The notes beneath the pieces were generated by a model. The model was not told the origin of the DNA. It ran no database searches and was given only the letters and a program-made list of their open reading frames with translations. 30,656 nucleotides of DNA from positions 1 through 30,656 of the forward strand of contig JAWAQK010000029.1 of the NCBI GenBank assembly GCA_038893995.1, in the 5' to 3' direction. A program made the translations under genes and the position numbers. The DNA comes from Candidatus Thorarchaeota archaeon. GTDB taxonomy: Archaea > Asgardarchaeota > Thorarchaeia > Thorarchaeales > Thorarchaeaceae. This document shows, in pieces, positions 1 through 30,656 of the stretch (the stretch's first letter is position 1; each line of letters opens with the position of its first letter).

Positions 1-1
1 A

Positions 2-38
2 CTTTCAATCCCCTCAATCTGGGATCTGCTTCTGCAAC
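2..38 (-). CRISPR. Single CRISPR direct repeat (37 nt), probably the leader-proximal repeat of an array extending left of the window
   Basis: Minus strand reads GTTGCAGAAGCAGATCCCAGATTGAGGGGATTGAAAG: 5' GTT, 3' ATTGAAAG end typical of type I/III repeats, internal ATCCC/GGGAT hairpin. Only one copy is visible, at the window edge. Confidence 0.8.
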
Positions 39-190
39 CCGGCCGATTTTTCCTGTTCTGACCATACTGAGCAAGCATATATCTCCTTTTCGGGTCGCTG
101 CGAGGAGTAGGCAGTTTTGCATCGCCCCTTATAAAGCACTCCACGGTTTATATACTCCCACAGCGTGAGTTCGATCGACTCCATGTGTTG
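39..190 (-). promoter_or_regulatory. Putative CRISPR leader/promoter
   Basis: Non-coding. On the minus strand GGAAAAATCGGCCGG directly abuts the repeat. TATA-like boxes at 128-135 (TTTATAAG on minus) and 147-154 (TATATAAA on minus). Near-palindrome GAGTTCGATCGACTC at 167-181. Confidence 0.6.
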
Positions 191-435
191 TGTATCGCCT
201 GAGAGATGTATTGAGAGGCTGGTGAGACGAGCGAGAGGTCAATTCCGTGGTGTCACATCTCAGTGCATTGGTCTGCGTCGTGTGACCTCTCTTGGACTCT
301 AGTCTTGGAGGAGTACCACCAGGCAAGGCTGACTCGCTTGGTCAGATTGAGCCTCGGGCGCTCGGCCACGGGGCGGAAACAGTCACAGAAAAGAAGAGAC
401 GCAGGAGGACTTGCCGTCCATCCTGCCTTGATTGA

Positions 436-1320
436 CTATCCAACCTTTGTACCACAGTTGGGGCAGAACTTTGCACCCTGAAGTGCAGTACCACAGTTGG
501 GGCAGAACTTTGCGCCAGCCGGTGCGGTGCCAGTAGAACCCTGAGCTTGTCCACCCGACACCATGTTCCCCATGACACCCATGAAGCCCATTCCAGCTCC
601 AAAGCCTGCTCCGGGACTCCTCCCAAGCGAGTCCGCTGCGCTCTTCACAGTCTCCATCCCTGCCAGGTCTCTGCCTCCGACTTGACCGGTCTTGAGCCAG
701 AACAGCCTCTCACGGTACTGCTCGGTGGTATCGATCCCCTCGAACTTGATGTCTACGAGTTCGAGACCGATCCTCTCAAAGTTCATCCGGATGGCGACCT
801 TTGCCTTCGTGGATGTCTCGTCGAGTCTCGTGAAGACAGCCTGCATGTCATAGTGTGCAAACTCATCAATGATCTTCTCGTTCATGAAGGCGCGCAGGAA
901 CTCGTTCACTGACTTGGTGGTGTATGCATTCTGATTTCCGACAACTTCAGTCACGAAGATCTTCGGTTCCTTCACTCTGAACCAGAAGGAGCCGTGGAAC
1001 ATCAGAGGTGCAAGGTCACTGGTCTGTCCTCTTCCCCCAAACTTACCCTGGAACTGTCCTCGGGATATGAAGATGCATGTGGCCTCGAAGACATCACCCT
1101 TCAGCTTCTTCTGCAGGTATCCCACTAGGCCGGGCATGCTGCTGGTCGTGAGTTTGTGTCGTCCCGCCAGGAACACATCGAGAGCCTTCCCGTCCCTGTA
1201 GAATATCGCAGCCTGGTTCTCCATCACTATGAGTTGCGAGCCCCACTTTATCCGGTTGTCTGGGTAGCGCCAGACTAGCTCGTCCGGACCGGCATTAGTC
1301 CATTCTATTGCATCTGCCAT
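436..1320 (-). CDS. SPFH/Band-7 domain protein (YdjI-like) with C-terminal double zinc ribbon
   Basis: LVWRYP..IKWGSQLIVMENQAAIFYRDGKALDVF..GRHKLTT N-terminus; GAGFGAGMG Gly-rich linker; two AKFCPNCGT motifs. Confidence 0.9.
   Translation of the reverse strand: MADAIEWTNAGPDELVWRYPDNRIKWGSQLIVMENQAAIFYRDGKALDVFLAGRHKLTTSSMPGLVGYLQKKLKGDVFEATCIFISRGQFQGKFGGRGQTSDLAPLMFHGSFWFRVKEPKIFVTEVVGNQNAYTTKSVNEFLRAFMNEKIIDEFAHYDMQAVFTRLDETSTKAKVAIRMNFERIGLELVDIKFEGIDTTEQYRERLFWLKTGQVGGRDLAGMETVKSAADSLGRSPGAGFGAGMGFMGVMGNMVSGGQAQGSTGTAPAGAKFCPNCGTALQGAKFCPNCGTKVG
449..513. repeat. Perfect 26-bp direct repeat (39-bp period) encoding the two zinc-ribbon knuckles
   Basis: GTACCACAGTTGGGGCAGAACTTTGC at 449-474 and 488-513. 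Confidence 0.95.
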
Positions 1321-1463
1321 AACACTCGCACCTGTTTATTAGGTATCACATCGAGGAGCGACGAGTTTGCTATTAAACATTCACTTGGTCTCCCCCAAAA
1401 TGGGACCTCCAGCTCACACCCGCCGGTTTAATAGCGGACTGACATGTCCCAGATACGATTCTG

Positions 1464-1928
1464 ATGGTCCTACAATCAAGGTTGGATGAAGGCGAGCAAT
1501 GTGACACACAGACATCGGGTCTCAATCCGGTGACGAACTACCTCATCACAGCAGTACTGACACTCATAGTCTATGTGATCATCTTCACGCTCGGCTGGGA
1601 GTCTGGAATAGTCTTCCTCCTGGTCGTGACATTCCAGACTTCAAGAGAGGCAAGACTGGTGACCGCAAGGGTCACGCATTCATTTCCCCGCGCTGCAGCC
1701 GTGTTCAACGCCATACTCGCTCTGACCTTCCTCTCGGTGATCATAATCAACGTCTACTGGTTCCGACACTTTGGCGAATTACTGATACTCCCCCAGGTGA
1801 CTGCTCTCACCACTCTCTCTCCCATGATCATCCTCCTGTCGTTCATGGGAGTGAAGAACATAAGGATAATCTACTGCCCGGTTCAACAGTCCACCGCTGA
1901 CGGTCGCCAGGCTGAGAAGGGAGCGTAG
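1464..1928 (+). CDS. Hypothetical membrane protein (about 4 TM segments)
   Basis: Several long hydrophobic stretches; divergent from the SPFH gene; TTTAATA at about 1427 upstream; start uncertain. Confidence 0.65.
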   Translation: MVLQSRLDEGEQCDTQTSGLNPVTNYLITAVLTLIVYVIIFTLGWESGIVFLLVVTFQTSREARLVTARVTHSFPRAAAVFNAILALTFLSVIIINVYWFRHFGELLILPQVTALTTLSPMIILLSFMGVKNIRIIYCPVQQSTADGRQAEKGA

Positions 1929-1964
1929 GGCCTCCACCGCCCGGCTCAGACACCATCATGGTCC

Positions 1965-2720
1965 TCAGAGGCCGATGCTCAGAAGGTCCCTGCCCATGGT
2001 GACCATTGCCTCGAGATCTCCTCTGACCGTTTCGATCACCTGCTCCTCGTGGGCCACCACATCCGGACCAAGGTGGGTGATGACGACCTCTCCAGGCCTA
2101 CACTCCGCCACGACTCCCCGGAGCTCAGACGGACTCGTGTGTACGGCGGGCGGATGTTCACCATCGAGCCAGTTGCACTCGTGTATCATGACGTCTGCCC
2201 CTCTTGCAAGTCTCAACACTGACTCACACGGTGCAGTGTCTGAAGAGATGAAGACTGAACCATCGGCATGTTCGAGTCTCAGAGAGAGCGTATACATGGT
2301 GCCGTGTAGTGCCGAGGTCGTCCTCACGAGAAGGTCCCCGATCCGCAACTCAGAGTCCGCCGACACTGCGACGAACCGTACGTTCGCCCTGTCCCCAAGG
2401 TACCCGTATGCCTCCCTCAGCAGGCACTCTCCCCAACCTGGTAATGCGGGCGGACCCGTGACGTTGAGAGTCCGTTTGTGACCGATCATGGTCAGAGTCT
2501 GAATCAGTGTGAACAGATCTGAACAGTGGTCGACATGTAGGTGGGTGATGAACACGTCTTCGATCGACCCCAAGTCCACCCCTGACTGCGTCAGCCTATG
2601 GAGCACTCCCGAGCCGATGTCTACGAGCAGCGAATCGTTCCCGGTCTCCACCAGCAGGCCCGACTGGACTCTCTCCGGGTCAGGGTAGGATGTTCCAGTA
2701 CCTAGCAACGTGATTCTCAT
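1965..2720 (-). CDS. Metallo-beta-lactamase fold hydrolase, RNase Z/BN-like family
   Basis: MRITLLGTG, LLVDIGSG, THLHVDH (HxHxDH), SSDT, HEC, HTSP and THL motifs. Confidence 0.9.
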   Translation of the reverse strand: MRITLLGTGTSYPDPERVQSGLLVETGNDSLLVDIGSGVLHRLTQSGVDLGSIEDVFITHLHVDHCSDLFTLIQTLTMIGHKRTLNVTGPPALPGWGECLLREAYGYLGDRANVRFVAVSADSELRIGDLLVRTTSALHGTMYTLSLRLEHADGSVFISSDTAPCESVLRLARGADVMIHECNWLDGEHPPAVHTSPSELRGVVAECRPGEVVITHLGPDVVAHEEQVIETVRGDLEAMVTMGRDLLSIGL

Positions 2721-2819
2721 GGGGTACGCCTGATTCAGGCTATCCTAATTGTGTTGTCCATTTTCGCAAGAGTGGTTGCCGTCCTGCCATGAGTACTGTC
2801 GCGGCAGAGGCCCGGGATC

Positions 2820-3212
2820 TCATGGTCTGTATGCCTCAGGCAGTGCGAGATGTCCAGGCATCACTATGTTGGCTATGAGATTCAGGATCAGTCTGACCTC
2901 GCGGACCACGTGACCGTGCCTCATCACAGGCTCCGAGATATAGTCCCATAGATCTGGTATGTGTGATGTCCTGAGCACCCTCAGAGTCCGGACCGACTCT
3001 ACGCTCGCCGAATCGTTCATCGCGTTCCAGTAGGCCTCATGGACGGCACGTTCAAGCGTTCGGTGGTGTGCCAGTAGGCGCATGCGGTCTACGCCCCGTT
3101 CCATGTCCTTCAACACCATGTCCTGTATTGTCTCCAGCTCATCGAGTGCCCGTTTCAGCGGTGCCAACCAGTCCTGCGCTTGGCATTCGTGTCGGTTCTC
3201 GCTAGATTCCAT
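2820..3212 (-). CDS. Hypothetical alpha-helical protein
   Basis: 130-aa ORF with ATG start and helical composition, divergent from the TPR gene across an AT-rich spacer; no family recognised. Confidence 0.6.
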   Translation of the reverse strand: MESSENRHECQAQDWLAPLKRALDELETIQDMVLKDMERGVDRMRLLAHHRTLERAVHEAYWNAMNDSASVESVRTLRVLRTSHIPDLWDYISEPVMRHGHVVREVRLILNLIANIVMPGHLALPEAYRP

Positions 3213-3310
3213 CTCGTGTCCACGGATTTGTGTCGAGCCTACTATTTATCCCCCACACACCACCTCTGGCCATAGCTCCTTATATATGACTGCGACCACT
3301 GGCTGATGAC

Positions 3311-3991
3311 ATGACATCTGCGGAGGAGCACCTTCAGGAGTCATACAGGCTCTTCTCAGCACGCGATTTCAAGAAGGCAGGAAAGGCTGCAGAGAAGGCA
3401 TTCAAGGAGTTCTCCAAGCATGGCCCTGAGAGCCGCGCACTCGAGTCATTGCGGGTCATGGCTGACTCGGCGCTCAATGCGAGAGAGATGAAGACTGCTC
3501 GATCGTTGTATGAGGACCTGCTGAAACGGGCCTCTGTAAGGAACATGCCCTTCTACCAGGCTGCTGCCAACTGGGGGCTGGGAGAATCGTCATTGTTCGA
3601 GATGGACTATGCCCGCGCGACCAGTCACTTCAAGACAGGTCTCGAACAGGCCTCCAGCATAAGCGACGCATGGTACACAGCGTGGAACGCCTTTGGTCTT
3701 GGAAAGTCCTACAAGGGTGGCGGCGACCCGACATCGTCAAGACGCTATCTACAGCAGGCACGCAGTGGGTTCGCCAGTCAGAACCAGCCCACCTACGTCG
3801 CATGGGTCGACCACATGCTGGGTGAATTGGGGACTAGCGCTGCTGCTACGTCTTCCGGTGTTGAAACGAGAGTCTACCAGTGTCCCATATGTGGAAGCAG
3901 GTTCAATGTGCAGCAGGCACAGGACTTCATAGTCGGGAAGCTCGTCAGCTGCGAATACTGCGGCGCAGCAGTCGGTCAGCGGTACACTTGA
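3311..3991 (+). CDS. TPR-repeat protein with C-terminal zinc ribbon
   Basis: TPR-like helices (AAANWGLGE..A..HFKTGLE; AWNAFGLGK); C-terminal CPICG..CEYCG; TTATATAT promoter-like box at 3280-3287. Confidence 0.8.
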   Translation: MTSAEEHLQESYRLFSARDFKKAGKAAEKAFKEFSKHGPESRALESLRVMADSALNAREMKTARSLYEDLLKRASVRNMPFYQAAANWGLGESSLFEMDYARATSHFKTGLEQASSISDAWYTAWNAFGLGKSYKGGGDPTSSRRYLQQARSGFASQNQPTYVAWVDHMLGELGTSAAATSSGVETRVYQCPICGSRFNVQQAQDFIVGKLVSCEYCGAAVGQRYT

Positions 3992-5070
3992 TCTCCTATG
4001 CCACCCATGCTGGTTCCCAGTCGCTGTGAGGTGCAGAGTCTCTGTTCGACCTTCAACCAGCAGGTCCCGATAGCGACACACGCGGATGCAATACCGGCAT
4101 ACAGTGTCAGGCCGTGGGCTAGTCCATCTGGTTCAAGGAATCCGTCTGGGAACAGGACGAGTACTGCTGAGAAGACCGCAGCCTGAGTCAAGAGTATATG
4201 AAATGTAGCCCTGCCTGTCTTCACGAACAGGCCATGCACCAGACCTGAATCCCGGCCGGGTAGCAGCCGCATCCCCAGTAGGAAGAGCATCGCGGAATAG
4301 GGCATGACCGCCACGTTGTAGTCTGTCATGAAGAATACGACACTCAATCCCGTGAGTTCGTGAATGGCCATGTAGGACAGGCTGAGAGCGCACAGTGGAT
4401 ACACGAACCAGTTGCGCCTGTCCGACAGTCCCACTCCGTCCGAGAACCAGAAGCCAAGAACAATGGGTGTCAGATAGGCCGTGACACTACAGAGTACGAG
4501 AAAGCGAAACAGATCGCGGAAATCAGCATACGCGATCGTCAGCCCGTAGAGTACTGCCTGGTGCATCAGGTCGTTCACCATGCATGCGACCATCGTCCTA
4601 CGTGGTCTCCTGCGGTATGCCCCATGCAGAATGGGGAGGACGAACACAGAGCTCAACGCAACAGGGACAAACCACACTCCGGGTCCAGTGACCGGTAGCT
4701 GGTCGAGTGACAGTCCATTGGACTGATCCGTGACGCATCTCGCCAGTGTGATCGGTGATGCGACTGCGAAGAAGACGACGAGTGGCGACAGATACCTGCG
4801 CATCCTCCTTCGCATGTAGGTCCGATTGCTGACTGAGGTGACTCCACGGCGTCTGAGTGAGCCCGCTGCGTTGAACCCCATGATGACGAGAAAGAGAGGC
4901 ACGGCCGTCTGCTCCCAGAATGATACGAGCACGCTCTCCTTGAATTGCGAGGTCATGCTATGGTCCAGCATCACCAGTAGTATCGCGACCGTCTTCATGA
5001 TGTTGATTGGTGTGATATCTCCTGGGGCCCCGCCGTACTCTGCATTCATCAGAGCAGCCGGACACGACAC
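3976..5070 (-). CDS. Acyltransferase family 3 (OafA/Acyl_transf_3-like) membrane protein
   Basis: KTVAILLVMLDH, AVPLFLVIMGF, RRRMRRY, WFVPV and GRATFHILLTQ motifs; multiple TM segments; start may be the ATG at 5049. Confidence 0.85.
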   Translation of the reverse strand: MSCPAALMNAEYGGAPGDITPINIMKTVAILLVMLDHSMTSQFKESVLVSFWEQTAVPLFLVIMGFNAAGSLRRRGVTSVSNRTYMRRRMRRYLSPLVVFFAVASPITLARCVTDQSNGLSLDQLPVTGPGVWFVPVALSSVFVLPILHGAYRRRPRRTMVACMVNDLMHQAVLYGLTIAYADFRDLFRFLVLCSVTAYLTPIVLGFWFSDGVGLSDRRNWFVYPLCALSLSYMAIHELTGLSVVFFMTDYNVAVMPYSAMLFLLGMRLLPGRDSGLVHGLFVKTGRATFHILLTQAAVFSAVLVLFPDGFLEPDGLAHGLTLYAGIASACVAIGTCWLKVEQRLCTSQRLGTSMGGIGDQVYR

Positions 5071-5166
5071 TCACCTATGTTTTTTAAGCATTCACTACAA
5101 GATTCAACCCAATACAACCCGGAACGAACGCCATATGGGTTGTGAAGTGTCAAGGAGTAACTGACC

Positions 5167-5727
5167 ATGGGTAAAGTCAATGACCCGATCGCAAAGAGAA
5201 TCCGGAAGAAGGCCGCCAAGGACATCAAGGGAGGAGTCTTTGGCAAGATCACTCACTATATCCCTGGCTGGCATGGCTACCAGGAGAAAGAAGAACGTCG
5301 CGCCGCCGATAAGGTCCTGCGTGAATTCCTGGCCAACCAGCTTCGGCTCGTGAAACAGGACCTCGAGAAGTTGCAGATGCTTGTTGTGGACTACAACCTC
5401 GAGAAGACCTGGGACACATTTGACAGGATGCTTGCCCTGACTGACAAGCTGGAGTCGGCCATACGATATGCCAACTATGGTTATGCTGCGTGGGGGTCTA
5501 AGGAGAAGATCAACGAGCGCGAGCTTGACCGGATGTACGAGTTCGACTCGGTGATAATTGATGACATCGGTGAGATCAATGATGTTGTCGAGGAGTTCAT
5601 GGAGAAGATGAACCAGGGCAAGTTTGACGACGCATGGAACTACACCTATAGACTGTGGACAATCATGCAGCGCCTCGAGGAGAAGTGGAACCAGCGTGAG
5701 GGCTACATGAAGGGATATCAGGACTAG
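5167..5727 (+). CDS. Conserved hypothetical helical protein (IPGxxGYxEKExRRxADKxLR family)
   Basis: AGGAG RBS upstream; charged helical 186-aa protein with IPGWHGYQEKEERRAADKVLR, YANYGY and LDRMYEFD motifs. Confidence 0.85.
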   Translation: MGKVNDPIAKRIRKKAAKDIKGGVFGKITHYIPGWHGYQEKEERRAADKVLREFLANQLRLVKQDLEKLQMLVVDYNLEKTWDTFDRMLALTDKLESAIRYANYGYAAWGSKEKINERELDRMYEFDSVIIDDIGEINDVVEEFMEKMNQGKFDDAWNYTYRLWTIMQRLEEKWNQREGYMKGYQD

Positions 5728-5804
5728 GTCACGCATATTACGCCGGGGTGTCCATCCCCGGCCTCTCTGATTCTTCGATGATTTTTTTCTGGGAGTGTTG
5801 GGTC

Positions 5805-6452
5805 ATGAGGAGAAGAGTCGGAGCAGTGTTGCTCCTGGCCATTGTGCTATTGCTGCTGGTCTTTAGGACCAGCATCATCCGCTTGTCTAACGAGGTGATC
5901 TTTGACCCAGGAGGTAGATATGATCCGCGCAGCCTCGACTACATGGGTGTGATCTACTCGAACAGGTCTGACATCTACGCGTATCACAATGGATACAGCA
6001 CCACTACAGACTGTCCTTGGGGTTTTGTTCACAATGGTATCGACTATCATTTCAAGAACAACTCGCTGGTGATAGCGGCAGCACCCGGTTATGTGGAATA
6101 TGTCGGGTGGAGGATCAACCCCGATACCACAGTCAACCTGTACAACATCTTTGTCTTTGTGAGGTTCAATGTGTCCGTGGTGCTCATGTACACATTCGAG
6201 CCATTCACTCACGTCGAGGGCGATCATCTCAGGCAACTGGATATGCTCTTGGTCAAAGAGGGCGACTGGGTCCAGAAGGGCGATCCCATAGGAAGCTTTC
6301 TTCATGTCGAGGACGGTGCGCATATCCACTTTGGCGTGACTGTCAACCATGAGTGGGTTGACCCTGAGCCGTTCTTTGGAGATTCCGACCGCCTGGAGCT
6401 GCTATCGCTCATCCACTCCTACCATCCAGACTGGGAAATATCGTACCCTTGA
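5805..6452 (+). CDS. M23 family metallopeptidase with N-terminal signal/anchor
   Basis: MRRR followed by a hydrophobic stretch; HNGID (HxxxD), VIAAAPGYV, VKEGDWVQKGDPIG, HIHF (HxH) and VDP motifs of the LytM/M23 family. Start placed at the ATG at 5805. Confidence 0.88.
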   Translation: MRRRVGAVLLLAIVLLLLVFRTSIIRLSNEVIFDPGGRYDPRSLDYMGVIYSNRSDIYAYHNGYSTTTDCPWGFVHNGIDYHFKNNSLVIAAAPGYVEYVGWRINPDTTVNLYNIFVFVRFNVSVVLMYTFEPFTHVEGDHLRQLDMLLVKEGDWVQKGDPIGSFLHVEDGAHIHFGVTVNHEWVDPEPFFGDSDRLELLSLIHSYHPDWEISYP

Positions 6453-6727
6453 GGTGGAGTTCCCAGTGGCAGTCCCTGACGTCGTGAGATGCCGAAGTCT
6501 GACGGTGTCTCGTCCGTTCGTGTCCTGATGTGCTGTGGCTGGTCGCGTATGGGTGAAGGCATCTGACTAGACGCGTGTCCAGGCCAATCATGTCAGAGAT
6601 GGTCCCGTGTGTCGATAGACAGTGCTGATCGGAGACGGCAATGGGCTTAATAGTGAAGGCCGGACATACGAGTCGCACGACGAGTGCGACATTCGTCTCA
6701 CAGAGTCCCGAGCGGAGTGAACTTCAA

Positions 6728-7504
6728 ATGGTAGTCCCAAGAGGACAGAGAGGAGTCTTTGCTCTAGGTATGTTTCTTGGTTGGCTTGGATTTGTGTCCG
6801 TCTGGCTGTTCCTTGTGGCACCTGGTTGGGGCAGCTTGATGGACAACCTTGCAGTTGCGATCTCATCCCTGTACGTCTTCGCAGGGACCGTGGCAGTATT
6901 GTCCATCGAAGACCCGACCCACAGACGTCGGTTCCCAATCGTCGTCTTGGTCGCACTGCTCGTGTTTGTGACGTTGTGGCTTCCCCTTGTCTCCGCCCTG
7001 TACAGCCCCTACCACAATGCGGCGGTAGTTTTCGGCGCCTTCATGCTGTCCTACATCATCGTCGCGGTCGCTTCTCTGAGTAGGTCTGGCCTGACAGCCT
7101 ATAGGTATAGGCGCACATCAGTCCTGTCAGTTGTCGTGACGACGATCTGGACGGTCCTAGTGTTGACCTGGCTCTGGTTCTATGCGCGCTACCTCACAGG
7201 AGGTCAGAATGCTGCAGTATCCTTCCTTGCAATACTAGCGATCATCTACCTCACCGCTGCAGTGCATCGGTTCACACTGCCTGTCGATACTGGGGTCGGT
7301 ATTGTACCTGCCATCAGGCTCCTCACGGTCTGGCTGGTCGGCATGGCAATCTGGTTCTGGTTCTATTCTGACCACTCTGGTCTAGACACCTACCAGAACG
7401 GCGGGATCGTGGTCGTGACTTTCGCACTCATGGTTCTAGCAGCATATGTCTCTGAGAAGAAGCGACGTAGTCGTGCAGCCCTAGATGGTGACTATAGACA
7501 GTAA
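6728..7504 (+). CDS. Multi-pass membrane protein with four internal TM-hairpin repeats (paralog 1)
   Basis: Repeated W(L/F)WF..(Y)QN.A unit; GGAGTGA RBS before the ATG at 6728; clearly homologous to 7777..8640. Confidence 0.8.
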   Translation: MVVPRGQRGVFALGMFLGWLGFVSVWLFLVAPGWGSLMDNLAVAISSLYVFAGTVAVLSIEDPTHRRRFPIVVLVALLVFVTLWLPLVSALYSPYHNAAVVFGAFMLSYIIVAVASLSRSGLTAYRYRRTSVLSVVVTTIWTVLVLTWLWFYARYLTGGQNAAVSFLAILAIIYLTAAVHRFTLPVDTGVGIVPAIRLLTVWLVGMAIWFWFYSDHSGLDTYQNGGIVVVTFALMVLAAYVSEKKRRSRAALDGDYRQ

Positions 7505-7776
7505 GCCACACTCGGCTCCTAGGCATGGTCGTATACTAAAGCCGGGAGTTTCCGTCCACTCCGGTCGGTGGATCCCTTGTCCGTGGGGTCAGTCAGTCGC
7601 AGAAGTTCCCGACCCGCTGCGTCGAGCAGAGTAACATCATGAGTCCTTTGATTGTGTCCCTCATACGTGGCCACAGGTTATATATGAGGTAGAGCATCTG
7701 CATGATGTCTGGCCGTTGGTCATCTGATGCCAGTGAGGACCCATGGCCTTGAGAAGAGATGTTAGGGGATTGACAG

Positions 7777-8640
7777 TTGAACAATAGTGACGAATCGATC
7801 GATGTGGATGAGGTATTTGCCGAGATACTTTCAGCAGGTTCCAAGATGACTACTCGTCGTCGAAGAATACCACGTCGACTGAAGGGCATCATCGCCGGAG
7901 GAATGTTCCTCGGCTGGCTCGCATTCGTGGCCCTCTGGTTGTTCTTTGTGGCCCCCACATGGGGAAGCTTCATGGACAACCTCGCAGTCGCACTGTCTTC
8001 TCTGTTCATATTCTCAGGCGCTGTGTCGGTCATGTTCATATCGGGTCCAGTGAACAAGAATCGCACTCGCCTGTCAGTCATCGTATTCGTCGCACTCCTG
8101 GTGTTCCTGACGTTGTGGTTTCCCCTGGCCTCTGCCCTGTACGGTTTCTATCAGAATGCAGCAATTGTCTTCGGCGCGGTCATGGTCGCGTTCACGATCG
8201 TCGGTGTGGCCTGGATAAGTGGTTCCCCGCTCATGGTGAGCCGATTCAGACGTGCATCGATTCTCTCAGTCCTGGTGACGGTGCTCTGGACGGTCTCAGT
8301 CCTGGTCTGGCTGTGGTTCTATGCATATTACTTGACGGGCTACCAGAATGTCGCACTGGCCTTCGTCGCAACGATTGCAATAGTCTACCTGGTCCTTGGA
8401 GTGAACTACTTCTCAATATCTCGTGACGTCAGGCCCAGCAGCGTGTTCGGTCTCGGTCTCTTCACATTGTGGCTTGTCGCAATGGCTCTCTGGTTCTGGT
8501 TCTTTGCAGACATCTTTGCACTGAACACCTATCAGAATGGTGCGATTGTGATCCTCACGTTCATCGTCATGATTCTGATCGGGTATCTCTACGAGAAGAA
8601 ACGGAATGTTCACACAGTCCCTGACGAGGGCTGGCAGTAG
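7777..8640 (+). CDS. Multi-pass membrane protein with four internal TM-hairpin repeats (paralog 2)
   Basis: GMFLGWL, WGS.MDNLAVA.SSL, WLWFYA.YLTG.QN and TYQNG are shared with the upstream paralog; acidic-then-basic N-terminal tail; TTG start uncertain. Confidence 0.8.
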   Translation: MNNSDESIDVDEVFAEILSAGSKMTTRRRRIPRRLKGIIAGGMFLGWLAFVALWLFFVAPTWGSFMDNLAVALSSLFIFSGAVSVMFISGPVNKNRTRLSVIVFVALLVFLTLWFPLASALYGFYQNAAIVFGAVMVAFTIVGVAWISGSPLMVSRFRRASILSVLVTVLWTVSVLVWLWFYAYYLTGYQNVALAFVATIAIVYLVLGVNYFSISRDVRPSSVFGLGLFTLWLVAMALWFWFFADIFALNTYQNGAIVILTFIVMILIGYLYEKKRNVHTVPDEGWQ

Positions 8641-9533
8641 TTCGTCGGTCTGCTCTCCAGATCAGCGTACTGGGGCGCAGGGGTCTGTTCCGACCCTGGG
8701 GCCACCATTGCCTTCTGCAGCCATGATGTACTGCTCCTGAGATACCACCCGTACCGTGGAGCTAGCATCTGAGCCAGTACTCTTGCCTCCCCGACAAGGC
8801 GTTCCCATGCAGGCTTGATGTCGTCGTCTCCCCGTACCCTCATCTCGATGTCGAAGTTGTACCGTCCACGAAGCACAGTCCAGCCTGCCATGTCACCAAG
8901 GGTGAACACATGTGGAGCGGCGTTCTCGTGAGTCATCTCGTCAAACATCACATATGAGTGCCAGGGTTCTCTGTCTGGATGATCCCCTGGCAGACCTGAG
9001 CAGCACTCCAGTGTGATGAAGCCCAGTTGATTGAGCTCTACGATGTGTGGTCTGATCGATACATCGACCCTGTCTATGAAGCTGTTCACATCGGGAGGCT
9101 CGTGGGGTGGTGCCTCTCTGTCGAGCCTGAAGTACTCTCTGGTGCTCTGTCCCCATATCAATGTGGGGAAGTGCCCCTCCTCAAGTTCCTGTCGGCATCT
9201 GGCCAGGTGCGGAACGAGACCCTCAACAGCACTGATCAGTCTCGCACAGGCCTCTCTGTATGGTCGGATGTCTGTCGATCCCGTGTCGTTGGTCGTTCTG
9301 CAGGCTGAGATCACTACATCGCCATGCTCGTCCAGACTTGCCCTCCAGCCCGCAATATCTGCAATGGTGACCATGTGGGCCTCCACGCCCGGATACGATG
9401 TCCTGTCCACAACGATAGTGGGCGTTGCAACCCCGTATCCCTCCCGGGGCAAGTGAGTCTCGACGACGAACCCGTTTCGGGTCAGCCTCTCAAGCACTTC
9501 CAAGACGAAGTCTGGACCGTGTCCAATCTTCAT
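8610..9533 (-). CDS. Hypothetical protein with a Tyw3/Taw3-like motif
   Basis: GGGGTGAG RBS upstream of GTG-ATG at 9536/9533; contains VDVSIRPHIVELNQLGFITLECCSG; 3' end overlaps the convergent gene by 31 bp. Confidence 0.65.
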   Translation of the reverse strand: MKIGHGPDFVLEVLERLTRNGFVVETHLPREGYGVATPTIVVDRTSYPGVEAHMVTIADIAGWRASLDEHGDVVISACRTTNDTGSTDIRPYREACARLISAVEGLVPHLARCRQELEEGHFPTLIWGQSTREYFRLDREAPPHEPPDVNSFIDRVDVSIRPHIVELNQLGFITLECCSGLPGDHPDREPWHSYVMFDEMTHENAAPHVFTLGDMAGWTVLRGRYNFDIEMRVRGDDDIKPAWERLVGEARVLAQMLAPRYGWYLRSSTSWLQKAMVAPGSEQTPAPQYADLESRPTNYCQPSSGTV

Positions 9534-9767
9534 CACACGTCTCACCCCAATGGCGTCTGTCAATCCGATGAGCGTAGTTTCTGCGACAATACCGCAGTGA
9601 CGCGACGGTCCTAGTCCCACGGGCCCGGCTCAGCAGGCCTCCTGAGATCTGTGCCATTCCAGAGTGAGTCTGGTCAGAACGGAATTCTGTCCGCTCTTAC
9701 CGTTGAACTATCCCAAGAGTGAGAGTTGTGGGTCACCTATATATCTCCTCTTTGGTCTGTTCTCTTC

Positions 9768-10352
9768 GTGTACTGTGGTCAGCTAGTCCGACTCCGTGCT
9801 CCAGAAGTGTCCGACTTGTCAGACATGATGAAGCACATCAATACCTATGAGACCCGTCAGTTTCTGCTGAACAAGCTGCCCATATCCCAGAAGGCTGAAC
9901 AGACCTGGCTCGAAAGAGCGGCGGTCTATGATCCCTGGAGAGACGGTCAAGTCGTCTTTGTAATAGAGGACAAGAATTCTCACGAACTACTCGGGACCGC
10001 AGGACTGCACAACATCTCTCCGCAGAGTCGTTCTGCTGAGCTTGGAATATGGATTCATGACCCCGAGAACTGTAGTAGGGGGTACGGGACTGATGCCGTC
10101 AGGGTGACCCTCTGGATAGCGTTCCACCTGCTCGGGCTGGAGTCAGTAATGCTGACTTGTCTTGACACGAACCTGAGGGCACAGAGAGCATATGAGAAGG
10201 CTGGGTTCAGAAAGGTTGGAATACTGAGGAAACACATGATGAGTTCCGGTCAACTACATGACGTCGTAGTGATGGACATCACCAGGGAGGACTTCATGGC
10301 AGCATATCCACCGGGCTCTACAGTTGGTGATTGCTCGCGTGTCCATGCATGA
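9768..10352 (+). CDS. GNAT N-acetyltransferase, RimJ/RimL-like
   Basis: GQLVRLR, LLGTAGL, SAELGIWI, SRGYGTDA and NLRAQRAYEKAGFRKVGILR motifs; TATATAT at 9738-9744 supports a start at the GTG at 9768. Confidence 0.9.
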   Translation: MYCGQLVRLRAPEVSDLSDMMKHINTYETRQFLLNKLPISQKAEQTWLERAAVYDPWRDGQVVFVIEDKNSHELLGTAGLHNISPQSRSAELGIWIHDPENCSRGYGTDAVRVTLWIAFHLLGLESVMLTCLDTNLRAQRAYEKAGFRKVGILRKHMMSSGQLHDVVVMDITREDFMAAYPPGSTVGDCSRVHA

Positions 10353-10573
10353 GCCCACAGATGAGTCCCACTGTACCGCGTGTGCTGCCCACTGGTCCCG
10401 AGAGTGGCGTCACCGTCAGGTCCTCGTCGACGTCTACAGCGTCTCCCATAGAATCGAGGCCACGGCCCCAGACTGTCTGTCAGCAGGAGGGGAGCATAGT
10501 TTCGCAGGAGACTAGTGTGCTGTACTCTCCGCAAGTCTTTTCACCCTGAAGACCGACTAGCCATTGAGAGCCA

Positions 10574-12025
10574 ATGTCATCCTATGGAATCTCACAGTAT
10601 CCTGATGTTCCCGAGATATATCGTCGGCTCGATGCACTGATGCGCCTCCCGGTACACCGGATACGGCGGGACGCAATGTCTCGGTATCTCGACTATTTTG
10701 AGTCACGTTGCAAGGGCTCCAAGGAGCTGACGACCGAGGCAAGAGGCTACATACCTGGTGGAGTGCAACATAACCTGGCCTTCAATCATCCGTTCCCGAT
10801 TGCCATACACAGGGCTGATGGAGCATACCTCTGGGACGTCGATGGGAACCAGTACATTGACTTCCTGCAAGCCGGTGGTCCAACGATCCTTGGTAGCAAC
10901 TACGCTCCCGTGAGGGAGAAGGTCGTGGAGCTGATAAACGAGTGCGGTCCGGTGACGGGGCTATTCTCTGAGTATGAGCTCAAGCTCGCCAAGGAAGTGA
11001 GGCGACACGTCCCATCAGTGGAGATGTTCCGAATGCTTGGTAGCGGGACCGAGTCCGTCATGGCAGCGATCCGGGTTGCACGGCTGGCCACGGGTAAGAA
11101 GAAGATCATCAAGATTGGGGGTGCCTATCACGGCTGGAGCGATCAGATGGTCTATGGGCTCCATATCCCTGGGACACGGGGTTTCGAGGCCCACGGTATT
11201 CCCTCCTCCTGCAGGAAGCATACTCAGGAGGTTGTCCCCAACAGACCAGACGCCATCAGGAGGAACCTACGACGCAACCGACTGAAGGGCGGGACGGCTG
11301 CAGTGATCCTTGAGGGAGTTGGACCAGAGTCTGGTACTCGTCCAGTAGATAGGGAATACAATCGGGAGGTACGAGAACTCTGTGACCAGTACGATGCTCT
11401 GCTGATATTTGACGAGGTCGTGACATTTGGAAGGATAGGCCTCGGGGGTGCTCAGGGGTACTTTGGTGTCAGGCCAGACCTCACGGTCTTCGGCAAGGTC
11501 ATTGCGGGAGGCTATCCGGGCGCAGGTGGTCTGGGCGGACGGAGAGATCTGATGGAGCATCTTGCGGCCGGGATTGAGAGTGGGAAGAAACGGGCCTATG
11601 TTGGTGGTACACTGTCAGCCAGCCCGCTCAGCTCAGCGGCCGGTTACTACACGCTACTCGAGATAGAACGTACCGACGCATGTCGGAAGGCGGGTCGTGC
11701 AGGAGACCGTCTGATTGCAGGGCTGGAGGAGGCCATCCAGGAACGCAACCTGCCTTTCGTGGCCTACAACCAGGGTGCAATCTGTCACCTGGAGACTGTC
11801 GGTGCCATGTTTGTCCGTCTGAACTATCTGAAGATACGCTCGGTGCTCAGGGAGATCAAGGAGAGAAAGTTTGCAATGGAGGAGATGGGTGCCGCCTATA
11901 CCGCTGAGGGGGTAATCACGCTTGCAGGTTCGCGGATGTACACCAGTATGGCTGACACGGACGATGTCATAGACAGTGCCATAGAGAGATTCTCAAGAGT
12001 CTTCGACAACGTTGAACGACCCTGA
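10574..12025 (+). CDS. Class III PLP aminotransferase (GSA-aminomutase-like, non-canonical)
   Basis: IPGGV, GAYLWDVDGNQYIDF, SGTES, GAYHG, LLIFDEVVT and PDLTVFGK (PLP lysine) motifs. Confidence 0.92.
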   Translation: MSSYGISQYPDVPEIYRRLDALMRLPVHRIRRDAMSRYLDYFESRCKGSKELTTEARGYIPGGVQHNLAFNHPFPIAIHRADGAYLWDVDGNQYIDFLQAGGPTILGSNYAPVREKVVELINECGPVTGLFSEYELKLAKEVRRHVPSVEMFRMLGSGTESVMAAIRVARLATGKKKIIKIGGAYHGWSDQMVYGLHIPGTRGFEAHGIPSSCRKHTQEVVPNRPDAIRRNLRRNRLKGGTAAVILEGVGPESGTRPVDREYNREVRELCDQYDALLIFDEVVTFGRIGLGGAQGYFGVRPDLTVFGKVIAGGYPGAGGLGGRRDLMEHLAAGIESGKKRAYVGGTLSASPLSSAAGYYTLLEIERTDACRKAGRAGDRLIAGLEEAIQERNLPFVAYNQGAICHLETVGAMFVRLNYLKIRSVLREIKERKFAMEEMGAAYTAEGVITLAGSRMYTSMADTDDVIDSAIERFSRVFDNVERP

Positions 12026-12056
12026 GTCTAGAGTGGACGACCAGAGGTGATGCCAG

Positions 12057-12749
12057 GTGGATGCAGAGACAGCCCGAAGACTTGTCTGCGATACGGGCCG
12101 CAGACTACGTGATTCATGCCTGGTGCTGGGGACGTGGGGGAATGTTTCCTGCAGGATCGACGAATACAGGATGGCCATCACTCCATCTGGAATGGACTAC
12201 GAAAGTCTGACTCCCGAGCAGATACCCATCGTGGACTTCAGGTCTGATGAACTCACATGGGAGGGCTCGCACGAACCGTCGGCTGAGCGAAAGCTCCATG
12301 CGGCCATCTACCGAGAACGCAAGGACGTGAACGCCATTGTCCATGTCCACTCGCCCTATGCCTCGACTGTCGCCGCCGCACGTAGGGAGGTGCCCCCGAT
12401 CCTGGACGACATGGTACAGGTAATAGGCCCGTCAGTCAGAGTTGCAGAGTATGCCCTGCCTGCGACTAAGAAGATCGTAAAGACCACGCTGAGGGCCCTC
12501 AAGGGACGCAACGCAGCGCTGATGGCAAACCACGGCGCCGTGTGTCTGGGCAGAGACATGGAGGAGGCATTCACCTGTGCGCTGGTGCTTGAGAGAAGTT
12601 GCAAGTCTTTCATAGAGGCAGAGTTTCTTGGTGGAGCCAAGACGATAGGCCGCGTAGACGCGATGATCATGCGGCAGTACTACCTTCGAAAGTACTCGAA
12701 GCGCAGGATCACTGACTCAACAGAAGGACCTGATGCTGACATCCCCTGA
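12057..12749 (+). CDS. Class II aldolase/adducin family protein (FucA-like)
   Basis: GTWGNVS, ITPSG, PSAE..LH, HVH and NHG metal-binding motifs; GAGGTGA RBS; 31 bp downstream of the aminotransferase. Confidence 0.92.
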   Translation: MDAETARRLVCDTGRRLRDSCLVLGTWGNVSCRIDEYRMAITPSGMDYESLTPEQIPIVDFRSDELTWEGSHEPSAERKLHAAIYRERKDVNAIVHVHSPYASTVAAARREVPPILDDMVQVIGPSVRVAEYALPATKKIVKTTLRALKGRNAALMANHGAVCLGRDMEEAFTCALVLERSCKSFIEAEFLGGAKTIGRVDAMIMRQYYLRKYSKRRITDSTEGPDADIP

Positions 12750-12829
12750 TCAGGATGGGCAGAGTCTCACAATGAGGATGCGGTGGGCCCGAGACATCTC
12801 TCTCAGGCCACGCATCGTAGCTCGGCGTT

Positions 12830-14029
12830 CTACCAGAGCCTGTACTTCCGCTTGACGAAGCCCTCCCATACGTTGGGGAGCCTGGAGATCACCTCGGAGG
12901 CAATGCTCTCGACGGAGCCCTTCACCTTGTTCACATCACAGTCTCCGTAGAGTTCGACATTGACCGCTCTCGGCTCGGTGATTGGAGCACCAATCTGACT
13001 CACGAGGTAACAGTATACCTGGGTCAGGTCGGGATGCTCCTCGATGACCCTCTCGACGATCTCCCGTGCTGCCACATTGTAGGTCTTGCCAACATGGGAC
13101 ACCGGGTTCTTTCCGGCGGCGGCCTCCAGTGTCATGGGCCTATATGGTGTGATCAGACCATTCGCCCGGTTACCCCTGCCGACCTGGCCGTCATCTCCGT
13201 GCTCGGCGGATGTTCCTGTCACAGTCAGATAGAACAGACCATCCTTTGGTGAGTCTGCAGTGTTGACTGACACGTCTACCGGACTATCAGTCGTCTTCAC
13301 GGCAAGGTCGAGCAGCATGTCCTTTATGCCCTGCATCACATTTGCGTACTCGTCAGCATCCCTTGTCTCACTGGAGATTATGGCTGCTGCCACCTGGAGA
13401 TGGATGTGGTCGCCGATTCTAGTCCCCATCACCTTGATGTCCTCGCCGATCTGGGGCCACTTCTTCTTGGTCTTCCGGTCGTTCAGTAGTAGTTCTGACT
13501 TCAGGACGAGTTCCTCTGTCGGTGTCATGGGTGCATAGGCCACTCCGAAGCTCGTGTCGTTCGACCTTGGAATGTCTCTTCCCACCTCGAAGTTGCCAAC
13601 AAGGTCAGTACTTCCTGCCCTGATCTTGTAGTCAATGATTATGTCGGAGTTGACATCTAGGTGAGGAAGCTCCTCTCTGAGCCACTCTCTCGTGTGATGT
13701 ACCGCGAACTTGCCGACTGGCACTTGTCTCTCGTAGTCTCGTCCGACGACATCGACGGCTCTTCCGCTCAGGAGGAGGTATATTGGTTCTATCACGTCTC
13801 CTCCGCCGAATCGGGCGTTGGACTGTCCGCCAACCAGGAGCACCTTGTCGACATTATGGTGCTGGACACGACCAAAGGTCTCCAGATAGTACTCTGAGAG
13901 CTTTATCGACAACTCCTCTGCAGCCTTGTCACATAGTGTGTCGGGATGTCCCTTCCCTTTTCTCTCCACTATCTCTACTCGTCTACGTATGACGGGGAGA
14001 CCCTCCCCTCTGGTGACTTCAATGTTCAT
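12830..14029 (-). CDS. mat: S-adenosylmethionine synthetase, archaeal type
   Basis: [54 protein letters not shown] and [14 protein letters not shown] motifs. Confidence 0.97.
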
Positions 14030-14149
14030 CTTCTCTACACCTGGGAGCGCTCGCGAGGGAAAGCCATTTAAGCATTACGACCGCTATTCTCAGCGGTAAT
14101 TTGAGGCTTACTGCCAATTATCCTGGGTAATTGGAGGAGACAACGACAC

Positions 14150-14710
14150 ATGTCACTGGGTGTGGAGGACATCTCGTTGCTCAGAAAGAAGGCAGGACTC
14201 ACGCAGGCGGAGCTGGCGGCTGCGGTGAACGTGTCACAGTCCTACATTGCAAGACTGGAGCGGGGCACTATAGATCCGAAGATCTCGGTCGTGAGGAGGA
14301 TATACGACTACCTCACATCCATTCCCAGACTCACATGCGGCGACGTCATGAGCCCAAACCCTGTGGTGATAGATGCACGTGATGCGGCGTGGGATGCCGC
14401 TCGCCTGATGCTCGAGCATGGTTTCTCGCAGCTGCCAGTCGTCCGTGGAGGCATTGCAGTGGGGATGGTCGATGAGCGCGACATAATCAGGAATCTCAAC
14501 AGAAACCTGAGGTCGATGTCTGTGCAGGCAGTCATGGGTGGTGAGAGTGCACCGAGGGCAGACGAACAGACCAGTATCAACTCAGTACTACCACTGTTTG
14601 AGAACTTTCAGGCGATCCTGGTTGAGAAGAGCGGTCGGCTGTCAGGAATACTGACAAGGTCTGACATTGTCAAGTTCAAGATGACTGGCAGAAGAGTGGC
14701 ACCCGAATGA
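14150..14710 (+). CDS. XRE-family HTH regulator with C-terminal CBS pair
   Basis: LRKKAGLTQAELA..VSQSYIARLERGTIDPK HTH; CBS motifs FSQLPVV and GILTRSDI; divergent from mat. Confidence 0.92.
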   Translation: MSLGVEDISLLRKKAGLTQAELAAAVNVSQSYIARLERGTIDPKISVVRRIYDYLTSIPRLTCGDVMSPNPVVIDARDAAWDAARLMLEHGFSQLPVVRGGIAVGMVDERDIIRNLNRNLRSMSVQAVMGGESAPRADEQTSINSVLPLFENFQAILVEKSGRLSGILTRSDIVKFKMTGRRVAPE

Positions 14711-14794
14711 GCAAGTGTCCCCGCGTCAGCAAGATAGGTCCTCGCAGAATGAGTTAAAAGGCCAGAACGAAGATTTGTTTCAGAGTGGAACGAA

Positions 14795-15454
14795 TTGCGT
14801 CGAGAGCTTGAGATTCTTGATGAGCTTAAGGAGGGCCTGGATACCTTCGTCGACCGCTGGTCAAAGATACAACGAAACTCACTCAAGAGTATACAGGCTG
14901 TTGCCAACACCATCATGCAGATAGAGCATCTGGACGGCCCCCTGGGAAAGCTCGAGGAGTTTGATAACATAAGAGAGAACACCAAGGGCAAGCTTCTTGT
15001 GATGCTCTATGATCAGCTCGTTCCCTCGTTGGAGTCCTCGGTGAAGGAATTCACCAAGCTCATGAAGATGTTTGAGGACCTGCGACAGAAGGTGACAGTC
15101 GTCCAGACACTTGCCGAGTCTCTGCGTGGAGGCAGTGGAGACAGGGGCGAGCTTGAGGATCTCGCAGGTTTCCTGGACCTCATCGTGCTCAACGTCAACA
15201 ACATCCTCAACATGTTCGAGGCCGAGTTTCTGGTCAAGATCATCCTGTTCCGTGACCTCGAGGAGGGCGGCACTGAGATGGGCGTGATAAGCAACTACCT
15301 CACAATATGGACCGCCGAGCCGAACATAGAGATCCACGTCCTCGATAAGCTGATGAAGGACCTAGAGGAACACTTTGAGCTGCTGCGGGAGGTCTTCTCC
15401 GGAAAGGCTGGAATCCGACAGCCTGACATTCAGAGCAGGTTTCAGGAACAGTGA
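14795..15454 (+). CDS. Helical protein resembling the eukaryotic CINP / C1orf109 family
   Basis: TTG start after a TTAAAA box at about 14754; motifs DRWSKIQ..AVAN, LGKLEEFDNIRE..KGK and NMFEAEFLVK..YLTIWTAEPNIE match the recalled family pattern (MyxxExLxK..YLxxWxxqPxie). The ORF is solid; the family call was made by eye. Confidence 0.7.
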   Translation: MRRELEILDELKEGLDTFVDRWSKIQRNSLKSIQAVANTIMQIEHLDGPLGKLEEFDNIRENTKGKLLVMLYDQLVPSLESSVKEFTKLMKMFEDLRQKVTVVQTLAESLRGGSGDRGELEDLAGFLDLIVLNVNNILNMFEAEFLVKIILFRDLEEGGTEMGVISNYLTIWTAEPNIEIHVLDKLMKDLEEHFELLREVFSGKAGIRQPDIQSRFQEQ

Positions 15455-15675
15455 GGAAGCGACTCATTGTCATCTTTGGCCAAGGCGTTGACTGACAGTC
15501 CTGAGGACTCCGTCTGGTGCGAACACGACAACGCTGCCCGTGCCTGTGCTGGGACCGGGCTCACCTGTCCCCAGCCTCGAGTCTTCACTTCGAGTGCTAC
15601 TCCTGATGCGTACTGACTTTCAATGGGGCTGCCATAGGCGAAGGTAGATGAGCAGGAGTTTCTTATTCCCATGAC

Positions 15676-18516
15676 ATGCCCCGTGAGACAGACATGGTCG
15701 AGTACGACAAGTGCATGCAGAGATTGGGTCCCGGCGGTGCCGGGCTCACTGACGAAGAGGTGCAGAGACGTCTTCAGGAGTTCGGTCCAAACCGCATCGC
15801 CCCCAAGAAGAAGGAGCATCCGCTGAGCCTGTTTCTGAGACAGTTCAAGAGTCCGCTCATCTACATTCTCGTCGTTGCAGCGATACTGTCACTGATAGTC
15901 GAGATCGAACTGATGTCACTGAATGGCAATGCAGACCCACTCAAACAGCCCGGTCTCGATTCTCTGGTCATCCTCGTCACGGTACTGCTTAACGCGACGA
16001 TAGGCTTCGTACAGGAGTGGAAGGCACAGGGTGCCATAGAGTCCGTGAGGTCTCTCATCCAGGACAGGGCACGGGTGTTGAGGAATGGCACGGAGGTCGA
16101 GATTCCGGCCGAGAATCTGGTCCCTGGCGACATACTCCTGCTCCGGGCCGGTGAGAGGGTGTCCGCGGATGGAGTAGTCGCATACGAACGAAACCTACAT
16201 GTTGATGAGAGTATTCTGACGGGAGAGAGTATTCCTGTACGGAAGATCGCCTGCGATGCAGACAGGTTGACAGACATTGACGAGTCCAGTAGGGTGCTGG
16301 CTGGCTCCTTCGTCACAGAGGGTCGGGCCCGAGTGGTCGTCCTGCAGACCGGTGATAGGACGATGCTCGGCGAGATAAATACACGCCTGAAGACAATCAG
16401 GAAAGAGGAGTCTCCCTTTGAGAAGAGGATGAAACGCGTCAGTGTCGTCTTCACGGGGCTGGCGGCGGTGTTCATTGTTCAGATACTGATCCTGAGCGTC
16501 TACAAGGACGCAGCCCTGCCGAAACTCCTCCTGTTGTCGGTCGCCGTCCTCGTTGGGACAATACCAGAGGGACTGCCAGCCGTGATCACGGTAGTGCTCT
16601 CTGTTGGAATCTATCGTCTGGCCAAGAGGAAGGTGATCGTACGCAATCTGGCGATCCTAGAGTCACTGGGGCTCGTCGAGGTGATCTGTACAGACAAGAC
16701 TGGCACGCTGACAGAGAACCGGATGACCGTGAGGTCTGTCTACACACCTGCAGGTTCATTCAGTGTGAGTTCAACTCCGGACGGTTCATTGAGATGGTCT
16801 CAGACACCCACAATGATGTCCTCGCTGGGTGCCAGTGACGATACAGGACCACCAGCAGTCGAACAGCACAAGGTGACAGCAGTCGATCATGGGACTGAGT
16901 TTGTCAAGAGACATCCCCAGCTCGAGACGCTGATGACACTGATGGTCCTCTGTAATGATGCCGAGATCTATCACGACCTCACAGGTGCTACTCCCGGACG
17001 TGTGACCTCGCCGGACGATGTACGTACGATGCGCTCCAGCGGTTCGCCGACCGAGGTGGCGATACTGACAGCAGCAGACTCTCTCGGGATCACAAAGGAG
17101 ATAGCAGACGAGGCATGGCCCCGAGTCACCGAGATCCCGTTCTCCAGTGACAGGAAGTTCATGGCGACGCTGCACAGGCGCACCACGGGAACCGAGGTCT
17201 CAATCAGCTCTGCATCAGACTCAACACCCTCCCACCTACTGGTCGTGAAGGGCGCTCCGGAGGTGGTGGAGGGCTTCCTCGAGAGACCATCTGGCTCCGA
17301 ACACATAGTGAGAGAGTGTGCCACTCAGGGACTGCGCGTCCTTGCCTGTGCCTACAAGATGGTGGGTACGAGAGAGAGCATCGAGTCTGGAGATCTGACC
17401 GGTATGACATTTGCTGGACTGTGTGCCATGAATGACCCCCCAAGACGAGGGGTCCGGGAATACGTCGAGACGTGTCGCCGGGCCGGGATCAATGTGGTGA
17501 TGATCACTGGCGACAATGAGTACACAGCCCGGTCAATCGGTCACGAGGTCGGTATCTATCGACCCGAGCGTGGAGACCGAGTGGTGACTGGCAGTGAGCT
17601 TGACAAGATGGACGACACGGGGCTTGATGAGGCCCTGAACAGCACCACGGTCTTTGCAAGGACTAATCCATTGCACAAGTTGAGGATAGTTTCCTCGCTG
17701 CTGAGACGGGGGTCTATCACTGCAATGACCGGAGATGGCGTCAACGACAGCCCCGCTCTCAGACAGGCCAGTGTTGGGATTGCCATGGGTGTGACCGGGA
17801 CTGATATTGCCAAGGAGGCATCGGACGTTGTCCTTCACGAGGAGAAATTCGAGACAGTCGTCGAGGGAATCGACGAGGGGAGAAACGTGCTGTCCAACCT
17901 CAGAAAGGTCATTCAGTTCTACCTGACGACAGGCATTGCACAGAACGTCCTCATAATTGCCTCGCTGATCCTGTTCTCATCATCTCTTCTATCACCGCTA
18001 CAGATACTCTGGGTCAATCTGGCGGCAACAGGTCTTACTGACATCGGCCTGGGAATGGAGCCCAAGGAGAGGGGTCTCCTGGAGAGACCTCCTCCACGAC
18101 TGGCAGACCAGATGATCTCGAGAGACATGGTGTTCCTCTCTCTAGTGCATGCCGTATACATGGTAGCGGTGAGTGTATCGATGTACGCACTCTACCTGCC
18201 CGTTGACAGTGCAAAGGCCGTCACGATTGGTTTCTTGTCATTTGTCATTCTGCAGTGGTATCATTCACTCAACTGCAGGTCTCATGTGACATCCATCGTG
18301 AAACTCGGAGTGCTCAGAAACAGGGCCCTCATCATGTCGATCATTGCGTCATTCGGCCTGGTCCTCTTGCTAGTTGTGATCCCCGGACTCTCCGCCGCGT
18401 TTGATGTAGTGCCCCTTGACCTCACGGACTGGTTGTTGATGGGTGCAGCAGGACTGTCGATAGTGGCATTTGACGAGATCAGGAAGTATCTCTTGCGGTC
18501 CGGAGCTCGACATTGA
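15676..18516 (+). CDS. Cation-transporting P-type ATPase (type II, probably Ca2+)
   Basis: LTGES, PEGLP, DKTGTLT, FSSDRKFM, KGAPE, DPPR, MITGD, TGDGVND and QILWVNL motifs; start may be the ATG at 15694. Confidence 0.96.
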   Translation: MPRETDMVEYDKCMQRLGPGGAGLTDEEVQRRLQEFGPNRIAPKKKEHPLSLFLRQFKSPLIYILVVAAILSLIVEIELMSLNGNADPLKQPGLDSLVILVTVLLNATIGFVQEWKAQGAIESVRSLIQDRARVLRNGTEVEIPAENLVPGDILLLRAGERVSADGVVAYERNLHVDESILTGESIPVRKIACDADRLTDIDESSRVLAGSFVTEGRARVVVLQTGDRTMLGEINTRLKTIRKEESPFEKRMKRVSVVFTGLAAVFIVQILILSVYKDAALPKLLLLSVAVLVGTIPEGLPAVITVVLSVGIYRLAKRKVIVRNLAILESLGLVEVICTDKTGTLTENRMTVRSVYTPAGSFSVSSTPDGSLRWSQTPTMMSSLGASDDTGPPAVEQHKVTAVDHGTEFVKRHPQLETLMTLMVLCNDAEIYHDLTGATPGRVTSPDDVRTMRSSGSPTEVAILTAADSLGITKEIADEAWPRVTEIPFSSDRKFMATLHRRTTGTEVSISSASDSTPSHLLVVKGAPEVVEGFLERPSGSEHIVRECATQGLRVLACAYKMVGTRESIESGDLTGMTFAGLCAMNDPPRRGVREYVETCRRAGINVVMITGDNEYTARSIGHEVGIYRPERGDRVVTGSELDKMDDTGLDEALNSTTVFARTNPLHKLRIVSSLLRRGSITAMTGDGVNDSPALRQASVGIAMGVTGTDIAKEASDVVLHEEKFETVVEGIDEGRNVLSNLRKVIQFYLTTGIAQNVLIIASLILFSSSLLSPLQILWVNLAATGLTDIGLGMEPKERGLLERPPPRLADQMISRDMVFLSLVHAVYMVAVSVSMYALYLPVDSAKAVTIGFLSFVILQWYHSLNCRSHVTSIVKLGVLRNRALIMSIIASFGLVLLLVVIPGLSAAFDVVPLDLTDWLLMGAAGLSIVAFDEIRKYLLRSGARH

Positions 18517-18709
18517 CACACAGTACGGGTACGCCAGATGAGCCAGCCATACTGGATCACACGGCACGAGAGCTGGATGTTCCAGTGACACGAACCGAGT
18601 GTTCATCGGCCAGTATCTCGAGATTGCACCATCATGCTTAATTGGAGGCCGCCGGTGCCTGAGCAGGAGTAAGTCCTGATGGGTCGGTATACACGAGGAG
18701 CGTGCAGAT

Positions 18710-19852
18710 GTGGGCGAAGATGAGATGATTGTGACTCCATGGGAGGTGAAGGGTAAGGTCGACTATGACCGCCTCATCCAGGAGTTTGGGATCCAGAGGA
18801 TTGACAACGCGCTAAAAGAGCGAGTATACAGTCTTGCGGGCGAGAGACACTATCTCCTCGAGAGAGACCTCATCTATGCTCATCGCGACCTAGATTGGCT
18901 ACTGGACCTTTACGAGAAAGGCGAGAAGTTCGTCATATACACAGGAAGAGGACCAAGTGGGAACGTACACATAGGTCATCTCATACCGTGGATGTTCACC
19001 AAATGGCTGCAGGACAGGTTCAACGCACGACTATACTTCCAGATGACCAATGATGAGAAGTTCTGGTTTGAAGAGGACCTGACGCTCGAGGACACAAGGC
19101 GGTACGCTCGGGAGAACGCCGTAGACCTGCTGGCACTTGGATTCAGGCCGGATAACACATTCCTCATCTTTGACGTCGAGAACATCGACATGATGTATGA
19201 ACTTGCGGTTCGAGTTGCCAAGAAGGTCACATTCTCCACTGCCAGGGCCGTCTATGGGTTTGACAACAGCATGAACATTGGCGGGATATTCTACCCCGCC
19301 ATGCAGGCGGTACCTGCCTTCCTCCACTCCTGGATATATGGCACCAGGACTCCCTGTCTCATACCCTGTGCTATTGATCAGGATCCACACTGGCGAGTCA
19401 CAAGGGACGTCGCTGAGCGACTGGGCTATTACAAGCCCGCCTCGATCGAGAACAAGTTCGTCCCTGGTCTTTCGGAGGGAGGAAAGATGTCCGCCTCGGA
19501 TCCGATGTCAGCCGTGTTTACGACCGACACCCCAAAGATGGCCCGGAAGAAGGTCATGGCCGCATTCACTGGTGGTCGTGACACAGCAGAGGAGCAGAGG
19601 CGGCTCGGGGCCAACCCAGATGTTTGCTCCGTGTTTGCCTACTACAAGTTCCTCTTCATGCCTGACAGCAGAGACCTGAGTGACATCGAGAGAAAGTGCC
19701 GATCCGGAGAGATCCTGTGTGGGGAATGCAAGCAGATACTCGCGCCTCTCATGGTGAAGTTTCTCGAGAGGCATCAGACCGCCAGAGAGGAGGTCCGGGA
19801 CAGGGTGGATGAGTTCTCGGTCGCGAGGCTCAAGGCAGACATGAGACGCTAG
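18710..19852 (+). CDS. trpS: Tryptophanyl-tRNA synthetase, archaeal/eukaryal type
   Basis: VTPWEV, YTGRGPSG, HIGH, IPCAIDQDPHWR, KMSAS and AFTGG motifs. Confidence 0.97.
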   Translation: MGEDEMIVTPWEVKGKVDYDRLIQEFGIQRIDNALKERVYSLAGERHYLLERDLIYAHRDLDWLLDLYEKGEKFVIYTGRGPSGNVHIGHLIPWMFTKWLQDRFNARLYFQMTNDEKFWFEEDLTLEDTRRYARENAVDLLALGFRPDNTFLIFDVENIDMMYELAVRVAKKVTFSTARAVYGFDNSMNIGGIFYPAMQAVPAFLHSWIYGTRTPCLIPCAIDQDPHWRVTRDVAERLGYYKPASIENKFVPGLSEGGKMSASDPMSAVFTTDTPKMARKKVMAAFTGGRDTAEEQRRLGANPDVCSVFAYYKFLFMPDSRDLSDIERKCRSGEILCGECKQILAPLMVKFLERHQTAREEVRDRVDEFSVARLKADMRR

Positions 19853-19940
19853 TTCCGCCTCCATATGGCCACAGACAACATCAACCCTGTTCCAACGCTT
19901 ACCGGCCGTAAGATGCACAGGGGTCTGATACGCATCAAGA

Positions 19941-21338
19941 TCAGTGTTGTCCCGTCTGTAACGGGACATCTGGTAGTATGGGACCCTGTTCTGTCCCACG
20001 AAGGGACCGTCTCAGCATTGCATAGCCTACTAGCGCCGAGATGAGCGAACCGATCATCACGGACTCCTCTGCAAACTGCATTGTCCTGGGATCGGGAAAC
20101 GTCAGAGACGCAAACAACGTCGATATGGTCATCGCGATACCCCCGAGACACGCAGCTCCCAGCATCATTCCCCACGTCACGTTTCTGGGCAGCCGTAGCA
20201 GCCCTGACCTGTCCATGATGAGGACAGGCATTGTTATCCCCAATGGTTTACCCACCACAAGTCCGAGTATGATGCCGACTGCAATAGGGACCGTACCTTG
20301 CGGCGCCTGGTAGTCGACGACTCTGACTCCTGTATTTGACAGAATGAACAGAGGAACGACTACGAATGCCACCCACCTCGAGAGGGTAGATTGGACCCTC
20401 TGTAGGGGAGCCTGTGCCTCGCGACAGACCGTCTCGATTGCCTTCACAGACTCGTATACTCTTGCAGCGTCGATCTCATTCTCGTCGTCCAGTCTATCGC
20501 CTACGTCCCTCACGAGTTCTTGGGCAAGGACCGTAAACTCCCTAAGATCGATTCTTGTCGAGGCTGGAATTGTTGCAGCAATGAGGACTCCGGCGACTGT
20601 TGGGTGTATCCCCGTCTCGACGAAACAGATCCATATGGCGATCGCTCCTACGACGTAGGGCAGGTAGTTTCTGACACCGAGGATGTTCAGTACGGCCAGT
20701 GATGCTATGATTGACATTGCTATGGCCAACAGGTCCAGTCTGATGGCAACCGTGTAGAATGCGGTGAGGATGAGAACACCCATGAAATCATCGGCGATGG
20801 CGAGTACTGCCATGAATACCTTCAGAGAACTGGGGACCCTCCTGCCATGGATACTCAGGACACCGAGCACAATTGCGACATCCGTGGCAGTCGGGATTGG
20901 CCATCCTCGTGCTCCCAATGTCCCTGGGGGATTGAATGCAGAGTACAGGGCTGCGGGAGCGAGGACTCCTCCGATCGCAGCAATCACGGGCTGGACGGCC
21001 GTCTTTCTATCGATCAGTTCTCCCACGAGTAACTCTCGCTTGATCTCAAGTCCTACGAAGAGGAAGAAGATGAACATCAAGAAATCAGTGGTCCAGAATC
21101 TCGTGCTGCCTCCGATAGACACACCATTGAACGACAGAACGAGCTGAGTACTCCAGACATCTTCATAGAGCTGTGACAGCGGGGAATTGGCCCAGGCAAG
21201 CGCCACGAGTATACATACGACAAGAATGAGTCCTCCGGCCGCCTCCAGCCTCATGAACTCCATCAGTGGGTTGGCTCTCTTCAGGATCTGACTTGGTAGT
21301 TTCTTCGGATAGGATCTGCCTCGTAGCGTTGTCCTCAC
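19941..21338 (-). CDS. nhaA: Na+/H+ antiporter NhaA
   Basis: EAAGG, ALAWANSP, VGLEIKRE, PTATDVA, LAIADD, GIHPTVAGV and GKPLG motifs. Confidence 0.93.
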   Translation of the reverse strand: MRTTLRGRSYPKKLPSQILKRANPLMEFMRLEAAGGLILVVCILVALAWANSPLSQLYEDVWSTQLVLSFNGVSIGGSTRFWTTDFLMFIFFLFVGLEIKRELLVGELIDRKTAVQPVIAAIGGVLAPAALYSAFNPPGTLGARGWPIPTATDVAIVLGVLSIHGRRVPSSLKVFMAVLAIADDFMGVLILTAFYTVAIRLDLLAIAMSIIASLAVLNILGVRNYLPYVVGAIAIWICFVETGIHPTVAGVLIAATIPASTRIDLREFTVLAQELVRDVGDRLDDENEIDAARVYESVKAIETVCREAQAPLQRVQSTLSRWVAFVVVPLFILSNTGVRVVDYQAPQGTVPIAVGIILGLVVGKPLGITMPVLIMDRSGLLRLPRNVTWGMMLGAACLGGIAMTISTLFASLTFPDPRTMQFAEESVMIGSLISALVGYAMLRRSLRGTEQGPILPDVPLQTGQH

Positions 21339-21468
21339 CCTGTCATCATATTCACGTCCGTGGACGTATTTGCACTATTTATAGTAGAGGTGATTTCGAC
21401 CCGGTCTGTCATCAAAACCAATAATAGTGATGACTGTCACCTCGTTGGGCGATCAGAGGTCCTTCAAG

Positions 21469-22494
21469 ATGGGAGCAGGAAACCCGATCATCTTCAAGTG
21501 TCCGGTCTGTAACGGAAATGTCCGTATCGGACCCGACGATGTTGTGATAACATGCAACTACTGCGGTAGCACGACAACTATTGAGGGCAAGGCGATCGGC
21601 GACCACCTCATGGAAACTGCAAAAGACGCCAACGAGAGACTCAAGGGCTTCAGATCATACCTTGAGAAGAACCAGGGTCTCAACAAGTCTCTCTCCAAGG
21701 CCGCTGAAGTGGTCGAGAATACCCTCATGTACGTACCTGTGTGGACTGCAAAGGTCAAGGCCGATTCCTGGTACAAGGGATACAAGACAGTACAGGTCCC
21801 CGTGCAGAAGACCGAGACCTACAGGGACTCGGATGGTCACATGCGGACTAGGACTGTCACAGAGTATCACACAGGTTATGTTCCCGTCCAGAGCGAGATA
21901 CACACCCTCACTGACGAGCCCATGCTCGCTAGGAGAGGTGCTAGGATGTACGGACTGGAAGAGTATCTGAAGACCATCGATCTCAAGGACACTGAGCGAT
22001 ACGACTTCAACAAGATAAAGGACCTCAATCCCACCGTCTTGAATGCTGAGATTGGTCAGGCTGAGTTCGAGCTGGCGGTACAGGGACGAGTGGCGGACCG
22101 GCACAGAGCACAGGCAAAGTCCGGGCTTACAGAGCTGTTTGACTGCAAGACGACAACCAGCATACATGGCACAACCTATCTGCAGGCGCCGTTCGCCCTA
22201 ATTCGATACAAGTACCAGGGGGATCTCTATAAGTGTGCCCTAGACGGCCACTCAGGCAAGGTAGTCCTCGGAGAGATCCCCATCACTAAGGGACAGAGAG
22301 TGCTGTGGACACTGATCGGTCTCATAGGCATAGTCGTGGCTGGCATCGGGGCAGAACTCTTCCTGAGTTACCTAGACGTTAGCGACGTGTACACTGTCGT
22401 CTCGGCCATACTGACAGTAGTGGGGATCATCATGGGCGTCGCGGGGTTCAGGGTACTATTCATGGCACAGCGCGAGAAGCGGGGGGTGGTGTAG
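21469..22494 (+). CDS. Zinc-ribbon protein with two C-terminal TM helices (paralog 1)
   Basis: CPVC..CNYCG, LMYVPVW, LIRYKYQG..Y...LDGHSGKVVLGEIP, two terminal TM segments; GAGGT RBS before the ATG at 21469. Confidence 0.85.
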   Translation: MGAGNPIIFKCPVCNGNVRIGPDDVVITCNYCGSTTTIEGKAIGDHLMETAKDANERLKGFRSYLEKNQGLNKSLSKAAEVVENTLMYVPVWTAKVKADSWYKGYKTVQVPVQKTETYRDSDGHMRTRTVTEYHTGYVPVQSEIHTLTDEPMLARRGARMYGLEEYLKTIDLKDTERYDFNKIKDLNPTVLNAEIGQAEFELAVQGRVADRHRAQAKSGLTELFDCKTTTSIHGTTYLQAPFALIRYKYQGDLYKCALDGHSGKVVLGEIPITKGQRVLWTLIGLIGIVVAGIGAELFLSYLDVSDVYTVVSAILTVVGIIMGVAGFRVLFMAQREKRGVV

Positions 22495-23454
22495 ATGGCA
22501 AAGTGTGCATTCTGTGACGCAGACTTCGAAACTGGTCCTGGTGATGTGTTGCTTGTCTGCCCCTACTGTGGAACCGCACAGACCTTTGAGGGTGCAAAGT
22601 TCACTAAGCACCACATGGTCCGCGTTCTCTTCTCAGCCTCTGATGCGCAGAGAAACCTACTGGACTGGATATCGAAACAGCTCGGGGTCCCGCAAGACCT
22701 CTCCACATCTGCTCACTTCACTAGGCAGGAACTCACGTTCTATCCATTCTGGGTGAGCAGCGTGGATGCGGACTCAACGTACTCAGGCCTAGGCAAGGAT
22801 GCCACCTTCCATGATCCATGGCCTCAGTATCCTGGTGCATACAAGTTCATCAAGTTCTTCTATAAGCCCGAGTCTGGTCGATTCACGAGGCGGTATGAGA
22901 TCTCGATCCCTGCCATCTCTGGCATGGATGAGAAACTGAAGAAGTTTCCAATTCCAACACGAGCCAAGGAGTTCTTCAGCCATGCGCACGCAGAGGAGCA
23001 CAATGGCAAGGTACTCCACAGCAAGATGGACGAGAAGACGGCGGTTGAGCAGGCCCGCAAGGAGGCCTACGACAGGCAGACCCAGCTGATAATGAGCGAG
23101 ATACAGAAGGTCGAGTCGAGAAACGACAACATCAATGTACGCGAGTCCTTCCTGATTCATGTGCCAGTATGGGAGCTGGAATACAGGTATGGTAGCAGAA
23201 AGTACTCCGCACTTGTGGCCGCGTCGAACGGCTATGTCATCAAGGCCAAGTATCCCCGTTCCAAGTCCTTCAGGGCTGCTGCACTGTGCTCGGGCACGTT
23301 GTTCACGCTCGCAGGTGCAGCTCTGCTCACGCTGGCGCTGGTCTTTGAGCGTCTAATCGGGGCCGGAATAGTCAGTGGTTCGATGTGTTTCGTGCTTGGC
23401 CTGATGATGCTCTACAAGGGCGTCTCCAGGAAGGAGGCTGCTGAGCAGATCTAG
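22495..23454 (+). CDS. Zinc-ribbon protein with two C-terminal TM helices (paralog 2)
   Basis: CAFC..CPYCG, LTFYPFW, HVPVWELEYRYG..Y..LVAASNG, two terminal TM segments; ATG directly follows the upstream TAG. Confidence 0.85.
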   Translation: MAKCAFCDADFETGPGDVLLVCPYCGTAQTFEGAKFTKHHMVRVLFSASDAQRNLLDWISKQLGVPQDLSTSAHFTRQELTFYPFWVSSVDADSTYSGLGKDATFHDPWPQYPGAYKFIKFFYKPESGRFTRRYEISIPAISGMDEKLKKFPIPTRAKEFFSHAHAEEHNGKVLHSKMDEKTAVEQARKEAYDRQTQLIMSEIQKVESRNDNINVRESFLIHVPVWELEYRYGSRKYSALVAASNGYVIKAKYPRSKSFRAAALCSGTLFTLAGAALLTLALVFERLIGAGIVSGSMCFVLGLMMLYKGVSRKEAAEQI

Positions 23455-23475
23455 CAGAGGCACCATACACACGGT

Positions 23476-24573
23476 CTACGAGACTGTAAGGACTTCCTGC
23501 TCATCGGGACCGTGGGCAGCAGCCAGGAGCACGGGTATCTTCGCTGTCAGAGCTCGCAGAGGCGGGCTCAGCAGTGACGATACGATATCGAGACACTCGC
23601 TGGTCTCGCCTCTGGCTATGGGCCCTGAGGCAATGGCATGTGAAACGCTGACCCTTGCGGTCCAGGGACTCAGTGCATTCTCCACGGCCTGTCTGTGAAT
23701 GTGAAGGACGATCACACGTGCGCGTCGTCCAAGACTAATCAGTCCTCTGAGTGCCGAGAACGCTACGTGGTCATATGCATGTGGCACGCCCACATCTGAC
23801 TGGCCAGAGAACACTGGTCCGTCCCTTGTCAGACCTGCCCTCAAGTAATCGACACGTGTCGGACCTGGCGCAAGCAGGACGAAGAACTCCTCACCAGGCA
23901 TGCGGGCATGGAACAGACCCGCCTCCTCCACTTCAGGTCGGTCAGCCAGTTCCAGTGTTGCATGATTGATGAAGACATTGATCGTGGTCCTATATGCGCC
24001 GGCAGTGGGTACCATCCTGCGCCTCCCGTGTCGTCCCAGTAGGCCCACAGACAACATCTGGGCCACCTGATCAAGTGAATACTCGTGGCTGAGTAGCCTC
24101 CATATCGCCTCTGCGGATGCCAGGTCCTTACTGGCTATCTTCTCCGCGACCCTGCTTACCTCTGGGTCTGATGCAAGACGGATACGTGAGGCTCTCACAT
24201 TGGGCCCTGTGGGAAGGGCACCCTGCCTGTACTCGACGTATTGTGGCTCCGTGATCTCACAGTCGGCTTCCAGGACGACAGGTTCTGCTGCCAGTGCCAG
24301 CCTCTGTAGGACTCCCACCATGTCAGAGGGTTCCATGTGCACCCCATCTACCTTCATCGTGAAACTGTATAGAGAGCGTCGCATGGCAAGAATACTCTCT
24401 CTGCTGAGGCCGTACCACGCGTCGGGATAGTTGTAGATCGCAAGGTGTCTGGATGGCTGTCTGGACACGAGCACACCGGTCAGGAACTCTGGGAACCTGT
24501 GTGGCTCCACCAGTATACCAGGGGGGGAGTACACAATCGTGGAGGTACCACGTAGAGGCTCCTGACGACTCAT
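23476..24573 (-). CDS. Divergent Nre-family (archaeal DNA repair) protein
   Basis: SPPGILV..FP, PDAWYG....I...R.SL, PTGP and LSVGLLG...RRMVPT segments are collinear with Nre; start placed at the ATG at 24573 (24582 also possible). Confidence 0.7.
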   Translation of the reverse strand: MSRQEPLRGTSTIVYSPPGILVEPHRFPEFLTGVLVSRQPSRHLAIYNYPDAWYGLSRESILAMRRSLYSFTMKVDGVHMEPSDMVGVLQRLALAAEPVVLEADCEITEPQYVEYRQGALPTGPNVRASRIRLASDPEVSRVAEKIASKDLASAEAIWRLLSHEYSLDQVAQMLSVGLLGRHGRRRMVPTAGAYRTTINVFINHATLELADRPEVEEAGLFHARMPGEEFFVLLAPGPTRVDYLRAGLTRDGPVFSGQSDVGVPHAYDHVAFSALRGLISLGRRARVIVLHIHRQAVENALSPWTARVSVSHAIASGPIARGETSECLDIVSSLLSPPLRALTAKIPVLLAAAHGPDEQEVLTVS

Positions 24574-24856
24574 GTGGTCCATTCCCTGGAGGACTGTCTT
24601 CACTGACAGCGATACCACCTCTTGCGTGCTCATACACTGGGAGAGACAAGACAAGTTGTTTGTCAGCCATCATTGTCTGTTCGTTCGTACTCGTAGAGCC
24701 CGGAGTGAGAGATGGCAGAAAGTATTCACACAGGCTGCGTCGGGGCACGGGACTGCATTGAGTTGCTGTAAGTACCGGAGGACTTCCGTCCCTTGTGCAA
24801 TCACTGTGACGGAACACGAGCACAACCGGTTTAAGGAGGGGCTCATAGGTCCTCTC

Positions 24857-25324
24857 ATGGCACAAGAGACATCCCAGATCAGGTCTCAGATAGAACAGTA
24901 CTTCAAGATCATGCGGCTGAAATACACCTGGAAGCCTGACGCCCAGTGTTATGAGCTGGCCTTCACAGAGAGAAAAGATGGCCTGCCAGTCTCTCAGACG
25001 ACAACATCTGACCCGCAGCAGTTCAACTACATGGTCCGGGTCAAGATAGGAGATGCCTGGATTCAGATCTTTGCCGACCTGTGTCCGATTGATAGAGTGC
25101 CCCGTGATAGGCTGCAGGAGCTACTGATTGATCTCATGAGATGTAACCGCGAGATACCAGAGGTATGTTTTGACTATAATGTTGACACCTCGAACATAGG
25201 CACATCTCAGGAAACGATGGTCCAGGGTCTCAATTTCGATGTCTTTCGGGCAGAGTTCTATGCTGTACCATGGGCAGTGAGATACTTCTGGTCGCACATA
25301 GCTGGAAAGTATGGTCTGTCTTAG
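24857..25324 (+). CDS. YbjN/T3SS-chaperone-like fold protein
   Basis: TTTAAG box at about 24830 then ATG at 24857; pattern of N-terminal helix, strands (VRVKIGDAWIQIFA) and LLIDLMRCN..PEVCF. Confidence 0.65.
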   Translation: MAQETSQIRSQIEQYFKIMRLKYTWKPDAQCYELAFTERKDGLPVSQTTTSDPQQFNYMVRVKIGDAWIQIFADLCPIDRVPRDRLQELLIDLMRCNREIPEVCFDYNVDTSNIGTSQETMVQGLNFDVFRAEFYAVPWAVRYFWSHIAGKYGLS

Positions 25325-26526
25325 GTCTCCTGAAGGGCCCTGAGCAGTACATCGGTCATTGCTGCATATAGTCTGTCGGGGTCTGTACTCTCGGGGAAGC
25401 CGCCGGTGTAGATATCGCCAGTCCCTCCCCCTCGTCCGCCCAGTTCCCTCAGGACCTGCTGGGTCCGGTCCATGACCGAGAGGGGAACCTGATGCGTCAA
25501 CAGCAAGAAGCCCGGCTTCTCAGATGGTACAAAGAGGAAGACCACGGTCGGTCCGTTGATCGGCATCTTCTTGACCAGGCCCCTGAGTCTGGAGAGCTCG
25601 AAACCGGGAAGGTATTCGGTGACGAACGACGCACCGGAGACTGACATCGCTCTCATCGACCTCAGCAACAGTCCCTCCGACGTGTCGAGCAGCTGTCTGT
25701 ATTTGCTCTCAGTATTCCTTGCCTTGTCAAGCACGGGACCTAGCTGTTCATATTCCAATGGGTGAGTGTGTCTTCTCTGAAGGACGACATTACAGAGCCT
25801 CGTGCAGAACGATACTGCGGTGTCGCCCGTGACGAACTCCAGTTCGGCGTGGTCGTCATGAGTCCGGAAATCGACGACCTTGAATAGGCCGATGTCACTC
25901 GTGTTGGTCACATGCGTCCCAGAACATGCTGTACGATCGTGCTTGCCGAATGAGATGACTCTCACGAATGAGTGCCTCTCCACTACGCTCTCCCTTGCCC
26001 TCACGCTCCTGTCCAGTCTGTCAGCCTCTACAATCTCGCTAGTGGACTCGATGCCCTGTGCAATCCACTCGTTGACCTTCGATTCTGCCCTGATGACATC
26101 CTCGAATCGCAGTCCCGAACATCTGACCCAGATAGTGCCGTGCCACCCGTCGATCCACAGCCGGCTGATCTCAATGTCGCTGTGATGCGTCTTCAGGGCA
26201 GAGACAAACAGGTGCTCGCCGCTGTGATTGCGCATCATGGCCCTTCTCCAGGGCATGTCAAGCAGGAACCTTGCGCTGATCCCAACTGGAGCTGGATCTC
26301 TGGACAACATGACTTCACGGTCGTTTCTGCTGGCGACGGAATGCACTGCGACGCTACCGCCATCAAACACCAATGTTCCCCTATCGCTGGCCTGACCGCC
26401 TCCCTCGGCCCGTGCGACCTCTCTGTCGACCTCTATCTCGTAGTCCGAACCTGACTTCGTACAGCCGATGACGGTGACGTCGAACTCGTCTCGCAGGGGG
26501 TCCGTCCAGTATGGTGGGATCTTCAC
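25321..26526 (-). CDS. AlaX-type alanyl-tRNA editing protein with C-terminal DHHA1 domain
   Basis: YWTDP, EGGGQASDRG, MRNHSGEH (HxxxH), ACSGTH (CxxxH) and C-terminal GGRGGG. Confidence 0.9.
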   Translation of the reverse strand: MKIPPYWTDPLRDEFDVTVIGCTKSGSDYEIEVDREVARAEGGGQASDRGTLVFDGGSVAVHSVASRNDREVMLSRDPAPVGISARFLLDMPWRRAMMRNHSGEHLFVSALKTHHSDIEISRLWIDGWHGTIWVRCSGLRFEDVIRAESKVNEWIAQGIESTSEIVEADRLDRSVRARESVVERHSFVRVISFGKHDRTACSGTHVTNTSDIGLFKVVDFRTHDDHAELEFVTGDTAVSFCTRLCNVVLQRRHTHPLEYEQLGPVLDKARNTESKYRQLLDTSEGLLLRSMRAMSVSGASFVTEYLPGFELSRLRGLVKKMPINGPTVVFLFVPSEKPGFLLLTHQVPLSVMDRTQQVLRELGGRGGGTGDIYTGGFPESTDPDRLYAAMTDVLLRALQET

Positions 26527-26594
26527 ATGTCAACATAGGCCGAAACCGATAAAACACTCACTATTCCTGGGACCCACAGCTGGGATTCAGTGAG

Positions 26595-27845
26595 ATGTTC
26601 GATTTTCTGAAGAAGGACCCTGTGGTCAAGGCTAAGAAGCACATTGACAGGGCCATGAAGGAGCTTCAGGACGGCTACCCTGACTATGCCTCCGAGGAGT
26701 ACGAGAAGGCCGCGGTTCTGTTTGTGACCGCCGAGGAGTCGGACTTTGCCATCAAGTACTTCCGAGAGGCTGCCAACTGTGCCCTTCAGAGAGATGATCA
26801 CGGTCGGGCTGCAGAGATGAAGAAGGCGGCAGCCGGTGTACTCATCTCAGAGTCCCGTTTTGAAGAGGCCGGTCTTCTCTACTCTGAGGCCTCAGATCAT
26901 TTCTATCGGGCACGTCAAGTGAGCGAGTCCGCCAGGGCCGCAGCAATTGCTGTCCTGAGTCTTCTGGCTGCGAGGAAGTTTGATGCCGCCCTGAACCTGT
27001 TTCACAAGGCCGAGAAGAGGTATGTTGGTTCAGACCGTGTCACCGAACGGATCTATGAGTTCAGCTCTCTCTGTGTGCAGATACTGTGTGAGGGCCAGGA
27101 GATTGGGATCAGTGAGTTCAACAAGGTCGCGAATGGGCTGAAGGGAAACGAGCAGGAGTCCCAGCTGTTCGAGTTCATTAGGAGGTCGGCCCAGCTCGCC
27201 CTCGAAACCCACATCCTGCTCGAGTGGGCAGGGCCGTCGCAGTCCATGGTCAGGGTCAAGTCTCCCGTTGAGTTTGAAGTACGTTACACTTGCCAGGTGC
27301 CTGTGCGAGTGTCCTCATACAAGTACTCGCTATCGTCCTCGCTCGTCATTGAGAGAGAGCCCAGGTTCGATAGAGAGCTACGGACACAGGACTCATGGCT
27401 CCTGAGAGTGCGGCCGGTCCTGAGCGGAGCAGCTCAGCTGGGCCCGTTCCGCTTCACTCTGGAGGGCGAAGAGGTACTCATCAACAAGCACACGAATGCC
27501 ATCACCTTCACTGTAGAGAGCGCGCCCCCATCTCTGGAGCTGGCGATATCTCCACCATCCCTCTTGTGTGACATTGGTGATGAGGTGGTGTTTGATGTCG
27601 TTGTGAAGAATCGTGGAGATGGACCCGCTGACAACTTCGAGATAGAGGTGTTGTTGTCACAGGGTCTGGAGATGACAGTGGGGTCAAGCCGTAGGAGCGT
27701 GCAGCATCTCGGAGTCGAGGAGAGCATTCGATTTCCAGTCTACGTACGTCCAACTTCCCGGGCCGGCGGGCTCGTCACAGTCCGTCTTCGCCTGGCGGGT
27801 CAGGACACGGAGATCACACGTACTGCCTCAGTGCGTTCTGGTTGA
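26595..27845 (+). CDS. SNAP/TPR-like alpha-solenoid fused to two Ig-like (CARDB/DUF11-like) domains
   Basis: Ala-rich helical repeats in the first ~200 aa (YASEEYEKAAVLF, RFEEAGLLYSEAS); beta-rich C-terminal half with GDEVVFDVVVKNRGDGPADN. Confidence 0.8.
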   Translation: MFDFLKKDPVVKAKKHIDRAMKELQDGYPDYASEEYEKAAVLFVTAEESDFAIKYFREAANCALQRDDHGRAAEMKKAAAGVLISESRFEEAGLLYSEASDHFYRARQVSESARAAAIAVLSLLAARKFDAALNLFHKAEKRYVGSDRVTERIYEFSSLCVQILCEGQEIGISEFNKVANGLKGNEQESQLFEFIRRSAQLALETHILLEWAGPSQSMVRVKSPVEFEVRYTCQVPVRVSSYKYSLSSSLVIEREPRFDRELRTQDSWLLRVRPVLSGAAQLGPFRFTLEGEEVLINKHTNAITFTVESAPPSLELAISPPSLLCDIGDEVVFDVVVKNRGDGPADNFEIEVLLSQGLEMTVGSSRRSVQHLGVEESIRFPVYVRPTSRAGGLVTVRLRLAGQDTEITRTASVRSG

Positions 27846-27865
27846 TCTGCCTCGACAACCTGTTC

Positions 27866-28366
27866 TCAGAGTAATCTTCGAAATGCATTCATGTCGGGTT
27901 CATCGAGCAGCAGGTACTCATCGCCTGTCCAGTGGAGGACCCTGTATTCCCTTGCGTGTCCGAGAATAGTCCCAATCATGAAGGCCTGCGCAGTTGGACA
28001 TGCAAATGCTATTGCGAGTGGCTTCCTGTCGATGTTCTTTGCAATATTCTCTATGACTGCTGCTGCCACCTCGGCCCATCTGGTCATCTCTCCTGGTGAG
28101 AGTTCCTTGGTCCGACCGATCTGAGCGATCACGTTGTAGCCCGTTAACTTGAGGTCTATTGTCGGATCTACGGAGGCGACAACCGCGACTGCTCTTGGCC
28201 TTCCGTCATCTGGTTCGTAGATGACTGGAACCTTGGTCCTCCCATTTATCCAGTCTGCTATTGACCGATATCTTGTGATCACGTTGACAAAGCTGGACAC
28301 GATGAGTGACGCTATTCCTACTTCCACAGTTGCTTCCCCGTCGAATATGTGAGTGTGCCCGATCAC
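27866..28366 (-). CDS. Stand-alone single-lobe SAVED-like protein A
   Basis: AVAVVASV..IAFACPTAQAFMIGTILG..RVLHW...Y matches the SAVED PxxxAFxxG..VxHY...Y signature; moderately hydrophobic N-terminal segment; start uncertain. Confidence 0.75.
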   Translation of the reverse strand: MIGHTHIFDGEATVEVGIASLIVSSFVNVITRYRSIADWINGRTKVPVIYEPDDGRPRAVAVVASVDPTIDLKLTGYNVIAQIGRTKELSPGEMTRWAEVAAAVIENIAKNIDRKPLAIAFACPTAQAFMIGTILGHAREYRVLHWTGDEYLLLDEPDMNAFRRLL

Positions 28367-28437
28367 TACGCGACAACACGTCCGTGCCCATGCCCGGGCC
28401 TACGGCGGTATCACCGTCCTGGGGGTGGCAGTCAGTA

Positions 28438-28449
28438 ACTCTTAAGAGT
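28438..28449. promoter_or_regulatory. Perfect 12-bp palindrome at the centre of the divergent SAVED intergenic region (bidirectional TATA-like box or operator)
   Basis: ACTCTTAAGAGT; the main AT-rich patch in a GC-rich spacer, about 70 bp from each candidate GTG start. Confidence 0.6.
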
Positions 28450-28534
28450 ATCGTGGAGGCAGTACCGTGACCTCCGGTGGGTTCTATAGGAGCTCTGCCG
28501 TCAAGCTCAAAGGAACGTGTTGAAGGGGCATAGA

Positions 28535-28999
28535 ATGTTCGGCTTGCAAGATCCAAGAGTCGTCAGAGATCGGGTGTCCGGCATTGATGTGACTGCCCAT
28601 CCCAAAGTGATCAGCTTCCTGACAACCGGTCGTATCGACGATGAGTTCATGAGAACGGTCCCAGGACCCATTGCAATCGGCGTCAGTCTGTCCCGTCCCA
28701 CGAGGGGCGACCTCGAGAATGAGGGATATTCAGTGCTCGCCGAGATAGGAAATCCACAGCAGATGAGTCCCGATGAATTTCCCTCGATCGCAACGAGGGT
28801 GGCTTCAATAATTCTCAAACTACTGAAGATTGTACGGAAGGATGCCTACATTGCCCTCTCATGTCCGAACGCCCTCGCCTTCATGATCGGATGCCTCATT
28901 GGCAGACGTCAACGAATCCATGTTCTCCACTACGAGGAGAATAGATACAGGCGTCTTCCTGATTTCAAACCCGAGAGGGTCAAGACACCAAAGACGTAG
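28535..28999 (+). CDS. Stand-alone single-lobe SAVED-like protein B
   Basis: IAIGVSLSRP..DL and AYIALSCPNALAFMIGCLIG..IHVLHYEENRY; paralog of 27866..28366; start is the ATG at 28535 (GAAGGGG upstream) or the GTG at 28517. Confidence 0.78.
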   Translation: MFGLQDPRVVRDRVSGIDVTAHPKVISFLTTGRIDDEFMRTVPGPIAIGVSLSRPTRGDLENEGYSVLAEIGNPQQMSPDEFPSIATRVASIILKLLKIVRKDAYIALSCPNALAFMIGCLIGRRQRIHVLHYEENRYRRLPDFKPERVKTPKT

Positions 29000-29002
29000 G
29001 TC

Positions 29003-29749
29003 CTACTGACTAGTGGATGTCAGAGGTTCAGACTCGATTGTCTCCTCGACGATACTCAGACAGGCATCCATCAGTTCCTGAATGGTCTCCTCCTGTTCGA
29101 ATCGACGAAGGAGTCTAGACGCGTCGCTCAGTCTGCGGTTGGCCAGAGCCTCAGCAAAGTCAAGGATCGTCCTGAGCCAGTCCCAGATTGTCCTGTCAAT
29201 GACCATCCTGGCCTTTGCGATCTTCTCCTGTGCCTCAGAGGTCCGGTTTATCGTCGCCAGACCCATCGCCGCCAGAGAGAGGTCCATCACGGCGCGTTCG
29301 GCCTTGGCCTCCCTGAATGCCTCCTCTGCAGCCTTACTGTAAAGATTCGCCATGTTCTCAGCACACGTCAGGAAATACTCCTTGTTGCCCAGTCTGTGAC
29401 AGGAGAACGCTGCCCAGAGATATGACTGTGCTGCCGTCTCAGTCTTTCCAACCTGGAGGGCCTGCTCAGCGGCGTTCTCGAACAGAGTGAGCGCAGTATC
29501 ATATTCGTCCATCTGCCTGTACTGGGTGGCCGCCTCGAAGTATGCAGTGGCAGCCATGTCGTGGTCATTGGCCTCTGAACTGACCTCAGCCTGAATATGA
29601 AAGTTCTCAGCAGCCTTCCTACTCATCTCGGCAGCGCGCTCAAGATAGCATGAGGCAGCCTGCCTGTATTGGTTGCCAGCCTGATAGAACCTGTCTCGTT
29701 CCTCGAGCTCTTTGGCCAGGTTCTCCCATTGACTACACTCTTCCTCCAT
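29003..29749 (-). CDS. Alpha-SNAP-like helical repeat protein
   Basis: QAGNQYRQAASCY, AAENF..QAE, AATAYFEAATQYRQMD..ALTLFENA and GKTETAA follow the recalled SNAP repeat pattern. Confidence 0.75.
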   Translation of the reverse strand: MEEECSQWENLAKELEERDRFYQAGNQYRQAASCYLERAAEMSRKAAENFHIQAEVSSEANDHDMAATAYFEAATQYRQMDEYDTALTLFENAAEQALQVGKTETAAQSYLWAAFSCHRLGNKEYFLTCAENMANLYSKAAEEAFREAKAERAVMDLSLAAMGLATINRTSEAQEKIAKARMVIDRTIWDWLRTILDFAEALANRRLSDASRLLRRFEQEETIQELMDACLSIVEETIESEPLTSTSQ

Positions 29750-29849
29750 CAGGCAGTCACGTCCTTCTCATCGAGCGGAAGCTGCATAGCTACATCAGTA
29801 TATATTGGTGCCTTGTACGGATATCGTTTCGAATGTCGAATCCCTGACG

Positions 29850-30656
29850 CTATCGACGGGATTGGGCAATCTCATCGAGTATCTCTCGGGCCCGTTCAGC
29901 CCTGATCTTACCCTCTCTCACGAGCCGTTCTGCCACGATCTCGATCAGTTCTCCCGTTGCACCTGCCGTCATCGCAACGTTCCTCGCATGAAGCGCCATG
30001 TGTCCCTTCTGGATGCCCTCGGCGACCAGTGCTCTGAGTGCGGCCACGTTCTGTGCAAGTCCTACGCTCGCGATGACATGTGAGAGCTCGGATGCCGTAC
30101 TGACTCCAAGAATCCTTATGGCAGCACGGGCGCCCGGGTGTGCTCTTGTGGCGCCTCCGACAAGGCCGACTGCCATCGGTAGCTCTATTGTTCCCACGAG
30201 GTCGCCCTCCTGGTTCTTCTCGTATCTCGTGAGAGAGTGGTACCCACCGAGAGATGCGTAGGCATGTGCTCCTGCCTCGATGGCCCTAAAGTCGTTCCCA
30301 GTGGCTATGACGACTGCGTCGATCCCGTTCATTATTCCCTTATTATGGGTGGCACACCGATAGGGATCCGCGTCTGCAAATGCCCAGGCTGCCACTATTC
30401 CATCGACGACCTCTTCCCCGCCGAGCAACTCTCTGTCGAACGTGGCACGGGCCCTCACCAGTCTCCTGTCTGCAAGATTTGAGAGTATCCTGAGCAGTAC
30501 TCTCCCTCCCGTCAGTCTCTCTATCCGGGGCGCCACTGCCTCCGCCATAGTGTTCACGGCGTTCGCTCCCATGGCATCCCTGGTGTCAACGAGGAGCTCA
30601 ACAATGAGCATGGGCCCTGTCCGCGTGTCTATCACCCTGGCGCTGAGATCCTTCGC
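29850..30656 (-). CDS. mvaA: HMG-CoA reductase class II, 5'-truncated by the window edge
   Basis: [44 protein letters not shown] and [25 protein letters not shown] motifs; the frame stays open to 30656. Confidence 0.95.

Follow-up and report, generated by a model that had tools for sequence, protein, structure and literature searches.

SAVED domains are thought to derive from the duplication and fusion of a homodimer of single lobes, either CARF or Csx15. Single-lobe, stand-alone SAVED4 sequences are already catalogued as the PADLOC profile PDLC02008, 'SAVED4--SAVED', whose name goes back to the CARF/SAVED classification that Makarova and coworkers gave in 2020. Csx15 has been proposed as a SAVED predecessor, a single-lobe homodimer whose members act as sponges or ring nucleases (PMC13148439; bioRxiv 10.64898/2026.10.26.761840). 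Two such enzymes are present at only about 4% of ring-nuclease loci, Csx15 being the exception, and PfCsx15 offers a precedent for a sponge. The catalytic His is essential for cleavage in AcrIII-2 (H128A; PMC12751052) and CcaCalpL (H396A); CalpL H396A still binds cA4.

Here we analysed two genes, half-SAVED A and half-SAVED B, in a 30,656-nt stretch of DNA from a Candidatus Thorarchaeota archaeon (the window), which makes up the whole of contig C29 in a genome of 2.33 Mb and 91% completeness. Like AcrIII-2/Crn5 (PDB 9R8S; PMC12751052), A and B are of the SAVED4 type and have no recognised enzymatic effector domain, with the pocket His, a Ser, a basic tail helix and a type III context. However, AcrIII-2 is one two-lobed viral chain with an essential H128, whereas A and B come from two cellular genes that encode a single lobe apiece, without a counterpart of that His. 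With the SAVED4 protein CalpL (PDB 7QDA, 9EYI; PMC11417357; bioRxiv 10.1101/2024.05.08.593097) they share the lobe fold, the equivalents of H345/H474, S451 and R361/K364, and type III partners of the cA4 type; unlike CalpL, they have no Lon protease and their lobes are unlinked, and CalpT and CalpS were not found near A/B. The likeness to Csx15 lies in the single lobe, the place as a type III accessory, the location sometimes in trans, the co-occurrence with other ring nucleases and the tandem fusions. In contrast to Csx15, which is a one-gene homodimer with a catalytic or binding His near its N-terminus, A and B have diverged as paralogues, carry N-terminal extensions and score against SAVED4 models. 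A literature search, with subscription journals largely outside its coverage, returned no report of a two-gene heterodimeric SAVED, nor of paired, tandem or fused forms of the single-lobe SAVED4 sequences.

A divergent pair of paralogous genes

Half-SAVED A (27866..28327, minus strand) encodes 153 aa from a GTG start and comprises one SAVED4-type lobe. Half-SAVED B (28535..28999, plus strand) encodes 154 aa from an ATG start and comprises a SAVED C-lobe-like part with a linker strand. Longer frames begin at 28366 for A (27866-28366, minus strand; 166 aa) and at 28517 for B (28517-28999, plus strand; 160 aa), but the starts at 28327 and 28535 are preferred by homologues and database records (P0013 for A); residue numbers of B refer to the 160-aa form. 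Back-to-back promoters are presumed in the 207 bp between the two starts (28328..28534), where no conserved DNA motif was found among six loci and a promoter scan remained at chance level.

The two frames had been described as head-to-head paralogues with a single motif unit each, and both points held up. A and B share 38% identity across 107 aa (E 2e-19), their Smith-Waterman score of 159 is far above that of shuffled sequences (28 +/- 5; maximum 55 of 1000), and profile-profile comparison gave a probability of 100% and an E of 7e-43. One CP.A.AFMIG and one VLH[WY] occur in each chain. The DNA of the pair agrees with contigs of two sequencing runs, which may be the source samples, with no indel and no joint and with small gaps inside B; the same DNA as the window is present in contigs of hot-spring metagenomes. 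We rejected a hidden upstream effector or a frameshift, since the frames stay open for no more than 24 and 15 codons upstream of their start codons and the run contigs have no indel in the pair.

Profile searches including PADLOC, Pfam and NCBIfam detected no nuclease, protease or TIR domain in A or B, in line with the preliminary description. For the pair as a whole, the absence of an effector part is not fully established, because A starts with a conserved hydrophobic segment (see below). The window was also said to be free of cas and CD-NTase genes. Among its 29 other ORFs that were scanned (all except ORF 22495-23454), no such family was found, and only two HTH models matched.

Each chain corresponds to one SAVED lobe

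In PADLOC, A matched PDLC02011 (E 2.6e-6), which as SAVED4-TM is its top match, and PDLC02008 (E 1.4e-3), while B matched PDLC02008, the 104-position model of stand-alone SAVED4, with an E of 8e-11. Against Pfam PF18145 (cut-off 26.2 bits) the two chains reach only 15.8 and 12.9 bits, and against NCBIfam NF033611 (cut-off 33) only 19.5 and 27, as expected of half-length chains that are unable to fill these models. Tandem homologues exceed the Pfam cut-off for SAVED (29.4 and 26.6 bits). Among proteins of solved structure, AcrIII-2 (9R8S) and CalpL come nearest in sequence, and B matches their two lobes in turn.

The AlphaFold model of B (pLDDT 85.8) superimposes on residues 104-235 of 9R8S (Z 10.8, rmsd 2.8, 118 aligned residues) and on residues 368-496 of CalpL (Z 9.6), in both cases on the C-lobe only. 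SAVED proteins occupy the first 13 places among the structural matches of B (Z 7.0-10.8), compared with 5.8 for the best CARF, and Foldseek is concordant. No Csx15 entry stands among the listed structural matches of B, in a library that may not contain Csx15, and a viral fold library gave no match at E below 0.001. In the ESM Atlas, the models of both chains resemble SAVED clusters, the match of A beginning at about residue 30-42. Two lobes in one polypeptide were found only in the fused homologue P0006, whose fold prediction from the single sequence reached an uninformative pLDDT of 34, and not in A or B. These comparisons, from its own model for B and from the Atlas model for A, agree with the earlier proposal that each chain is one SAVED lobe, with CARF the weaker match for B.

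Single lobes were also encountered elsewhere. A lone 125-aa gene of single-lobe SAVED-like type lies at L038:8001-8378 and L067:773-1150 (P0019 and P0038), surrounded by small unknown genes, an AAA ATPase and phage-family matches, and one member is labelled Bathyarchaeota; we regard it as a putative homodimeric anti-CRISPR protein or sponge carried by a mobile element of archaea. In the ESM Atlas, several bacterial clusters of 125-207 aa have SAVED matches (among them one of 182 aa with 928 members and an EAD7-SAVED of 207 aa), which suggests either that single-lobe SAVED proteins are more widespread or that these clusters are fragments.

A and B are predicted to form a heterodimer

The model of the A+B complex scored 0.91, against 0.00 for the best control, on a test whose mark is passed by 58/80 solved pairs and 2/110 mismatched pairs; the pass may reflect likeness to solved SAVED domains. 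The runs share at least 88% of contacts, the pLDDT of the partners is at least 83, and the closest contacts join A115-122 to B121-126, equivalent helices that correspond to the inter-lobe helix of SAVED.

Gene content and gene order point in the same direction. A family match was found in 6/87 genomes of the class Thorarchaeia, each of which has exactly two, and in no genome searched was A or B found alone; extending the search to 400 genomes of the phylum gave one further match, which was single, weak and outside the family. The divergent arrangement recurs at six loci besides the window (in G009, G013, G014 and G074 and at two further loci), A precedes B in tandem with a 14-bp gap in GCA_027101075.1, and the two are fused, A first, in P0006 of G005. 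A chains and B chains fall into separate tree groups (100/99). The earlier proposal of an A+B heterodimer is thus favoured by the complex model, the co-occurrence, the separate clades and the tandem and fused forms, and the survey of related genomes found the pair divergent, tandem or fused. A search for longer proteins returned only Lon-SAVED-sized ones, a weak result, as P0006 itself was missed. Pattern scans across genome, metagenome and viral contigs gave no match.

A and B have almost the same interface helix, and homodimers may therefore be formed just as readily. It could be asked whether each chain makes a Csx15-like homodimer of its own, with a ligand or role different from that of the other, the two being housed in one cassette with no obligatory pairing. 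Divergent genes need not yield equal amounts of product, single-lobe relatives are found alone (P0019), and a pass in the complex test is also possible for near relatives of genuine partners. However, neither gene was found by itself in any genome searched, tandem and fused forms exist, and the pairwise identities of A and B correlate (r 0.72, for which shared descent alone could suffice). We regard separate homodimers as quite improbable.

The pair is an insertion in the window genome

The genes on either side of the pair are core genes outside the module: an SNAP/TPR-like and Ig-like gene of 416 aa (26595..27845, plus strand) marks the left border and an SNAP/TPR-like gene of 248 aa (29003..29749, minus strand) the right. 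In 18/18 family relatives searched, these two genes are directly convergent with no pair between them, so that A/B form a 1.15-kb insertion. The GC3 values of A and B are 0.55 and 0.59, and those of the flanks are higher, at 0.66. Terminal repeats or a target duplication around the insertion were not found beyond chance. A mirror-symmetric module of four genes (SNAP-like, A, B, SNAP-like) was rejected on the same convergence, and further because the two SNAP-like genes are barely alike and flank no other A/B pair.

CRISPR elements of the window genome (G000) lie largely on other contigs. The window itself contains a single 37-nt CRISPR repeat at 2-38, at the contig edge; the same repeat family occurs on five other contigs, and the array probably continues past the contig break. 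The assembly holds three CRISPR repeat families in all. A complete type III-C operon (G000:C3 24853-31860; L024:4854-11861) encodes Cmr1, Cmr6, a Cas10c without GGDD, Cmr4, Cmr5 and Cmr3. The tail of another type III operon (G000:C44 18378-20523; L023:15379-17524), comprising a pair of Csm3-like genes and one gene for a small helical protein, runs off the contig end.

A Csa3-like CARF-HTH gene is coupled to a gene for a 596-aa protein at the end of a type I-D-like locus (G000:C41 9794-12123; L051:6795-9124). The 596-aa protein has no PADLOC match and its homologues adjoin type III loci in G005 and G014; the two genes are possibly an undescribed CRISPR regulator pair.

No GGDD-bearing Cas10 and no match to Csx1 or CARF-PIN was found in the window-genome assembly, and SMODS, the CD-NTase family searched, likewise had no match in this 91%-complete genome, with positive controls. 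With the III-C Cas10, which is cyclase-dead, as the one assembled, and with the motif loop of window A the most worn of the family, the pair might be an orphan left after loss of the type III cyclase, or might serve a messenger outside defence. We consider this very improbable. Both frames are intact and a Csa3-like CARF regulator is present. In addition, the C44 remnant is homologous to the tail of the G001 operon, which has an HD+GGDD Cas10, so the cyclase of the window genome may simply be unassembled; a GGDD cyclase may thus be present, as judged from the contig break.

The family accompanies type III CRISPR in relatives

RAMP genes were found in 14/87 genomes of the class, including 6/6 carriers of the family, which belong to six genera; the hypergeometric value of 6e-6 is overstated, as related genomes are not independent. 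The pair or fusion lies inside a cas10 locus or within about 12 kb of one in G074, G005 and G009 and at L020 and L041, and on a cas-free stretch in G014 as in the window genome; the contigs of G013, L019 and L044 are too short to judge proximity. Every carrier relative (G005, G009, G013, G014, G074, L020 and L041) has a GGDD-bearing Cas10. All six carriers thus possess type III genes, and the co-occurrence with cas10 that had been proposed as a check was observed. In contrast, the suggestion of a housekeeping second-messenger receptor was not supported: the family tracks type III CRISPR, the pair is an insertion in the window genome, and 81/87 genomes of the class lack the family by search. 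As for CBASS, no CD-NTase was found among the scanned ORFs of the window and none was noticed at the related loci.

Where neighbours are visible in the loci of relatives, they include Csx1, Can2-like and CARF-PIN proteins, which points to cA4 as the ligand. Csx20 is already encoded at L041.

Two further features of these loci were recorded. Csx1 homologues of Thorarchaeia carry an extra C-terminal CARF (CARF-HEPN-CARF) at L017:14309-16009, L020:3757-5484, L045:1812-3653 and L049:2926-4671, possibly a built-in ring nuclease. At L041:244-2008, two neighbouring ORFs of 289 and 300 aa together make up a type III-B Cas10; this is seen in two assemblies, which may come from the same sample.

Conserved pocket residues without the catalytic histidine

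The pocket His is kept in both chains (A H132 and B H138, equivalent to CalpL H345/H474), and B S115 corresponds to CalpL S451 and AcrIII-2 S194. The basic C-terminal helix, with R150 and R151 in A and R154 and K156 in B, equals that carrying CalpL R361/K364 and AcrIII-2 R96/K99. In profile alignments, K99 is matched by R150 of A and K156 of B, and an Arg sits one residue off R96 in B and in most A homologues; window A is without this first tail-helix Arg near R96. From the conserved pocket and tail residues, A/B are predicted to bind a cyclic oligonucleotide and to stack head to tail.

The loop of the catalytic His reads S52-V53-D54 in A and S59-R60-P61 in B, at the position where CalpL has its catalytic Ser-His. 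In no register do A and B contain the His of the first strand-helix loop (H392/H396/H128/Csx15 H8), which is missing from 15/17 family lobes; the Arg of this loop is invariant in B chains. Ser-His-Asp is retained in 2/9 A homologues, so some family members may be catalytic.

These residues bear on whether the heterodimer could be a stand-alone ring nuclease of the AcrIII-2/Crn5 or Csx15 kind, with a composite site in which the invariant Arg of B and the conserved Ser would replace the His. AcrIII-2 is the nearest match in both sequence and structure; the pair has kept S115, the basic tail helix and, in the Ser-His loop, the Ser; two A homologues keep Ser-His-Asp; and neighbouring cA4 effectors need switching off. 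Against this, both window chains lack the His known to be essential, as do most lobes of the family, Csx20 co-occurs at L041, and Csx1 at four loci bears the extra C-terminal CARF, possibly itself a ring nuclease. A ring nuclease therefore appears unlikely.

It seems to us a better reading, held tentatively and at somewhat short of even confidence, that A and B are unlinked SAVED4 lobes serving as a type III accessory, and that their heterodimer binds cA4 and acts mainly as a sponge or threshold buffer. In such a scheme, A and B would be the two separate lobes of one cyclic-oligoadenylate-binding unit of the CalpL/AcrIII-2 type, and would be joined, as modelled, by the helix that follows the CP motif, giving a pseudo-symmetric heterodimer. 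This heterodimer would bind cA4 made by Cas10, probably stack head to tail on it by analogy with CalpL, AcrIII-2 and Csx15, and, in the absence of the catalytic His, may hold the signal more than cut it. In the window genome the cassette, being far from cas genes, would act in trans. The lost His, the Csx20 at L041 and the rarity of two ring nucleases at one locus favour a sponge over a ring nuclease. His loss alone is not the mark of a sponge, since PfCsx15 acts as one and keeps its His. Of the three roles first suggested for the pair, the sponge therefore fares best, the ring nuclease is doubtful given the absent His, and the housekeeping receptor is disfavoured.

A hydrophobic N-terminus on A

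The sponge model does not explain the N-terminus of A. Residues 1-17 (28277..28327, minus strand) form a hydrophobic or amphipathic segment that is followed by basic residues and is absent from B. It is hydrophobic in 9/9 A homologues, with a best 17-residue Kyte-Doolittle mean of 1.1-2.0 (1.8 in window A) and a net charge of 0 or -1 before it and +1 to +4 after it. The segment is not among the A:B interface contacts, lies mostly outside the lobe match and is retained in the G005 fusion.

This arrangement recalls TM-SAVED (Cap14, SAVED4-TM), Cam1 and Csx23, in which an N-terminal hydrophobic segment precedes a cyclic-nucleotide sensor, and to which a membrane effector gated by cyclic oligoadenylate could be likened. 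In it, B and the lobe of A would sense cA4 and the resulting filament would cluster the N-terminal helix of A in the membrane. It would be a two-subunit effector of Asgard type III systems on an independently evolved heterodimeric SAVED. The conserved segment of all A chains and the basic residues after it, its position outside the predicted interface and its survival in the fusion are consistent with this, as are SAVED4-TM as the best PADLOC match of A and the presence of a dedicated ring nuclease at L041. However, in contrast to those proteins, A/B have one marginal helix on one subunit and show no alignment to known TM segments. The segment is less hydrophobic than the genuine TM helix of P0017 (2.3-2.5) and does not exceed the buried core helix in this respect, and the A profile aligns with the 2TM-SAVED P0017 over only the C-terminal 44 columns of the lobe. 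Such an effector is thus improbable, though to be kept in mind beside the sponge or threshold buffer.

Origin of the pair

Scores between the two groups are 79-116 bits for B chains against the A profile and 98-125 bits for A chains against the B profile, whereas either profile scores 5-49 bits against CalpL-type lobes, with no steady preference of A for the N-lobe or B for the C-lobe. A and B are thus far closer to each other than to the lobes of CalpL, which argues for their own lineage-specific duplication of a single lobe and against fission of a CalpL-type SAVED, a candidate we rejected on these scores. Judged from the profiles, the pair need not be a relic of the origin of SAVED. The inner branches of the tree, on which the order of the divergent, tandem and fused states depends, are weak, and the fusion may be derived or ancestral.

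The Csx15 model NF040560 had no match at E up to 1 among 10 proteins compared with NCBIfam, and a genome search for Csx15 had none either, with positive controls that also failed to match. The preliminary description had called the pair an unfused intermediate between CARF dimers and SAVED. The unfused single lobes are indeed there; the intermediate position is weakened by the duplication of their own and by Csx15, which already fills that role.

Implications

The A/B family displays a state that was missing, in which diverged single lobes sit on separate genes beside tandem and fused versions, and it opens the rise of asymmetry to direct tests with mixed natural subunits, such as which lobe keeps the His and which ligand is selected. 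To Asgard type III CRISPR the family adds an unannotated accessory missed by standard SAVED models. The missing catalytic His and the co-occurrence with Csx20 point to a role different from simple signal decay. To this, the window locus contributes a clean insertion site, a His-less pair without an assembled cyclase, and the hydrophobic N-terminus of A as a testable alternative. If the membrane-effector reading were true, one lineage would record the passage from a single lobe through a divergent pair and an operon to a fusion.
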